DNA of 64,000 bases, taken from contig JBCCHT010000058.1 of assembly GCA_039028615.1 (NCBI GenBank), positions 1 through 64,000 on the forward strand, written 5' to 3'. The position numbers and the translations under genes are program-made. Below, piece by piece: positions 1 to 64,000 of the stretch. The notes beneath the pieces were generated by a model that worked only from the letters and a program-made list of their open reading frames with translations, searched no databases and was not told the DNA's origin. Numbering within the stretch: the stretch's first letter is position 1; the number at the start of each line of letters is the position of its first letter. The stretch comes from Myxococcota bacterium. Lineage in GTDB: Bacteria > Myxococcota_A > Polyangia > Nannocystales > Nannocystaceae.

Positions 1-247
1 CAGCCGTGCTCCGTCTTCCCTGATGGCTGTTCGATGGCGAAGGCGCTCCCCAAACACCCCCTCCCGCGGAACAAACGACTCCCCCGCATCAGATCCCCGA
101 ACCCACCCTCCAACACCCACATCGTCACCCTCCCCACCACCAAAAACCAATCTCCCTTCCCGCCTGCAACCACGCCATCCTCCCCCCGTCTCAAAGGCAC
201 CCCGAGGCACACCCGCCTCGAGAAAATCCAAGAAAGCAGGCACGACC

Positions 248-1801
248 ATGGGATTGCTAGACAAGATGTTCGGCGGCGGCACCAAGCTCGAACTCAAGCT
301 CGACACCGACAAGATCCCCGAAGGCGGAACCCTCTCCGGCACCCTCTCCCTCTCCGGCGGCAAGAAGCCCCTCAAGCTCACCGCCCTGAAGGTCCGCCTC
401 GTCTACATGAAGGTCGAGTCCAACGACGACTCCCCCATCCCCGACATCGACGTCCAGGTCCTCCTCGACAACACCGTCGTCGCCAACGGCGAGCTGCCCC
501 CCGGGTCCCTGCAGAAGCACGACTTCTCGTTCAAGGTCCCGACCGGCACCGACCCCGACGGTGACTATCGCGTGATCGCGGTCGCCGATATCCCCAAGGT
601 CAAGGACCCCAAGGCGGAAGCCAAGCTCACCGTCATCGCCCCCGATCCCTCGGGTGCCAACCAGGGCATGTTCAGCCGCCTCACGGGCAAGCCGAACGAG
701 GACGAGATCCTGGCGCAGTTCCCCGGCTTGATGTCGGCCGACGAAGACGAGCGCTCCGATGCGCTGCACGAGCTGACCTGCGCCTCGTATGACGAGGACA
801 ACAACTTCGTGAACATCGCGGGCAAGCTCGGCCAGATGATGAACGAGGGCTCGGCCGATTTGCGGGCAGCGGCGCTGCAGGCATGGGGCAACGTGCTCAA
901 CAACCGAGCGCAGCCCGAGCACATCCAGGCGCTGTCGAACATGGCGGCCGACCCGGCCGTGGCCTCCGATCGCCGCCTGATGGACGAGGTGATCTCGGTG
1001 GCGGCCAAGTTCGCGGAGGAAGGCGCGGCCCCGCTGGTGAAGTGGTTCGCGCAGCACGAAAATCCCGAGATTCGCAAGGAGATGGCCGACCGCATTCGCT
1101 TCGATGCGGACGACGAGTTCCTCGAGAAGCGGGCGATCCTCTCCGCGATGGTCAACGACCCGGACGCGGGGGTCCGTGCGTCGGCGGTGGGGGGCCTGAG
1201 CGAGTACAACGACGAGGCGGCGATGGTCCAAGACTTCGCCCAGCGCTCGATCTCCGATCCCTCGCCCGAGGTCCAGGCGGCATGCCTGTCGGCGCTGACG
1301 CTGTCGCATCACAACGGCCACGGCGAGGTGGTGTTCGCGACCTTCCAGCAGCACCTGCAGAACCAACACGTGAAGGTGCGCAAGGAGATCGCCGAGTCGT
1401 GCCACTGGCTGCCCACCGATCCGCGACTGGCCGGCATCGTGCACGCGCTGCTCAGCGACCCGAGCCCCGAGGTCCGTCGCGCGATGGCGTGGCAAGGGGT
1501 CAACATGAGCGAGCACCCCGAGCTGGGTGAGCTGTTCATGCGGGCGTGCGACGACCCCGACCAAGAGGTCGCCCAGGATGCGCTCAAGGGCATGGGGCGC
1601 CTGCTCGGGTGGGACGCCGGCGTGCAGTTCTATCGCCAGCGCATGGCCCAGCGGCCCACCGAGGAGACCTACTGGGGCGTCTACTACGGCATCTACGGCG
1701 ACCTCGACGAGGCGCCCGCGCTGGCGCTGATGAAGGAGCTGGCGTCGTCGCACTTCGCCGACGTGGCGAGCTCGGCTCGCGAGGCGCTCGAAGACGCGTA
1801 A
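248..1801 (+). CDS. Spo0M/arrestin-like N-terminal domain fused to HEAT repeats
   Basis: ATG at 248 (MGLLDKMFGGGTKLELKLD...GGTLSGTLSLSGG...ADIPKVKDPKA) resembles the Spo0M family. The C-terminal two-thirds has repeated DPDAGVRASA / DPSPEVQAAC / DPSPEVRRA HEAT motifs. Confidence 0.7.
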   Translation: MGLLDKMFGGGTKLELKLDTDKIPEGGTLSGTLSLSGGKKPLKLTALKVRLVYMKVESNDDSPIPDIDVQVLLDNTVVANGELPPGSLQKHDFSFKVPTGTDPDGDYRVIAVADIPKVKDPKAEAKLTVIAPDPSGANQGMFSRLTGKPNEDEILAQFPGLMSADEDERSDALHELTCASYDEDNNFVNIAGKLGQMMNEGSADLRAAALQAWGNVLNNRAQPEHIQALSNMAADPAVASDRRLMDEVISVAAKFAEEGAAPLVKWFAQHENPEIRKEMADRIRFDADDEFLEKRAILSAMVNDPDAGVRASAVGGLSEYNDEAAMVQDFAQRSISDPSPEVQAACLSALTLSHHNGHGEVVFATFQQHLQNQHVKVRKEIAESCHWLPTDPRLAGIVHALLSDPSPEVRRAMAWQGVNMSEHPELGELFMRACDDPDQEVAQDALKGMGRLLGWDAGVQFYRQRMAQRPTEETYWGVYYGIYGDLDEAPALALMKELASSHFADVASSAREALEDA

Positions 1802-1815
1802 GCGGTCGATGATGG

Positions 1816-1839
1816 CCGGTGGGGCCACGGCCCCACCGG
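1816..1839 (+). terminator. GC-rich hairpin after the Spo0M-HEAT gene
   Basis: ccggtggggc-cacg-gccccaccgg, a perfect 10-bp stem 14 bp after the stop codon; weak U-tract. Confidence 0.5.
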
Positions 1840-2486
1840 TCTCGCGTGGCTCCTGATGTCACGCGCAGGGTGGCTACAACTGTTGTTGGTCTACGAGATC
1901 GAGCGGCTCGAATTCACCCCGAGCCGGGGGGTCGTGGGCGTCGAACAAGGGTATGTTGCCCGTGGTAACTTTGAGGGGAAACGCACCCATGCAATGCGTG
2001 ACTCTCTGGATCTTGGTGCTACCGTCCTGCCCGAGATCTAGGGGAGACTCGCAATCGTCGGTGGGGATCCGGCGTGGCAGAGTCGTCGTTCGTCATGAGC
2101 GACTCTGTCGGGGAATGCCGTCATGACTCGCCCGTAATCGGGCGCTCGCATCGTTGCCAATTTCGTGCGCCGAGTAGGGACTCGGCTGTCGAGAGGCCCG
2201 AGGGGCACCGGCCGTAGTTCGGCCGGTGTACCCCGTCAGGGCCGCCCTACGCCGAATTTTCGCTCCGTTCGGGGGTCGTGTCTCCACGATCTCGACCGGT
2301 CACGGCGTCGATCGTTCGCTCGCTCGCGACCGATTGCGCCAGTGCACGACCGCTACTTTTTTTTTCGAGAGTGAACAAACAACCAAGGGTACGACATCCC
2401 CTGCAGTAGCGGCACGTCGAGCCTATCGACACTTCCGCTCACCGGTGGGCCGTATCCCATCGTTCTACGAAAACGACCACAATCCA

Positions 2487-3485
2487 ATGTACCGATATCC
2501 GTTTACGCCTTATCCCAATGGTTGGTACCGCGTGGCTTATGCTCATGAGCTGTCAATTGGTGAAGTGAAGCCAATCGAGGCGCTGGGGCGTGATCTCGTG
2601 GCGTTTCGGGGCGAGGACGGGCGCGTTCGCGTGCTCGATGCTCACTGCCCGCACCTGGGGGCGCACCTGGGCTACGGAGGCAATGTCGTCGGGAACGACA
2701 TCGCGTGTCCGTTCCACGACTGGCGCTTCAACGGCGAGGGCGAGTGCGTCGACATCCCCTACTGCTCGGGTCGAGTGCCCAAGCGCGCCCGGGTGGACGC
2801 GTGGACGGTCTGCGAGCGCAACGGGGTGGTCTTCATCTGGTGGGATCATCAAGGGCGTCAGCCCAGCTTCGAGATCCCGGTGGTCGCCGAGGTCGACGAT
2901 CCGAAGTGGACGAAGCCGCTCGAGTTCACCTGGCGCACGCGCGTGCACATTCAAGAGGTGGCCGAGAACGCCCTCGATCTCGCCCACTTCGGCAAGGTGC
3001 ACCACTACCTCGACTTTCCCGAGCTGCGCTCGTTCACGACCGAGGACCACGTGCTTCAGGTCGGCCTGAGCGCGGGCCGACGAGTGATGGGCGTGACCGG
3101 CCGCAGCACGATGGACATCACCTACCACGGCCTGGGGGTGGTGCACGCTCAGGTCGCGGGGCCCGGCATCGAGCTGGCGGTCATCCTGACCACGACGCCC
3201 GTCGATCAGGAGCATTGCGACATCCACATCGCGGTCATGAACCGCAAGTCGCGGATCCCCCTGAAGGACTTCGCGCTCCGTCGCTACATGCGGTGGGAGA
3301 TCGGCACCGACTTCGCCCACGACATCCCCATCTGGGAGCACAAGCAGTATCGAACCCGCCCGCTGCTGGCCAAGGGCGACGGACCGATCATGAAGGTCCG
3401 CAAGTGGGCGGAGCAGTTCTACGAGGAAGCGGCGACCCGCGACGAGGCGGCGACCGACAAGACCCACTTGCCGCTGGTCGGATGA
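2487..3485 (+). CDS. Rieske [2Fe-2S] non-heme iron oxygenase, cholesterol 7-desaturase (Neverland/DAF-36)/KshA-like
   Basis: PYPNGWY start, CPHLGAHL...CPFH Rieske motifs, ENALDLAHFGKVH iron motif, C-terminal DIPIWEHK...DGPI..RKWAEQFY. Confidence 0.9.
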   Translation: MYRYPFTPYPNGWYRVAYAHELSIGEVKPIEALGRDLVAFRGEDGRVRVLDAHCPHLGAHLGYGGNVVGNDIACPFHDWRFNGEGECVDIPYCSGRVPKRARVDAWTVCERNGVVFIWWDHQGRQPSFEIPVVAEVDDPKWTKPLEFTWRTRVHIQEVAENALDLAHFGKVHHYLDFPELRSFTTEDHVLQVGLSAGRRVMGVTGRSTMDITYHGLGVVHAQVAGPGIELAVILTTTPVDQEHCDIHIAVMNRKSRIPLKDFALRRYMRWEIGTDFAHDIPIWEHKQYRTRPLLAKGDGPIMKVRKWAEQFYEEAATRDEAATDKTHLPLVG

Positions 3486-4324
3486 TGCGCGCCGCCAATA
3501 CCGAGCGCACTCGGTTTCCCTTCCGCGCCTATCCCGACGGGTGGTTCGCGGTGGCGAAGCTGGCCGAGTTGCCCGTACGCCGCACGCTCTTTGGTCGCCC
3601 GACGCTGATCCGTTGGCACGGCCAGCGGATCGAGGCGACGGATCTGCCTCACCTCGAGGTGCGCGACGGCTTGATCTTCGCGTGGCACCACGCAAGCGGC
3701 GAGCCGCCGAGCTTCCGCATCCCGCCCGTCGACAACACGCGCTGGTCCAAGCCGGTCATCGACACCTTGGAGGTCTCGAGTCACCCGCAGGAAGTGCTCG
3801 AGAACACGGTCGACACGCAGCACTTCATCAAGGTGCACGGCTATCGCGACTTCGAGTCGCTGCAGCCCGCGTACACCGAAGGGCCGCACTTTCACGCGAG
3901 CTACCGCTTCACGCGGGCACTGCTCGACCATCCCGCGAGTCCGCGCGTCCCCATCGAGATCGAGATCCAGGCCTCCGGGCTCGGCTACTCGCGGGTCGAG
4001 GTCACGGTGGTGCCCGTGGGACTCCGCGCTCGTCTCGAGGTGATGGTGACGCCGCTGCTCGACGAGCGCTGCACCCTGCGCTCCGCCACGCGCGTGCAAT
4101 CGCCCGCGCTGCCCGGCCCGTGGTCCTCGCTGCAGTGGCCGGTCGATCGGCTCTTCGACGGCGTCGCTCATCTCGCGGCGCTCGGCGGTCGAGCCGACGT
4201 CCGCGACGACCTGCGCCTGTGGCAGCACAAGATCTACGCGACGCGGCCCGTGCTCATTCGCGACGACGGCCCCATCGGTTCGTATCGCCGCTGGGCTCGC
4301 CAGTTCATGCGCGAAGCCGCCTGA
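3482..4324 (+). CDS. Rieske oxygenase paralog lacking the [2Fe-2S] subdomain (catalytic domain only)
   Basis: ATGA overlap with the upstream stop. YPDGWF start, no CxH/CxxH, retains ENTVDTQHFIKVH and DLRLWQHK...DGPIGSYRRWARQF. Confidence 0.85.
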   Translation: MMRAANTERTRFPFRAYPDGWFAVAKLAELPVRRTLFGRPTLIRWHGQRIEATDLPHLEVRDGLIFAWHHASGEPPSFRIPPVDNTRWSKPVIDTLEVSSHPQEVLENTVDTQHFIKVHGYRDFESLQPAYTEGPHFHASYRFTRALLDHPASPRVPIEIEIQASGLGYSRVEVTVVPVGLRARLEVMVTPLLDERCTLRSATRVQSPALPGPWSSLQWPVDRLFDGVAHLAALGGRADVRDDLRLWQHKIYATRPVLIRDDGPIGSYRRWARQFMREAA

Positions 4325-4364
4325 GGTTTTCGCCCTCTCACCCTGTGTTCATCTGGAGCTTTTC

Positions 4365-5411
4365 ATGTCCCCCGCCATTCCATCGAGCTGGTACTACGTC
4401 TGCGAGACGAGCGAGGTCGCCGTCGGAGAGATCCGTCGGGTCGAGGCCTTCGGTCGCACGCTTGCGCTGTGGCGCACACAAAGCGGTGCCGTGCATGCCA
4501 CGGACGCGACCTGCCCTCATCTCGGCACCGACCTGACCAAGCGCGGTCGGGTGGTGGGCGAGGAGCTGGAGTGCTTCACGCACAAGTTCCGCTACGACGG
4601 CGCGGGGGACTGCGTCGCCACGGGCACGGGGGAGATGCCGTGTCGAAGCCAGGGCGTGCTGCGCAAGTACCCCGTGCAGGAGACGGCCGGCTTCGTGCTC
4701 GTGTGGTACGACGCCCACGGCCGCGAGCCGACCTGGACGATCCCCGAGGCCCCGCTGGGCTACGAGGGGCGCGGGCGGCCGTGGAAGAGCCAGTACGTGT
4801 TCGAGACCTGCGCGCAGACGATCAACGAGGACAACTTCGACATCGGCCACCTCTACTCGTGGCACGAGCTGCACGAGGTCGCGTCGGCGCCGGTCGAGGT
4901 CTACGGGCCGAGGCTGCGCATCGTCCATGACTTTCGGCGTCACTCGCTGGTGCTCAAAAAGCCCCTGCCGCCGCCCTTCGACGTGCTCTCGCAGGAGATC
5001 GTGAGCCGCTACAGCGCCGACCTGTACGGCCACGGGCTGACCCTGTCGCAGATCGACCTGCCCACGGTGGACTTTCACGTCGAGGACGTCATCTGGGTGA
5101 CGCCGATCGACGACAAGCGGATCCGCTACACCACCTTCCTGCGCCAGATCCGACCCCAGGGCGCGCGAACCTTGCGACAGCGCATGCTCGACCGGGTGCT
5201 GCACCCGCTGCTGGTGCCGATCTTCGTGGCGCGACTCCGCCAAGAGCACCGCCACGAGGGCTACGGCTTCTGGCAGAACCAAACCCACATCGCCGACCCG
5301 ATCCTCCGCGAGAGCGAAAACGAGTACGTTGGCGTCTATCGGGAGTGGTGCAAGCAGTTCGAGCCGGGCCCCGCGCCCGAGCAGCTCACCGTGTTGCGGA
5401 GGCCGGCATGA
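4365..5411 (+). CDS. Rieske oxygenase paralog with divergent ligands
   Basis: CPHLGTDL...CFTH Rieske motifs, EDNFDIGHLYSWH iron motif, C-terminal HEGYGFWQNQ...YREWCKQF; ggag RBS upstream. Confidence 0.85.
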   Translation: MSPAIPSSWYYVCETSEVAVGEIRRVEAFGRTLALWRTQSGAVHATDATCPHLGTDLTKRGRVVGEELECFTHKFRYDGAGDCVATGTGEMPCRSQGVLRKYPVQETAGFVLVWYDAHGREPTWTIPEAPLGYEGRGRPWKSQYVFETCAQTINEDNFDIGHLYSWHELHEVASAPVEVYGPRLRIVHDFRRHSLVLKKPLPPPFDVLSQEIVSRYSADLYGHGLTLSQIDLPTVDFHVEDVIWVTPIDDKRIRYTTFLRQIRPQGARTLRQRMLDRVLHPLLVPIFVARLRQEHRHEGYGFWQNQTHIADPILRESENEYVGVYREWCKQFEPGPAPEQLTVLRRPA

Positions 5412-5911
5412 TCATCCCGCCGCGCTGGGTGATGCTGTGGCTGCTGGTGAGCATCGCGATCACGGGCTGGGACGCGAGCTTCGTGCTGATGCGTCCGCAC
5501 TCCATGCCCGGAGGAGACCTGGCGTTCTTGTGGCCGCCCTATGAGACCTACGTGGTCGTCGACCACGGCTACGGCGACCTCACCAACGGCTGGATCGCGG
5601 GCCAAGCGGTGATGACACTGGTCGAGGTCGTGCTCGGGTTGTCCGCGCTGCTGCTGTGGCGGGCGGGTCACGCGATGGCGGGTCCGGTGGCGCTGGTGAG
5701 CATCGCCATGACGGGGGCCAAGACCAGCCTGATCTTCCTCGCCGAGTGGATGTCCGGCCTCGAGAACGTGGGCCACAACTCCACCGCCGACCTCATCTCT
5801 CTTTATGTGCTGCCCAACGTGGTCTGGGTCATCGTGCCCATCATCGCGTGCGTGGCCCTGATGCGCTCGATGAGCGTCCCGCTGAATGCGAGCCCGTCAT
5901 GCGCAACCTGA
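5408..5911 (+). CDS. EXPERA/emopamil-binding-protein-like 4-TM membrane protein (sterol isomerase-like family)
   Basis: ATGA overlap; four hydrophobic segments; WD..FVL.RP, LW.PY..Y..VD..YG, E, KT and LYVLPN.VW.IVP motifs resemble EXPERA proteins. Confidence 0.7.
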   Translation: MIIPPRWVMLWLLVSIAITGWDASFVLMRPHSMPGGDLAFLWPPYETYVVVDHGYGDLTNGWIAGQAVMTLVEVVLGLSALLLWRAGHAMAGPVALVSIAMTGAKTSLIFLAEWMSGLENVGHNSTADLISLYVLPNVVWVIVPIIACVALMRSMSVPLNASPSCAT

Positions 5912-6756
5912 GCCCGCATTCGTCGAGCGAGACACCCGCCGTGCTCTCGCCGGAGCCGAGGGGGTGGTTCGCACTCGTGCCCTCCCACCAGCTCGGTCGC
6001 GGTGGATCCTGGTCGGGGGTCGTGGCCAACCAGGCCTGTCGCATCACACGGGCCGCCGACGGCTCGATCCGCGGAGAGGGGGCGCTCGGTCCCTTCGTCG
6101 AGCAAAACGGCTTCGTGTTCGCGTGGCACGGTGAGGGCGAGCCGAGCTTCGTCTTGCCCGCGTTGCCCGAGCAGGGCTGGAGCGCCGCCAAGTTCCACCG
6201 CATCGATGCGCAGACCCACCCGCAAGAGGTCTACGAGAACAGCATCGATCACGCGCACTTTCCCATCATCCACAAGTACGCCGACATCGAGGTACGACAG
6301 CCGATGGTCCTGCACGCGCACTCGATGCGGGTCGGCTACCGGATCTCCCGAGCGCTGCCCGGCAGCCAGCGACGATTGACGAGCGAGTTCGAGGTCCAGC
6401 TGCACGGGCTCGGCGTGGCGCACAATCACATCGAGGTCCCGCTGCTCGGCATGCGGACGAGGATGCTCGCGCTCGCCACTCCGACCACCCCGGGTCACGT
6501 CACCCTGTGGCTGCGGGTCAGCGTGCGCTTCGATCGTCCGGGGGTGTTGGGGGCCTTCACCCGCGCTCTCACCCCGCTGGCCCTGGCCGCGACGGCGCAG
6601 GGCATCGTGCACGATTTTCGCCAAGACCTGAGCATCTGGGCCCACAAGCGCTACCTCGAGCGCCCCGTGCTCGTGGCGGGCGACGGCCCCATCGGTCGCT
6701 TCCGTCGCTGGGCTCGACAGTTCTATGGTCCCGTGCCGGCTGGAGCGGTCTCGTGA
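5899..6756 (+). CDS. Second Rieske oxygenase paralog lacking the [2Fe-2S] subdomain
   Basis: PRGWF start, no CxH/CxxH, retains ENSIDHAHFPIIH and QDLSIWAHK...DGPIGRFRRWARQFY; overlaps the upstream gene by 13 bp. Confidence 0.85.
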   Translation: MRNLSPHSSSETPAVLSPEPRGWFALVPSHQLGRGGSWSGVVANQACRITRAADGSIRGEGALGPFVEQNGFVFAWHGEGEPSFVLPALPEQGWSAAKFHRIDAQTHPQEVYENSIDHAHFPIIHKYADIEVRQPMVLHAHSMRVGYRISRALPGSQRRLTSEFEVQLHGLGVAHNHIEVPLLGMRTRMLALATPTTPGHVTLWLRVSVRFDRPGVLGAFTRALTPLALAATAQGIVHDFRQDLSIWAHKRYLERPVLVAGDGPIGRFRRWARQFYGPVPAGAVS

Positions 6757-7766
6757 GCATCGAGTCGTCCGTTCCCTTCGGCGCCAACCGAGGTCGCCCC
6801 TCCCTGCCGCCGTATCCCAATAGCTGGTATCGCGTCGCCTTCTCCCACGAGGTCCCCCGCGGCACGGTGAAGAGTGTGTCGGCCTTTGGCCGCGACCTGG
6901 TCGTGTTCCGCGGCGAAGACGGTGAGCTCGGTGTCCTCGATGCCTACTGTCCGCACCTGGGGGCGCACCTGGGCCACAACGGCCGAGTCGAGAACAACGC
7001 CGTCGTGTGCCCCTTCCACGCGTGGAGCTTCGACAAAGGAGGCGAGTGCACGAAGATCGCCTACTGCGACAAGATCCCCAAGCGAGCGCGCGCCGAGGCC
7101 TTCGAGGTCGACGAGCGCAACGGCATGGTGTTCGTGTACCACCACGATCGTGGCCAGGCGCCCGCCGCCCGCGTCCCCGAGATCCCCGAGCTGTCCGATC
7201 CCGACTGGCTTCCCTACCGCTCCATCACCGTGCCCGTACGGGCGCATGTGCAGGACATGGGGGAGAACGCCGTCGACGCCCCGCACTTTCAGGTGGTGCA
7301 CGGCACCAAGGACGTCCCCGACATCGCGCGCGTCGAGGTCTCCGACGATCGCTTCGTCACCCGCCTGGTCGATCACTTCGACTTCTTCGGCAAGTCGCGC
7401 CCGGTCGACATCGAGATCAGCATCTATCAGCCCGGCTTCACCACGGTGCGGATCGGGCTGTTCATGAAGGTGCTGATCGTGACGACGACGACCGCGGTGA
7501 GCGAAGACCTCACCACGCAGACTCACTCGATCGTGGTCCGGCGCGGCCGCGTGCCGCTGCTGGCCCGCCTGTTTCGCTGGTTCTTCATGCGGGAGATTCG
7601 GCGGCAGCTCGAGCAAGACCGCCAGGTGCTCGACTACAAGCGTTACAACGAGGTGCCCGTGCTGTGTGCCGAGGACGGGCCGGTCATGAAGTACCGACGC
7701 TGGTTCTCGCGCTTTTACTCCGACCAGACGCGCGCGAGCCGACGACGCCTGGACGTCGTCGGCTGA
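6753..7766 (+). CDS. Rieske [2Fe-2S] oxygenase, Neverland/KshA-like
   Basis: GTGA overlap; PYPNSWY, CPHLGAHL...CPFH, ENAVDAPHFQVVH, QDRQVLDYK...DGPVMKYRRWFSRFY. Confidence 0.9.
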   Translation: MSIESSVPFGANRGRPSLPPYPNSWYRVAFSHEVPRGTVKSVSAFGRDLVVFRGEDGELGVLDAYCPHLGAHLGHNGRVENNAVVCPFHAWSFDKGGECTKIAYCDKIPKRARAEAFEVDERNGMVFVYHHDRGQAPAARVPEIPELSDPDWLPYRSITVPVRAHVQDMGENAVDAPHFQVVHGTKDVPDIARVEVSDDRFVTRLVDHFDFFGKSRPVDIEISIYQPGFTTVRIGLFMKVLIVTTTTAVSEDLTTQTHSIVVRRGRVPLLARLFRWFFMREIRRQLEQDRQVLDYKRYNEVPVLCAEDGPVMKYRRWFSRFYSDQTRASRRRLDVVG

Positions 7767-7790
7767 GGACGGACTCGGTTCGCGGCTGCG

Positions 7791-8294
7791 CTACTGCACC
7801 GCGGCGCGGGCTTCGTTCCCCTGCGGCACGCCCTTGGGCCCGATCAACACGCCGTGCTCGAGGTGATCGGAAAGCCCTTCGAGGACCTTGTCGAGCAACC
7901 CGGTGATCTTGCCGCGCATGGCGACCGCGTTGAGGGCCGCGCCCAGAGGCCCGAACTTCGGGCGGTAGTCCATCGTGATGGTGACCTCGCTCCGGTCATC
8001 GGCCAGGGGCGCGACAGTGAAGACCGCGGTCACATCTTGCGCGGGCAGAGGCCCCTCGAGGACGTCGACGGTCATCGACACGCCGTCTTCGACAGCGACC
8101 ACCTCTTCGATGGCTTGCCCGCCTCCGTAGAAGTGACAAGCGCGCTTTGCGCCTACTCCACTCGGCACGGCGTTGAGGATCGGGGAGCTCTCGACTCCCG
8201 GATGAAAGCGATGCACTCCCCCGAAGTCGGCCAGGGCCGCCCAAACCCGGTCGGAGGAGGCATTTACGGTGCGTTTGACGTCGACTTGGCGCAT
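7791..8294 (-). CDS. SRPBCC (START/polyketide cyclase-dehydrase) family protein
   Basis: VWAALADFGGVHRFHPGV...GVGAKRAC...SEVTITMDY pattern, 167 aa; aaggaa RBS. Confidence 0.85.
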   Translation of the reverse strand: MRQVDVKRTVNASSDRVWAALADFGGVHRFHPGVESSPILNAVPSGVGAKRACHFYGGGQAIEEVVAVEDGVSMTVDVLEGPLPAQDVTAVFTVAPLADDRSEVTITMDYRPKFGPLGAALNAVAMRGKITGLLDKVLEGLSDHLEHGVLIGPKGVPQGNEARAAVQ

Positions 8295-8364
8295 GGCTTC
8301 GTTTCCTTGATCGAGAGGCTAGTGTCCGTTCATGCACATCACAATCGCCGTTTTCGGTAACTGA

Positions 8365-8382
8365 ATGTGCAACGATGCACAT
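8365..8382. promoter_or_regulatory. Dyad, probable regulator operator in the SRPBCC/LysR divergent promoter
   Basis: ATGTGCA-acga-TGCACAT perfect inverted repeat, with a third half-site TGCACAT at 8333-8339. Confidence 0.45.
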
Positions 8383-8383
8383 C

Positions 8384-9319
8384 GTGAACTCGGATGATCT
8401 CCGCTTCGTGCTGGCACTTCACGACGAAGGCACGCTGGTGCGAGCAGCCGGCAAGCTTCGGGTGAGCCACACGACCGTCGCCCGACGCATCGCGGCGCTG
8501 GAGGCCGAGCTGGGGAGCACGCTGTTCACCAAGGCCGCCGCCGGGCAAGTGCTCACGGCGGCCGGCGAAGCGGTGAGAGACGTGGCGCGTCGCGTGCACG
8601 AGGAGCTGACGTCGTTGGAGCGCGACGTCGTCGGGCGTGATGCGAGGTTGAGCGGGACCCTTCGCGTGACCACGATCGACGCGCTCGTCCTTCACAATAC
8701 CCGCGAGCTGTCGAGCTTCGGCGAGCGATACCCCGATGTCGAGCTCGACGTCGTCGTGGACAACCGAATGCGGAGCTTGACTCGTCGCGAAGCCGACGTG
8801 GCGGTCCGGTTCACGAACGCTCCCGCGGAGCACTTGGTCGGTCGGAAGATCGGTCGGCTCGAGTTTGCGCTGTACGGAGCACGAGAGCTCATCGAAGGTC
8901 AGGCCGACCCGGCCGATGTCGCCACCTACCCCTGGCTGTCATGGTCGGAGTCGGAGCGGACGGGCATGGCCGAGCACTTCTTTCGGCAGCACGCCGATGC
9001 CGGTCGACCGGCGATGCGGGTCGACTCGTCGATCAGCCTGTGGGCGGCCGCTCGAGCGGGTGTGGGGGTGGCGTTGCTCGGGTGCTTGTGGGCGGATCGA
9101 ACGCCCGGCCTGCAGCGGATCGGGGGCCTGTGGCCCGACGCCGGCTTGGACCTGTGGATCTTGACCCATCCCGACCTTCGACGAACCTCGAGAGTCCACG
9201 CGTTCATCGAGCACTTCGGCGATGCGATGCGGTGTCACCAAGACACCATGAGCGGCGCGCATCCGCTGGTTCCGCCGATCGAGAACGTCGCGCCGTTGCC
9301 GACGGGCAACGGCGCTTGA
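8384..9319 (+). CDS. LysR-family transcriptional regulator
   Basis: NSDDLRFVLA...AAGKLRVSHTTVARRIAALE HTH, LTAAGE, YPDVEL, READVAVR. GTG start at 8384 preferred (ATG 8375 is the alternative). Confidence 0.92.
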   Translation: MNSDDLRFVLALHDEGTLVRAAGKLRVSHTTVARRIAALEAELGSTLFTKAAAGQVLTAAGEAVRDVARRVHEELTSLERDVVGRDARLSGTLRVTTIDALVLHNTRELSSFGERYPDVELDVVVDNRMRSLTRREADVAVRFTNAPAEHLVGRKIGRLEFALYGARELIEGQADPADVATYPWLSWSESERTGMAEHFFRQHADAGRPAMRVDSSISLWAAARAGVGVALLGCLWADRTPGLQRIGGLWPDAGLDLWILTHPDLRRTSRVHAFIEHFGDAMRCHQDTMSGAHPLVPPIENVAPLPTGNGA

Positions 9320-9406
9320 GCCCCGCGTCGCGCTCGGCTCCCTCCGGCTGCGCTCGGAGCAGCCGCGGAAGGAACCGACGCTGGGAGCGGATGCTCGGCC
9401 CGCCCG

Positions 9407-11755
9407 TCAGCCGAGCTGGCTGACGAGCTCGGGCGGCAGCAGGGGGCTGCGCTCGCCCGCACAGATGAGCCACAGCTGGAACGCCGCCCGGGTCGCCGCG
9501 ATGTGCATCAGGTGCCGCGACTGCGTGGTCTTGGGGAAGTTCTGCCGGGTGGGATCGACGAGCACGACGTAGTCGAACTCGAGGCCCTTGACCTGACGAA
9601 TGTCGGTGACGTCGATGCCCGAGGTGAAGCTGAAGTCCTCGCGAGCGACGCGGCGCAGCCGGGGGACCTCGGCGATGCGCAGGGCCTGGTAGTACAGGTC
9701 GGCCTGCTGCGGGTAGCGAGCGATGAGGGCCACCGAGGCCGAGGGCTCGCGCTGCATCAGGCCGCGCAGGGCCTCGCCGAGGAAGGCCACCGCCTCGCCC
9801 TGGTCGCCGAAGTCGAAGTAGCCGACCGGGGCGCCGTCGCGGGCGATGAGCTCGTCGTCGGGGTTGTGCAGCGGACCCAGCACGTGCCGGGAGAACTCCA
9901 TGACCTCGCGGGTGGAGCGGTAGGTGATCTTCAGGGGCTGGATCTCGACGTGGGGCAGCCCGGCGTCCTCGAGCAGCTGCGGCCAGTCGGTGAAGCCGTT
10001 GTCGAAGATCATCTTCTGGGCGCGGTCGCCCGCGATGGTGACGCTCTTGCCCTGGCTGGCGGAGTCGAGCAGCACCCGAACCTCGAGCGGGCACAGGTCC
10101 TGGGCCTCGTCGATGACGACGTGCTCGTACTCGATGCGTCGACCGCCGACGAAGATGCCGCCGTGCTTGATCTGCATCAGGCGCAGGAGGATCGCGTCGT
10201 CCTCACCGTCGAGGCCCGCGCCCGGGGCGACCTCTTCGCCTTCTTCCACGTCGAGCTCGGCCTTGCGGGCGCACCACCGCACGATGGTGTCGACGTCGGT
10301 CGCGGAGAACTGTCCCGAGGCGTGCTCCTGCAGGGCCTCGCGGATGCGGGACTCCGAGGTGTTGATCTCGAGCCAGTCGGCCACGATGTCGCGCAGGCCG
10401 TCGCGGGCGTTGCGGAAGATGGTGGTGGCGGCAGCCTTGGTCTTGGGGTGCAGCTTGCTCGAGGCGCGACCCTGGCCGAGCCACTGGAGCATTCGCTCCG
10501 CTCGCGGCAGGGGAGCCAGGCCCGAGCTGTTGTTCCACTGCGTGATGACCTGCTCGCCGCCCGCTCGCTCACCGAGGCGCTCGGCCAGCTGATCGTCGAC
10601 CTCCTGCACCTGCTCGGCCACGACGTCTTCGATCATGCGAATGACGGCCGGGTGCTTCTTGAAGCGCACCACGGGCTCGGGGACCGAGCTGGCGTAGCGC
10701 ATGTCGAGCGAGAGCTTGAGGCGCTTGACCAGGGGCGCCGACCAGCGGCGATAGGTGGTCACGTTGACCCCGTCGACGCCCAGCGAGGGCAGGACGTGGC
10801 GGATGTACTCGACCAGGCCTTCGTTGAAGACGATGATCATCATCTTCTGGGGGGCGAAGCGCTTGGGGTCCTGGAAGGCCAGGTAGGCCACGCGGTGGAG
10901 CGCGACGGTGGTCTTGCCCGAGCCTGCGCCACCTTGGATGAGCACGATGCCCGAGTCGGACTTGGTGATCAGCTCGAACTGCTGCTTGTCGATCAGCGCA
11001 GTGATCTCTTGCAGGTGCTTGTCGGCGCGGATCGGCTCGTCGTCGCCCATCACCCCGAGCTTGCGCTTGTCGTAGCGGATGGCCGTGCCGCTGCCCCCGT
11101 GCAGGGTGGGCTGGGCCGAGCCCTCGGCCTCGCGCCAGTCGCCCTGGCGATCGAGCGAGAAGGTGCCCTGGGGCGAGGCCACGCGACGAAGTCGGCCTTC
11201 GCCGACGGCGAGGCTGCGACGGGTCAGGATGCGCCCCTCGATGGTGCGATCGTCGAAGTCCTCTTCGTACTCGTCGTCTTCTTCGTAGCGGTAGTACAGG
11301 CGGCTGACCGGGGCGTTGCGCCAGTCCACCACGCTCACGCCGTCGCCGTCGTCGAGCAGGGTGTGGCGACCGATCAGCACGTCGCGCTCGCGGCCGCTCT
11401 TGGCCTCGCGCAGCCGAAGGTGCCCGAAGTACGGGTTCTTGGGATCGATGGGGATGCTGCGCCCCTTGCCTCGCTTGCGGGCGAGCGCCGCGACCTGATG
11501 CATCTGGTCGATGAGCGAAGGAACGTCTTCTTCCTTGGCTTCGGCGATCGCGTCGCGCAGCTCGATGAGCTGTGCGTCGAGGTCTTCGATCTGTTGGGGT
11601 GCCTCGCTCGCCTCTCGCTCGAGCCGGGCCTGCACCGACCCCAGGATGCGAAGCTCGTCCCCGACGATCTGCACGCCTTTCTCCGACAGCTTCTCGAGCG
11701 CGGAGGAGGGTGCGGTGTCGTCCCCGGGTTCCCCCTGGAAGGTCCCTCTAGGCAT
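9407..11755 (-). CDS. HelD-like SF1 ATPase (RNA polymerase recycling factor, UvrD-related)
   Basis: PYFGHL, VDWRNAPVSRLYY, IQGGAGSGKTTVALHRVAYL, DEAQD, AGDRAQ, TYRST, KGLEFD and ATRA motifs. Confidence 0.85.
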   Translation of the reverse strand: MPRGTFQGEPGDDTAPSSALEKLSEKGVQIVGDELRILGSVQARLEREASEAPQQIEDLDAQLIELRDAIAEAKEEDVPSLIDQMHQVAALARKRGKGRSIPIDPKNPYFGHLRLREAKSGRERDVLIGRHTLLDDGDGVSVVDWRNAPVSRLYYRYEEDDEYEEDFDDRTIEGRILTRRSLAVGEGRLRRVASPQGTFSLDRQGDWREAEGSAQPTLHGGSGTAIRYDKRKLGVMGDDEPIRADKHLQEITALIDKQQFELITKSDSGIVLIQGGAGSGKTTVALHRVAYLAFQDPKRFAPQKMMIIVFNEGLVEYIRHVLPSLGVDGVNVTTYRRWSAPLVKRLKLSLDMRYASSVPEPVVRFKKHPAVIRMIEDVVAEQVQEVDDQLAERLGERAGGEQVITQWNNSSGLAPLPRAERMLQWLGQGRASSKLHPKTKAAATTIFRNARDGLRDIVADWLEINTSESRIREALQEHASGQFSATDVDTIVRWCARKAELDVEEGEEVAPGAGLDGEDDAILLRLMQIKHGGIFVGGRRIEYEHVVIDEAQDLCPLEVRVLLDSASQGKSVTIAGDRAQKMIFDNGFTDWPQLLEDAGLPHVEIQPLKITYRSTREVMEFSRHVLGPLHNPDDELIARDGAPVGYFDFGDQGEAVAFLGEALRGLMQREPSASVALIARYPQQADLYYQALRIAEVPRLRRVAREDFSFTSGIDVTDIRQVKGLEFDYVVLVDPTRQNFPKTTQSRHLMHIAATRAAFQLWLICAGERSPLLPPELVSQLG

Positions 11756-11938
11756 AAGTGCTACTGCATAACAAACGCGCCCAAAAAGGAAAGCCCCGCG
11801 CGACCATGCGAAGCAGGGTGCGCGGCGCGAGCCCCACCGAAGTCCCCGTCGCCGCGTGGAATGGTGAGCCAACGCACCATCATGCATGGCTCGTGCATCG
11901 CGATGCCCAGCGATGATGCACGGGCTCCCGCTCGCGTC

Positions 11939-13600
11939 ATGACCTCTTCCTTCCGCTTCGTTCGCCTTCCCCGCCGCTCGCGGCTCGCTCTCGGCTCCGT
12001 TGCGCTCACGCTCGCGATGTCGTGCAGCAAGCAGCCGACCGCTCCGCCGCCGACGCAGCCTCCCGCCGCGGCCACCACCGAAGACGCGGTGCCGCGGACG
12101 CTCGATGCCGAGCGCATGCTCGCGCTGCTCGAAGAGCTGGCCAGCGACGAGTTCGGCGGTCGCTACACCCTGCACGAAGACATCCGCCGTGCCGCCGAGG
12201 CGATCACCCGTCGCTACCGGGAGGTCGGCGTGCAGCCGGCCTCGGGTGACGACTTCGTGGTCGACTACGAGCTGCGCGTCGGGGTGGAGCCGGGGCCCGA
12301 TCTGTCGCTGACGATCGACAAGAACCGTCGCAAGTCCGTGTCGATCGCCGCTGAAGCCTTCGTGCCGCTGCCCGCGGGCGCACCGGGCAAGGTGGAGGGA
12401 CCTCTGGTGTTCGTGGGCTACGCGATCGCGCAGCAGGGCACCGAGGGCATGGTGCTCGACGAGCTGACCGGCGTGGACCTGAAGGGCGCGATCGCGGTGG
12501 TGCATGCCGGCAGCCCGCCGCCGAGCCCCGAGTCGCCCGAGGCTCGCTTCGGCCGCAACGATCGGCGCTTGGGGAAGAAACTCGAGCGACTCCAGGCGGC
12601 CGGGGCCGCGGGCGTGGTGGTCGTCAATCCCGATCCGGCCGCGACCCTGCCCGACATCAGCGAGGATCGACCCGTCCGCAGTCACGTCTCGATCCCCGTG
12701 GTGCAGCTGGCCGCCAAAGAGGCCTACGCCAAGATCCCCAAGATCGACCGGCTTCGGGCCCAGATCGACGAGACCAAGCAGTCACGGTCACGGGCGCTGA
12801 AGGGCATGCGGGTGTCGCTGAACAACGACGTCACCATTCGCACCATCAAGGCGCCCAATATTCTGGCGATGGTGCCCGGCACCGAGCTGCCCGACGAGAT
12901 CGTGCTGCTCGGGGCCCACTTCGATCACATCGGCACCGACGAGCCCGGGCACGGGCACTGCCGCACGCGCGACGGCGACGCCATCTGCAACGGCGCCGAC
13001 GACAACGGCAGCGGCACCGCCATCGTGGCCGAGCTGGCGATGCACATGAGCGACCCCGATCATCGGCCGCGTCGCACCGTCGTGTTCGCCCTCTTCTCGG
13101 GTGAGGAGCTCGGCCTGCTGGGCTCCAAGGCCCTCGCCGCGCAGATCGACGAGATCGAGCCCTTCGCGGGCCGCAAGATCGTCGCCATGCTCAACATCGA
13201 CATGGTCGGCCGACTCCGCGAGCGCCTCACCGTGAGCGGGGTCGGCTCGAGCGACGGGTGGATGCCGATGCTCGACGACATCGGCACTCGCGGCATGCGG
13301 ATCCTGTACGACCGCGCTCTCACCACCCGCAGCGACCACGCACCGTTTTACGAGCATCAGGTGCCCGCGCTGTTCTTCTTCACCGAGCTGCACGGCGACT
13401 ACCATGCGCCCGGCGACGGGATGGAGGGCATCCTGCGCGATGGCCTGGTGTCGGTGGCCGGCTTGGTCGGCGAGATCGCCGAGCGCCTCGCCAATGGTGA
13501 CGGCATCACCTTCAAGCCAGCGACCAAGCCGAATGAAGGGCTCGTGCCCGCGCTGCCGGGCGACGACCCCAGCACCATCGAGAAGGAAGTCGGGCCCTAG
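11939..13600 (+). CDS. M28 aminopeptidase with PA domain, lipoprotein
   Basis: LAMSC lipobox; GAHFDH, NGADDNGSG, GEELGLLGS, LNIDMVG, SDHAPF, DYH motifs. Confidence 0.9.
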   Translation: MTSSFRFVRLPRRSRLALGSVALTLAMSCSKQPTAPPPTQPPAAATTEDAVPRTLDAERMLALLEELASDEFGGRYTLHEDIRRAAEAITRRYREVGVQPASGDDFVVDYELRVGVEPGPDLSLTIDKNRRKSVSIAAEAFVPLPAGAPGKVEGPLVFVGYAIAQQGTEGMVLDELTGVDLKGAIAVVHAGSPPPSPESPEARFGRNDRRLGKKLERLQAAGAAGVVVVNPDPAATLPDISEDRPVRSHVSIPVVQLAAKEAYAKIPKIDRLRAQIDETKQSRSRALKGMRVSLNNDVTIRTIKAPNILAMVPGTELPDEIVLLGAHFDHIGTDEPGHGHCRTRDGDAICNGADDNGSGTAIVAELAMHMSDPDHRPRRTVVFALFSGEELGLLGSKALAAQIDEIEPFAGRKIVAMLNIDMVGRLRERLTVSGVGSSDGWMPMLDDIGTRGMRILYDRALTTRSDHAPFYEHQVPALFFFTELHGDYHAPGDGMEGILRDGLVSVAGLVGEIAERLANGDGITFKPATKPNEGLVPALPGDDPSTIEKEVGP

Positions 13601-13602
13601 GC

Positions 13603-14370
13603 CTACTTCTTCACCAGCTCGACGATGTACTGGTGCGGCAGCGCTTCGCGGTCGCTTCGCTGCAGCACCAACCCGACCGCGCCGAGCTGCTCGACCAGCC
13701 GCTCCTGCGCGATCCTCATCGCGGGCGGCGGCCCGGGGATGCCTTCGTCGGCGTCCTTTTTGAACTCCACGATCACCACCCGCCCCCCGGGCTGAAGCGT
13801 CTCGACCACATGCTCGAAGAAGACCTCGGGCGCTTCGATGTGGTGATAGACGTTGCACATGAACGCGATGTCGACCGGCTGCGGTAGCGCAGGGTCGTCG
13901 GCCTCGCCCTGCACCGCCTTCAGGTTGGGCAGCCCCTCCCGCTGCGCCCGCTCGCCGAGGTAGCGCACCATGTCCGGCTCGATGTCGTTGGCCAGCACCA
14001 ACCCCTTCGGTGCGGCCCGAGCCAGGTGTACGGCGAAGTAGCCCGTGCCCGCTCCGAGGTCGGCGATGACGGCATCCTCCGCGGGCGCGATGAAGTCCAC
14101 CACCGCCTGCGGTCGCTGCCACTCGTCGCGCGACGGATCGTCGAACTGCTTGGCCCATTCGTCCGCGTCCTCGAAGCGATGGTGACGGTGGTGCCCGCGG
14201 CCATCGTGATCGGCCGACGGCTGAGCACCGTGCGTGTGGTGATCCCCGTGCTCGGGCCCCTCGCCGCTCTGCGCTCCGGGCTCGACGGACGCATCCTCGG
14301 TGCTCTTGGTGCACGCACTCAGGGCAATGACGGCACAGATCGAAATGGCGCGCAGATCGAGACCTCGCAT
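13603..14370 (-). CDS. Class I SAM-dependent methyltransferase with lipoprotein signal and His-rich linker
   Basis: ALSAC lipobox; RDEWQRP, IADLGAGTGYF, NVYHHIE, LQPGGRVVIVEF. Start could be 14394. Confidence 0.85.
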   Translation of the reverse strand: MRGLDLRAISICAVIALSACTKSTEDASVEPGAQSGEGPEHGDHHTHGAQPSADHDGRGHHRHHRFEDADEWAKQFDDPSRDEWQRPQAVVDFIAPAEDAVIADLGAGTGYFAVHLARAAPKGLVLANDIEPDMVRYLGERAQREGLPNLKAVQGEADDPALPQPVDIAFMCNVYHHIEAPEVFFEHVVETLQPGGRVVIVEFKKDADEGIPGPPPAMRIAQERLVEQLGAVGLVLQRSDREALPHQYIVELVKK

Positions 14371-14716
14371 GCGGTGGCTCTTATCATTTCGCACGCGCGA
14401 TCGAATGAACGGTCATCACCCTCATGCTCTTCACTGACAGTGAACGCGTTGGGCAATCCGTACTTTTTGCGCTTCAAGCCCAAGTCGCGAGCGGCCTGTC
14501 GGGGGGGCTACACGTGCAACAGAGGGAAGGTTCAATAAACCTGCGAAGGGCCGATCTTTGTGATTCCATCGCCGATTTTCGACGTGTAGCTTGTAGGTCA
14601 AGGTGAACGATGTGGGTTCACTGCCCACCAAGGCAGTGGAGTCGTTCATCGCGGAAGGCTGGGGGCCAATTGGGCTCCCAGACGTGGGGAACGTAGGAAA
14701 ACAGGAGGTCTGCGTG

Positions 14717-16438
14717 ATGCGACCAATGCGCATTCGTGAGGTCGTGGTTGCCCTGGGGCTGACCATGGCCAGTTGTGGAGACGGTTCCGACGGCCGGGCG
14801 GGCGATCCCGCGCGGCCCGGGGCGGACGGCGAGGATCAACAGCCGCTGGACGTGGAGCCGCTCGATCTGACCTCGAGTTTCGAGGACGCGGCGGAGGAGT
14901 TCGACGTACCGGTGCAGCTGCTGCAATCGGTCTCGTACACGGAGACCCGCTGGCAGATGGTGGACAGCGAACTGGAGTTCGAAGGGCGCCCGGCCACCTT
15001 CGGCCTGATGGCGCTGCGGTCCGATCGGCTCGAGGACGCGGCGGAGCTGGCCGGGGTCGACCCCGACGAGGCGGCCTCGGAGGTGGGCGCGAACATTCGA
15101 GCCGCGGCGGCGTGGATGTCGGCGCAGGCGGACATGCTCGGCGTGGAGGATCGAGCCGACCTCGGGTCGTGGGCGGAGATCGTCGCCGACTACAGTGGAA
15201 TCGAAGACGAAGTCGGACGCTCGAGCTACGTGTACCAAGGGGTCTACACGACGCTGCGCGAGGGCCTGTGGGTCGAGTCGGCGTCGGGAGAGTTTCGCGG
15301 CGAGATGGAGCCGGTCGATGCGTGGCCATCGTTCTTGGTACCGCCGCCGTCTCCGGTCGTCGCCCCCGGACCGGACTACCCGGCGTCGCTGTGGCGCCCC
15401 TCGGCCAACTACAGCAATCGTCCCGGCGGCGCGATCGGTGACCCGGGGATGGTCATCATCCACTCGTGCGAGGGCTCGTACGCGGGCTGCTGGAGCTGGC
15501 TGAAGAACCCGGCTTCGGGCGTCAGCGCCCACTACGTGATCAAGGAAGACGGCGAGGAGATCACCCAGCTGGTCCGCGAGAGCAAGAAGGCGTGGCACAT
15601 CTCGGCCTCGTACGACTGCGATCGCAACAGTGACGTGGAGTGCTGGCGCAACGGCTACTCCAGCAACCACTTCACGGTGGGCATCGAGCATGCGGGCTAC
15701 GCGGGCCAGGCGAGCTGGGATCCCACGCTGATCGACGAGTCGGCGAAGCTGGTCTGCAACATCACCGAGGACCAGGACATCCCGCGCGACAGCTACCACA
15801 TCGTTTCGCACGGTCAGCTGCAGCCGTGGAACCGCGTGGATCCGGGCCCCAACTGGCCATGGGACGACTACCTCGACCTGATCGATGCGCACTGCGGAGA
15901 GGCGGCACCGCCTCCGCCTCCGCCTCCGGGCGGCGGTGGCGATCCTCCGCCGCCCGACGATCCGCCTCCGCCCCCCGGCGAAGATCCGCCCCCGCCCGGC
16001 GGTGAGCCGCCCGACTCGATCATCATCGACAGCAACAACGACAACAACGACGAGGCGCTGGGCTTCATCGCCAAGTCGAGCAACTGGATCTCCTCGAGCG
16101 GCTCGGCGGAGCGCTACGAGACGGGCTACTGGTACGCGGGGGCGAGCCCGGTCTCCGACCCGGTGACGTTCTGGTTCCACTCTCCCGACGGGGGCGAGTA
16201 CACGGTCGACGCCTGGTGGACCGCGGGCACCAACCGCAGCGCCACCGCGCCCTTCGTGATCTACGGCGAAGGCGAGGGCGTGAGCGTGGTGAAGGTGAAC
16301 ATGCAGCAGGACGGCGGCCAGTGGAACGAGCTGGGCACGTGGACCTTCGCGCCCGGCTGGAACAAGGTGCAGCTGTCTCGCTGGACCTCGGGCGGCGGCG
16401 TGGTCATTGCCGACGCGCTGCGCGTGCGCAGCCCCTGA
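14717..16438 (+). CDS. N-acetylmuramoyl-L-alanine amidase (Amidase_2) lipoprotein with N-terminal lysozyme-like and C-terminal golvesin/CBM-like domains
   Basis: aggagg RBS; MASC lipobox; [46 protein letters not shown]...DPG; Pro-rich linker; YTVDAWW..GTNR...WNELG...VIADA. Confidence 0.85.
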
Positions 16439-16472
16439 GGCCACGATGCACGACGACGGGAACACTCGATCG

Positions 16473-17618
16473 ATGGAACGCACGCTTCGGCGTGGCCTGG
16501 TGGGCCTGATGCTGTGCATCGGGGCCTGCCAAGGCCGTGGCGGTTCACCGGGCGGTACGCCCCCCGAGCAGCCGGCCGATGCCGAGGTCACCGAGGCTCC
16601 CGTCGTGGCGTCGACCACCCCCGAGCGCGCGCTCGATCTTCAGGCCCTGCCGGGGACGATCCATTTCGTCTCGGAGCGCGATGGCAACCTCGAGGTCTAT
16701 CGCTGGCGGGCGGGAGCGTCGGTCGAGCGATTGACCGACGATCCGCGGGACGACTTCGTGGCCGAGGTCGCACCCGGAGGGCAGGGCTGGACGCGGGTGC
16801 GCACCGCAGGCGGTCACGATGCGCAGCAGTACCGCGAGGGGCTCACGTGGATGGCCGCGGGGGGCCCCGGGGTCGACTTCGGGGCCATCGGTCGCCGTGC
16901 TCGATCACCGAGCTGGTCTCTGCAGCGGGACTTCGTGGTGTTCGAGTCCGACGATCAGAGCCGCTTCAGCGACTTGTGGCGCTGGGACGGCCACGGGGCA
17001 CCGCGGCGGCTGACCACGACCCGAGACGGGGCCTTCGAGCCCGCTGTCTCCCCCGACGGGCAACACATCGCCTACGTGTCGAGTGATCCGGGCAACCCGG
17101 AGATCTTCGTGATGGACGCGGATGGAAGCGAGCCGCGTCGCCTGACGCACTGGCGTCGCGACGACCTCTCCCCGCGTTGGTCCCCGCAGGGCTCGACCGT
17201 GGCCTTTCTCCGTCGTGAACGCGGCGGGGTGCGATTGCAGCGACTCGAGCTCCACGACGACGGCACTCACGAAGAACGACCGCTCGTCATCACGCAGCCG
17301 GGGGAGCGCGTGCGGCATGCCGAGCATCGCTGGTCGCCCGACGGGCAGCGCATCGCGTACACCGTGCATCGCCCGGGAGTCGCGGCGCAGGTCGTGGTCA
17401 CCGAGCTCGCGACCGGCCAGACGCAGGTGGTCTCGCCGCCCGGGCTGACCGCGAGCATGCCGAGCTGGTCCCCGCAGGGGAGTCATCTCGTGGTGGCGGC
17501 GTTCGAGGACGATCCCGACGCGATGGATCTACATATCGTCGAGGTGGCGACCGGGGCTTCGGCTCGCCTCACCGACGACCCGGCCCCGGACTGGCTCCCG
17601 TACTGGTCCGCGGGTTGA
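16473..17618 (+). CDS. TolB-like/PD40 beta-propeller lipoprotein
   Basis: IGAC lipobox; repeated PAVSPDG, PRWSPQG, WSPDG, PSWSPQG; FVSERDGNLEVY. Start 16446 is also possible. Confidence 0.85.
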   Translation: MERTLRRGLVGLMLCIGACQGRGGSPGGTPPEQPADAEVTEAPVVASTTPERALDLQALPGTIHFVSERDGNLEVYRWRAGASVERLTDDPRDDFVAEVAPGGQGWTRVRTAGGHDAQQYREGLTWMAAGGPGVDFGAIGRRARSPSWSLQRDFVVFESDDQSRFSDLWRWDGHGAPRRLTTTRDGAFEPAVSPDGQHIAYVSSDPGNPEIFVMDADGSEPRRLTHWRRDDLSPRWSPQGSTVAFLRRERGGVRLQRLELHDDGTHEERPLVITQPGERVRHAEHRWSPDGQRIAYTVHRPGVAAQVVVTELATGQTQVVSPPGLTASMPSWSPQGSHLVVAAFEDDPDAMDLHIVEVATGASARLTDDPAPDWLPYWSAG

Positions 17619-17629
17619 ACCAATAAAAA

Positions 17630-17665
17630 TTCGGGGCGCACTCCCGCCCAGGAGTGCGCCCCGAA
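17630..17665. terminator. Likely bidirectional intrinsic terminator between convergent genes
   Basis: 15-bp stem ttcggggcgcactcc / ggagtgcgccccgaa with a 6-nt loop; the A-tract on the left forms the U-tract on the minus strand. Confidence 0.8.
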
Positions 17666-17766
17666 AAGGGGCCCGGATGGTCGGCAGGCGCCCGCCCAGA
17701 CACCTGCCGACCATCCGTTCCACACGTCTTGCCGTCACCACCTGCCGTTTCCGACAGGAACTCGTT

Positions 17767-18138
17767 TCATGCACACGCCTTTGCGTCGGCCGTGTCGTCG
17801 AAGAGGAAGTCGCCGCGGCCCCAGTCGCTCTCGCGCGACCGGACATGGGCGACCAGAATGTTCCAAAGTCTCGAGCGGACCTCTGCCGGCACCACCGAGG
17901 CTCCGCGTGCGTCGATCCGCAGGTCGCGAGCGCCAGGGCCGTACATCCAGATCTCTCCGATGATGAGCCCGGGGTGGAGGTCGACGCCCAGCCCGTAGTG
18001 CTGGCCGCCGATGTCGGCGATGCCGTGCCACCGGAAGCGCACCGTGGGACCCGCCGTCTCCGTGACCATGTCCGGGGCGACTCGGAGGTCGTCCACGTTG
18101 TGGCGGAGCCACTTGGGCAGGTCGTTGGGGTTGAGCAT
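17767..18138 (-). CDS. Hypothetical protein
   Basis: MLNPNDLPKW... 123 aa, host-like GC3 codon bias, gagg upstream. Confidence 0.6.
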   Translation of the reverse strand: MLNPNDLPKWLRHNVDDLRVAPDMVTETAGPTVRFRWHGIADIGGQHYGLGVDLHPGLIIGEIWMYGPGARDLRIDARGASVVPAEVRSRLWNILVAHVRSRESDWGRGDFLFDDTADAKACA

Positions 18139-18368
18139 CGGAGGGGTCCTCGGAGGGATGGGGTGGCGAGAGGGCCAGCCATCTCTCCCTTGTGCCCTCC
18201 TAGTGAGCAAGGTCGAGGCCAAGGCCGAAGCGATCAACGATCTCTTGGGGTTGGCTCGAAAACCGGATGGAAGCCCACTCAATTGGCGCCTATGCGATCG
18301 GCTACGGTGGTTTCGTGAGGTGACCACAGTCGTTGCAGCCTTGTGGACGCTGAACCTACAGTGGAGCC

Positions 18369-18998
18369 GTGAAGGGGTGGGCATGGACGCTGGCGCTGGT
18401 CCTCATGGGCTGCGGCGGCGACTCGGAGCCCGCCTCGGCGCCCAGCCCCGCCCCCGAGGGCCCGAGCATCACCGGAAAGGTCGGGCCCGCGCCCAAGACC
18501 AAGGTCGACTACGCGCGCCGGGTCCTCGAGCTGCTGAGCAAGGACGACTGGGACGCCTACACCGACGTACTGGCCACCCGGGCAGACGTCATGGGGATGG
18601 AGCGGACGGGCACGCGCAAGAAGAGCCGACGGCAACGACGACGGTTGCGGCGGCAGGTCAACTCGCTGCGATCCGAGGAGGCCGAGCGGGGCTGGACCAT
18701 GGTGCGTCGGGCGGTGCGGGATCGCGGTCTCGCCTGGGATGCGCTGAAGCTGCGCGACATCAAGGAGTCGCCGTCGCGGCGTCGCTCGGTGCCGTCGAAC
18801 GCGACGGCCTCGCGGCTGGTGCTCGAGCTCGAACACGACCAGCAGATTTTTCGGCTCGACCTGGCGACCGTGCTCGAGGTCAAACGCGGTTGGGTCGCCA
18901 TCGAGGCCATGTCTTGGCACGACGGCGCCGAGACCTCGTCGCACGCCGAGAGCCTCCTGACGCCCCGGGGGGATCCACCCCTTGCGACTGGCCCCTGA
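18369..18998 (+). CDS. Hypothetical lipoprotein
   Basis: GTG start with ggag RBS; LVLMGC lipobox; lies directly upstream of the response regulator. Confidence 0.7.
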   Translation: MKGWAWTLALVLMGCGGDSEPASAPSPAPEGPSITGKVGPAPKTKVDYARRVLELLSKDDWDAYTDVLATRADVMGMERTGTRKKSRRQRRRLRRQVNSLRSEEAERGWTMVRRAVRDRGLAWDALKLRDIKESPSRRRSVPSNATASRLVLELEHDQQIFRLDLATVLEVKRGWVAIEAMSWHDGAETSSHAESLLTPRGDPPLATGP

Positions 18999-19046
18999 CC
19001 GGCGCAGATTCTGGACGGTGGCATCGCCACCGAACGCTGCGCTGCC

Positions 19047-20471
19047 ATGACCGACGCGAACGACACGAGCCTGGCCGGACGAATCCTCGTCGTCGACGAC
19101 GAGCGGAACATTCGCCGGACGCTCCGCATGGTGCTCGAGGGCGAGGGCGCGACGGTGGTGGAGGCGGAGACCGGCGAGAAGGCCCTCGTCGAGCTGGCCG
19201 CGGCCGAGCCCGCCATCGAGGCGGTGATCACCGACGTGATGATGCCCGGGATCTCGGGGCTCACCTTGCTCGAGCGCCTGCGTGACCCCGACAGCGGCCG
19301 TCCTCCGGTCCCCGTGATCATGATCAGCGGGCATGCCACGGTCGAGGATGCGGTCAAGGCCACCCGCCTCGGCGCGTTCGACTTCTTCGAGAAGCCGCTG
19401 GCCCGCGATCGCGTCATCGTCAGCGTGCGCAATGCCCTGCGCCAGTATCGGGCCGAGCAGCGCGTTCGGGCCCTGCGGCAGCGCATCCGCGGCTCGATCA
19501 TCGGCGAGAGTACGCCGATGAAGACCCTGCTCGCCCAAGTCGCCAAGGTCGGGCGCAGCAAGGCGCGCGTGCTGATCACGGGAGAGAGCGGCTCCGGCAA
19601 GGAGCTCGTCGCCCGGGCCGTGCACGAGGCCAGCGACCGGCGGGATGCACCCTTCGTCAAGGTCAACTGCGCCGCGATCCCCCGCGAGCTGATCGAGAGC
19701 GAGCTGTTCGGCCACGAGCGCGGGGCCTTCACGGGGGCCACCGCCCAGAAGCTGGGCCTGTTCGAGGTCGCCGACGGGGGCACCATCTTCCTCGACGAGA
19801 TTGGCGACATGGCTCTCGGCGCTCAGGCCAAGGTGCTCCGGGTGCTCCAGAGCGGCGAGATCATGCGCGTGGGCGGCCGCAAGCTCTCGGTGGTCGACGT
19901 GCGGGTGCTGGCGGCCACGCACAAGAACCTGCCCGAGCTGGTCACCCACGGTGAGTTCCGCGAAGACCTCTACTTCCGCCTCAACGTCGTGCCCATCCAC
20001 GTGCCGCCGCTGCGCGAGCGGGCCGAGGACATCCCGCTGCTCGTGCGGAGCTTCATCGACGAGGCGTGCCGCGAAAACGGCATGACCGACAAGCCCATCG
20101 ACGACGCCGCGCTGGGGATGCTGGTGCGCTACCGCTGGCCGGGCAACGTCCGCGAGCTGCGAAACGTGATCGAGCGGATGGTGATCCTCTCGGACGCCGA
20201 CCTGCTGCCGTCGGACGTGCCCCCCGAGATTCAGGGCGACGAGCAGGTCGCGGCCGACTCCGGTTCGTTGGTCGAGATGAACGACAAGGGCTTCGAGCTC
20301 CCCGAGGGGCTCTCGCTGCGAGAGTTTCGGGAGGCGGTGGAGCGGGCGTTCATCTCACGTCGCCTGCAGGAGCTCGGATGGAACGTGTCGCGCACCGCCG
20401 AGTCGCTGGGCGTGGAGCGGACGCACCTGCACAAGAAGATGAAGGTGCTCGGGATTCAGCGCGGAGGCTGA
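19047..20471 (+). CDS. Sigma54-dependent response regulator (NtrC/NtrX-type)
   Basis: Receiver VVDDE...TDVMMP...K; GESGSGKE, ELFGHERGAFTGA, FLDEIGDM, WPGNVREL; Fis-type HTH. Confidence 0.95.
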   Translation: MTDANDTSLAGRILVVDDERNIRRTLRMVLEGEGATVVEAETGEKALVELAAAEPAIEAVITDVMMPGISGLTLLERLRDPDSGRPPVPVIMISGHATVEDAVKATRLGAFDFFEKPLARDRVIVSVRNALRQYRAEQRVRALRQRIRGSIIGESTPMKTLLAQVAKVGRSKARVLITGESGSGKELVARAVHEASDRRDAPFVKVNCAAIPRELIESELFGHERGAFTGATAQKLGLFEVADGGTIFLDEIGDMALGAQAKVLRVLQSGEIMRVGGRKLSVVDVRVLAATHKNLPELVTHGEFREDLYFRLNVVPIHVPPLRERAEDIPLLVRSFIDEACRENGMTDKPIDDAALGMLVRYRWPGNVRELRNVIERMVILSDADLLPSDVPPEIQGDEQVAADSGSLVEMNDKGFELPEGLSLREFREAVERAFISRRLQELGWNVSRTAESLGVERTHLHKKMKVLGIQRGG

Positions 20472-20495
20472 GTCCCGCGGTGCGTGCCGCTCTCG

Positions 20496-20957
20496 CTAGG
20501 GGCAGGTCTTGCAGGAATCGAACACGATCTTCGCGTGCCCGCCAGCTCGGTGTACCCGCAGCCAGTCCTTGACCAGGCTGCGCCCGCCCTTCTTGGACCA
20601 GGCTTTCTCGAGGGCCTGGACGAGCACCTCGTTGCGCAGGCGAAAGTCGTGGACCAAGCCCTTCATATCCGCGAGCTGCTGGGTGAGAGCCGTGACATGG
20701 GCATTGAGGCCCTTTGCCCGACCTTCCGCGTCGGCGAGCTTTTCATTGGCCGTCGTCAGCTGATCTTCGGCCCGTTCGGCGCGCTGCTGTGCGTCCATAC
20801 GGTCGGCCTGGCTCTGGGTCAGAGCGCTGCGAGTGTGCTTCACCTCGGTTTCGAGCTGCGCAACCTTGATTCGGTAGGCACAGCCCCCTTGGCTGAGCAT
20901 GAGCCCCACCAATAGGCTCGCGCCGCGCATTCCCATCGTCATCGTCGTTCGTTGCAT
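20496..20957 (-). CDS. Coiled-coil putative lipoprotein
   Basis: Hydrophobic leader ending GGC, then heptad-rich helix; C-terminal CKTC. Start uncertain. Confidence 0.6.
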   Translation of the reverse strand: MQRTTMTMGMRGASLLVGLMLSQGGCAYRIKVAQLETEVKHTRSALTQSQADRMDAQQRAERAEDQLTTANEKLADAEGRAKGLNAHVTALTQQLADMKGLVHDFRLRNEVLVQALEKAWSKKGGRSLVKDWLRVHRAGGHAKIVFDSCKTCP

Positions 20958-21081
20958 CGTTCCACCATTCATTTTTCGACTGGCACGCAGCACCATCGGC
21001 GCTACCCGTGCCGGGTTGCATAGGGTCGGTCTCGTAAACTCGTCCGTCGTACGCGACGGTGTCTTTTCGGGCGCGCCGAAC

Positions 21082-21717
21082 TCAGCCGTCGTCCATCGAC
21101 GCGGGCGCCTTGTTGTGAATCGACTCGAGCCAGGTCTCGAGCCCGCCGCGCGTCGACAGGCGATGCGATGCGGCGCGGAAGCCCTCCAGCGTACGGCGCA
21201 GTCGCGCCTTGGCGGTGCGGACGTGGTTGTAGATCTTGTCCGGGGCGACGCCGATCTTCTCGGCGATTTCGTGGCGGCTCTTGTCGCCGACGAAGTCGTA
21301 ATAGAACAGCAGCTGGTCGTCGATCGGCATCGTGCGAAGCGCCTTGATCATGAGCTTCTCTTCCTGCCGCTGGGCGATGAGAGACGGCGCGCTGCCCTTG
21401 GGCACGTCGGGGCCCGCCTCGCCATCGAGCGGGTCGTGGGCGCGTCGCCGGGCCTGCGACAACACGCTGAACACCACCACCTTGGCCAGATAGGCGCGGA
21501 AGCTGGTCTCGATCATCTCCCGCTTGCGGACCACGATGGTCATCGCGTGCTGGGTCGCTTCTTCGACGTCGTCCTTGTTGCGCAGGCGCTTGCGGGCGAT
21601 GTCGTGGGCGTAGCCGTAGTGGCGACGAATCAAGCGGTTGCCGGCTTCGCGATCACCCTCGCGCCACTGTTGGAGCAGGACCATGTCATCGTGGTGAGTG
21701 TCGTCGTCGTGGGACAT
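21082..21717 (-). CDS. ECF RNA polymerase sigma factor
   Basis: LLQQWREGDREAGNRLIRRH, DVEEATQ, SFRAYL, ALRTMP..., EIAEKIGV....YNHVRTAKARL; aaggag RBS 6 nt before the ATG. Confidence 0.85.
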   Translation of the reverse strand: MSHDDDTHHDDMVLLQQWREGDREAGNRLIRRHYGYAHDIARKRLRNKDDVEEATQHAMTIVVRKREMIETSFRAYLAKVVVFSVLSQARRRAHDPLDGEAGPDVPKGSAPSLIAQRQEEKLMIKALRTMPIDDQLLFYYDFVGDKSRHEIAEKIGVAPDKIYNHVRTAKARLRRTLEGFRAASHRLSTRGGLETWLESIHNKAPASMDDG

Positions 21718-21858
21718 GGCCATCTCCTTCGGCGGTTTTTCGAGGCGTGACACCATGGTGCCGTTGCGTTGCGTCGGTCTCGGGTCGATGCCGTCGTCGG
21801 CATTCAAACATCCGGTGACGATGGGAAGTGCTGCGAAGGCGACCCATCTTCACCGGCC

Positions 21859-21873
21859 ATCGAAAAAAAATCG
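21859..21873 (-). promoter_or_regulatory. CGA-T8-CGAT motif, copy 1 (putative promoter/UP-like element)
   Basis: Exact reverse complement of 27982-27996; lies in the divergent intergenic region upstream of the ECF gene. Confidence 0.35.
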
Positions 21874-21888
21874 TGGTACCGTCGAACG

Positions 21889-23166
21889 GTGTTTGTGAGT
21901 ACGGCCAGAGGCCTTTGGGGCCAGGGGTGCCTATGGGCCGGCATGGGTCTCGGAGCGGCCTGCACCGAGTCGCCACCCCCGGCCAGCACCTCGTGCGCGG
22001 GCAATGTCGATTGCCCCGCCGGGCAGCGCTGCGAGTTCGACTCTGCGCTCGAAGCCAACGTCTGCGTCGACGACGACGGCACCACCTCCCCAGGCCTCAC
22101 GAGCGCCGCATCGGGGGTGGAGCCGTCCACGGGTGCCGACCCCTCGAGCACCGAGGGCACGAGTGCCTCGATGTCCGACTCGTCCGGCCCCACGGCGGAC
22201 TCCACCGGGACTCCGGGCAGCTGCCCCGCGCCGTTCTTCGAGGTCGACGGCGAATGCCTCGGCATCACCCGACTCGACTTCCTCACCACCTGCACCGCGT
22301 CCAACGTCGAGTACACGTTCGATCTGCCTCCGGGCGCCGACACGCTGATCGTGCCGTCGGTCACCGTCTACGGGCCGGGCGACGTGCTGATCGAGCCCGA
22401 CGGTTCCCGCGATCAGGTCTTTCACATCGAGACGTCGATCGATCGCGGTGCCGGATCGATCGACGTCACCATCGGCTGTGCGCTGGCCGGGGATGTGCCC
22501 AACAACGCGCTGCAGGGCTACGTCACCGCCATCGGTCTGCCTTCGGGGTCGCTGGTGGGGACCTCCGCGCATCCCTTCACCCACGCGGCCACCTGCGGGA
22601 TGTCGTCTTCGTTCACGCAGCCGCTGCCCGCGTTCGACGACGCGGCGTTCGATAGCGTCACCCGCTTCACGGCCGTCACCGCGCTGGAGCTGCCGACCTG
22701 GTTCGACACCAGCCTGCACAATCGCGACACCACCTTCGAGACGTCGCTCATGGCGGGCGAGCCCTGGGAGCTTACGGGGCGGCTCAACGGGGGCACGGGC
22801 GCCGACAGCTTCCGCGTGCAGGCGTATCAGGTCGGGTTGCCGGCCACGGGTGCGGTGCGTGTCGACGTGCAGTCCTTCGACACCTTCACCCTGAGTCCGC
22901 CCGAGATCTTGGAGTTCGAGGGCCTCGGCGGGCGCCGGGTCGCCCCGCTCGTGCTCGTCGAAGACTTCGACTCCGAGGCCCCCGGGCAAGAGTGCAACGC
23001 CGATGTCGACAATGACCTGGCGTTCATGATCGACGTGGCTCCCCTGCCGCCGACCGATGGCCCGATGACCGAGGATTCGCTCACGGTCGAGGTCACGGCG
23101 CTCTCCGACCAGCCGACCTCCGAAGTGCGGGGCCAGGTGGTCGTGTTCTCGATGGCCGCCGATTGA
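21889..23166 (+). CDS. Secreted lipoprotein with Cys-rich module and Ser/Thr linker
   Basis: GAAC lipobox, C..N.DCP.GQRC...C module, S/T/G linker, beta-rich acidic body. Start uncertain. Confidence 0.7.
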   Translation: MFVSTARGLWGQGCLWAGMGLGAACTESPPPASTSCAGNVDCPAGQRCEFDSALEANVCVDDDGTTSPGLTSAASGVEPSTGADPSSTEGTSASMSDSSGPTADSTGTPGSCPAPFFEVDGECLGITRLDFLTTCTASNVEYTFDLPPGADTLIVPSVTVYGPGDVLIEPDGSRDQVFHIETSIDRGAGSIDVTIGCALAGDVPNNALQGYVTAIGLPSGSLVGTSAHPFTHAATCGMSSSFTQPLPAFDDAAFDSVTRFTAVTALELPTWFDTSLHNRDTTFETSLMAGEPWELTGRLNGGTGADSFRVQAYQVGLPATGAVRVDVQSFDTFTLSPPEILEFEGLGGRRVAPLVLVEDFDSEAPGQECNADVDNDLAFMIDVAPLPPTDGPMTEDSLTVEVTALSDQPTSEVRGQVVVFSMAAD

Positions 23167-23176
23167 TCGCGGTATC

Positions 23177-24103
23177 ATGAACGGGGTGAGCGGCCAGGGC
23201 AGCTCGATGGCGGCAGTCGGGGGACGAGCCCGCGCGGGCCGTATTGTGAGTATGGTGGTCGCGCTGAGCCTGTCGTTGCCCGCGTCGTCATGGGCGGCAC
23301 CATCGACCGACGAAAAGGCGCTGGTCGACGACTTTCAGCAAGGTCAGCGGCTCGAGAACGAGGGCAAGTTCGTCGAAGCGGCCGAGGTGTATCAAGCGGT
23401 CTACGAGGCGATCGAAGAGGGCAAGGGCAAGCACTCCTGGAAGGCGCAGGCGCTGGCGAAGTACGTGGAGGCGCTCGAGCGCGCTCACGATGCCGATCGC
23501 GACCCCGAGCATCTTCGTCGGGCGCGGGCGCTCGTCGTTCAGTACGAGGCCGTGCTTCGGGCCGTGTACGCGGGGGATGCCGAATCGTTGAACGGCTATG
23601 GGTATTGCACCGATGCGTTGGCCAGGCTCGACGAAACGCTGGCCGCGTTCCCCGAGGAGCCCGAACTCGAGCCCGAGCCGGAGCCCGCGGGAGAGCCCGA
23701 GCCGGAGCCTCAACCCGCACCCGAGCCGGAGCCCGAGCCGGAGCCCGAACCCGAGCCGAGCCCACCCGCCGTCGATCGTGGTCTGCTGATCGGCGGAGCG
23801 GTTGCGACGACCTTCGGTGGCCTCTCGGCGGTCGGCATGGGAGTCAGCCTCGGTTTCGGCACGAGGGCACGGACCGACTATCGCGAGGGCCCCACGCGTG
23901 CGGACCGAGATGCAGCGGCCGCGATGGGTCGTCGCGCGAACGCATCGGCCATCGCCACTGGCATCATCGCGGCAGCGCTCGTGACCGGAGGCGCGGTGCT
24001 CCTGGCCGTCGCGCTTCGACGGGCTCGACCCCACGACGACTCGACCGCCCGAGCCTGCCGCCGATGGGCCGCGCCGTTTCAGGCTCGATGGGGGATGTTT
24101 TGA
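23177..24103 (+). CDS. TPR-like exported protein with (EP)n linker and C-terminal TM hairpin
   Basis: Signal-like LSLSLPASSWA, helical FQQG..LE.EGKFVEAAEVY, EP repeats, two Gly/Ala-rich TM segments. Confidence 0.7.
   Translation: MNGVSGQGSSMAAVGGRARAGRIVSMVVALSLSLPASSWAAPSTDEKALVDDFQQGQRLENEGKFVEAAEVYQAVYEAIEEGKGKHSWKAQALAKYVEALERAHDADRDPEHLRRARALVVQYEAVLRAVYAGDAESLNGYGYCTDALARLDETLAAFPEEPELEPEPEPAGEPEPEPQPAPEPEPEPEPEPEPSPPAVDRGLLIGGAVATTFGGLSAVGMGVSLGFGTRARTDYREGPTRADRDAAAAMGRRANASAIATGIIAAALVTGGAVLLAVALRRARPHDDSTARACRRWAAPFQARWGMF
23654..23763 (+). repeat. Hexanucleotide (gagccc/gagccg)n coding repeat, Glu-Pro linker
   Basis: Directly visible imperfect 6-bp tandem repeat. Confidence 0.7.
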
Positions 24104-24525
24104 TGCGGCTTCGCCGAACGACGTGGCTCGGGTTGCTGACGGTCTCGCTGCTCGCGTGCTTCGACTACGAGGATCTCGAGGGCCAACCCTGCGAGCGCTC
24201 CGTGGACTGCAACGAACGCCAGATCTGCGTGAACTCGGTGTGCTGGTCGATCGACGGCGACCCCTCGTATCAACCCTGCGCTGCCGATGGCACGTGCGAA
24301 GGCGACGGCGAGTTCTGCTGGATGGAGTCGGAGACCGACGAGTTTTCGTTCTGCGGTGCGTCTTGCGCGCGGGACTCCGAGTGCCCTCCTGCACTGCCGG
24401 ACGGCACCGCCGTGCCTCGCTGTGCATCATCGGGCCAGGGTCGGTTCTGCCGCTTGGAGTGTGATGCTCATCTGCGATGCCCCGACGACATGACGTGTCG
24501 CTCGGGAGTCTGTTACTGGCCGTAG
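24103..24525 (+). CDS. Cys-rich lipoprotein
   Basis: TGATG overlap; LLAC lipobox; about 16 further Cys in 140 aa. Confidence 0.75.
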   Translation: MRLRRTTWLGLLTVSLLACFDYEDLEGQPCERSVDCNERQICVNSVCWSIDGDPSYQPCAADGTCEGDGEFCWMESETDEFSFCGASCARDSECPPALPDGTAVPRCASSGQGRFCRLECDAHLRCPDDMTCRSGVCYWP

Positions 24526-24601
24526 TCCGCCACCGCCGTCGCCCGATGGACTCCGAATCGCGCGTCGACTAGATTGGCCGACGAGGTCAGGGCCGACCCT
24601 C

Positions 24602-26143
24602 ATGGACGAAGACCGCCCTGCAACATCACAAGAGCAGGAGGCCGCGGACGCCCACGCCGCGATGGAGGCGTTGATGCAGCTCAACACCGAGGGGCGGCTC
24701 TACGAGCCTCCCGAGGTGGGAGCGACCCTCGGCGACTCGTGGAAGCTGACCCGATGGCTCGGCTCGGGCGGCTTCGGGCACGTCTACGAGGCGTGGGACA
24801 TCGAGCTCGAGCGCACCCGCGCCATCAAGATCCTCGATCCCGCTCGAGCCAGCGAGCAGATGCGGGTCGCGTTTCTGACCGAAGCCCGCCTCATGTCCAA
24901 GCTCGAGGGCAAGCACCTCGTCGAGGTGTTCTTCTGTGGCCGGCTTCCCGAGGGCACGCCCTTTTTCGTCATGGAGATGATCCGCGGCGGCTCGCTGCGC
25001 GCTGCCCTGGGTCGAGGCCTGGCCCCGGACGATGCCATGGAGATCGCCGAGGAGCTGCTCGTTGGCCTCGCCCTGGTCCACGAGCGCGGCTACGTCCACG
25101 GCGATCTCAAGCCCGAGAACATCCTGCTGAGCGAGCACGGGGCGCGGGTTCGGATCGTCGACTTCGGCCTCGCCCGCAAGATGGCCGCCATCGGAGGCAC
25201 CGTCGCCGGGACGCCGCCCTACATGGCGCCCGAGATCCTCCTGGACGGGCGCGAGCCCACGGTCGGCACGGACCTCTTTGCCGTCGCCGTGATGCTCTAC
25301 GAAATGCTCACAGGCGAGCTGCCGCGGGGCCACGTCAGCATGGGCCTGGACGAAATGCGGGACTCCTGGCGTCGGCGCCCCGACATCGACGCCCTGCGAC
25401 TCGCGGGTCGAGCGGGCATCACCGACGCACTCGAGCGGCTCATGGCGCAGGCCCTGTCCACGGACCCCGACGAGCGGCCCCCGTCCGCGAACGCCATGCT
25501 CGAGCGCCTCCGGGCAGCGCGGCCCGGGCCGCGGGTGGCCACGGACTCGCCCACTCCTGCGTCGTCGTCCGTGGACGTGCGGTGGATCTTGCTGGCCGTC
25601 GTTGCGCTGCTCGCCGGGGTCGTCGTCTGGCTCGTGCTTCGGGAGCGTACCGAAGGGCCCTCGTCACCCCGAGTGCCTGCGGCCGCCGCCCTTGAAGAAC
25701 CCTCCGCCGAACCACGCCCGGTCGAGGCTCCACAGGATGATCCCGCCGTGGAGTCATCCGACACCTCGGACGGGAGCGGGCCCACTGGGTCGGGGAGCAC
25801 GGGCGCCGCGTCGACGTCACCGGTGGACGCCCCCGCCAGCGACGAGCGGCCTCCGTCACCGAAAAAGCCCCAGGCGCTCACGCGTGCCCGCTTCGATCGC
25901 ACCATTCGAAGCCTCGACCGCGCCATCGAGGAGTGTGCCCGCAAGACGGACGTCTTCCCCGGCACCGAAGTCACCGTGCGCGTCACGGTCGACGCCAGCG
26001 GGAGCGCCGTCGCGACCGTCGGAGGAGCCGAGGCGAGGCTTCCCATCGGCACGTGCATCCGCGACGTCGTGCAGCGCAAGCGCTTCGATCGAACGAGAGA
26101 CGGCGGCGCGTACGACCATACCTTCCGCCTGCGGGGACCGTGA
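24602..26143 (+). CDS. Hanks-type Ser/Thr protein kinase with TM and extracytoplasmic C-terminal domain
   Basis: LGSGGFGHVY, AIK, HGDLKPEN, DFG, GTPPYMAPE, DLFA; TM WILLAVVALLAGVVVWL. Confidence 0.92.
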   Translation: MDEDRPATSQEQEAADAHAAMEALMQLNTEGRLYEPPEVGATLGDSWKLTRWLGSGGFGHVYEAWDIELERTRAIKILDPARASEQMRVAFLTEARLMSKLEGKHLVEVFFCGRLPEGTPFFVMEMIRGGSLRAALGRGLAPDDAMEIAEELLVGLALVHERGYVHGDLKPENILLSEHGARVRIVDFGLARKMAAIGGTVAGTPPYMAPEILLDGREPTVGTDLFAVAVMLYEMLTGELPRGHVSMGLDEMRDSWRRRPDIDALRLAGRAGITDALERLMAQALSTDPDERPPSANAMLERLRAARPGPRVATDSPTPASSSVDVRWILLAVVALLAGVVVWLVLRERTEGPSSPRVPAAAALEEPSAEPRPVEAPQDDPAVESSDTSDGSGPTGSGSTGAASTSPVDAPASDERPPSPKKPQALTRARFDRTIRSLDRAIEECARKTDVFPGTEVTVRVTVDASGSAVATVGGAEARLPIGTCIRDVVQRKRFDRTRDGGAYDHTFRLRGP

Positions 26144-26170
26144 TCACCCGCAGGCGGCCCGCACCGTCGT

Positions 26171-27571
26171 TCATGCGCTCGCGCGCGTGGCCTGCACCGC
26201 GTTGGCGGGCTCGGGCGCCTCGTTCGAGGGCTCGGGCGCGACCGCAAGGGGGGCTCGGCTGCGCTCCTTTTCCGGGGGCCCGAACGATGGACGCATGCGC
26301 CACTGCTGCTGGGTGATGAGCCGAGCACCGCGGCGGTAGCGGATGTACGACCAGACCCACTGGAAGAACACCAGCGCGCGGTTGCGGAAGCCCACCAGAT
26401 ACAAGATGTGGACGAAGCACCACGCGAGCCAAGCGACGAAGCCCGTCATGCGGAAGCGGCCGCTCTGCACCACGGCCGAGGCCCGACCCACGGTGGCCAT
26501 GATGCCTTTGTCGAAGTACTCGAAGTCTTCCCGCGGCTCCGAGCGGAGGTCGTGCAGGATGTTGTTCGCGGCGTGGCGCCCCTGCTGAATGGCCGCGGGG
26601 GCGAGGCCGGGGACCGGCTCACCGTCGGCTTTGCGTACGTGAGCCTGGTCGCCGATGACGAAGACCTCGGGATGCCCGGGCAGGCTGAGGTCGTCCGAGA
26701 CCACCACGCGCCCCGCCCCATCGAGCTCGACGCCCAGGCTGCGCCCGACCGACGAGGCCCGCACGCCCGCCGCCCACAGTACGGTGTCGGCGTAGACCAT
26801 CTCGCCACCCGCCTCCACGTGGTCGTCCGAGATGTCGGTGACCCGGGTGTTGGTCCACACCGTGACCCCGAGTTTCTCCAAGCTCCGGGTTGCTGCACGT
26901 GACATCTCGGGGTCGAACGCCGACAACAGGCGCGGCCCGCCCTCGATGAGCATCACTCGGGTGCCGCCCGGATCGATGCGGCTGAAGTCGCGGCTCAACG
27001 TATGGCGGCTGAGTTCACCCAGCGCCCCGGCCAGTTCGACACCCGTCGGGCCACCGCCCACCACCACGAAGGTCAGCAAGCGTCGGCGTCGCTCGGGGTC
27101 GGCCTCGATTTCCGCCCGTTCGTACGCCGTCAGCACTCGGCGACGGATCTCCGTGGCTTGCTCGATCGTCTTGAGCCCCGGCGCATGCGGCTCCCACTCG
27201 TCGTGCCCGAAATACGCATGCGTCGCCCCGCAGGCGAGCACCAGCGAGTCGTACTCCAGCGGCCCCGCCGACGTGTGCACGCGACGCTCGGCGAGGTCCA
27301 CCCGCTGCACCTCCGCCATGCGCACGCTGATCCGCGGGTCGTTCTCGAACAGCGACCGAATCGGCGTCGAGATGTCCGCCGGGCTCAGCCCCGCCATCGC
27401 CACCTGGTACAGCAGCGGCTGAAACAGGTGATGGTTGCGCCGATCGACCAGCGTGATGCGTAGCGAGCGAGGCCCGCTCGACAGCAGCCGCCGGGCCGTA
27501 TTCAGCCCCGCAAAGCCCCCGCCCACGATCACCACATGCGTGGTCTCTTCCGATCTGGCCCTATCGCCCAC
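26171..27571 (-). CDS. ndh: Type II NADH dehydrogenase (NDH-2)
   Basis: VVIVGGGFAG, NHHLFQPLLYQVA, GLKTIEQA, VVGGGPTGVELAG, WAAGV, AIQQG, YFDKGIMATVGR. Confidence 0.9.
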   Translation of the reverse strand: MGDRARSEETTHVVIVGGGFAGLNTARRLLSSGPRSLRITLVDRRNHHLFQPLLYQVAMAGLSPADISTPIRSLFENDPRISVRMAEVQRVDLAERRVHTSAGPLEYDSLVLACGATHAYFGHDEWEPHAPGLKTIEQATEIRRRVLTAYERAEIEADPERRRRLLTFVVVGGGPTGVELAGALGELSRHTLSRDFSRIDPGGTRVMLIEGGPRLLSAFDPEMSRAATRSLEKLGVTVWTNTRVTDISDDHVEAGGEMVYADTVLWAAGVRASSVGRSLGVELDGAGRVVVSDDLSLPGHPEVFVIGDQAHVRKADGEPVPGLAPAAIQQGRHAANNILHDLRSEPREDFEYFDKGIMATVGRASAVVQSGRFRMTGFVAWLAWCFVHILYLVGFRNRALVFFQWVWSYIRYRRGARLITQQQWRMRPSFGPPEKERSRAPLAVAPEPSNEAPEPANAVQATRASA

Positions 27572-27981
27572 GCCAGCAATCTAAGTCCGCAGCTCCGGGA
27601 CGCCAGTGGAAGCAACCCCCTCGAAAATCGAGAAATCTCCCGTCGGATTCCCACCGAACTCGCCCTGATTGCTGGTCGCCACGAAACCTCGGGTCCCCCT
27701 GCCGTTTCCGCCCCCGAAACCCACGGCGAACCCCCCTGCGAACCCCCCTGCCCAACGGCAGAACCGTTTCCGGACCCACGCATCGGCATCTCCACCCACC
27801 CGCGCAGGGCGGCGCCGAGCCCCATGGCCTCGGCCGATGTGAGCGGCAGGCTCCGTTAGCCGCAACTCATCGGGGCGGCCAGCTCCGTTCGTCGCGACCC
27901 CCTCGTGGTCGGCCGCCTCCGTCCGCCGAGCCCCCTTGTGGACGTCCGGCTCGGTTCGCCGAGCCCGATCCCGTCGCCCTC

Positions 27982-27996
27982 CGATTTTTTTTCGAT
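27982..27996 (+). promoter_or_regulatory. CGA-T8-CGAT motif, copy 2
   Basis: Same 15-mer as the reverse complement of 21859-21873; about 105 bp upstream of the ATG at 28103. Confidence 0.35.
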
Positions 27997-28102
27997 TTCG
28001 GCGATCACAATTCCTCGCCGCGACATGTTGGTGGGCCGCCGACGCGGAACGGTGCTCGGACCCCGAGCCCCGACGGCAACGAAGGCGCGGCAGGAGCCCC
28101 CA

Positions 28103-28876
28103 ATGAACGCCCAAAAGACCAGCCCTCCCACTCGCGATGCCGCGCGCGCGCTCGGGCGGCCCAGCCTCCGAGCGGTCGCCATCGCGATCACGATCGCCTT
28201 GTCCGGCTGCAAAGCTGCAGCGGCCCCCCGCCATCCCGATACCGACGACCAAGCGTGGCCCAATGCAGACCGCTCCCAGGAGTCGGCAGCGTCCTATTGC
28301 AGACGCGTCGCCATCAATGCCGACGCGTATGCGCAGACACAACTCGGAGTAGGAATCGCGCTGGCCGCGGTCGCGGGTGGCGGCACGATCGTCGGCACCG
28401 CGATGGGCCCCGGTCGTGGCAGCGACCCCAACTGGGCAGAAGAGAACCGGAACGCCCTAGTCCTGGGCGCCTCCGCACTAGTCGGAGCCGTGGCGAGCAC
28501 GATCTTGGTCCTGAGCCGCAACTCCTCCAACGTCTCGGAAGCGGCCACCCTGGCCATGATGGAGCGGGACGAAGAGATGAAGATGAGGCTCTGCCTGGCC
28601 GCTCGGGCTCAGCTGGCAGCGGGCCGCGCGAACGCGACCGGAGCCCTGATGGACCGCCTCGAAACCGTCCCGTCCGGCGACCCCGCCGACGGTAAATCCG
28701 ACCAGAGCAACCCCCCAACCGCCCTCACCAACGATCGAGCGACGGCCTCCCCCACACCGCCCCCCTCCCCAGACAACGAGACCGAGCCCACCACCACCCC
28801 GGCCGAGGACGCCGAAGAACCCCAAGTCCGGGAGGGCCTGTCCCTCCTTCCCCGACAACAACCCCCCGAGGGATGA
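28103..28876 (+). CDS. Hypothetical membrane lipoprotein
   Basis: aggag RBS; ALSGC lipobox; two Gly/Ala TM segments; P/T-rich tail. Confidence 0.65.
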   Translation: MNAQKTSPPTRDAARALGRPSLRAVAIAITIALSGCKAAAAPRHPDTDDQAWPNADRSQESAASYCRRVAINADAYAQTQLGVGIALAAVAGGGTIVGTAMGPGRGSDPNWAEENRNALVLGASALVGAVASTILVLSRNSSNVSEAATLAMMERDEEMKMRLCLAARAQLAAGRANATGALMDRLETVPSGDPADGKSDQSNPPTALTNDRATASPTPPPSPDNETEPTTTPAEDAEEPQVREGLSLLPRQQPPEG

Positions 28877-29215
28877 CTCCCGCCCCCCTTCACTCGCCCC
28901 CCGAGAGACAACCGCTTCCCTTCATCATCCTCAACCCCGCCGCCTTCAACCACATCACCACGAACACACCCCTGGACGACTTCACCCACACTCGCTCGAC
29001 CAACCCGCCGAACCCGCCAAACAAGATCACCTTGGAACCGGGCAGGGCCCACGCCGACTCTCGAACGGGAGACCGAGTGCGGGGAGGGCTGAAGCGAAGC
29101 CGCGTAGGATGGAGGGGGCCCGGTCGCGCGGAGGCGGCCGCGTACAGCCTTCGAGAAACACTCGGGTGCTACGGCCGCCGAGCACGTCCGGGGAGGGTTC
29201 CATCCGTTAAACAGG

Positions 29216-29530
29216 CGAGCCCTCCGCTCGAATTCAGCAGACCCCCCGGCCCCACGAAACCGCCGGTCCGAGCAGACCGCAATCAACCCCGAGCCCCCGG
29301 CTCAAGTTCGGCAAACCGCCGGGGCGCACGAAACCGCCGGTCCAAGCAGACCGCGATCAACCTCGAGCCTCCGGCTCAAGTTCGGCAAACCGCCGGGGCG
29401 CACGAAACCGCCGGTCCAAGCAGACCGCGATCAACCTCGAGCCCTCCGTTTGAATTTCGGTAGCCCCCGGGTCGCCCGAAGCACCCGGCCTCAGCCGCAC
29501 GCATCAACCCCGAGCCCCGCTCGAATTCGA
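29216..29530. repeat. Non-coding 74-bp tandem repeat (about 2.6 near-identical units plus degenerate flanks, 4-5 units in all)
   Basis: cacgaaaccgccggtcc(a/g)agcagaccgc(a/g)atcaacc... starts at 29253, 29327 and 29401; cgagccc..gctcgaattc-like half units at about 29216 and 29511. Confidence 0.9.
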
Positions 29531-29582
29531 CAGGACCCCCACATCGGAAGCACCCGGTTCTCAACCGGGCGCCGTCAATTTC

Positions 29583-30317
29583 TCAGGCCCCCGCCAACAC
29601 CGCAGCCACCTGCGGCACCACATGATTCGCGAGCACCTTCGCCCCACTCCGCGTGTAGTGCACCCCATCCCCAGCCCGCACCGTCACGCGCTTCCCGTCG
29701 ACCAGCAGACGCTCGGCATAGTTGCCCTTCTTGTCCGCCAGCACCGACCAGGTGTCGATGAAGTGCCCGCCCTCGCGAGCCTCCATGCTCGCCTGGAAGA
29801 TCCCGTTCATTCGTTCCATGCGCGACTTGAGCTTGTTCGAGCGCATGACGGGCATCCCCACCCAGAACACGTGCTCGCCGTTGGGCGCGACCGCTTCGGC
29901 GAATTGCTTCACCCGACGCCCGTACTCCTCCGACCAGCCTTCTTCTTGCCAGCGAATCCACTGCGGGTCCGCCTTACGCCCCATGTGCAGCCCCTGCCCG
30001 TCGTTGCCGCCGAACATGCACACGGTCGCGATGGGCGACTCGCTCTCGTACAGGCTCGCCGCTTGCCCGGGCCAGTCGTAGAAGTCCGGCCGGGCCAGCC
30101 CGGTGCTGCTCTTGGCGTGCCGGGTCGCAGAAAACCCGGCTTCGACCAGGCCATCTTCGATGAAGCGACCCACCGCGCCGACCATGGCGCTGCCACCGAT
30201 GACCATGACCGTGCCCGCCTCGGTACGGGCGGCATGAACTCGCCCGGGGAGGAGCATCGAGCCAAGGCCGGCGGAAGCGCCAAGGAGGAATGATCGACGT
30301 TGGATCGCGCCAGACAT
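29583..30317 (-). CDS. SGNH/GDSL-type hydrolase (DUF459-like), Tat-exported
   Basis: QRRSFLLG twin-arginine signal; IGGSAM, STGLARPDFYDW, MFGGND, WVGMP, DGVHYT. Confidence 0.85.
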   Translation of the reverse strand: MSGAIQRRSFLLGASAGLGSMLLPGRVHAARTEAGTVMVIGGSAMVGAVGRFIEDGLVEAGFSATRHAKSSTGLARPDFYDWPGQAASLYESESPIATVCMFGGNDGQGLHMGRKADPQWIRWQEEGWSEEYGRRVKQFAEAVAPNGEHVFWVGMPVMRSNKLKSRMERMNGIFQASMEAREGGHFIDTWSVLADKKGNYAERLLVDGKRVTVRAGDGVHYTRSGAKVLANHVVPQVAAVLAGA

Positions 30318-30460
30318 CACGGCCTCATGGAATACCAACTGCTCGGGCTCCGCAAAATCCCGTCGAGGAGGAAGGTCTGGAGCCAAATTCGCAGGGAAGA
30401 GTCGTTCGAGTGTGCGCATTGAGGGGGGCTTTGCTCCGACATGTGATAGAAACGGGGCGG

Positions 30461-31468
30461 ATGGCGCGCGAAGTCACCCTTGTCGATGCCGGGATCGGAA
30501 ACCTCGCCAGCGTTGAGCGCGCCCTGATTCAGGTCGGGGCGGGTGTGCGCGTGACGAGCGATCCCGACAAGGTCGCCACCTCTCGAATGGTGGTATTTCC
30601 TGGCCAAAGCGCTTTTGGCCCCGTTTCTCAGGCCATCGTGGATGGCGCAATGGGCGCGGCTCTGAAGATGGTCATCGAGCGGGGCGACCCGTTCCTGGGC
30701 ATCTGCATGGGCATGCAGCTGCTGTTCGATGGCAGCGACGAAAACGGCGGTCAGGAGGGCCTGCGGGTGCTTCCAGGGCGTTGTCGCCGGTTCCCGAGCA
30801 ATCGCGAGGAGAAGGCGGAGCCCGGTGCGACCCACGTCGACCCGTCGCCAGCCAGCGCGACCGGCGATGACGTGGCTCCGCCGCAGTCGGTGGCCCAAAG
30901 CCCCGCGCAGACGGCCAGCCCCGCGCAGCAGGCCCCGAGCCCCGCTCCCGTGACCCAGGCGCCGAGTTCGGCTCCGATGGCGCAAGCGACCCCGAGCCAG
31001 AGCGCGCCTTCGCCCGCCACCCAGGCCCCCGCGGGCACCGTGTCGGCCGAGCAAAACGGGGGCATCCCCGCGCCTCCGCCGTGGGGCGCGTCGCAGTCGC
31101 CCGAGGGCACCACGTCGGCCGATGCCGTGCAGCAGACGGCCGCACCCGAGCCCGCCGCGCCCGAGCCCGCCGTGCAGCAAGCACCCGAGCCCGAGCCGGC
31201 TCCCGCTCCGCTCATGCGCCGGATCAAGGTCCCGCACATGGGGTGGAACGAGGTCGAGCCGACCGGCGATCACTACTACTTCGTGCACAGCTTCTACGTG
31301 GAGCCAGGGCGCTCCGAGGACGTGATGTGGATGTCTCGCTACGGCGGCATTCGCTTCCCGGCCGCCGTTCGAAGAGGCAACGTGCTCGGCTGCCAATTCC
31401 ATCCCGAAAAGAGCCAGAGGGCAGGCCTTCGGTTCTTGAGAGCGTTCTTGCTCGGGGGCTGGGGATGA
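30461..31468 (+). CDS. hisH: Imidazole glycerol phosphate synthase glutaminase subunit with a long low-complexity insertion
   Basis: [36 protein letters not shown]; coupled to hisA. Confidence 0.9.
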
Positions 31469-32184
31469 TCATCATTCCCGCCATCGATCTGATGGGCGGC
31501 AAGGTGGTCCGACTGGAGCAAGGCGAAGCCAGCCGCGCGACGGAGTACAGCGACCGGCCAGTTCGGATGGTGACCGACTTCGCCCGCAAGGGTGCGAAGC
31601 GCATCCACGTGGTCGATCTCGACGGCGCCTTCGGGGGCAAGCCCGCCCAGCTCAAGCTCATCTCCGAGCTGTCCGACGCAGCCCAGGCCCATGGCGCCGT
31701 GGTGCAGACGGGCGGAGGCATCCGCGACCCGCAGGCGGTGGAGACCTTGCTCGAGGCCGGCACCGGTGCGGTGGTGGTCGGCACGCTCGCGGTGCGGCAT
31801 CCCGACATCGTCGAGCAGCTGTGCCACGCCCATCCCGATCGGATCATTGTGGCCGCGGACTCGCGCGACGGCAAAGTCGCGGTCGAAGGCTGGACGGAAG
31901 CCTCGAATCAATCTGCTCGAGCGCTGACCGAGGCGGCCCAGAAATGGGGCGCGGGCGGGGTGCTCTTCACCGACGTTTCGCGGGACGGCATGCAGGGGGG
32001 GCCGGCCGTGGAAGCGACCGCCGAGCTGCAGCGGGGGCTGAACATCCCCGTCTATGCCAGCGGCGGCGTCGGTCGTCTCGAAGATCTCGACGCCTGCGCC
32101 GCTGCGGGGATCCGCGGCGTGATCGTAGGTCGTGCGCTCTACGAAGGAGCGTTCACTCTGGAGGAGGCCTTGGCCCGATGTTGA
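31465..32184 (+). CDS. hisA: ProFAR isomerase
   Basis: [52 protein letters not shown]. Confidence 0.95.
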
Positions 32185-32975
32185 AGCGACGCATCATCCC
32201 CTGCCTGGACATCAAGAACGGTCGGGTCGTCAAAGGGGTGCACTTCGGTGGCCTGCGTGACGCCGGCGACCCGGTCGAAGCTGCCCGTGCCTACGACGCC
32301 CAGGGGGCAGACGAGATCTGCCTGCTCGACATCACCGCCACCACCGAGGGGCGCGAGACCTTCGTGGAGGTCGTGCGCCGCGTGGCGCCCCAGCTGTTCG
32401 TGCCGCTCACCGTGGGCGGTGGCATCCGCCGCGCCGAGGACGTGCGACGCCTGCTCAACGCGGGCGCCGACAAGGTCGCGATCAACAGCGCGGCCGTGGC
32501 CAATCCCTTGCTCATCAAGCGGGTCTCCGAGCGCTACGGCTCGCAGGCGATCGTGGGGGCGGTCGACGTCAAGCGCATGCCGCCACTGGCCGGCGATCGC
32601 GATCCGCTCTACGAAGTGGTCATCCACGGTGGAACCCGCTCGACCGGCCTCGACGCCATTCACTGGTGCGAGCAGCTGGCCGAGCTCGGGGTCGGCGAGA
32701 TCCTGCTGACCAGCATGGATCGCGACGGCACCCGCGACGGCTACGACCTGTGGATCACCCGCGAGATCTCGCGCCGCGTCTCGGTGCCCGTCATCGCCAG
32801 CGGTGGTGTGGGCAGCCTCGACCACATCCGCGCGGGCCTGGCCACGGGCGAAGGCTCGGCCGACGCTGCCCTGGCCGCGTCGATCTTCCACTTTGGCCTG
32901 TACACCATCGCCCAGGCCAAGCGGTTCCTGCTCGAGAGCAACATCCCGGTTCGGCCGCCCGAGACGCGGGGCTGA
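32178..32975 (+). CDS. hisF: Imidazole glycerol phosphate synthase cyclase subunit
   Basis: [53 protein letters not shown]. Confidence 0.97.
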
Positions 32976-33037
32976 GTCGCGCACGGTGACATTGGGCCCG
33001 CCCGGAATTCGTTCCGGGCGGAGCGTCGGAGGATGGC

Positions 33038-33556
33038 TCAGTCGCCGGAGCTGCTCGAGGAGCCGCCGCCGTCGCTGCTACTGCTGCTCTCGCCGCCGCC
33101 GGGCCCGGAGCTGCTGCTGCCCGCCATGCCGGTGGTGGGGTCGGGCTCGGTCGTGTTCGAGGGGCCGTCGTCACTCGTGCTGTCCGCTGCCGTCGTGCCC
33201 GCCGTGTCGGAGCCGCTGCCCGCGGTGCCGCTGCTGCTGCCCGAAGCACCGCCCGTGGCCGGAGGCCCCTGGGACACCGCGGCGGGCGAGCAGTCGCACT
33301 CGCCGAAGCCCGAGCCGTCGGCGCTGCACGTCCGCACGCCATCGAGCTCGTCCGGGCAATCGCAGGGCTGCGTCTCACCCGGTACGCACGCCCACGGCGG
33401 CACGTCGATCGGCCCGTCCGCGGTCGTACTATTCATCGGCTCGCCCGAAGAGCCCGAGCACGACGACACCAGCGCCAGCATCCCGAAGCACGCCGCCGCC
33501 CCGAAGGGAAGGGTCCGCGCGCGGGTCGATGGGCTCGGCTGTCCTGCTCGCATCAT
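33038..33556 (-). CDS. Small lipoprotein with Cys module and Ser/Gly/Thr-rich tail
   Basis: LVSSC lipobox; CVPGETQPCDCPD..GVRTCSADGSGFGECDC module. Confidence 0.65.
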   Translation of the reverse strand: MMRAGQPSPSTRARTLPFGAAACFGMLALVSSCSGSSGEPMNSTTADGPIDVPPWACVPGETQPCDCPDELDGVRTCSADGSGFGECDCSPAAVSQGPPATGGASGSSSGTAGSGSDTAGTTAADSTSDDGPSNTTEPDPTTGMAGSSSSGPGGGESSSSSDGGGSSSSSGD

Positions 33557-33692
33557 CGGCCCCGAATCCTAGCAGGCCCCCGCCGCCCGCGTGCTCCGGG
33601 GCTGAGATCGAGCGCACACGACCTGGTGAAACCTCCCGGTCATGCAGAGGCGGGCTACGGGAACTTCGGGGGGCTGGTAGGCTCCGGCCGGT

Positions 33693-34385
33693 ATGAGCCT
33701 CGATGCCCAAGCCCTGTGGGCGCGGCTGAAGCCCGATGCGAGCGGGCTGGTGACCGCGGTGGTCCAACACGATCAGACGGGACAGGTCCTGATGGTCGGC
33801 TACATGAACGCCGAGGCGCTGCATGCCACGCTCGAACATCGACGGGTGACGTTTTGGAGCCGCAGTCGCAACGAGCTGTGGGAGAAGGGAATGACCAGCG
33901 GCAACACGTTGAACCTCGCGGATGTGCGGGTCGACTGTGACGCGGACGCGATCCTGGTGCGTGCCCGCCCGGTGGGGCCGACGTGCCACACGGGAGCGAC
34001 GAGCTGCTTCTTTCGTCGCGTCGAGGGGCAGGACGCAAACGCGCTGCCCGAAGACGACGGGCCCTCGCCCGGAGCGACGCCGACCTTCGAGCGCGTGTTC
34101 CAGGTGATCCTCGATCGGCAGGCGGGTCGCGGCATGACCAACGCGGACGGCAAGAGCTACGTCCGCCGCCTGCTCGACCGCGGCGCCCCCAAGATCAACT
34201 CGAAGATCAGCGAAGAGGCGGGCGAGCTGTGCGAGGCCATCGAAAACGAGAGCGACGAGCGAGTCGCATCGGAGACGGCGGATCTGCTGTTTCACGCGAT
34301 GGTCGGGCTGGCGCACCGTGGCCTGTCGATCGACGACGTGGCGCGGGTGCTGGCGGGGCGCTTTGGCACCAGCGGCGTCGACTAA
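33693..34385 (+). CDS. hisIE: Bifunctional phosphoribosyl-AMP cyclohydrolase / phosphoribosyl-ATP pyrophosphatase
   Basis: WSRSR..LWEKG.TSGN, DCDADA, PTCHTGATSCF, KISEEAGE, ETADLLFH. Confidence 0.95.
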   Translation: MSLDAQALWARLKPDASGLVTAVVQHDQTGQVLMVGYMNAEALHATLEHRRVTFWSRSRNELWEKGMTSGNTLNLADVRVDCDADAILVRARPVGPTCHTGATSCFFRRVEGQDANALPEDDGPSPGATPTFERVFQVILDRQAGRGMTNADGKSYVRRLLDRGAPKINSKISEEAGELCEAIENESDERVASETADLLFHAMVGLAHRGLSIDDVARVLAGRFGTSGVD

Positions 34386-34556
34386 AAAGCGAGTCGCTCG
34401 TCCACGCCCGCGTCCGACGCGTGAACCCGCGGCGCGGCCAAATGGCGCCTGCGGCCCGCTACGCGGGGTCGTGAGGGCGATGGCGCCGGGTTCCACGCCC
34501 ACGCGCCTCGCCCCCGCTTCTCTGTTCGCGAACAGATCGCTATCCTCGGCGCCGCA

Positions 34557-35189
34557 GTGGAGGCCCTCGTCCACCACGTCGCCGTCTGGGTCGTCGCGGC
34601 GTACGCCTTCGCAGCGATCCCCGTCGGGTTGGTGGTGGGGAAGCTCCGCGGCATCGACATTCGCTCGATCGGTTCGGGCAACATCGGGGCGACCAATGCC
34701 ACGCGCGCTCTCGGGCCGCGGCTGGGCATGCTGGTGCTCGCGCTCGATGTGGCGAAGGCCGCTATGCCCGTCGTGGTGGCGCGCCAGAGCTTTGCGCTGG
34801 GGGCCAGCGATCCGTGGCCGATCGCGGCGGTGGGCCTGGCCGCGGTGCTGGGACACATCTTCCCGATCTATCTCGGCTTCCGGGGCGGCAAGGGGGTCGC
34901 GTGCGCGCTCGGGGTGTTCCTCGCCGTGGACCCGCCGGTCGCGCTCGGCGCGCTAATCATGTACGTGCACGGGCTGGTGCTGACCCGGACGTCGGCCATT
35001 GGGTCGCTCACGGCGGTGACCTCGATGAGCGTGGCGGTGGTCTTGGCGGACAAACCGCTCGCCTACCAGGCGCTGACGCTCGCGATTGCCGCGGTCATCT
35101 GGATCCGCCACACGAGCAACGTTCGCGGTCTGGTCGCCGAGGCGAAAGCACGAAAACGCGCCGCTGCGAACACGCCGCCGTCGGGTTAA
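34557..35189 (+). CDS. plsY: Glycerol-3-phosphate acyltransferase
   Basis: DIRSIGSGNIGATNATR, DVAKA, GHIFP..LGFRGGKGVA, RHTSN. Confidence 0.95.
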   Translation: MEALVHHVAVWVVAAYAFAAIPVGLVVGKLRGIDIRSIGSGNIGATNATRALGPRLGMLVLALDVAKAAMPVVVARQSFALGASDPWPIAAVGLAAVLGHIFPIYLGFRGGKGVACALGVFLAVDPPVALGALIMYVHGLVLTRTSAIGSLTAVTSMSVAVVLADKPLAYQALTLAIAAVIWIRHTSNVRGLVAEAKARKRAAANTPPSG

Positions 35190-35334
35190 ACCGGGTCGAT
35201 CCGATCCGCTGACATTGTCCTGACGGGGTTCTCAGACCCCGAAGAACGTTGATCTACGGCGAATGTTCGGGCGACGAACCGCTGGCCAAATTGCCGTGAG
35301 GTCGCTAACCTGCGGGTAGGAGGTCCGAGTACCA

Positions 35335-35568
35335 GTGCATACCCTCTACATCGGCGGCCTACCCAGCGACGCGAGCGACCAAACTCTCCAGAGCTTGTTC
35401 GGAGAGATTTCGGGTCTCACTTCGGTCCGGGTGGTCACCAGTGACGCGGGAGATTGCCGTGGTTTTGGGTACGTGACCTTCAACAGCCGCAACGCGGTGC
35501 ACGAGGCTCGTCGCCTCGACGGAACCCCCATCGGCGAGCACACCCTTCGCGTCGCCGTGGCCCGTTGA
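35335..35568 (+). CDS. RRM-domain RNA-binding protein
   Basis: RNP2 LYIGGL and RNP1 RGFGYVTF; aggagg RBS. Confidence 0.88.
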   Translation: MHTLYIGGLPSDASDQTLQSLFGEISGLTSVRVVTSDAGDCRGFGYVTFNSRNAVHEARRLDGTPIGEHTLRVAVAR

Positions 35569-35778
35569 GAGCCGGCCCGCAGGCAGGTCGGCCCGTTTGA
35601 TCGAGCGCGTGTTCGATCGGCGGGCTTCGCCAATTCGTGCGGGTAGGCGCTGACCCGCCGGCCAGTCAGCAGCTCGCTTCAGCGCGCGGCCAGGGGCGAA
35701 TCTCGACGTCTTCGGCGTCTTGTCGCGGGGCCGATCGGCATCGATGCCGGGTGACCGCGGCGGGCCAACGCAACGACT

Positions 35779-36081
35779 TTGCGTGGCGGTCGACTACGGT
35801 GCGTGCTCACCCTCTCGGCCATCGTGTTCCTGCGCTTCGCCGCGCCGAGCATGCCGTGCGTCGCCGACTGCGATCGTCACTGCGAGGACTGCGAGATCGA
35901 GTGCTTCGAGGCCTGCGAGGAGCACTGCGACGGGCCCGACTGCGTGGCCGCATGCGTCCCCCGGTGTCGTCGGTCGTGTCGAAGCTGCGACCGCTTCTGC
36001 CGTCGCCACTTGGCGTGCCCGTCGGGTCCGTGCCGCTCTCGATCACGCCGACGCCGTCGAGCACGTACCATGCGCCGGTGA
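35779..36081 (+). CDS. Small Cys-rich secreted peptide (CX3C ladder)
   Basis: Hydrophobic leader, 15 regularly spaced Cys, high GC3; stop overlaps the next GTG (GTGA). Start may be GTG 35803. Confidence 0.55.
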   Translation: MRGGRLRCVLTLSAIVFLRFAAPSMPCVADCDRHCEDCEIECFEACEEHCDGPDCVAACVPRCRRSCRSCDRFCRRHLACPSGPCRSRSRRRRRARTMRR

Positions 36082-36470
36082 CTCCCCTTCGCGTCGCCGG
36101 GTTGCTCGTCGTGCTGGCCACGACCGGCTGCCTCGAGAACCTCAACCAGCAAAAGTACTTCGAGAAGCTCGAGGCCGCCGATCCCTCGCTCGCGCAGCGC
36201 GTGCGGACCCATCGGGAGTCGATTGAGCGTCGGCTGGGCGAGGCACTCGCGGCGGAGTCTCCCGATCCCATCGTGCACGTGGGGTACTGGGGCGAGACCT
36301 GGGACCTCGTGCGGCGGGTGACCGACGGCGAGCGCTTGTTCATGCGCGGGCGCCTGTTTCACGAAGGCGTGCCCGCCAGCACCTACTACCTGTCCTTCAC
36401 CGTGGCCGACGACGGCACGGTCGGGGACTTGGACGCACGCGTGTACTCGATGCGGGGGCTGGGCCAATGA
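36078..36470 (+). CDS. Hypothetical lipoprotein
   Basis: GTG start; LLVVLATTGC lipobox; ATGA overlap with the next gene. Confidence 0.7.
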   Translation: MTPLRVAGLLVVLATTGCLENLNQQKYFEKLEAADPSLAQRVRTHRESIERRLGEALAAESPDPIVHVGYWGETWDLVRRVTDGERLFMRGRLFHEGVPASTYYLSFTVADDGTVGDLDARVYSMRGLGQ

Positions 36471-37075
36471 TCCGCGTACTCGTGGCCATCGTGGGGCTGA
36501 CGGCCTGGCTCACCACCGCGCTGGGCCTGCGGGCGTGGTTCGGCGGCAAGGCCTATCTCGCGGCGTGGTTCGGCTCGGAGGCGCGGGCCGACCTGCTCTT
36601 CGAACGCGCCCTCGAGTACCCCACCGCAGACCTGCTCGGCCTCGATCCTCTGCCCTTGCTGGCGGTGACCGCATTTTCCGTCTCGGCGGTGTTGGTGATC
36701 GTCTTGTTGTTGCCCATCGATCTGCTGCTGCGACGGCTGAAGGTCGGCGTACCCGTGCGCATGATCGTGGGTGCATTGATCGGCGTCGGGGCGGCGGGGG
36801 CCGTGCTGCTGTCCATCCATCCGTTGCTGTCGATGCCCGAGGTGCCCGAGGGTCCGCGGACGCTGCTCAACTATGCCTGCGAAGGGGCGGGCTACGGGTG
36901 GGTCAATGCCATTGCGCATGGCGGCGCCATCCTGACGGGACTCGGCTTTGCGTTTGCGGGTCGAACGCCCGACGCGTCCGCGGATGCGCCATCGCCCTCG
37001 ACCGACGACGACGCGGAAGCGGCCGCTGAAGCACCGTCCGAGTCGCCCGACGCGGCCGAACAATCACCCGCGTAG
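36467..37075 (+). CDS. Hypothetical 4-TM membrane protein
   Basis: Four hydrophobic segments and an acidic tail. Confidence 0.7.
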   Translation: MIRVLVAIVGLTAWLTTALGLRAWFGGKAYLAAWFGSEARADLLFERALEYPTADLLGLDPLPLLAVTAFSVSAVLVIVLLLPIDLLLRRLKVGVPVRMIVGALIGVGAAGAVLLSIHPLLSMPEVPEGPRTLLNYACEGAGYGWVNAIAHGGAILTGLGFAFAGRTPDASADAPSPSTDDDAEAAAEAPSESPDAAEQSPA

Positions 37076-37332
37076 CGCCGAGCAACGCACTGTCGTGCGT
37101 GCTCGGCTTCGACCACGGCATCGCGCGACGAACCGAATTGTCGAGCACGCCGCACTTCAGGTGCCGCGCGTCACCAGGGCGACGTCCACCGAACGTCTCT
37201 ACGTCGCCATCCGCGGCCTTTTGTTACGGGCCCCGCCACCGACGGGGTGGTAGACCTACTGCAGCCGCGGCGCGCACGGGCGGTCCCTTCTTTGCCCGCG
37301 CGACGCGAACGCAATTCCCGGGGGGGAACAGC

Positions 37333-38715
37333 ATGCAGCGAACCATCATGTCCGTGGGTCCACGAACGACGTCCGCGCGCCCCGTACGAATCGGCCTTCC
37401 GCCGCTCACGCTCGTGGGCGCCCTGCTCATCGCGTGTGGCGGGGGCACCGCGAGCGACGGTGACACCTCGGGGGGCGGCATCGCCAGCCTCAGCGACACG
37501 GGGATGACCACCGCGATGGAGAGCGAAGGGGCCGACGAGTCCCAAGGCTCGGCCAAGCTCGACGCCGCGGGAGGCAGCGCCACGGCGGGCGGCGGTGATT
37601 GCCCAGGCAGCGGCGGAGGCATGCCCGGCGATCTCGAGTTCAGCAACATCTGGATCGCGAACACCCCCGACGGCACCGTCTCCAAGATCGACACGATGAG
37701 CGGCGTGGAGATCGGGCGCTATGCGACGGGCGCAGACTCCAGCTCCGATCCCTCGCGAACCTCGGTGAACCTGCTCGGCGACGTGGCGGTGGTCAATCGT
37801 GCGGGCGGCTCGGTGATCAAGATCGCGGCCGTCGAGGACCGCTGCGTCGATGCCAACGGCGACGGCGTCATCCAGACGTCGACCGGGCCCCAAGACGTGC
37901 TGCCCTGGGGGCAGGACGAGTGCGTGCTGTGGGAGACCCCGCTGTTTACCGGAGCACGGGCCGCGGCGTGGGACTCGGGCAACGATCCAGAAAATGTCGA
38001 CGACATGGGATGCATCGTGGTCGATCCGTTGTTGTGGGTCAGTGCGATGGACGAGAGCAACACGGTGCACGTGTGGCGCCTCGACGGCGAGACGGGCGAG
38101 ATGCTCGACGAGGTCACCTCGCCCGGCTGGACCGGGGGCTGGGGGGGCGTCTACGGGGGCGCCACCGACCGCGATCGCGGGTTCTGGGCCGCGGGCAAGG
38201 ACAACACCGTGCTCGTGCACGTCGACGCCGAGACCCTCGAACTCACCGTGCACGATGCCCCCGGCTACGAGCGCTTCTACGGCATCGCGATGGACGCCGA
38301 CGGCACGCCGTGGGTGGCCTCGGAGTACGACGATCGCCTCCTGCACTTCGATCGCGTCGCCGAGCAGTTCGTCGACCACGGGCCGACCGGGCACGACAGC
38401 CTGCGGGGGCTGGCCATCGACGGCGAGGGCAACGCCTGGATCGCCGCCAACAACCCTTGCGACCTGGTGCACTTCGATCTGGCCACGGGGGCCTACCAGA
38501 ACATCGCTCTGCCCGATTGCGGCACGCCGGTCGGCGTCAGCATCGACGTGGAGGGCTTCATCTGGGTCGTCGATCAGGGCTCCGACCGGGCCTACAAAGT
38601 TGATCCCAACACCACGGCGGTGATCAGCACCGTCACCGGGCTGTCCGGGCCCTATACTTACTCGGACATGACGGGGGCGGGTCTGAGTCTCGTCACCAAT
38701 CCACCACCGGGGTGA
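37333..38715 (+). CDS. Vgb-lyase-like beta-propeller lipoprotein
   Basis: LLIAC lipobox; IWIAN...GTVSKIDT, PSRTSV, YGIAMDADG, RGLAIDGEG, GVSID, PYTYSDMTG. Confidence 0.8.
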   Translation: MQRTIMSVGPRTTSARPVRIGLPPLTLVGALLIACGGGTASDGDTSGGGIASLSDTGMTTAMESEGADESQGSAKLDAAGGSATAGGGDCPGSGGGMPGDLEFSNIWIANTPDGTVSKIDTMSGVEIGRYATGADSSSDPSRTSVNLLGDVAVVNRAGGSVIKIAAVEDRCVDANGDGVIQTSTGPQDVLPWGQDECVLWETPLFTGARAAAWDSGNDPENVDDMGCIVVDPLLWVSAMDESNTVHVWRLDGETGEMLDEVTSPGWTGGWGGVYGGATDRDRGFWAAGKDNTVLVHVDAETLELTVHDAPGYERFYGIAMDADGTPWVASEYDDRLLHFDRVAEQFVDHGPTGHDSLRGLAIDGEGNAWIAANNPCDLVHFDLATGAYQNIALPDCGTPVGVSIDVEGFIWVVDQGSDRAYKVDPNTTAVISTVTGLSGPYTYSDMTGAGLSLVTNPPPG

Positions 38716-38719
38716 TGAT

Positions 38720-39712
38720 TTGACGGGAAGCGGAGGCGTATCGGTTCGCGCGGGTCCTTCGGCCCGCCCCTCGGGGCGTCGGCAGGCGCAACGGCAAGCG
38801 CAGCGGCGGGCGCTTCGACGCAGCAGCCGCGACAAAGGCGAGACCGAGGCGCGCCACATCGACGCCGCGTTGGTGTGCAGCCAGTGCGGGCAGCTGGGGT
38901 GGCCGCAGCCGAGTCAGTCCACGCCGCATCGCCACGAGGCCACCGCCTCGCGCGACGGGATGCCGCCGTGCAGCCACTGTGGCGACGACGGGTGGATCGA
39001 CCTCGGCCATCCCTCCACCGCGCTGGCCCTTCGCATGAGCGAAGACCAGCACGCCCAGAAGATCGTCAGCCTACCCAAGCGCATGTTCGGCTACGGCCTG
39101 TTCGGCGCCGCGATGGGCTGGTTTCTCGGGCTCATGGTCAGCGGCGGGATCTGGGCCACCCTGGGCATCACCCTGCTGACGGGCGTCATCGGGTCGCTCA
39201 TGGTGCTGCATCAGCATCGTGCGTCTCATGCCCCCGAGCCCTCCGTCTTACCCGCTCGCTGGGCCATGGCCCTGCCGCCTGCCCCCGGGAAACACCGCGA
39301 GGTCCGGGGTCCGGCCACGACCACCGCCGATGCCCTGCGGGCGCCGCTGTCCGGGCGGCGGTGTGTCGCGTGGGAAGTCGGGGTGCGTCCCGACACCGAG
39401 TCCGACGGACCCGATGCGAGCTGGTGGCTGCTCGAGCAGAAGCTCCTCCCGATCACCGTCGGCGACGAAGCGCTCGAGCCGGCACAGACCCACCTTCGGG
39501 TGCCGCGCGTGCACTACGGCTCGCTGGCCACGGCCGAGCTCGACGAAGCGGCGCGCTTGTTCCTGCGCCAGCGGGGCATCGGGGGCAGCGAGGTCGCCAC
39601 GGTCGAGCTTTACGAGACCATCATCGAAGCCGAAGACCCGGTCCGGGTGCAGATCGGTCCGCATCGCAAGTGCCTCGAACCAGCGCAGGCGCTGGTACGG
39701 TCCGAGGCATGA
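38720..39712 (+). CDS. Membrane protein with Zn-ribbon and GIDE-like C-terminal region
   Basis: CSQCG...CSHCG, two TM helices, LRAPLSGRRCVAWEV. Confidence 0.6.
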   Translation: MTGSGGVSVRAGPSARPSGRRQAQRQAQRRALRRSSRDKGETEARHIDAALVCSQCGQLGWPQPSQSTPHRHEATASRDGMPPCSHCGDDGWIDLGHPSTALALRMSEDQHAQKIVSLPKRMFGYGLFGAAMGWFLGLMVSGGIWATLGITLLTGVIGSLMVLHQHRASHAPEPSVLPARWAMALPPAPGKHREVRGPATTTADALRAPLSGRRCVAWEVGVRPDTESDGPDASWWLLEQKLLPITVGDEALEPAQTHLRVPRVHYGSLATAELDEAARLFLRQRGIGGSEVATVELYETIIEAEDPVRVQIGPHRKCLEPAQALVRSEA

Positions 39713-40065
39713 TCAAGGCCGCTCACGTCATCATCTACAGCAAGGACGCCGAGGCCGACCGGGCCTTCTTCCGCGACGTGCTGCAGTACCCCTACGCCGA
39801 CGCGGGTCATGGGTGGCTGATCTTCGAGCTGCCGCCCGCGGAGGTGGCCGTGCATCCGTCCGAGACGGGCGGCAAGCACGAGCTGTACCTCGTGTGTGAG
39901 AGCGTGGAGGCATTCGCGGCCGCGATGAAGGGCAAGGGCGTGTCCTGCTCGGACATCGAGGACCAGGGCTGGGGGCGCGTGGTCTCGCTGACGCTGCCCG
40001 GTGGCGGACAGCTCGGGGTGTACGAAGCACGGCATGCCTCCCCCATCGAAGGCGTCGGCCCCTGA
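39709..40065 (+). CDS. VOC/glyoxalase family protein
   Basis: AHVIIYSKD...RAFFRDVL, GWLIF.LPPAEVAVHP, DQGWG...LPGGG.LGVYE. Confidence 0.88.
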   Translation: MIKAAHVIIYSKDAEADRAFFRDVLQYPYADAGHGWLIFELPPAEVAVHPSETGGKHELYLVCESVEAFAAAMKGKGVSCSDIEDQGWGRVVSLTLPGGGQLGVYEARHASPIEGVGP

Positions 40066-40304
40066 GCGAGCGGTCGCGGGCGTGGCCGCTGTGCCACTCG
40101 CCTCCGCCATGTCTCGGTGCCGTCCTCCCTGGACCGTTCTCGGAGCGCGTGCGAAGGCCCCCTCGATGACCGGGTCGGTGATTGCCGACCGCGTGTCTTT
40201 TTCGTGGGTCAGGCTGGGGCGACTACCCGAACGGTGGGGAGGCGCTCATTTCGCCGGGATTTGTGGTGGCACGCGGGGGCGTCACGCGCGATGCTGAACC
40301 CGAC

Positions 40305-40916
40305 GTGCTCGATTCGGTCATCGGGTTTGCTTTCATCGCACTGCTAGTCGTGGTGGGGCAGCGTACGGGGTCGTTCGAGCTGGCGTTGCGCATGCTCTCG
40401 CGGATCTTCGTCAGCGGGAGGCGTCGCGACACTCCGATTGCGACCCGCGAGGGTGGGGTGGCCGACCTGCCCGACTCGCTCGCCCGGCTGGTGCGGTGCG
40501 GACGTCAGGTCGACGCCGCGGTGACCGTGCTGCGCGAGCAGTCGCCCGCCTATCACCAGTCCTTCGAGAACTCGCCGACCAGCATCCTCGACGATCGGCG
40601 GCGGCAGGCCGTTCGGCGCGACTTCGAGGATGCCGTGATCCACGTGGCGCGAGCCCTCGACGGTTGGTCTCGAGCCCATGCGGCGCTCGACGAGACGGCG
40701 CGCCTGCGGCTGCGTTCGGTCATCGCCGGGCTGCCCGCGGTCGACGGTTTGCTGCGCGACTTCCCGTGGCTGCCTCGCCAGGTGTACCAGGTGGGCCATC
40801 TGCACTTTCGTACCGACGAGCCCGAGTTCGAGCGTCGCGTGTTCGCCCTCGACCAGGCGCTGCGGGACGTCGACGAGTCGCTGACCAGCGCCGCCGTGCC
40901 CGTGGCCTATCGCTAG
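40305..40916 (+). CDS. Hypothetical membrane-anchored helical protein
   Basis: N-terminal hydrophobic segment; host-like codons; ends ...AYR. Start uncertain. Confidence 0.6.
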   Translation: MLDSVIGFAFIALLVVVGQRTGSFELALRMLSRIFVSGRRRDTPIATREGGVADLPDSLARLVRCGRQVDAAVTVLREQSPAYHQSFENSPTSILDDRRRQAVRRDFEDAVIHVARALDGWSRAHAALDETARLRLRSVIAGLPAVDGLLRDFPWLPRQVYQVGHLHFRTDEPEFERRVFALDQALRDVDESLTSAAVPVAYR

Positions 40917-40932
40917 TCGCGTTCGGGCGCGA

Positions 40933-42033
40933 TCACTCGTACAGCGGCGCGCCCTCGGCCCCAATGGAGACCCGAAGGACGCGGCTGCCCAGCAGCTGGG
41001 TCATGTAGATCGAGCAGGGGTCGAAGCCTGGTCCCGCCCCGAACGCCAGGCTCGCGGGTGTCTGGAGCCCGTCGGCGACCAGCTCGCCCTTCGTCAGCTC
41101 GGTCACCGCACCGTCGACTCGCCAGATCTCACCGGGGATGTTGGCTGCGACGTAGACGAAGCCATCAGCGTCCACCGCGATCCCATCGGGGGTGCTCAGC
41201 GGCCCGAGGTGCATGATCTCGACCCCCGTGTCCTCGATCGGTGCTCCCGTCTCGTCGACATCGTAGCGGGTGAGCTGACCGAGCTTGGTGAACGTCGACG
41301 CCACGTAGAGCGTGTCGCCGCTGGGGCTGTACGCCATGCCGTTGGGCGAGGGCACGTTCTCGAGGGCCAGGCTCACGTCGCCTTCGTCCGTCACCCGGAA
41401 CACCGTGGTCACGAAGTCGTCGGAGATGAGCGAGCTGCCGTCGGGCATGATCGTCACGAAGTTGGGGCTGTCGATCCCCGTCGCGATCTCCGTGGCTGCC
41501 CCCTTCGCATCGACCAGGTACACCGCGCCATCCGGCTCCTCCGCGACCCCGAACGCCGCCACCGTAAAGCCGCCGTCGGCCCGTCGCGCCAGCCCCAACG
41601 CCGTCGGCACGCTCGCGAACTCGCTGATGTTCCCGTCCGCGTCCAGCTGCCAGACCGTGCCGCCGTTGTCCATCGTCGTCACGTAGAGCAGCCCGTCCGC
41701 TCCGAACGCGAGGCCTTCGCTGCCGTCTTTGAAGCCGTTGTAGAACTCCTCCGACTCGCCGATCGGCAGGTCGTCCCAGCAACCCCCGACCCCGCCGCTG
41801 CTGCTGTCGGCGCTCGTATCCTCCGACTCACCCGCCGTCGTATCGCCCGTGGCCGGCGTCTCCTCGCCCGCCGTCGACGACGGTGTGCCCGTGTCGGCAT
41901 CGGTGGACGACGTCGTGGAACCCGTAGATGCGTCCGTGCTCGTAGCTCCCGCGTCGTCGCCACATCCGGCGAAGGGCAGGAGCAACGCGGAGACGAGGGG
42001 AGCGAATGCGGGGCGGGGCAAGGTCAAGCGCAT
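40933..42033 (-). CDS. SMP-30/gluconolactonase-family lipoprotein
   Basis: FAGC lipobox; SEGLAF, PNF, PNGMAYSP, PDGIAVD, PASLAFG. Confidence 0.85.
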   Translation of the reverse strand: MRLTLPRPAFAPLVSALLLPFAGCGDDAGATSTDASTGSTTSSTDADTGTPSSTAGEETPATGDTTAGESEDTSADSSSGGVGGCWDDLPIGESEEFYNGFKDGSEGLAFGADGLLYVTTMDNGGTVWQLDADGNISEFASVPTALGLARRADGGFTVAAFGVAEEPDGAVYLVDAKGAATEIATGIDSPNFVTIMPDGSSLISDDFVTTVFRVTDEGDVSLALENVPSPNGMAYSPSGDTLYVASTFTKLGQLTRYDVDETGAPIEDTGVEIMHLGPLSTPDGIAVDADGFVYVAANIPGEIWRVDGAVTELTKGELVADGLQTPASLAFGAGPGFDPCSIYMTQLLGSRVLRVSIGAEGAPLYE

Positions 42034-42082
42034 GATTCGGCGGACGATATCACCGAGCCCACCGGGGCGCTCCGCGCCGCCT

Positions 42083-42970
42083 CTACGCGTTCGATCCGTC
42101 GTTGCCGAACTTCTTGCGGTTTCGCATCAACCCCTCTTGGGTGGTCGATGCCACGAGCGTGCCGTCGCGCGTGAACAGCTGCCCTCGCACCAAGCCCCGC
42201 GCTCCACTGGCAGAGGGGCTCTCGACGACGTGCAGCAGCCACTCGTCCATGCGGAACGGTCGGTGGAACCACATCGCATGGTCGAGGCTGGCGACCTGCA
42301 TGCCCGGGACCAGCCAAGACGTCGCGTGCGGCTGCATGGCGGTGGGTAGGAACTGGAAGTCGGAGACGTAGGCCAGCAGGTAGCGGTGCAGCGCGGGGTC
42401 GTCGGGGAGCTCGTCGCTCGCGCGAAACCACACCGAGCGATGCGGCGGCCGAGGCTCGGGCGCGAGCGGGTTGCTCGGACGCACGGGTCGAATCTCGATG
42501 GGTCGCTCGGCGGTGGCCATCTTGCGGAGCTTGGCGGGGATCTTGTCGGCGAAGCGCTCGGCGAGCTCGCGCTCGGAGAGCAGCCCCTCGGGCCCCTTGG
42601 TCTCGGGCATCGGTGGGCTGTGGTCGTAGCCCTCTTCGATCACCTGGAACGACGCGGCCATGTTGAAGATGGCGCGGCCGTTCTGAATGGCGACCACGCG
42701 ACGCGTGGTGAAGCTCCGGCCGTCGCGGATGCAGTCGACGTCGTAGACGACCGGGATGCTGGCGTCGCCCTGGCGCAAGAAGTAACCGTGGAGCGAGTGG
42801 ACGACGCGTTCCTCGGGTACGGTCTGCGAGGCGGCGGACAGCGCCTGGCCGAGCACCTGTCCGCCAAAAATCGCGCCCCAGCCGAGATCCTGGCTCTGAC
42901 CGCGAAAGAGGTTCTGTTCGATGCGTTCTAGCCGGAGGAGTTCGACGAGCTCTTGCAGGACGTTGGCCAT
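42083..42970 (-). CDS. tesB: Acyl-CoA thioesterase II
   Basis: IFGGQVLGQAL, HSLHGYFLR, RDGRSFTTRRV, YVSD, ASLDHAMWFH, QEGLMR. Confidence 0.95.
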   Translation of the reverse strand: MANVLQELVELLRLERIEQNLFRGQSQDLGWGAIFGGQVLGQALSAASQTVPEERVVHSLHGYFLRQGDASIPVVYDVDCIRDGRSFTTRRVVAIQNGRAIFNMAASFQVIEEGYDHSPPMPETKGPEGLLSERELAERFADKIPAKLRKMATAERPIEIRPVRPSNPLAPEPRPPHRSVWFRASDELPDDPALHRYLLAYVSDFQFLPTAMQPHATSWLVPGMQVASLDHAMWFHRPFRMDEWLLHVVESPSASGARGLVRGQLFTRDGTLVASTTQEGLMRNRKKFGNDGSNA

Positions 42971-43052
42971 GGCGTGCGTCCGATGGACATAGCACGCTCC
43001 GCGGCCGCAAGAAGGCAGCCCCACCCGGCAGGATTGCAGGTGGGGCCGGCCA

Positions 43053-43625
43053 CTACGCCTGGCAGCGGTAGTGGGTGCCGCCCTTGTCCATGATCTCGGT
43101 GCAGACGGTGCCCATGGGGCACTCGCAGTCGTCCTCGCAGATGATCTGGCAGGTGTCCATGGGGGCGAAGGCGCCAGAGGGCTGGCACGTGTACGCGGGG
43201 GGACAGGCCATGCCCATGGGGCCGCAGTCCTGCCCGATCGCAGCGCCGTCGGCCAGGGGCTCGCACATGTCACCCGAGGAGCTCCCGCTTTCCGAGGAGC
43301 TGCCTTCGCCGGTCGAGGTGCCGTCGTCGCCCGTGGAGCTACCTTCGCCTTCGCCGGTCGAGTCGGTGTCCGAGGGAGGCCCGACGGTGGTGCCACCGGG
43401 CTCGCTCGAGGTGCCGTCGTCCATGCCGCCCCCGGAAGTGCCGTCGTCCTTGCCCCCGGTGTCTCCGGCGGCGTCGGTGGTCGCGTTGGCGCTGGTGATG
43501 CCTCCGGTGGTTCCGGCGGCTCCAGAGTCGTTGTCTTCGGTTTGGGGAACGATGCCGTCGTCGGAGCAGGCTCCGAGGGCTACGGCCAGGGAAATTGCAC
43601 AGGCAAAGCGAAACGGGACGCGCAT
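43053..43625 (-). CDS. Lipoprotein with T/S/G/D linker and Cys-rich C-terminal module
   Basis: LGAC lipobox, low-complexity linker, about 10-Cys module. Confidence 0.75.
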   Translation of the reverse strand: MRVPFRFACAISLAVALGACSDDGIVPQTEDNDSGAAGTTGGITSANATTDAAGDTGGKDDGTSGGGMDDGTSSEPGGTTVGPPSDTDSTGEGEGSSTGDDGTSTGEGSSSESGSSSGDMCEPLADGAAIGQDCGPMGMACPPAYTCQPSGAFAPMDTCQIICEDDCECPMGTVCTEIMDKGGTHYRCQA

Positions 43626-43819
43626 GATTTCAGACTCAGTCTCAAGGCAAATAAAAGCGCATCCACGGTATCACGACGGGCCGGCAATTAGGGTGCAACC
43701 AAGGCGCACAGGGTCCGTCTTGGGGGGTGACCACACCGACTGACGCCAAGGGCGGCGTCCCCCGGTTTTGGCCGGGTGGCGCCGTCTGTCGTTCATCGCT
43801 CGGTCTGGCCCGGTTCACG

Positions 43820-44197
43820 ATGCGTTGGTTGGTCACCATTCTCGGCTTGGCAGGCAGCGCAGCCGCAGGCCACCTGGGTCGACGATGGATCGCGGAGGCC
43901 GGACGCTCGACAGTGGGCGCGCTCACGCCCGCGGGATCGCACGATGCGGTGGTGCTGGCGATGACGGGCTATGTGCTGCTGGGCAGCATGGTCGCGGCGA
44001 TCTTCGGGAGCGTGCTCGCCTGCCAACGACGCGGTCGCGCAGCGGGCACGGTGCTGCTGGTGGCCGGCGTGGTGCCGGGGATCTTCGACCTGCGCGCGTT
44101 CATGGTGACGTGCGTGCTGATCATGGCGTCGATGCTGGCCTACGGGCTCACGCAGCCGGGACGCCCGTGGTCGGCACGCTTCAACGCGGGCTCGTGA
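43820..44197 (+). CDS. Small membrane protein
   Basis: About four hydrophobic segments. Confidence 0.55.
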   Translation: MRWLVTILGLAGSAAAGHLGRRWIAEAGRSTVGALTPAGSHDAVVLAMTGYVLLGSMVAAIFGSVLACQRRGRAAGTVLLVAGVVPGIFDLRAFMVTCVLIMASMLAYGLTQPGRPWSARFNAGS

Positions 44198-44263
44198 TCG
44201 CGCCCGCCGGGCCAGGTTCGAGTCTCGGAGCCCGCGGCGGCATCCATCTGGCACCATGGGGGG

Positions 44264-45103
44264 GTGAGGTCGTCCGCATTCGTCTTCGCGGTTCTCGTCG
44301 GGTCGTTGGCCGGAAGCGGCTGCACCGACGACGGCATGACACCCAGCGCGTCGGGTTCGAGCACGGCCTCCACGGAGGACACGTCCGGCGAGCCGCCCGT
44401 GACCCCGGCCGATGACGGCTCAGGAGAGCTCCCGAGCACGAGCACGGGCACGGAAACGTCGGTAGGCGGTACACAGGGGTCGATCCCGCGCTGCGAGATG
44501 CCGATGCCCATCCCCGACGGACCCGATTGTACGAATGCCACGGGCGTGCACGAGGGCAGCCTCATTCTCGAGGAGGGGATGGCCGCTCCCGAGGCCCTGG
44601 TGGGTATTCGCGAGGTGACGGGCTCGGTGCGAATCAACCGGCTCGACATCACCGACCTGGACTTCATGCAGTGCCTGGAAGTCGTGGGCGGCGACCTGAC
44701 GATCTTCGGCAACGAGCAGCTCACCAGTGTCGATGGGCTATGGAGCCTGACCGAGGTCGGCACCCGCTTCGTGTTCACCGACAACGATGCGCTCACGGAG
44801 TTCGATGGCCTGCCCAACATCACCACCATCGGCGAGAACCTGCATTTTCGTCGCAACGCGGCGCTGACGTCGATCCGCGGGTTCCAGCAGCTCACCGAGC
44901 TCGACAACCTCACCATCCAGGACAACCCCGTGCTGAGCGACATCGATGGTCTCGGCGGCCTGACGACCATGACGGGGAACTTCGTGGTGACGGCCAATCC
45001 GATGCTGTGCATCAGCAGCGTGAACTGTGTCGGCGAAGGCATCACGATGCCGGCCGCGCCCTCGCGCGACTGGTCGACCGACGGCAACGACGAAGGGTGC
45101 TGA
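44264..45103 (+). CDS. Lipoprotein with receptor L-domain-like leucine-rich repeats
   Basis: GSGC lipobox; repeats L..VGG.L.I..N..LT...GL..L. Confidence 0.8.
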   Translation: MRSSAFVFAVLVGSLAGSGCTDDGMTPSASGSSTASTEDTSGEPPVTPADDGSGELPSTSTGTETSVGGTQGSIPRCEMPMPIPDGPDCTNATGVHEGSLILEEGMAAPEALVGIREVTGSVRINRLDITDLDFMQCLEVVGGDLTIFGNEQLTSVDGLWSLTEVGTRFVFTDNDALTEFDGLPNITTIGENLHFRRNAALTSIRGFQQLTELDNLTIQDNPVLSDIDGLGGLTTMTGNFVVTANPMLCISSVNCVGEGITMPAAPSRDWSTDGNDEGC

Positions 45104-45109
45104 AGGGGA

Positions 45110-46048
45110 ATGCGCATGCTCGATTTTCATCGTCAACTGTCCGCTCTCGGGGTCGTGCTGCTCGCCGCCGCCTGTGGTCCTTCGCAGACGGTCCCCACCC
45201 GTACTTCGGGGGCATCGGAGGGCACCACCGTCGGTGAGCCCACGCCCGATCCGAGCGCGACCGGGGGCGAAACGACGGCCGTCTCGCCGATGACCACGAT
45301 GGCGGACACGACACTCGGCGCCAGCACCGACGAAGGGGGTGGGTTCATCCCCGTGCCCGACGGCGGCGGTGATGGTTCCGAGTGCGACCCCTTCTTGCAG
45401 GACTGCCCAGTGGGACAAAAATGCAACCCGTGGGCCAACGATGCCGGTTTCTGGAACGACTACCGCTGTGTGCCCGTGGCCGACGATGCGGGTCAGGCCG
45501 GTGACCCCTGCACGGTCGAGGAGTCGATCGCCAGTGGCCTCGATGACTGTGAACTCGGGGCCATGTGCTGGGAGATCGATGACGAGACGCTGACCGGCGT
45601 GTGTCGGAATCTGTGCACGGGCACGCCCAGCGATCCCTTCTGCGAAGACCCGAGTGAGTACTGCGCCATCACGAGCGACGCCACGATCACGCTGTGCCTG
45701 TTCGCGTGCGATCCGCTGCAACAAGACTGCGAGCCGGGGCAAGCGTGCTATCCGATCAACAGTCGTTGGTCCTGCGCCCCCGATGCCTCGCGTCGTGCGG
45801 GTGCCTACGGCGACCAGTGCAAGTTCATCAACGTGTGCGACCCGGGGCTCGTGTGTCTCGCGGCGGCAGCGACCCCCGGTTGCGAGGGGGCCCAGGGGTG
45901 TTGCAGCGAGATCTGTGATCTCTCGGACCCGGCCGGGGATGAACAGTGCATCGGCGCACCCGAAGGCCAGACGTGTCAGGCCTGGTGGAAGCCGGGGGAA
46001 GCGCCCCCGGGGTACAAAAACGTCGGGGTCTGTGCCTTGCCACAGTGA
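45110..46048 (+). CDS. Cys-rich myxobacterial lipoprotein
   Basis: LAAAC lipobox; CDPFLQDCP.GQKC.PWA, CDPLQQDC, YGDQCKFINVCDPGL.C, GVC.LP. Confidence 0.8.
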   Translation: MRMLDFHRQLSALGVVLLAAACGPSQTVPTRTSGASEGTTVGEPTPDPSATGGETTAVSPMTTMADTTLGASTDEGGGFIPVPDGGGDGSECDPFLQDCPVGQKCNPWANDAGFWNDYRCVPVADDAGQAGDPCTVEESIASGLDDCELGAMCWEIDDETLTGVCRNLCTGTPSDPFCEDPSEYCAITSDATITLCLFACDPLQQDCEPGQACYPINSRWSCAPDASRRAGAYGDQCKFINVCDPGLVCLAAAATPGCEGAQGCCSEICDLSDPAGDEQCIGAPEGQTCQAWWKPGEAPPGYKNVGVCALPQ

Positions 46049-46093
46049 CTCCGGTCTTCGTCACAGTTTTGCGTCAGCCCTAGTCCTCGCTCC

Positions 46094-46750
46094 ATGGCGG
46101 AGGCAAGCTCTGCGCCCGTGAACACCGCTCGTGTCGCTCTGCATCCTGCGCTGCACTCCTACGTTGAGCGAGCGTTGCCCGCGATCGAGACCCTCGAGCC
46201 CGCGCGCCGCGAGCTCCTCGACTCGATCGCGGCGTTCGTGAAGCAGCAGATCGCAGCGGGAGAGCCCGCGCGCCTGGTCTTCATCTGCACGCACAACTCT
46301 CGTCGCTCGCATATCGGGCAGCTGTGGGCGAGCGCGGCCGCGGCGTGGCACGGGCTCGAGGGCGTGGAGACGTTCTCGGGCGGCACGGAGGCGACGGCCT
46401 TCAATCCGCGGGCCGTGGCGGCGATGCGTGACGCGGGCTTCGAGATCGAGGCGACGACCGAGGGCGACAATCCCCGCTACCGAGCGACGGTGGCCGAGGA
46501 CGGCCTGGCCCTCGAGGTGTTCTCGAAGCGCTACGACGACCCGGCGAACCCTACGCGAGACTTCGCCGCGGTGATGACCTGCACCGAGGCAGACCAGGCG
46601 TGCCCCCACGTCGAGGGGGCCGCGCTGCGGATCGCATTGCCGTACGTCGACCCGAAGATCTCCGACGACACACCCGAGCAAGCGCGGATCTACGGCGAGC
46701 GCGTGCGGCAGATCGGCATCGAGATGCTGTATCTGTTCTCGCGAGTGTGA
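46094..46750 (+). CDS. Low-molecular-weight protein-tyrosine phosphatase / arsenate reductase-like protein
   Basis: P-loop FICTHNSRRS, SGGTEATAFN, CTEADQACP, Y.DPK. Confidence 0.85.
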   Translation: MAEASSAPVNTARVALHPALHSYVERALPAIETLEPARRELLDSIAAFVKQQIAAGEPARLVFICTHNSRRSHIGQLWASAAAAWHGLEGVETFSGGTEATAFNPRAVAAMRDAGFEIEATTEGDNPRYRATVAEDGLALEVFSKRYDDPANPTRDFAAVMTCTEADQACPHVEGAALRIALPYVDPKISDDTPEQARIYGERVRQIGIEMLYLFSRV

Positions 46751-46755
46751 GCGAC

Positions 46756-47772
<1,017 letters not shown>

Positions 47773-48112
47773 CGTCGTTCGTGCTCCAATCCGAAAAGCC
47801 ATACTCGGTGAGGTCCGAAAATATGACGCGCGGCTTGAAGTGTTCTCCTTACACGATAGTAGTGCTGCAAACGCCGAAAGCGATTGCGAAAAACTCGAAT
47901 TGGACCCAAAGACTCGCCTGAAACAACGAACGGGCGCTTCAATCGGGTCGTGCGAAAAAAGCGAAAATGCACGGCCGCCGATCAGCGCACGGCGCGATTG
48001 CCCCCCGGCGACCGGGGATGGCCCGAAATGACTAGTTTTTCGATGCGCCACTCGTTGTCTCCGACGTAGATCGGCCCTCGAGGAGCACTACGGCCGGCCG
48101 CGCTAGGCTTCG

Positions 48113-49072
48113 GTGATGCCTCGTTGCGCCGCCCTGGACGCCCTGCGAGAGCACGTCCCCGAGGAAGCGATCGAGTCGGCGCGGTCCTCGTCCCTGGCGG
48201 AGGTGACGGCGATGCTCCGGGACGAGCACGGCCTGTCGCTGTACACCGACTCGACGGGGGGTTTCGATACGCATGCCATCGCGTGGTGGGAGCGGCCGAG
48301 CACCCATCGCACCGTGCTCCCGGTGGCCGCCGACTTCCACTGGCTCCCCGCACCCCTCCACGATTCGCTGCGCTCGCTGCTGTCGGCCGAGGTCCGGCTG
48401 GTCTACCAGTGGCCGACCGCGGGCGATGGCTCGGCCCCGTGGGTGGTCATGGACGTCTCCACCGAGGCCTTCGTCTCGCTGGGCCTCGCGTACGAGACCC
48501 CGGGCACACCGGTGCTCATCGCCGATCGTTCCGGTGAGCACTGGCTGTTGCCCTCTCCCGGAGGCCAGCTGACCGCGGTCCTGACCGACGCGCCCCTCAC
48601 CGCTCGGTCGGAGCGCCTGGTGACCCCGTGGCAGGTCCCGCTGCTCGAGCTCGAGGTCCCGGGTTCGATCCTCGACCTCGACCTCGAGCCCGCCGCTTGG
48701 TTCGATCCGAGCCCGCGCCGGCTCCGGTACGACGACGGGTCTCGGACCTGCCTGGCGGCGGCGCTCGAGACCATCCGTTGGTCGCTCCAGCGGGCGTATC
48801 GCGACGGGGACCCTTCGACATCCTCGCTCGAGGACCGGATCTACGCCGTGTTCCGTGCCCTCGCGGAGTCCGAGGACGAGGTCGAGTTCGAGGTCGCCTC
48901 CCCGCTCGACCCACCGGCCGCGGCCCCTCGAATTCGGCGCCTGCGTGACGTCGTGCTCTCCGCCCTGCTGCGGTGGCACGATCTGCACCGCGACGTCTGG
49001 AGCGGTCCCGAGGACGCGGACAACGAGCTCGCCGAGCTCGCCGAGCAGTGGCACCGCGACCTCTCCCGGTGA
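48113..49072 (+). CDS. Hypothetical protein
   Basis: 319-aa ORF with host-like GC3; no recognised motif. Confidence 0.6.
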   Translation: MMPRCAALDALREHVPEEAIESARSSSLAEVTAMLRDEHGLSLYTDSTGGFDTHAIAWWERPSTHRTVLPVAADFHWLPAPLHDSLRSLLSAEVRLVYQWPTAGDGSAPWVVMDVSTEAFVSLGLAYETPGTPVLIADRSGEHWLLPSPGGQLTAVLTDAPLTARSERLVTPWQVPLLELEVPGSILDLDLEPAAWFDPSPRRLRYDDGSRTCLAAALETIRWSLQRAYRDGDPSTSSLEDRIYAVFRALAESEDEVEFEVASPLDPPAAAPRIRRLRDVVLSALLRWHDLHRDVWSGPEDADNELAELAEQWHRDLSR

Positions 49073-49246
49073 CGCGACCGTATTCGAGGGAGCTCAACCC
49101 GGTCGAACGATGGTTTCGTACTGCTCACCGAACGCGCCATCCAACGCTCTGCGCGCTTGCCAGCTCAGCCTTGAACTCCGGGACACGCCGCGGATTGCGG
49201 ACTCACCGCACTCACGCTCATCTCAAAAACCCTCGTGGGATGAGCT

Positions 49247-50113
49247 TTAATCGCCGGCATCGAAGCATGCGGCTTCGACGACCTCGATCGCTCGCGTGAA
49301 GGCGACCGAGTAGTCGCCACAGACCGGGGCGACGAAGCTGTGCTCGAACATGGTGATGAAGTCGTGGAGCTGGAGCGCCTCGACGGCGTGACCGGCGAGC
49401 GAGCAATCGGTGCCGGGCTCGTTGACGAGGCCCACGAGCACCACGTTGTCGGAGCGGCCGAGCTTGGCCTCGACGAGCTTTTCGTAGCGATGCTCGACGG
49501 GGCCGGGGTCGTCTTCGTCGGTGACGATCACGACGACCAGCAGCGCGTCATCGCGCACGAAGCCTTCGTTGCACTCACCCTCGCCGTGAAACTTGGTGAC
49601 GGCGGAGGTCAGGGCCTCGAGGGGATTTTCGGTGGTGCTGCCGCTGGTGCCGACCTGCGCCGTGCAGGGGAACGCGGTGGCCAGGTCGTCCTGCTCGGTC
49701 ATGTAGCGGTGGCCCTCGGCGAAGGGGCCGCACTCCGCTTCGCTCGAGGCGTAGCCGATGGTGCTGGTCACCAACCCACCGAGGGCGAAGCACTCTTCCG
49801 GGTTGGCGGCGTAGACGTCGGTGGTCACCACGCCCACGTGCACGCTGTCGAGCGTGGCCTGGCTGCGCTGTACTCCGTCGATGAAGACGCCGAAGTTCTC
49901 GATCAGCCGGCGTTGGTTGTCGCCCATGCTGGCCGAGTTATCGATGACGAACAGGTAGTCGACCTTGCGGCAGCCCTCGGCGACGGGGTCTTCTTCGAGG
50001 TCGAGCTCGTCGAGGAATTCGCGTTCGAAGACGTCGACGGGGGTGCGGCCGCAGCTCGCCGACAGGCCCGCCACGAGCGCGAACGACAGCGGAGCGAGGC
50101 GAGCCACCTCCAA
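49247..50113 (-). CDS. vWA-like (MIDAS) lipoprotein
   Basis: SASC lipobox; DYLFVIDNSASM, VGVVTTD, GFVRDDALLVVVIVTDEDD. Confidence 0.8.
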   Translation of the reverse strand: MEVARLAPLSFALVAGLSASCGRTPVDVFEREFLDELDLEEDPVAEGCRKVDYLFVIDNSASMGDNQRRLIENFGVFIDGVQRSQATLDSVHVGVVTTDVYAANPEECFALGGLVTSTIGYASSEAECGPFAEGHRYMTEQDDLATAFPCTAQVGTSGSTTENPLEALTSAVTKFHGEGECNEGFVRDDALLVVVIVTDEDDPGPVEHRYEKLVEAKLGRSDNVVLVGLVNEPGTDCSLAGHAVEALQLHDFITMFEHSFVAPVCGDYSVAFTRAIEVVEAACFDAGD

Positions 50114-50406
50114 GCAATCGCACGACGCGCAGCCAACTTACAGTGCTTTTGCGACACGACGGACCGCGCAGAGCAGGCCCGGGTGCGACCGAGGTCCGAG
50201 CGCGAACGCGAGTGCGCAACGGACCAACGCTTTAGCGTCGAAACGGGATGGAGTGGTCGAGCGCCGTCCGTTGTCTGAGGGTCAATACATGCTCTGACGT
50301 TCGACTAATCTTGGGGGATGTTGCGAAAATCGCGCGGTGCCGACGCCGCGAATTCTCTCATCTGAGGGGGCCCTACGCGCCGGTTTGGGTGCGTACCATT
50401 GCCGCC

Positions 50407-52200
50407 ATGACGTGGATTACCGCTCGTGATCAGCTCACCTTGCCGCTCGCGTCCGCCCTGCTGCTGGCGTTGTCGGCCTGCGGCGACGACGGAGGCAACG
50501 CGGACACCAACGGCGCGAGCTCGACGGGGACCAACACCATGGCGTCGACGGGGACGCCCACGCCCGACCCGGCCACCACCACCACGGGCGAGGATGCGAC
50601 GGCCGAAGCCACGGCCGACGAGACCGGCACCGACGAAACGACGGGCGGTGGCAACACCAACACGTTCTGCGAGGACGAAGGCCTGCCCGTGGCTCCGCTG
50701 GCCGATGCCGAGGGCACGGACTGGGGCCAAGTGGCGGGTACCTTCGCGGTGGAGACGACCTTCGGGCCCTTCGACCTGGCGCAAGAGTACAGCGGCTGCG
50801 AGAACTACATCTTCTTCAACGACGTCGGCGATGGCACGAGCAACGGCCTGCAGGACACGATGAGCGAGGACCTGTTCCTGCGCTCGGCCAGGAACGTGCA
50901 CTACTTCTTCCTGACCTCGTCGGGCGACGCGGCCGCGGGGGCGAAGAACTGGCAGTCGATCGTCGGCGGGGCGCTGTTCAACGTGCCCGAGGCCGACCAG
51001 GCGTACTGGACCGAGCGCGTGCACTTCGTGACCGACGACCCGGCCAGCATCGCGGGCAGCGTGGGCGCGTTCGTGTCCGCCAACCCCAACCAGGCGGTGT
51101 TCGGCATCGACCGTGCGCAGACCTGGGACAACCCGGGCTCGACCAGCGACACCACCACGGGGGCCTTTGCCACCACCGCGGGGGTGCTGGGCTACGTGGC
51201 TCGCTACTACAACTTCCGCTACGAGCAGGACCAGTGGGTCGACAGCCTCGACGCCACCGAGGTCCCGATGATCGACAACGTCGAGTTCACCCCCGACTGC
51301 GTCCAGGGCGAAGAGTGCTTCGACACGCAAAACGGCCCGTTCTCCAACAGCAACAACTGGCAGCCGTGGCCGGTCGAGTTCCCCGATGCGGCGACCATGG
51401 CCGGCTTCGACACCATGGACCTGATGATCACCGCGACCTGCGGGCCCAGCTCGTACGCCGACTGTGGCCACTGGGACTACGAGGCGGTGGTCAACCTGTG
51501 TGAGAACGAGACCTGCGAGGGGGGCAACCGCGAGGTCGCTCGCTGGATCACCCCGTACTCGCGTCCCGGTCGACGTCGCTGGGTCATCGACGCCACGCCC
51601 ATGCTGGGCATGGTGGCCGACGGCGGCACGCACTACTTCAACTTCGGGATGATCTGGAACATGAACCCCTCGGTCTGGGACCTGCGCTTCATGCTGCGCA
51701 ACGAGGGGCGCGACGACAGCTCGGCCGAGGTCGTCACCGCGTTCTCGGGCAACCGAGGCTTCAACGACACCTACAACGACGCCTGGGAGACCGTGGAGTT
51801 CACGCCGCCGGCCGGGACCACCCGGGTCGAGCTGGTGGCGATCATCTCGGGTCACGGGCAGGACGACGGCAACTGTGCCGAGTGGTGCAACCACCAGCAC
51901 GAGTTCACGGTCAACGGCACCGACACCCACCTGCGGGAGTTCCCCGGCCAGGTCATCGCTCAGCGCTGCGCCGACGCGGTGGACGAGGGCGTGGTGCCCG
52001 GGCAGTGGGGCAACTGGACGCCGGGTCGCGCGGGCTGGTGCCCGGGTCAACCGGTGCAGCCCTGGCGCATGGACATCACCGACCAAGTGACCATCGATGC
52101 GGTCAACACCCTGGACTACCAAGGCCTGTACAACAACGTGCCGGTCACGGGGAACCGCGGGCGGATTCGCCTGAGCAGCTACGTGGTGTTCTACCAGTAG
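50407..52200 (+). CDS. Peptide-N-glycosidase F-related lipoprotein
   Basis: LSAC lipobox; CGHWDY, E.ARWITPY, ISGHG...CAEWC, GNW...RAGWCPG. Confidence 0.8.
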   Translation: MTWITARDQLTLPLASALLLALSACGDDGGNADTNGASSTGTNTMASTGTPTPDPATTTTGEDATAEATADETGTDETTGGGNTNTFCEDEGLPVAPLADAEGTDWGQVAGTFAVETTFGPFDLAQEYSGCENYIFFNDVGDGTSNGLQDTMSEDLFLRSARNVHYFFLTSSGDAAAGAKNWQSIVGGALFNVPEADQAYWTERVHFVTDDPASIAGSVGAFVSANPNQAVFGIDRAQTWDNPGSTSDTTTGAFATTAGVLGYVARYYNFRYEQDQWVDSLDATEVPMIDNVEFTPDCVQGEECFDTQNGPFSNSNNWQPWPVEFPDAATMAGFDTMDLMITATCGPSSYADCGHWDYEAVVNLCENETCEGGNREVARWITPYSRPGRRRWVIDATPMLGMVADGGTHYFNFGMIWNMNPSVWDLRFMLRNEGRDDSSAEVVTAFSGNRGFNDTYNDAWETVEFTPPAGTTRVELVAIISGHGQDDGNCAEWCNHQHEFTVNGTDTHLREFPGQVIAQRCADAVDEGVVPGQWGNWTPGRAGWCPGQPVQPWRMDITDQVTIDAVNTLDYQGLYNNVPVTGNRGRIRLSSYVVFYQ

Positions 52201-52224
52201 CCCGCTTGGCACGATTCGCGAAAA

Positions 52225-52261
52225 CGAAGGGACGTGACGCGCTTGCGCTCACGTCCCTTCG
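52225..52261. terminator. Intrinsic terminator-like hairpin
   Basis: cgaagggacgtga / tcacgtcccttcg 13-bp stem, flanked by aaaa and cattt. Confidence 0.7.
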
Positions 52262-52301
52262 CATTTGCCCCGACCCCAACCACCTGACAGGCTGAAGCGG
52301 A

Positions 52302-53657
52302 ATGAAGGTGGTGGGGTGGTCGATCGTTCCTTTGCTCTTGGTTGCATGCTCGATGGGGCTCGATAACGACCCTCATCAAAGCCACGGTCTGGGCGAGGAG
52401 ACCGACGGCGCGACCACGGAGCCCGCCGAGGCCACCGACGGCTTCGAGGACACCGACGGCAGCGGCTCGAGCACGACCGGCATCGACGATTCCTCGGCTA
52501 CCGCGAGCACGACCAGCGACGACGGCACGACGACCGACGGAGACGGCACCGAGGGCGGGGTGGATTGCTCCGACCTGTGGCGAACGGAGCGATCGGACGG
52601 CCGGCTGCGCGATCTGGTGCTCGACGAAACAGCAGGGGTGCTGCACTTGATCGGCAACCGCGAGTCGGGCGAGCCGTGGGCCATGACCCTCGATGCCTGC
52701 GATGGCTCGGTGCTCGCCGACGTCGACGTCGTCCACGACGGCGGCACCAATGCCCGCCTCGACAGCCTGCTGCTGCACGACGGCTCGCTCTTCGCCGCGG
52801 GCTCGGTGCCGCTGGCCGACGATCCGCGCAACGGCCTGCTCGTGCGCCTCGATCCCACCGACCTCGGTGCCGTGTACACCACCCCGCTGTACGGCTCGCC
52901 CAACCTCGACGAGCTGCTCGACATCACCGTCAGCACCAGCGGCCGGCTGTGGATGGTGGGCACGACGCAGTACGACATGAACCCGGGGGCCTGGACGGTC
53001 AGCGCCCAGACCGACGGGACCGCGTGTGGCTTCAACTGGATGGGCTCGGGGTCGGGCACCAACCGGGCGGTGGGGGCCGATGGCGACCAGATCGTCGTGG
53101 CCACCCGCACCACCGACGGGCAGCTCGTGCTGCTCCGCTACGCTCAGGACTGCGCCTGCACCTGTCTGCCCACCTGGGAATCGGACCCCATCGAGATCGG
53201 CGCCGCGGAGACCAACATCGGCGACCTGGTGGTGATCGGCGGGCAGTACTACGTGGCTGGCTGGGCCAACGACAGCGCGCTGCCCGATCAGATCTTCGGC
53301 TATGCCGCATGGGTGAGTTCGACGGGCGCGCTGATCGAGGACTACCGGGCCAATCCCAGCGGGCAGGGTGACGGGTTCTTCGCCGCGGGCACGGATGGTG
53401 AGCGGTTGTTCCTCAGCGGGGCCCAGGGCTGGTCCGGGGCGGCTGGGTTGGCGGGCACCAGTGCTCTGCTGCAGGCGCTTCCCGTGTCCTTCGGCCCGGG
53501 CGTGGCGGCCGAGTGGGAGGCCAGCCCCATGGGCGTGGGTTACATCGACGGCATGGGCATCGACAGCGCCGCCGACGGGTCGATCTACCTCGGCGGCAAC
53601 GTCGACGGGGGCGATGGCATCGTGGTTCGCTGCGACAAGCTCGGCATCTGCGGCTGA
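52302..53657 (+). CDS. Secreted beta-propeller-like lipoprotein
   Basis: LLVAC lipobox, T/D/G linker, beta-repeat body. Confidence 0.7.
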   Translation: MKVVGWSIVPLLLVACSMGLDNDPHQSHGLGEETDGATTEPAEATDGFEDTDGSGSSTTGIDDSSATASTTSDDGTTTDGDGTEGGVDCSDLWRTERSDGRLRDLVLDETAGVLHLIGNRESGEPWAMTLDACDGSVLADVDVVHDGGTNARLDSLLLHDGSLFAAGSVPLADDPRNGLLVRLDPTDLGAVYTTPLYGSPNLDELLDITVSTSGRLWMVGTTQYDMNPGAWTVSAQTDGTACGFNWMGSGSGTNRAVGADGDQIVVATRTTDGQLVLLRYAQDCACTCLPTWESDPIEIGAAETNIGDLVVIGGQYYVAGWANDSALPDQIFGYAAWVSSTGALIEDYRANPSGQGDGFFAAGTDGERLFLSGAQGWSGAAGLAGTSALLQALPVSFGPGVAAEWEASPMGVGYIDGMGIDSAADGSIYLGGNVDGGDGIVVRCDKLGICG

Positions 53658-53714
53658 GAGCGGGACCGGCCGGGCTATCGACGGCGCGCGTGCGCGGTGC
53701 GATAAGTTCGGCGC

Positions 53715-54725
53715 GTGCGGAGGGCGAACACCCAGGTGCGAGCGGTCGACCGCGATGCACCCGAAGCGAGCGTGCTCGCGGAAGCAGCCGAGGTCATCGG
53801 CCGCGGGGGCGTGGTGGCCTTCGCCACGGAGACGGTCTACGGCCTGGGTGCCGACGCGACCTCCGAAGATGCGGTGCGCAGCATCTTCGAGGCCAAAGGG
53901 CGGCCCTCCGACAACCCGCTGATCGTGCACGTCGCCAGCGTCGAGATGGCTCGGCGCTACGCGAGTCGATGGCCCGAGACGGCCGAGCGCTTGGCCGCAA
54001 AGGTCTGGCCCGGCCCCGTGACGCTGGTGGTGCCCAAAAACGAGATCATCGCCTCTGTCGTCACGGGAGGGCTCGATACCGTCGGGCTGCGCGTGCCTGC
54101 GACCGCGGTGGCGCGGGGGCTCATCGAGGCGGCCGGGGTACCGCTGGCCGCGCCCAGTGCCAACCGTTCGGAGCACGTCTCGCCCACCACCGCGGCCCAT
54201 GTGCAGGCCGACCTCGACGGGCACATCGAGATGGTGCTCGACAGCGGGGCGTGCGAAGTGGGGATCGAGTCCACCGTGCTCGACCTGTGCGGGCCGACGC
54301 CGCGAGTGCTGCGGCCGGGACCCTTGGGCGCCGACGAGCTGGCCACGCTGCTCGAGCAGGACGTCGTCGAAGGGGCATCCGATGGCCCCGCGCGCAGCCC
54401 CGGGCAGCGGGCGAAGCACTACGCGCCCGAGGCCACCGCGCTGCGGGTCGAGACGCTCGAAGACTTGGTCGCTCTGCAGCCTGGGCCCGCCGACGCCGTG
54501 CTCTGGGTGGGGCGCAGCGAGGCGCAGGAGCCCGCAGGGCAGGCCGTGGAGGCGGGCACGACCCTCGTGCTGCCCGACGTCGAGACCGCGGCACGGCGGC
54601 TCTACGCCGCGTTGCGGGGTTTCGACGATGCCGGGGTCCAGCGGATCGTCGTCGTCATGCCGCCGCCCTCACCCCCCTGGCGGGCGGTGAGGGATCGCTT
54701 GGTCCGAGCGACGATCGAGGGCTAG
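53715..54725 (+). CDS. tsaC: L-threonylcarbamoyladenylate synthase (Sua5 type)
   Basis: TETVYGLGADA, KGRPSDNPLIVH, WPGP, AAPSANRS, GIESTV, SPG...HYAP. Confidence 0.95.
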   Translation: MRRANTQVRAVDRDAPEASVLAEAAEVIGRGGVVAFATETVYGLGADATSEDAVRSIFEAKGRPSDNPLIVHVASVEMARRYASRWPETAERLAAKVWPGPVTLVVPKNEIIASVVTGGLDTVGLRVPATAVARGLIEAAGVPLAAPSANRSEHVSPTTAAHVQADLDGHIEMVLDSGACEVGIESTVLDLCGPTPRVLRPGPLGADELATLLEQDVVEGASDGPARSPGQRAKHYAPEATALRVETLEDLVALQPGPADAVLWVGRSEAQEPAGQAVEAGTTLVLPDVETAARRLYAALRGFDDAGVQRIVVVMPPPSPPWRAVRDRLVRATIEG

Positions 54726-54734
54726 AGGCGCGGG

Positions 54735-55493
54735 CTAGATCGGCGCGGCGTCCCAGGTTCCGTTGCAGCCGAACCCAGGGCAGGTCCAGGTGCCCATCAC
54801 GTTGAGCATCGCGTCGAACTGCCCTTCGAAGTCGCAGGCCCCGACCAATGCACCCATGGCGGTGGAGGTGAGCATGCCCATGTCGTCGACGTCTCCGGAG
54901 AGGGGTCCCGAATCCAAGCCCGCAAACGAGCCCATCAGCGAGCCGTCGGCCGCGACGCTGAACTCCAGGGTTCCGCCCACCCCGGGAAAGCCCGGGCACG
55001 CGCCCGTCCAGTTGCCGTCGTAGTCGCCCTCGTAGGGGCTGGACATCATGCCCGAGGAGCCACCCGTGTCGGTGGAGCCGCCCGTATCGGTCGAACCGCC
55101 GTCGGTGGAGCCGCCCGTATCGGTCGAACCGCCATCGGTGGAGCCGCTGTCCGTCGACTCGTCGCCGGTCGTGCCCGTCGTGCCGTCGCCGCTGGTCGAG
55201 TCGTCGCCCGGTCCTTCGGTGGTGCCGGCCGACACACCCGTGTCGTCCATCCCGCCCCCGGTGCTGTCGACCCCCGACGTGCTCTTGCCATCGTCGCTGC
55301 CCTCGTCCGCACTGGTGGCGCCCGGGTCCGAGCTCGTCACGCCGGGGCTCGAGGTCGCGGCCCCGTCGGTGCTGGTCGAGCCGTTCGCCGACGAGGCTCC
55401 GGGCGCGATCCCATCGTCGCTGCATCCCACCGTCGCGAAGCTCATGGCGGTCACCGCCATGCCGATCGTCAAGAGTTCAGTCCAAGTCTTCAT
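54735..55493 (-). CDS. Lipoprotein with long T/S/G/D linker and small beta domain
   Basis: VGC lipobox; (GGSTD)n linker; YEGDYDGNWTG...CNGTWDA. Confidence 0.75.
   Translation of the reverse strand: MKTWTELLTIGMAVTAMSFATVGCSDDGIAPGASSANGSTSTDGAATSSPGVTSSDPGATSADEGSDDGKSTSGVDSTGGGMDDTGVSAGTTEGPGDDSTSGDGTTGTTGDESTDSGSTDGGSTDTGGSTDGGSTDTGGSTDTGGSSGMMSSPYEGDYDGNWTGACPGFPGVGGTLEFSVAADGSLMGSFAGLDSGPLSGDVDDMGMLTSTAMGALVGACDFEGQFDAMLNVMGTWTCPGFGCNGTWDAAPI
55069..55147. repeat. 33-bp coding tandem repeat (about 2.4 copies, GGSTDTGGSTD)
   Basis: tcggtggagccgcccgtatcggtcgaaccgcc starts at 55069 and 55102, with a partial copy at 55135. Confidence 0.85.
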
Positions 55494-55678
55494 GGGTCCA
55501 GCCTACTATCTCGTTCGACGTACCGGGAGTCCCGTTGCAGCGTCCGTCCCGCGCGAATGGCAACAAAGCCGCGGCCCCAGCCGGGCAATCCGACCAATGA
55601 TCGCCGTCCATGGCCGATGGCCGAATGTGGGCCGATCGCAGTCGCGCCCACGGGATCGGTGCGGATAGACTCCCGCGG

Positions 55679-56851
55679 GTGACGCCAGAGGAGATCGGTC
55701 AGCTTCAGCACCAGCTGCACCTGATGCAGCAGGAGAACGAGCTGCTTCGCCAGCAGCTAGGTCAACACGAGCAGACGAAGCAGACCCGAGCCGATCGGCG
55801 CAACAAGGTCGTGCGGGGTAGCGGCCGACTGCTGATTCCGCTGCTCGACCGCCACAAGGTCGTGCGCTCCTTCGGCTCCCTGGCCGAGACCGCGGCCGAC
55901 TTCTCGGGTCCGCGCGATGCCTGGCCCGAGCGCGACCGCCTGCTTGCCGACGCCCGGGGCTTCCTCGAGGCCCTCGTGCGCTTCGCCGTGCGGCGACGGA
56001 CCCTGCTGCTCGTCTTCTCGCTGCTCGCCTCGCTGATCCCCATCATTCAGATCTGGCTGGTCGTCCAGCAAAACGAGATCATCCGCAACCAGAACGAGTT
56101 CTTCGAGATCCAGGTCTACGACATCGTGGCCCGCTCGATGACCCAGGGCGATCGCAACGCCCGGCTGATGACCGGCGCCCTGCTCTCCCGCGCCGAGCCG
56201 GCGTTCCTCGCGGGCGTCATCGAGGAATCCTTCGAGCCCAACGTCACCGGTCTGTTCCGTGCCGAAGCCGTCGAGGCCCGCACCCGCCGGCTCGAGGACG
56301 CCGCCTTCCGCGGCTACCTCGCCCAAGCCGTCGTGCGCAACGTGCAGAAGCAGGTGAGCGCCAAGGGCGTGACCGCCGAAGTCACCCTCCAGTCGGTGCC
56401 CATGCTGCGCTCCATCGTGCGAGACGCGGGCGATCGCGTCTACCAGGTGCTGCGCCTCGGCGAGAACGCCAAGGGCGTCGACGACGAGCTCGCCGAGCAG
56501 GTCGACGGCTACCTCGTCAAGGCGGGCGAGGCCATGCGGGTCTACGCCCGGCTGGCCCGAGACAAGGGCACGATCGAAGAGTTCTACAAGGACATCGAGC
56601 CCTACTTGCGGCGCGTCTCCGGCCTCTCGCTCGAGGGCAACCACTTCCGCAAGGCCCACGTGTTCGCCCTCGAAGCGCTGCTCTTCGAACTCGCGGCCGA
56701 GCCCGAGCCCGGCGATCCCGAGGTCGACCTGCAAAAAGCCGGGCTCACCCCCGAGGAGGCGCATGCCAAGGGCCTGGAAGCCCTCAAGAGCGGTGTTGGT
56801 GGTGACGACGTCGACTGGGACGGCCTCGCCAAGCAAATGGAGCCCTCGTGA
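55679..56851 (+). CDS. Hypothetical membrane protein with N-terminal coiled coil
   Basis: QLQHQLHLMQQENELLRQQL, one TM (LLLVFSLLASLIPIIQIWLVV). GTG 55679 or ATG 55610 start. Confidence 0.75.
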   Translation: MTPEEIGQLQHQLHLMQQENELLRQQLGQHEQTKQTRADRRNKVVRGSGRLLIPLLDRHKVVRSFGSLAETAADFSGPRDAWPERDRLLADARGFLEALVRFAVRRRTLLLVFSLLASLIPIIQIWLVVQQNEIIRNQNEFFEIQVYDIVARSMTQGDRNARLMTGALLSRAEPAFLAGVIEESFEPNVTGLFRAEAVEARTRRLEDAAFRGYLAQAVVRNVQKQVSAKGVTAEVTLQSVPMLRSIVRDAGDRVYQVLRLGENAKGVDDELAEQVDGYLVKAGEAMRVYARLARDKGTIEEFYKDIEPYLRRVSGLSLEGNHFRKAHVFALEALLFELAAEPEPGDPEVDLQKAGLTPEEAHAKGLEALKSGVGGDDVDWDGLAKQMEPS

Positions 56852-58170
56852 GCATGGCCGTGCGTTCCTTCGGTTACGGCCTGCTCCTCCTGACCGCCGG
56901 CCTGCTTGCCTGCACCCCCAAAGCGGGGGGCACCACCGTCACGCCGCAGCCGCAGCCCGAGCCCGAACCACAGCCGGCCGTCGTCGAGGCCTTGGGTGAC
57001 GAGGCCTTCGTGCAGGCCCGAGGCTCGGGGGCGACCGAGCAGGAGGCCTACGCGGCCGCCACCGCGTCGCTCGCCGAGGCCCTATTCGGCGACGCCCGCT
57101 GGGCCACGCTCGTGCCTCTCACCGTCCACGGACCCGATGCCGACCTCATGCACGCGGGCCGCACCGCCGAGGGCTTCGAGGCCGTCGTCGGCCTTACCCG
57201 TGCCCGTGCGGCTGGAGTCCTGTCCGCCTTCGAGCACGGCGAAGTCACCTTCGAAGGTCCCGCCGTCTGGCGTGATGCCGTGCTCGCCTATCGCCGGGCC
57301 CACGTCGCCGCTCAGGCCTGTGCCCGCCGCGTCGAGCTGTTCGAATCCGAGTGCTCCATCGAGACCGCCGATGCCGATGCCGCCGTCGCGCGCTTGGGCG
57401 AGGGCTTGGTGCTCGTGTCAGCCCACGACGGTGGCGTCCCCGTCACTGCCGATGGACACCTGCTGCGGACCCCCGCCGTCGTCGCCATCTGGGGCGGCGT
57501 GCCCGTGGCCGACCTCCCGCTGGTCGTCACCGCACCGCCCGAGCTTGCGTGGGTCCAGCCTCAGCTCAAGACCGATCTCGCCGGCGGAGCCGTCCTCGGC
57601 CAACCCGAGCCCCAGCCCGCCACCTGGGCTCCCGTCACCGTTCGCGTCGATGGCCAGGCCCTGCTCGGCCCCGCGGGCGCCGAGATCTTCAAGACCGAGC
57701 TCGCCCTCGAGCCTCGCTCCGTCGGTCCTCGTCGTTGGACCCTCGCCCTCGACGGCGGCAAGACCCAGGGCGCCGACGAGGCCCGCAGCGTCATTCGCAA
57801 TCTCATGGGTGAAGCCGGCTACGGCGATCCCGTCTCCATCGGGGCCGGCCCCGCCAGTGCCCTCACCCAGGCTCCCGCCACCAAGCGTGAAGCCGAAGCG
57901 CTCGCCCTGGGCGATGCCATGGGCGGCCGCCTCGACGTCGTCCTCGTGCTGACCTACGGCACCCGCTTCGCCAGCCGCATGGGCGGCAGCCGGGTCTGGT
58001 ACGAAGCCGAAGGCGAGCTGGACGTCCGCGATGTCTGGACCGGCAAGACCCTTGCCACCGCGAAGCGGAAGATCGAAGCCGACGGCGTCGGCGAAGCGCG
58101 AGCCGACAAGGCGGCGCGGCGGAAGCTGGCCAAGACGTTGATCGAAGAGGTGCTGGGCAGCCTGCCGTGA
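56848..58170 (+). CDS. Hypothetical lipoprotein (weakly LPP20-like N-terminus)
   Basis: GTGA overlap; LLAC lipobox; ARGSGATEQEAYAAA..SLA. Confidence 0.7.
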   Translation: MSMAVRSFGYGLLLLTAGLLACTPKAGGTTVTPQPQPEPEPQPAVVEALGDEAFVQARGSGATEQEAYAAATASLAEALFGDARWATLVPLTVHGPDADLMHAGRTAEGFEAVVGLTRARAAGVLSAFEHGEVTFEGPAVWRDAVLAYRRAHVAAQACARRVELFESECSIETADADAAVARLGEGLVLVSAHDGGVPVTADGHLLRTPAVVAIWGGVPVADLPLVVTAPPELAWVQPQLKTDLAGGAVLGQPEPQPATWAPVTVRVDGQALLGPAGAEIFKTELALEPRSVGPRRWTLALDGGKTQGADEARSVIRNLMGEAGYGDPVSIGAGPASALTQAPATKREAEALALGDAMGGRLDVVLVLTYGTRFASRMGGSRVWYEAEGELDVRDVWTGKTLATAKRKIEADGVGEARADKAARRKLAKTLIEEVLGSLP

Positions 58171-58232
58171 CCCGCTGTGCTCCTGTTTGCGGGGCGCAGC
58201 TCGGTCACGAGGCTTCGACCCCGTTGACCACC

Positions 58233-61200
58233 CTAGCCCGCGTCGACAAGCTGCCTCTCCATTTCCTTCGCCCTTTGGTAGCACGCGATGCCCAACGCGT
58301 GCTCCATATGGAGCGCGCGGTCGTTGAAGTCATCGTCGAGGCAGTGGAGACCTGCGATGAGCTGGTGATACTCGCGCTGGCCTTCTACGATGCCGAGCCC
58401 GGCACGCAGCTTCCTCAGCGCCTCGTTCGCGAGCGATTCGAGCTCGTCGGAGAGACCCCGAGACGACTTCATCCGGCTGAGTACGAAGCCTCCGATCGTC
58501 AGTCCCACGGTCATGGGCGAGAAGTGGCCCGGTGAGTCGAACAGTGACTCCAGCCGTAGCAACTCTCGAGGGTAGCGAAGGTCCGCGGGTGACTGCTCAG
58601 CTTTACGCCTCGTCGCGTGATCCACTAGCCCACGGACAGCAACCATACGGTAGTACATCGGATACGGAAAACGGTCGATCATGTGCTCCAGCACCGTCCG
58701 TGGATTCGGCTTGCCAGCGTTAGCCTGCATGATGCCCTGGCCGACGAGCCACTGCCGTATCGTGGCCCTCGTATCGACATGGTCCCGACTTTTGGTGTCC
58801 TCTTCCGCAAGAAGCTCCAGCAGAAACCAAACGACCACCACCGAGATCATCGAGCGGTGGGACCTCCACTGCTCCTTTCCGTCGACGAGAGAGCCCGCGA
58901 CGAGGATGCGCCGTAGGCACCGCCCCAAAGTCGTCTTGGCCACTTCGACCGAGGGACGCAACGCTTGAGCGAGTTCCCCATTTTGCATCTCCGACGCGGC
59001 CGCGAGGCAATAGATCGAGTACGCAAACCGTACTCCGGTTCGCACCATCGTGCTCGCGTCACCATGCTGCTCCATGACCTCCATGGCGAGTGCGCTGGTC
59101 TCATCATATCGATGAAACGTGCCCTCTTTTTCCTGAAGGCAAGGGACCTCCTCGAGAATGAGCTGCGCCGCGTTCCAGCGCCCCCACTCTTGTCGCGAGC
59201 CAATGCCTCTGAGCCACTCGAGGAGGACTGTGATACTGGCGTTCTGAGAGGTGCCGCCGGCCCAGATCTCCGGTTCACAGGGATCGAGCTGCGATAGCCA
59301 CAGCTCGCTCACGGCGACGAGCAGTCTCTCTACGCGAAGCGAGATCGCCCGCGGCAGGACTCCAGAGGAGTCGAGCGGAGCGCCGAGTTTCTTCTCGCTG
59401 CTCATGGCTCGATGCCAGCAGAAGCTCCGGATGTCGTGCATCGCAAGACATGCGTGATAGAGTGCTCTTTGACGGTATCCGGTCTGTATGCTTCCGGACG
59501 CGCCCTTCCAAAAGTAGAGGTCCACTGCCTGCGCATGGACGTCGGACATCGCGAGGGCGAAGTTGGTGTCTTCCGGCTGACGCGGATCCAGGTAATTCTC
59601 GTTGGGGATTTCGCTCCCTTTTTTCACGAAGGGAAGGTCTTTGCGTAGCGCCCGAAGCTCCCTTTCAACCATGGAGACGCTGTTCTCCACACCGACCGAG
59701 CTCTTCTCCGCGAGCCATGCCTCCGCGAACAGAGGCAGATAAATGATGCGCCAGTGTTTCAGGCTGTCGATGGCGCTGACCCTCGGGTCTGCTCCGCACA
59801 GGTACGCGTCCGACATTCGATTGCCGAGGGTACGGGCATCACGATAGATGCCGATCGCGCGCTCGTGGTTCTTGGCCCGCTCGTACGTCATCCCGATCTG
59901 GAGCATCAGCCGGATTCGTGCGATGCACCATGCGCCCCGGTTCTGGAAGAAGCGACGCTGTGCAGAGCGCCAGTTCTCCCCTTCGGGCGCGCTCGTACCA
60001 TGTTGCTCGTCGAGGTAGTCGATCGCCTTCCCATAGTGATAGCGGGCGCGCTCGAACTCTTGGTCGAAGTCGCAGAGTTCTCCGAGCGCGCTATGAAACT
60101 CCTGGAGATGAGCATCGTCGCCTTTCGAGTTCGCGATGCGGGCTCGGTATTGGTCTTTGAGGCGCTGTGTCTCGTCGAGCGTGAAGTTGTACGACGCCAT
60201 CTCCGCCTGAGACGCTCGTGAGAGGTACGCGACCTCGGCGGCCATGTCGCTTCGAAAGCGAAAGCTGTACATTCCGTTCAGGATCGGGTGAAGGTACTCG
60301 CCGTTCCAGTCCTCGACGAACTCGGTGACCATGTCTCTGAGGTCTGGGATCCGGTGGATATGCGACAGCTCCTCCATGCGCTCCAGGCTGCTCCAGGAGA
60401 ACGCACGCCGATGGAACTTCGTCACGAAGTCGACCAGCTGGAGTAGGGACCGTACGGCCTTATCGTCACGGCCGGCCAGTCGTTGCTCGAATCGGTTCGC
60501 CAGGCGGCGATAGACCTCCGACGTCATCCCGACCCGAAACCGATCGATGTCGCCGAAATAGAGCACGTGCGGCCCCGTGAACTGGCCCCAGCGAATGCGT
60601 TTGTCGTCGATGATGCGTCCCGCCGAGCGAACGAACCCTTCGAAGAGAGCATCGAGCTGCTTCGGGCCACCCCGACTGCGAAACGTGAGGTATTCGATGA
60701 CCTCTCGCCCGAACTCCTCCGACCAGAGTTCCTTTTCGGGGAGGCTGTGCTCATTCGCCTCACGCGGGCCGACCTCGAGGACACGAAAGTCATTGCTCGT
60801 CCCGTCTGCGCCGGCCTCGGTCCGAGCCGACAGCGGCGTTACGACGGGATTTTGTACATAGACTGGCAGCACGGAGTTGCGATGGCCGAAGACGATGTCA
60901 TGCCGTTGCTGCCAGTGGCGAGCCCTCTTCGACGATCGGGCCAGCTGTGCCTGCACGTACGCGAGGGTCCCGTCCGTCATCCTCTTGCCGATGTCGTCGA
61001 CCAGTAGCGAGGGAATGTAGATCTCCGCGTCGAAGATCGTGCTGAGTAGCGGGCGTTGGGCCGTCCGATCGGCGAGCCATTCATCGTGCAGGTTGCGCCC
61101 GCCGATGAAGATGAACCGCGCCGGAGCACTCGACATCAGGCCCTTGAGGTTGGCCAGGAGGCGGAGGGTACGCTCGGTACGCTCTCGCTCCGTGTCTTCG

Positions 61201-63668
61201 GTCGTCGCCTTGTCGCGCGGCAGGGGCTGGATCTTGTCGACCTCATCGAAGATGAACGTGATGTCGGGCGAGGGAACGCTGATCTCCAGCCCGCCCGGCA
61301 AGGTGATGTGGTCGCGATGAAAGTCGTTCAAGATGTTCATCAGCGCTTGCTCGACCTCGACTGGACTCGCTGCCTTTCGGTGATACTCGATCTGCGTGTT
61401 GGGAGACGTGACTCGGAAGAGTCGGGGCGAGAAGGTGACGGTGCCCGGGTTTCTTTGCTCTTTGATTGGCCCAGAGAGGTGCCGCAGCTGTTTTCCTAGC
61501 CGGCGATATGTGCTGGCATAGAACGACGAACCGAACTTCACGCCAGCGAAGTGGAATCCGAAGGCGGTGGCCAGCCATACCAGGGCCAGGTATCCGACAG
61601 GATCGGTGGCTGGTCTTCCTTTGTCGTTTCGCGGGAAGAATGTGGTCGTGAGTAGATCGCCGGTTGGAAGCTCAGGAGAGACTCCTTCAGATCGCGAATC
61701 CGTAAGTGGTTTTCCGAAGGCGCCTCCGAGTGCCCTGGTCTCGAACTCGGTATAGAAAACCGCTTCGCCTACCGTTAGCGCCACTGTTGTTACTGCGGTA
61801 AGCCACACGAGCCTGGAAATGAGACCGATGCCGCTTCGCCATGACGCGAAGTTCTGACGGAACTGCTCTCGGAGTTCGGACATCATCATCGAGATGACTT
61901 CACCGTGCTCCAGGGTGTCGCAACCCAGCGATGACTTCACGACGATCGTTGGGCGCCAAGACGACATCGAAGCCCAGAAGAGCGTGGCGGAGGCCATTTT
62001 TCTATGGCGTATCTGAAGGTTGAGTTCGTTGCCCTGCTCGGAAGTGGCTCTTGGTGTCTGCCCGGAGAGCGGCTCGTTGGCATTGTCCGCTCGAGCGCCT
62101 GCGTAAGGATGAATGATCCACTGGTACTCGAAAGCGGCGAGCACGAGTAGGCACACCAGCATTCCGACGATCCACTGTTGGCTGGTCTTGGCGGACCACA
62201 GATAGTCGTACGGGTAGGTTTCGTACAGCGGCCGGAGGAGGAGGAGGGTCGCGATCGATATCGTGGCGCCCGTCAAGAGAAGGGAGATTTGCGGCGACGA
62301 GTTGAAGTGGAACCACGGCGTTTTGGGAACACACTGGGCCTTCTTTGCTGTCGCTTTGCTCTGTCCGATGGCACTTGCCGCCATGGACGGCAAGCGTGCG
62401 CTGATGTTGATCGGAGTGCTCGTTCCTCGCTCGATCGGTGTCTTCGATTTCTTGAGGACGAACGGGTAGTTGTTGCTTTGCCGATATATGGTGGTGACGG
62501 CCGGGTGTTTGATTCGTCTCGTAACCCCAAAAAGGACGGCGACGAGGACGGGGGTGAGGGTAAGGAGGTGCCAGCTTGCGAAACGACCCCGGTCGCCCGA
62601 AAAATGGACGCTGGCGTAGATAAACAGGAAGGTGATGGCGACGCTCGTGACGATCGTCAACTTCGGCCAGTTCCATAGGCGGTGCCAGCCGGGCCAGTGT
62701 CGAAAGGAGTGGCCATCGGGGGTTGGGAGAAGTCCGGAGAGCCAGAACGTGTCGTGAGCGCGAAACAGCGCTGCTACGCAAAGGCCTGTTCCGAAGCCGA
62801 AGCTCGAGATCGCGATCGCGTTGTCGCTGGTGGTGAACGTGAACACGATGACGTTCACCAGTACGGTGAACGCCAGCAGGATCTGGCACCAGCTCGGTTG
62901 GATACCGAACCGAAGGCCACGACGAGAGGCGCTGGGGGATAGGGGGTCGATGTCGACTCGGTATTTCTCGGCGATCGAGAGCGCTCGATAGACTCCAGCG
63001 GTCGTTCCGCAGATCGATATGGCCACCCAGGGGACCTTGAGCGGCTCGATGGCCAGCCAAGGGGCAGGAACGTAGCCGGCGGCGCAAACCACGATGATGG
63101 CCAGGAATGCAACGAGGGCCAGAACACGCGGCCAGCATTCAGTCCACCGCTCGAAGTCGATCGCCAGTGCGATCGCCAAGGTCCGAGTCGAATAGTAGAG
63201 GGGGAGGAGCAACGTGGCGACGACCACGAAGAGGACGAGCCATTCGAGGATGACCAAGGCTGTCGGAAATTCTTTCTCGTGACTGTCCGAGAAGAACTCG
63301 CTGAGCCAGAACTCCAGGAGCTGCGACGTGAGCAGGAAGAAGGTCAGTATCGCGGCGATGGTGCAGGCGAACAGCAGCAGGTCGAGCGGGCGGCGACCGG
63401 CCTTGCTTCGAACGAAGCGCTCGTACACCTCGGTTTCGTACTGCCCGAGCACGAAATCCGTGAAGGTCGTTTTCCCAGTGCCGCGATAGCCTGTGATCAA
63501 GTACGAGCCGTGGGTGCTCGCACTGCGGAGAAGATCGAGCAGTCGGGCTCTCTGACGCGCACGGCCAATCAGTGTCTCGTTGGCAGGCGGTGGTGCAGAA
63601 TTGGAGCCTTCATAGAGACCGAGATCGGAGGCATAGATCTTGTTGGTTGGGGAGCGATCGTCAGTCAT
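58233..63668 (-). CDS. Giant multi-TM P-loop NTPase (KAP-like) with C-terminal TPR-like region
   Basis: Walker A GYRGTGKT (63468-63491); Walker B ITFIFDEVDK (about 61233-61262); about 12 TM segments between them; FIFIGGR; TPR-like helices. ORF is open to 63998; ATG 63668 chosen. Confidence 0.8.
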   Translation of the reverse strand: MTDDRSPTNKIYASDLGLYEGSNSAPPPANETLIGRARQRARLLDLLRSASTHGSYLITGYRGTGKTTFTDFVLGQYETEVYERFVRSKAGRRPLDLLLFACTIAAILTFFLLTSQLLEFWLSEFFSDSHEKEFPTALVILEWLVLFVVVATLLLPLYYSTRTLAIALAIDFERWTECWPRVLALVAFLAIIVVCAAGYVPAPWLAIEPLKVPWVAISICGTTAGVYRALSIAEKYRVDIDPLSPSASRRGLRFGIQPSWCQILLAFTVLVNVIVFTFTTSDNAIAISSFGFGTGLCVAALFRAHDTFWLSGLLPTPDGHSFRHWPGWHRLWNWPKLTIVTSVAITFLFIYASVHFSGDRGRFASWHLLTLTPVLVAVLFGVTRRIKHPAVTTIYRQSNNYPFVLKKSKTPIERGTSTPINISARLPSMAASAIGQSKATAKKAQCVPKTPWFHFNSSPQISLLLTGATISIATLLLLRPLYETYPYDYLWSAKTSQQWIVGMLVCLLVLAAFEYQWIIHPYAGARADNANEPLSGQTPRATSEQGNELNLQIRHRKMASATLFWASMSSWRPTIVVKSSLGCDTLEHGEVISMMMSELREQFRQNFASWRSGIGLISRLVWLTAVTTVALTVGEAVFYTEFETRALGGAFGKPLTDSRSEGVSPELPTGDLLTTTFFPRNDKGRPATDPVGYLALVWLATAFGFHFAGVKFGSSFYASTYRRLGKQLRHLSGPIKEQRNPGTVTFSPRLFRVTSPNTQIEYHRKAASPVEVEQALMNILNDFHRDHITLPGGLEISVPSPDITFIFDEVDKIQPLPRDKATTEDTERERTERTLRLLANLKGLMSSAPARFIFIGGRNLHDEWLADRTAQRPLLSTIFDAEIYIPSLLVDDIGKRMTDGTLAYVQAQLARSSKRARHWQQRHDIVFGHRNSVLPVYVQNPVVTPLSARTEAGADGTSNDFRVLEVGPREANEHSLPEKELWSEEFGREVIEYLTFRSRGGPKQLDALFEGFVRSAGRIIDDKRIRWGQFTGPHVLYFGDIDRFRVGMTSEVYRRLANRFEQRLAGRDDKAVRSLLQLVDFVTKFHRRAFSWSSLERMEELSHIHRIPDLRDMVTEFVEDWNGEYLHPILNGMYSFRFRSDMAAEVAYLSRASQAEMASYNFTLDETQRLKDQYRARIANSKGDDAHLQEFHSALGELCDFDQEFERARYHYGKAIDYLDEQHGTSAPEGENWRSAQRRFFQNRGAWCIARIRLMLQIGMTYERAKNHERAIGIYRDARTLGNRMSDAYLCGADPRVSAIDSLKHWRIIYLPLFAEAWLAEKSSVGVENSVSMVERELRALRKDLPFVKKGSEIPNENYLDPRQPEDTNFALAMSDVHAQAVDLYFWKGASGSIQTGYRQRALYHACLAMHDIRSFCWHRAMSSEKKLGAPLDSSGVLPRAISLRVERLLVAVSELWLSQLDPCEPEIWAGGTSQNASITVLLEWLRGIGSRQEWGRWNAAQLILEEVPCLQEKEGTFHRYDETSALAMEVMEQHGDASTMVRTGVRFAYSIYCLAAASEMQNGELAQALRPSVEVAKTTLGRCLRRILVAGSLVDGKEQWRSHRSMISVVVVWFLLELLAEEDTKSRDHVDTRATIRQWLVGQGIMQANAGKPNPRTVLEHMIDRFPYPMYYRMVAVRGLVDHATRRKAEQSPADLRYPRELLRLESLFDSPGHFSPMTVGLTIGGFVLSRMKSSRGLSDELESLANEALRKLRAGLGIVEGQREYHQLIAGLHCLDDDFNDRALHMEHALGIACYQRAKEMERQLVDAG

Positions 63669-64000
63669 GGGCCATTGGGGGCGGGTCGACGGAGATGGCC
63701 GCGGCGGAAGAACCGAGGGCCGGCGAGCGGAGTGCGCTGGTAGGGTCCCGCGCAGGCCTGGGAGAACCGCGCTGAATACTGAGGTGGAGGTTGTGGGGGG
63801 AAAATTTCGGGTTCTGAAGAAAATCCCTTCGATCGTTTGGTTCGTCACCGAAGTGGCACCTTCGTGCAAGAACTGCCGTCGTGGTTTCGTGTTCGACGAC
63901 GGAGCCACGGCAGCACGGATCGGATTGGAGCTACATGTCCAGAGGTGGCTTCGTGGAGTCGGCCGCGGGCCACCACGGAACTCGGAGACCGGCGACACCG

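Follow-up and report, generated by a model that had tools for sequence, protein, structure and literature searches.

A conserved cassette of complete and clusterless Rieske oxygenase paralogues in a Myxococcota genome: a possible mixed-subunit system for sterol oxidation

The window analyzed here is a stretch of 64,000 nucleotides from a bacterium of the Myxococcota, in which positions 2487–7766 of the + strand hold six co-oriented genes, G1 to G6. The junctions between them measure -4, +40, -4, -13, and -4 bp, which confirms the four overlaps and the single 40-bp gap of the first-pass annotation. Five of the genes are paralogues. All five carry the N-terminal W motif, the D-x2-H-x4-H motif, and the C-terminal R-x-W-x2-Q/R-F motif described there, and all five pass the Pfam KshA_C model (40–129 bits, cut-off 23.3). 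They are only 23–38% identical to each other, and each forms an old clade. GC3 of the six genes is 0.85–0.91. Positions 2000–8300 are identical in a separately assembled contig, with zero differences and zero gaps, although the same source DNA may underlie both. No sigma-70 promoter consensus, + strand terminator, or Rfam match was found. A reductase or ferredoxin gene is found neither in the operon nor among the 38 further window ORFs scanned, and the scanned ORFs include no steroid-catabolism genes. An unassigned pyridine-nucleotide oxidoreductase ORF lies at 26174–27571 of the window.

The paralogues differ in their metal centers. The C-x-H...C-x2-H motif and a Pfam Rieske match are restricted to G1, G3, and G6, so that the earlier description of five Rieske oxygenases holds for the iron site and KshA_C (5/5) but not for the [2Fe-2S] motif. 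G1 (2487–3485, + strand) is a complete Rieske oxygenase subunit, with the Rieske motif at residues 54–77 and the iron site D164/H167/H172/D279. It matches both Pfam Rieske and KshA_C, its best PDB match is KshA (169 bits), and it has its own orthologue clade. G6 (6753–7766, +) is also complete, with the Rieske motif at residues 66–89; it is 38% identical to G1, and its placement, on a long branch of the tree, is unsure. G3 (4365–5411, +) is complete but atypical, combining a Rieske motif at residues 50–73 with NEDNFD-x2-H-x4-H. Gly occupies its usual third-ligand Asp column, an invariant Glu stands one residue earlier (46/46), and the invariant residues R292/E294/H295/E298 lie at the site of F-x2-D in the other paralogues. 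From this spacing, E298 is inferred to be the third iron ligand of G3.

G2 (3482–4324, +) and G5 (5899–6756, +) are iron-site-only subunits. Each has one Cys, zero Rieske match, and a clean deletion of about 55 residues that removes the cluster-binding subdomain, giving a W-to-D spacing of 91–95 residues vs about 151 in the cluster-bearing paralogues; the basal Rieske-domain strands are retained. G2 matches KshA_C with 88 bits and keeps D111-x2-H-x4-H and the third Asp, while G5 keeps N114/D117/H120/H125/D243, invariant in its clade. The AF2 model of G5 (pLDDT 82) has KshA as its top Foldseek match (TM 0.74–0.77). In the alignments, the N/D/H/H/D iron-site residues are kept in 8/8 sequences for G1, 11/11 for G2, and 12/12 for G5, and a 2-His-1-carboxylate site with bridging Asp is present in G1, G2, G5, and G6; the roles of these residues were assigned from an excerpt of PMC10380055 and general background on the enzymes. 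Assembly error as the source of the deletions was ruled out by the matching second contig and by the same deletions in unrelated contigs. With two clusterless subunits, the five-enzyme pathway proposed earlier becomes a system that needs electrons in trans.

Absence of the cluster is a repeated feature of the family. The Rieske motif is missing in 12/12 members of the G5 clade (one of them, P0180, is cut at the N-terminus), and the bridging Asp and three iron ligands are invariant in all 12 at 33–52% identity. G2 orthologues occur with and without the cluster, a clusterless G2 being 52% identical to a cluster-bearing one. Clusterless sequences make up 14/37 rows, which need at least 4 changes on the tree, and a single origin was rejected (p-AU 2e-39, 37-row set). 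Full-length relatives with the deletion account for 33 of the best 150 profile matches, 4 of which are query rows, the search profile itself favoring clusterless sequences. Atlas clusters of about 281 aa contain the C-terminal family only. In the family search around genome G042, no other genome among 151 gave a full-length clusterless match.

The cassette recurs well beyond the host. G1, G2, G3, and G5 represent four orthologue groups (quick tree) that co-occur in 15/15 metagenome loci containing a G3 orthologue, as well as in two gammaproteobacterial MAGs. Another cassette gene adjoins the G3 orthologue in 15/15 metagenome loci, vs 0/14 loci with distant homologues. Synteny across Myxococcota, a suggestion of the first-pass annotation, was borne out only in part: the cassette is conserved across distant lineages, not among the host's relatives, the G3 profile matching 0/400 other class-level and 0/400 other phylum-level genomes. 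No G6 orthologue was seen in other cassettes, no G5 relatives were found in viral contigs, and no G3 orthologue was found on plasmids (best of 6 records <30%).

The division into complete and iron-only subunits recurs in the orthologous cassettes. In L001 and L081, G1 lacks the cluster and is immediately preceded by a Rieske-only stub that has no iron motif. Gammaproteobacteria with the cassette encode a complementary Rieske-only stub, and in genome G042 a single stub of this kind accompanies an EBP-like gene and three genes with only the iron site. Three clusters are kept, on differing genes, in 5/5 fully seen cassettes with clusterless genes, namely the window, L037, L038, L001, and L081, which represent about three independent lineages. 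The clusterless G5 is retained in hosts from 34% to 72% GC. Some loci are less regular: L039 has G1-G2-G3 but neither G5 nor G4, L048 looks decayed (truncated and fused), and the G3 of L041 is divided between two frames. The ORF that follows it, judged by eye to be the start of an ERG4/24 reductase, was rejected as such, having zero Pfam match and zero match to the host enzyme. A GST-like ORF, also identified by eye, is present only in L001, at 5 kb upstream.

G4 (5408–5911, +) is predicted to be a four-helix membrane protein of divergent EXPERA/EBP fold. It shows four hydrophobic peaks in hydropathy, its family profile has human EBP as its sole PDB match (E=0.0019), Foldseek places EBP in its first two rows (E 0.03), and the Atlas value is 0.92. 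The homologue search returned one relative only, at 92%. Pfam gave zero matches on G4 at E<=0.01, and its orthologues score 15.7, 17.2, and 24.6 bits against PF05241 (cut-off 25.7). The assignment as an EXPERA protein made earlier is thus retained for the helices and EBP matches, on weaker evidence than a Pfam match. Compared with the 11 activity-determining residues of EBP listed in an excerpt of PMC4263179, G4 keeps 7/11 as read by eye from the alignment, with E80->D and W101->Y counted as kept: acidic residues stand at EBP positions 80 and 108 (D22, D52), Y104, Y111, N193, and W196 are also kept, and H76, R110, E122, and T125 are not. The host has a separate canonical EBP elsewhere in its genome.

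Several pointers make a steroid the likely substrate of the cassette enzymes, as judged by homology and gene context. Among solved structures, KshA ranks first for G1, for the G3 profile, and for the G5 profile. The best G1 match among 72,556 plasmids sits in a complete cyanobacterial steroid gene cluster that includes EBP, and Rieske genes have an EXPERA/EBP-like gene for company in three different clusters (the cassette, G042, and Planktothrix). Among the relatives are fusions with SCP2 and with MMPL/sterol-sensing domains, one of the latter (P0099) falling inside the G2 clade. The similarity to KshA is nevertheless distant and at family level only, and the fold-class matches after KshA are the non-sterol enzymes SxtT/GxtA. 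The name 'cholesterol 7-dehydrogenase' is an automatic database label carried by 9/15 members of one G3 cluster. Elsewhere in its genome, the host encodes oxidosqualene cyclase, squalene epoxidase, an SdmA-like protein, EBP, and ERG4/24. Because these genes lie on other contigs, a role of the cassette in core sterol synthesis was rejected. The expected co-occurrence with oxidosqualene cyclase holds in the host, but the related carriers G401, G042, and G730 yielded no cyclase-domain match. An ERG4/24 search of these three gave zero matches, and its control likewise matched nowhere.

The preferred interpretation, to which we give a probability of roughly 45%, is a Rieske oxygenase system of mixed subunits, encoded by the operon, that feeds electrons in trans to several sterol-oxidizing iron sites. 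In the ring-shaped Rieske oxygenases, electrons reach the iron of each subunit from the cluster of the adjacent one. The co-translated subunits would assemble as mixed trimers or hexamers, and electrons would pass from a reductase encoded elsewhere to the cluster of G1, G3, or G6 and then through the retained bridging Asp to the G2/G5 iron. G2 and G5 probably borrow the cluster from their neighbors, and supply in trans by cassette partners is somewhat better than an even bet. Up to five different pockets might then carry out successive hydroxylations or desaturations. Less firmly, the substrate would be a sterol, self-made in the host and eukaryote-derived in cyclase-less carriers, and G4 may serve the soluble oxygenases by binding or isomerizing it in the membrane.

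Several observations weigh against this mixed-subunit interpretation. The operon structure also fits separate enzymes, the pattern of three clusters was drawn from some three independent lineages, and in G042 a single cluster stands against three iron-only genes. A clusterless subunit cannot feed its own neighbor in a closed trimer, so some iron sites need another route, and neither the operon nor the scanned ORFs supply a reductase or ferredoxin. Three related carriers show no cyclase domain, the KshA likeness is distant with non-sterol enzymes in the same fold class, L039 lacks G5 and G4, L048 looks decayed, and 4/11 EBP activity residues are missing in G4. A prediction of the G3 + G5 complex with alignments scored 0.07 vs a mark of 0.32, but the controls were not folded and the result bears neither way.

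The genes may instead encode five separate homo-oligomeric enzymes of a sterol pathway, with G2 and G5 reduced by a soluble Rieske ferredoxin or NdmD-like reductase encoded elsewhere. Such an arrangement has a precedent in NdmC, served by a reductase-borne Rieske domain (PMC10380055, in excerpt), and agrees with the wide spread of clusterless relatives among the profile matches and Atlas clusters. It is nonetheless unlikely: the donors seen in related cassettes are not ferredoxins but stubs derived from G1 and located within the operon, the basal Rieske-domain strands persist in clusterless genes, and none of the loci listed has an NdmD-like reductase in the cassette. Rather unlikely, too, is the same architecture acting on a non-sterol substrate, such as a secondary metabolite, an aromatic amine, or another lipid. 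The family-level KshA similarity, the automatic origin of the cholesterol labels, the cyclase-less carriers, and the polar, atypical pocket of G3 (invariant R192, R292, E294, H295) would all suit it, but the three EXPERA/EBP-accompanied Rieske clusters and the SCP2 and sterol-sensing fusions would not, nor would the lack of PKS, NRPS, or similar genes beside the cassette in the loci listed.

Doubt also attaches to the catalytic role of G2 and G5, which might serve without redox chemistry, be it as structural subunits, as helix-grip proteins that bind sterols, or as metal-dependent isomerases/dehydratases, leaving G1, G3, and G6 alone to oxygenate. Their own electron source is missing, and beta-subunits without catalytic centers are common in this enzyme class (PMC12445004, in excerpt). 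The invariance of the bridging Asp and three iron ligands across the G5 clade, and the switching of G2 between cluster-bearing and clusterless forms with little else altered, make such a role quite improbable. Decay of tandem duplicates, with G2 and G5 as degenerate copies, can draw on L048 and the split G3 of L041. It is very improbable, given that the G2/G5 frames are open with GC3 of 0.86–0.88, that this clusterless G5 persists across hosts of 34% to 72% GC, and that the paralogues are old clades.

If the mixed-subunit interpretation holds, its significance would be mechanistic as well as biosynthetic. Characterized Rieske oxygenases are symmetric rings with both metal centers in each alpha subunit, NdmC being the exception found in print. 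Repeated splitting and re-pairing of the two centers would offer a natural test of inter-subunit electron crossing and of whether several irons can be served by one cluster. The cassette would also provide candidate enzymes for the steps by which bacteria modify sterols beyond cholesterol, and possible catalysts of regioselective steroid C-H oxidation; unexplained oxysterols have been reported from a marine myxobacterium (PMC10202945, in excerpt). Since half of such genes have no Rieske domain, their annotation easily goes wrong, and expressed alone they would show no activity. A wider and more doubtful proposal is an asymmetric, multi-active-site class of Rieske oxygenases, in which cluster and iron are re-dealt among complete, iron-only, and cluster-only paralogues. 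The iron sites would then outnumber the clusters that supply them within one assembly, which, together with a membrane EXPERA protein, would perform several sterol oxidations. Its cassette would move between sterol-making predators and small-genome, cyclase-less bacteria, remodeling host or prey sterols into new steroids. The literature searched contains no description of the six-gene cassette, in agreement with the first-pass annotation.

Among known systems, KshA (3-ketosteroid 9alpha-hydroxylase; PDB 2ZYL, 4QDC, 4QDF) is the top sequence and fold match for the cassette subunits and shares their KshA_C, iron-site, and C-terminal motifs. KshA is an alpha3 ring with both centers (PMC12445004, in excerpt), in contrast to five divergent paralogues, two of them clusterless. 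The suggested KshA placement stands for domain and fold but not for the clades, as G1, G2, G3, and G5 group apart from two KshA-like references chosen by gene context (quick tree; G6 unsure). Neverland has an N-terminal membrane anchor, which is absent here (hydropathy peak >1.6 in none of G1–G3, G5, and G6). Neverland/DAF-36 is a Rieske enzyme acting on cholesterol (PMC12445004, in excerpt), and automatic database labels give G3 relatives a cholesterol 7-desaturase-type name. SdmA, the Rieske sterol C-4 demethylase of bacterial sterol synthesis (PMC10202945, in excerpt), had also been proposed as a relative. This identity was ruled out, as G1/G3/G6 score 57–85 bits against a cut-off of 600 (NF052579) and G2/G5 have zero match; the host's SdmA-like gene lies on contig C3 (342 bits).

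Plasmid p2 of Planktothrix agardhii (NZ_LR882940.1) carries three tandem G1/G6-like Rieske genes, 38–42% identical to G1, and an EBP gene. All three keep the cluster, however, G2, G3, and G5 orthologues are absent, and the gene cluster has its own cyclase, P450s, and reductases; no characterization of it was found in the literature searched. The Ndm enzymes of caffeine demethylation resemble the cassette in a different respect. NdmC is a clusterless catalytic subunit, like G2 and G5, fed by the Rieske domain of NdmD, and NdmA/NdmB form mixed alpha3-alpha'3 rings (PMC10380055, in excerpt). The subfamily is distant (G1 scores 57 bits vs NdmA and 169 bits vs KshA), and neither the operon nor the scanned window contains the Rieske-bearing reductase or the GST-like subunit of NdmCDE. 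The donor is a reductase in the Ndm system, whereas the candidate donors in the cassette are paralogous subunits or stubs, in a family that has lost the cluster several times and has a membrane EXPERA gene attached.

The six genes at positions 2487–7766 of the window all lie on the + strand, with junctions of −4, +40, −4, −13 and −4 and a GC3 of 0.85–0.91. Five of them (G1, G2, G3, G5 and G6) are mutual paralogues with 23–38% identity, all of which pass the Pfam KshA_C model, and G4 encodes an EXPERA-type membrane protein. The gene coordinates and motifs given by the first-pass annotation were right, but its count of five Rieske oxygenases was not, as the Rieske motif, which marks the [2Fe-2S] cluster, is present only in G1, G3 and G6. 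In G2 and G5, about 55 residues with the cluster ligands are missing, and the first Rieske-domain strands and the entire catalytic domain are retained; the AF2 model of G5 (pLDDT 82) has KshA as its closest structure (TM 0.74–0.77). The operon contains no reductase or ferredoxin gene. The stretch is identical in a separately assembled contig, possibly from the same source DNA, and a marine metagenome is the sole sequencing run containing it. Upstream of the operon, a gene at 248–1801 (+) encodes HEAT repeats fused to a Spo0M-like N-terminal domain. After the operon follow a convergent SRPBCC-type (Polyketide_cyc2) gene at 7791–8294 (−) and, divergent from it, a LysR regulator at 8375–9319 (+); among the listed related loci, none was noted to have this pair next to the cassette.

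The cassette is real, conserved and undescribed. The G3 clade is tight (45 relatives aligned, 40–56% identity), and a metagenome scan yielded 29 loci, of which 15 hold a G3 orthologue and the other 14 distant homologues; a second cassette gene adjoins G3 in 15/15 of the former and 0/14 of the latter. The whole set is also present in two small-genome gammaproteobacterial MAGs, G401 (locus L001) and its relative G730 (L081). These 17 loci amount to fewer than 17 independent cases, several being near-identical or from one dataset, and their contigs mostly terminate inside the cassette; G4 orthologues occur in six of the 17, with most contigs ending in this way. Locus L039 carries G1-G2-G3 without G5 or G4, and the cassette at L048 looks decayed. 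With five candidates scored per genome, the G3 profile found no genome but its own among the 401 compared at class level and the 401 at phylum level, which covered five same-genus genomes that are 72–95% complete, and it matched two of 201 genomes around G401. This wide and patchy spread suggests horizontal movement of the cassette, although operon GC equals genome GC. A TetR-family regulator lies directly upstream of the cassette at L037:597–1193 (Pfam match) and, by similarity judged by eye, at L038:349–948 and L039:978–1664; the 685-bp upstream gap in the window holds no TetR-family gene. A full-text literature search, in which subscription journals were thinly covered, returned no paper describing the cassette or KshA-fold subunits that lack the cluster.

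The surprising feature of the cassette is the repeated parting of cluster and iron site among its paralogues. In a quick IQ-TREE catalytic-domain tree of 72 rows, G1, G2, G3 and G5 each group across hosts (SH-aLRT 91–92, 94, 97 and 95, respectively), and G6 forms a long branch of unsure position. None of the 12 G5-clade members, one of which has a cut N-terminus, has a Rieske motif. The cluster is present in G2 of L037, L038, L039, L001, L045 and L081 and missing from G2 of the window, L042, L043 and L061. G1 is clusterless in L001 and L081. The 14 clusterless rows among 37 imply at least four changes on the tree, and a single origin was rejected (p-AU 2e-39) in this 37-row test, from which two rows with cut N-termini and three Rieske-only stubs were left out. 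The bridging Asp has a functional role in Rieske oxygenases. The iron site (N, bridging D, H, H, third D) is kept in the alignment in 8/8 G1, 11/11 G2 and 12/12 G5 sequences, counted on domains cut by a motif filter that only the stubs failed among cassette genes. In L001 and L081, a Rieske-only gene of 209–236 aa without the iron motif immediately precedes the clusterless G1. Three clusters are kept in 5/5 fully seen cassettes with clusterless genes, from about three lineages only; they fall on G1, G3 and G6 in the window, on G1, G2 and G3 in L037 and L038, and on the stub, G3 and G2 in L001 and L081. Genome G042 departs from this count: its G1-like stub lies next to an EBP-like gene and three genes with the iron site only. 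Clusterless proteins are common in this subfamily: 33 of the top 150 matches to a clusterless profile, which favours such proteins, are clusterless and full-length, four being query rows.

The differently split G042 cluster (L023:7940–12979, contig C62; 3.4 Mb genome) also includes a PhyH dioxygenase, and its EBP-like gene is 22% identical to the Planktothrix EBP (E 5e-11). In proteins P0082, P0084 and P0094, a complete clusterless unit comes after a Rieske domain, an arrangement resembling a stub that has been fused again with its partner.

According to two papers (PMC10380055; PMC12445004), the cluster of one Rieske oxygenase subunit passes its electrons to the iron of the next, at 12 Å compared with 45 Å within one subunit; NdmA and NdmB form mixed rings, and NdmC, without a cluster, relies on the Rieske domain of NdmD. 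Given these precedents, a subunit that has only the iron site but whose bridging Asp is intact is one that such a mixed ring or complex would accommodate. G1, G3 or G6 may bind G2 and G5 and supply them with electrons in trans. A mixed-subunit Rieske oxygenase passing electrons in trans to sterol-oxidising iron sites is the best, still tentative, reading, with a probability of 0.45. Because a clusterless subunit cannot feed its own neighbour, more than one subunit arrangement is conceivable. G3 is the oddest paralogue: NED-x2-D-x2-H-x4-H is found in 45/46 aligned sequences and R-x-EH-x2-EG-x2-W, at the position of F-x2-D in the other paralogues, in 46/46, which suggests a polar pocket or an altered iron site.

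The case for a sterol-type substrate is circumstantial, but its parts agree in direction. Among solved structures, PDB searches rank KshA as the best relative, and the top plasmid match of G1 among 49 matched records belongs to a Planktothrix steroid cluster (252 bits; next 187), whose Rieske proteins group with G1 and G6 (support 92 in the 72-row tree). Of 11 long related matches scanned, four carry SCP2, and P0099, a clusterless protein of the G2 clade, has MMPL/sterol-sensing domains fused to it. Two points count against such a substrate. A search for a cyclase domain gave nothing in G401, G042 or G730 (completeness given for G042 only, 100%), so these carriers would need foreign sterols, and the fold is common to non-sterol enzymes as well. 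Human EBP is the sole PDB match of the G4 family (E=0.0019; top fold-search rows E 0.03). G4 keeps the two superfamily-wide acidic residues and lacks H76, R110, E122 and T125; it therefore belongs to EXPERA, though a standard delta8-delta7 isomerase is improbable.

The host genome (12.3 Mb, 68% GC), probably that of a myxobacterium, encodes an oxidosqualene cyclase with the DCTAE motif, scoring 387 bits against human lanosterol synthase and 192 against squalene-hopene cyclase. Since this intact cyclase (contig C5), a squalene epoxidase, an SdmA-like gene (342 bits, below the cut-off), a canonical EBP and an ERG4/24 reductase all lie on contigs other than the operon's, the operon is additional to core sterol synthesis. 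On contig C10 (L068:7066–10526, −), a degenerate second triterpene-cyclase-like gene without DCTAE adjoins the squalene epoxidase. Contigs C7, C18, C33 and C43 hold four further stand-alone Rieske genes of the same broad group. A longer, single G1-like gene occurs in genomes of the same genus, and similar long forms are fused to SCP2.

Planktothrix agardhii No.2A plasmid p2 (NZ_LR882940.1, about 36.5–59.1 kb; L083, L085) holds a complete steroid gene cluster with adjoining transposases. It encodes a DCTAE-containing cyclase 41% identical to the host's, an epoxidase-like monooxygenase, squalene synthase, P450s, an SDR, an FAD oxidoreductase, an ERG4/24-like reductase, an EBP (emopamil-binding protein), three Rieske proteins, a carbamoyltransferase and a cupin-like protein. 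Cyanobufalins, which are cardiotonic steroids, were reported from Planktothrix-dominated blooms in PMC7024214, and the p2 cluster is a candidate source; the literature search found no paper assigning them a gene cluster. In the 72-row tree, one Planktothrix Rieske gene pairs closely with P0268, a protein of Moorena producens. Burkholderia cenocepacia (NZ_CP091014.1, L084:6904–8933) has two unannotated tandem G1-like Rieske genes, 30–33% identical.

Identity of the cassette oxygenases with SdmA was rejected, as was identity of the cassette with NdmCDE. Neverland has a membrane anchor. The cassette would operate in the manner of KshA/Neverland-type oxygenases, its metal centres being split as in NdmC; this resemblance to KshA and Neverland may fall short of identity.

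Follow-up and report, generated by a model that had tools for sequence, protein, structure and literature searches.

How two subunits of a Rieske oxygenase type that have lost the Rieske cluster could still be supplied with electrons is the question raised by an operon within the window, the stretch of 64,000 nucleotides of Myxococcota DNA analysed here. Its genes are:

Gene A, 2487..3485, + strand: complete KshA-type Rieske oxygenase alpha subunit with Rieske cluster motifs and a canonical iron site; core operon gene.
Gene B, 3482..4324, + strand: Rieske-less subunit of 280 aa with iron ligands kept; core paralog.
Gene C, 4365..5411, + strand: subunit with intact Rieske cluster motifs and a rebuilt iron site; core paralog.
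Gene D, 5408..5911, + strand: EBP/EXPERA-like membrane protein (sterol isomerase superfamily); core operon gene.
Gene E, 5899..6756, + strand: Rieske-less subunit of 285 aa, member of an old, wholly Rieske-less clade.
Gene F, 6753..7766, + strand: additional complete Rieske oxygenase outside the core set; candidate electron donor for B.

Stop/start overlaps join A to B, C to D, D to E and E to F, and neither a promoter-like site nor a meaningful terminator was found for the operon. Its GC content equals that of the surroundings, so that composition gives no sign of transfer. Membrane gene D, lying between C and E, and the non-canonical iron-site sequence of C were both absent from the first-pass annotation of this DNA.

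Pfam assigns a Rieske domain and KshA_C to A, C and F, and only KshA_C to B and E (88 and 100 bits, respectively). Together with the open reading frames and a shortfall of 56–61 residues relative to A, C and F in the cluster-binding part, this confirms the earlier claim that B and E are open and intact but devoid of the Rieske block. The distance between the N-terminal Trp motif and the iron-site Glu is 87 residues in B and 91 in E versus 147–148 in A, C and F, with deletion junctions near 3655 (B) and 6100 (E). The CxH...CxxH cluster motifs of Rieske oxygenase alpha subunits are missing from both proteins, neither CxH nor CxxH being present within the first 140 residues; B has a P-H-L remnant of the first motif, its Cys replaced. 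The 2-His-1-carboxylate iron site and the bridging Asp are kept, as had been proposed for this Asp, the two His and the C-terminal Asp, and the putative iron-site residues read from the sequence are N108, D111, H114, H119 and D243 in B and N114, D117, H120, H125 and D243 in E. A KshA-like catalytic fold is indicated by the KshA_C scores of both and, for E, by an AlphaFold2 model (pLDDT 90) in which 261 residues superpose on KshA (PDB 4QCK; Z 24.2, rmsd 2.8), so that the stump of the Rieske domain is predicted to fold. The close likeness once seen between B and E does not hold up: the two share 33% identity, so that neither is nearer to the other than to A (35% for B, 31% for E), and the H-P-Q-E motif is common to them and to Rieske-bearing relatives. 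A recent duplication is likewise not favoured, given this identity and their separate starred clades; the AU test did not reject joining B with E (p 0.065) and rejected joining the Rieske-less A of relatives with E (p 0.0006).

The locus belongs to a rare conserved operon of four core paralogs (A, B, C and E) and the membrane protein D. Genes are ordered A,B,E,C,D in locus L001, A,B,C,E,D in L081 and L082, and X,A,E,C,D in two gammaproteobacteria (L166 and L167), with B on the other strand; this variation means that the alternation of Rieske-less with Rieske-bearing genes, to which attention had been drawn in the window, is not conserved. Orthologs of A are 48–57% identical in L001, L081 and L082, and Rieske-less in L166 and L167. 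All of the six fuller loci hold three Rieske domains, on carriers that differ between them: A, B and C in L001, L081 and L082; X, B and C in L166 and L167; A, C and F in the window. Where B or A is cluster-less, an extra Rieske gene is present in the locus, a pattern that draws on just two independent compensation events. In L083, E and D occur, and A, B and C are all missing from the 8 kb upstream and the 6 kb downstream. Profile searches with C for further operons, of which the large ones scored only 5–11 candidates per genome, so that the counts mean not found rather than absent, returned 1/73 in the host's own order and 1/401 in a sample of its phylum (itself in both cases), 2/86 in the order of genome G452, 1/187 in the order of G451, 0/182 in the class of G453, 0/400 in the class of G756, and none on plasmids.

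In L166 and L167, gene A is split into a Rieske-only gene (X) and an iron-only gene. X, a Rieske protein of 209–236 aa without the iron motif, lies directly upstream of the Rieske-less A; it falls with A in the tree (SH 94) and is itself conserved (dN/dS 0.19), and the Rieske-less A is itself nested among complete A genes (99/92). The small genomes concerned (G452 and G467) contain five Rieske matches each, three of them inside the operon. In a sister system, the gene upstream of the Rieske-less gene in L010 retains the cluster and has lost one His and the Asp ligand, and the Rieske-less unit of L085 and L090 has the Rieske domain of the upstream lineage (99/95) fused to its front. Iron-only and Rieske-only paralogs are encoded together in L166, L167 and L010; the window has no strictly Rieske-only gene, C being the nearest. 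Gene F has a best relative at 43% identity and a Trp-to-Leu change shared by 10 of 149 relatives; its iron site is canonical, and it may be an unrelated recruit. The idea that it is a degenerate donor related to X was rejected, as its ligands are intact and X falls with A rather than with F. A further, separate clade of Rieske-less genes is found on its own next to genes for ribosomal proteins (L006, L054, L061, L068 and L135) and is under selection (dN/dS 0.14–0.24), which implies that adjacency to a Rieske gene is not required; four genomes with a lone Rieske-less gene have 8–11 KshA_C matches elsewhere.

B and E are conserved iron-site subunits without a cluster, and we consider it rather probable that the clusters of their operon paralogs feed them, likely within mixed oligomers that would act at the membrane on a sterol-like lipid, by oxidation or desaturation. 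The first-pass annotation had proposed catalytic-only subunits fed by adjacent paralogs in heterotrimers, where sequential reactions might take place in one ring; the feeding by paralogs gains genomic support from the split of A, the compensating genes and the fusions, and the requirement for adjacency falls away. In KshA-type trimers, according to PMC6153880, the iron of a subunit receives its electrons from the cluster of the one before it in the ring, by way of the bridging Asp. A cluster-less subunit would accept electrons and pass none on, leaving the subunit downstream of E in a ring unfed. This place could be taken by C, with its cluster kept, its iron site rebuilt and the following residues altered, for example in a ring ordered C to A to E and back to C, an arrangement that would fail if the site of C itself needs electrons. 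By the same geometry, if B and E were both in one ring of three, just one of the two would be fed, so that separate rings or a larger assembly would be needed; the B of the window would need its own donor in a second ring, for which F is a candidate. The operon contains no reductase gene, and a reductase would be supplied from elsewhere.

Alternatively, B and E could be homo-oligomeric iron enzymes to which a diffusible Rieske carrier delivers electrons transiently, be it X, C, F, a ferredoxin or a reductase bearing an additional cluster; the operon would then encode a pathway of separate enzymes and no stable mixed ring. This is unlikely in our judgement, although it has a precedent in NdmC, a component of the caffeine N7-demethylase NdmCDE of Pseudomonas putida CBB5, described in PMC4408171 as having no Rieske cluster and being fed by NdmD. 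The selection on lone Rieske-less genes and the E and D pair of L083 also speak for it, as does X, which is without most of the catalytic domain and might serve as such a carrier. Against it, no stand-alone Rieske ferredoxin is evident among the five Rieske matches in each of G452 and G467 (one frame of ~205 aa per genome was left unread, and the genomes are possibly incomplete), nearly all Rieske-less proteins retain the Rieske stump and the residues that follow the ligand Asp, and the fusions draw on the Rieske domain of a paralog.

The iron-site motif (Glu-Asn, the bridging Asp, both His and the ligand Asp, followed by Trp, Lys and Pro) is kept in 57 of 57 Rieske-less proteins, a set gathered with B and E as search seeds and hence biased towards conservation of the motif. 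Counted after removal of 19 of 323 proteins as probably truncated, conservation of the site is at least as high in these 57 as in 198 Rieske-bearing proteins. It would be quite improbable that the Rieske-less subunits need no outside electrons and use their iron in a redox-neutral or substrate-fed step (isomerisation, rearrangement or the four-electron cleavage of an intermediate that is already oxidised). Repeated clean loss and the existence of lone copies are most easily explained without a partner, and some members (220–230 aa) have dispensed with almost the whole Rieske domain; yet the bridging Asp, which has a second role in tuning a His ligand, is invariant, the losses in A and B go together with an additional Rieske gene, and re-fusion to a Rieske domain has happened. 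Extra subunits of other Rieske oxygenases have been proposed to be non-catalytic (PMC9939785), and the catalytic domain has a START-like lipid-binding fold; nevertheless, a purely structural or substrate-binding role of B and E in a mixed oligomer is very hard to credit when all iron ligands are invariant across the 57 proteins, which span several separate clades.

None of the best 31 homologs of E has a Rieske domain, and the E clade is Rieske-less throughout, across Myxococcota-like and gammaproteobacterial hosts. The B clade is mixed, and the B of the window, whose deletion is shared by P0009 (84% identical), sits on a long branch. Loss of the Rieske domain is thus constant in E and confined to some lineages in B and A; the frequent retention of the domain in B orthologs weakens a fixed design for B, yet shows the loss to be repeatable. 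The dN/dS of E (0.22–0.62; 11 of 28 pairs with measurable dS) matches that of its Rieske-bearing neighbours C (0.37–0.65) and A (0.14–0.62), so that E is under purifying selection rather than decaying. The two genomic findings that the first-pass annotation had named as refuting its proposal, orthologs that retain the domain or relaxed selection, thus did not turn up for E. Comparison of the window's B with distant Rieske-bearing orthologs (0.55–1.02 where measurable) is saturated by GC bias and depth and lends no support. Decaying pseudogenes or an assembly artefact, for which the long branch and uninformative dN/dS of B might be cited, have next to no probability given the same deletion in P0009 and the entire E clade and values of dN/dS below 1, and are already contradicted for E.

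In gene C, the Asn is replaced by Asp156 and the ligand Asp column by Gly299, with Glu294, His295 and Glu298 invariant. At the sequence level, the site is rebuilt in 49 of 49 sequences, all with Gly in the ligand Asp column and an invariant Glu one place before it; both His and the bridging Asp are also invariant. The residues following the iron site of this cluster-bearing subunit are altered, and the catalytic domain is strongly conserved, which argues that C is not a dead donor. A bolder and decidedly tentative reading is of a modular sterol-tailoring oxygenase in which four catalytic domains would share three Rieske clusters that move between genes; C would carry an undescribed metal site (His162, His167 and His295 with Asp156, Glu294 and Glu298; possibly two metals), coupled to the EXPERA membrane partner, and the product would be an unknown sterol derivative.

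The substrate of the putative complex is probably a sterol, a lead suggested by KshA as the closest solved relatives, the likeness of D to EBP and a cyclase of the host. A profile of D finds human sterol delta8-delta7 isomerase (EBP; E 3.9e-4), and Pfam EBP (PF05241) matches four of six D orthologs (best E 3.5e-5), the window copy having no match; D would likely bind or isomerise the sterol substrate or product. The host cyclase has a DCTAE motif, which we take to mark an oxidosqualene cyclase; a triterpene cyclase was found in none of three other hosts, so that any sterol there would be taken from outside. Some homologs bear the automatic name cholesterol 7-desaturase, the activity of Neverland and DAF-36; these enzymes, like SdmA, are encoded by single genes. 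SdmA (sterol C-4 methyl oxidase/4beta-methylsterol monooxygenase; NF052579) is the top NCBIfam match for A, C and F at 57–85 bits, below the cut-off of 600, and B and E have no match.

Clean, repeated deletion of the cluster with compensation and re-fusion would offer a direct test of electron routing in asymmetric rings, and the family would also test the sharing of clusters by several active sites and could guide the construction of oxygenases that carry out several steps. Proteins with KshA_C alone that databases list as hypothetical or truncated are likely functional. The operon also points to a lipid or sterol modification in bacteria that is so far uncharacterised and is patchy among marine, soil and small-genome bacteria.

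Among known systems, the 3-ketosteroid 9alpha-hydroxylase KshA (PDB 2ZYL, 4QCK, 4QDC and 4QDF) matches A, B, C and E best in both sequence and fold; it is 22% identical to E and has the same iron triad and bridging Asp as A, B, E and F. Unlike the operon, with its cluster-less subunits and lack of a reductase, KshA is described as a homotrimer with both centres in each chain, served by the reductase KshB (PMC6153880), and the solved Rieske oxygenases covered by PMC12445004 are C3-symmetric rings with both centres in every alpha chain. NdmA and NdmB, also of P. putida CBB5, form an alpha3alpha'3 heterohexamer (PMC9939785). In NdmCDE, of a different subfamily, it is the reductase that bears the cluster for NdmC, and a GST-like protein is needed as well, whereas neither a reductase with an extra Rieske domain nor a GST-like partner was found at 2487–7766 of the window or in L001, L081, L166 and L167. 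X with the Rieske-less A of L166 and L167, and likewise the L010 pair, follow the logic of the split chlorophyllide a oxygenase (CAO) of Micromonas pusilla, whose MpCAO1 (iron-only) and MpCAO2 (Rieske-only) are reported to be both needed (bioRxiv 2025.02.10.637544, PMC9615114). Split Rieske oxygenases are thus already known, and the operon adds a different form of split: Micromonas CAO is eukaryotic, with two genes and one substrate, whereas the operon combines four or five paralogs, a clean internal deletion, a loss that shifts between subunits and one rebuilt site.

At window positions 2487–7766 lie six genes, A to F, all on the + strand, with stop/start overlaps at A–B, C–D, D–E and E–F; domains are Pfam assignments, KshA_C being the catalytic domain of 3-ketosteroid 9α-hydroxylase (KshA)-type proteins.

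2487–3485, +: A, Rieske and KshA_C domains
3482–4324, +: B, KshA_C alone, without Rieske
4365–5411, +: C, Rieske and KshA_C domains
5408–5911, +: D, EBP/EXPERA-like membrane protein
5899–6756, +: E, KshA_C alone, without Rieske
6753–7766, +: F, Rieske and KshA_C domains
7791–8294, −: SRPBCC/polyketide-cyclase-like gene directly after the operon, not seen in other operon loci
8375–9319, +: divergent LysR regulator gene after the operon, not seen in other operon loci

As the first-pass annotation had described, B and E can be aligned with the adjacent genes on either side of a single gap, which leaves 56–61 residues fewer from the N-terminal Trp motif to the iron site and takes with it both cluster motifs (CxH and CxxH); the Asn, bridging Asp, two His and ligand Asp of the iron site are present. 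The close B–E resemblance that it also noted was not borne out, their identity (33%) being no higher than that of either to A. The predicted structure of E (pLDDT 90.3) matches KshA across 261 residues (Z 24.2, rmsd 2.8). Elsewhere, the window encodes an N-terminal Spo0M-like domain fused to HEAT repeats (23–1801, +), an Amidase_2 domain joined by a proline-rich linker to a C-terminal Golvesin-like domain (14603–16438, +), a protein with a PNGase F C-terminal domain (50248–52200, +) and a 1921-aa protein whose sole match is AAA_16 (58233–63998, −).

Decay into pseudogenes, named at the outset as what would overturn the reading, was not upheld for E: homologs share the Rieske loss, ligands are invariant, and the proposed dN/dS check on E orthologs, computable for 11 of 28 pairs since dS was saturated in the remaining 17, gave 0.22–0.62 (C, 0.37–0.65; A, 0.14–0.62). 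Among the 120 matches listed of 229, the 31 best homologs of E (40–54% identity, 220–295 aa) lack a Rieske domain by precomputed annotation, and 36 aligned Rieske-less proteins have the gap as in E and invariant ligands. For B, an 84% identical protein (P0009) has the same deletion and two relatives (P0014, P0042) are Rieske-less too; dN/dS of the window gene against distant Rieske-bearing orthologs (0.55–1.02) is uninformative. A collection of 323 KshA-like proteins, which includes some duplicates and is biased by the search seeds, comprised 247 with Rieske motifs, 57 with the N-terminal motif and no cluster motifs, and 19 that were removed as probably truncated; within this seed-biased set, iron ligands are retained in 57/57 Rieske-less proteins. 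Judged from sequence, B and E are real, conserved and functional. In four proteins of 220–230 aa (P0152, P0230, P0231, P0235), almost all of the Rieske domain is missing, yet the iron ligands are still present.

An E-clade gene occurs in six of 160 fetched loci (80 of 265 plus 80 of 431 confirmed matches), adjoined by C in five (L001, L002, L081, L082, L084; the exception is L083), and a genome search added one further operon locus. An Oceanococcus MAG (L001) has the gene order A,B,E,C,D; in L081 and L082 (the latter cut within D) it is A,B,C,E,D, with a cluster-bearing B. A TetR gene stands ahead of the operon in both L001 and L081. Two gammaproteobacterial genomes of 2.8–2.9 Mb (L166, L167) have X,A',E,C,D, with B on the opposite strand; A' is an A ortholog without cluster, and X a protein with the cluster and no iron motif. 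The operon is rare: a search of 73 genomes from the order to which the window belongs turned up C in one, and it was found in few genomes elsewhere. L083 (7965–9355) holds E and D orthologs with A, B and C absent nearby and a divergent LysR-like gene upstream, a LysR gene being present in the window too.

In a 78-row catalytic-domain tree, all members of the E clade are Rieske-less (support 100/99), the B clade (98/99) mixes Rieske-bearing and Rieske-less members, and A' is nested within complete A genes (99/92), implying at least 10 changes of Rieske state, re-fusions included (9 on a larger fast tree). AU tests rejected a single origin of A' and E (p 0.0006) and did not reject one of B and E (p 0.065). 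Because X clusters with A, the X/A' pair suggests duplication followed by reciprocal loss. Three Rieske domains, carried by different genes, are found in 6/6 fuller loci, a pattern behind which stand just two independent compensation events.

A second system of three KshA-like genes, the last one Rieske-less, is found in L010 (4028–7038) and L062 (4994–8822); in L010, the gene preceding the Rieske-less one has the cluster and lacks one His and the Asp ligand. In L085 (1837–3021) and L090 (7629–8867), a Rieske domain of the upstream lineage (99/95) is fused before the Rieske-less unit, whose own stump is still visible, the strongest sign that Rieske-less subunits may still depend on a neighbour's cluster. 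L138 (862–2813, −) carries a tandem pair of divergent Rieske proteins near a KshA-like gene.

In KshA, one chain's cluster supplies the next chain's iron via a conserved Asp (PMC6153880). E and B probably belong to mixed oligomers in which A, C or F would supply them with electrons; a ring ordered C → A → E would be compatible with the rebuilt site of C, and B would require a second ring. Against mixed oligomers stand L083, with E and D only; five loci (L006, L054, L061, L068, L135), four from MAGs and one from a metagenome contig, where a lone Rieske-less KshA_C gene evolves under selection (dN/dS 0.14–0.24) and the MAGs contain 8–11 further KshA_C matches; and a catalytic domain in C that is strongly conserved. 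In myxobacterial MAGs, the lone gene occupies a conserved site beside the ribosomal protein operon, with the match near 8000 in long loci.

Across 46 sequences of the C family, with columns 61% identical on average, both cluster motifs and both His are retained; the Asn is replaced by Asp, Gly occupies the ligand Asp column, a new His is invariant (49/49), as are Glu294 and Glu298, the next Lys is Gln in 48/49, and the Asp-Gly-Pro motif is gone. The predicted structure of C has a KshA-like fold, and its metal site may be lost, shifted or enlarged.

As to substrate, we lean towards a sterol: the nearest solved relatives are steroid hydroxylases, and the D family weakly matches human sterol Δ8-Δ7 isomerase, with a Pfam EBP match in 4/6 members and an atlas comparison in agreement. 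The window's genome encodes a cyclase with a DCTAE motif; none was seen in the three other hosts in which one was looked for. A marine myxobacterium is known to make both cholesterol and hydroxysterols (PMC10202945).

A literature search, with subscription papers largely outside its coverage, found no account of the A–F operon or of Rieske-less KshA-type proteins. As read from its genes, the operon would encode split-cofactor Rieske oxygenases, in a multi-paralog architecture that is unusual. The principle itself is already known, as reports on split chlorophyllide a oxygenase (bioRxiv 2025.02.10.637544, PMC9615114), NdmC (PMC4408171) and NdmA/NdmB (PMC9939785), and a 2025 architecture review (PMC12445004), indicate.
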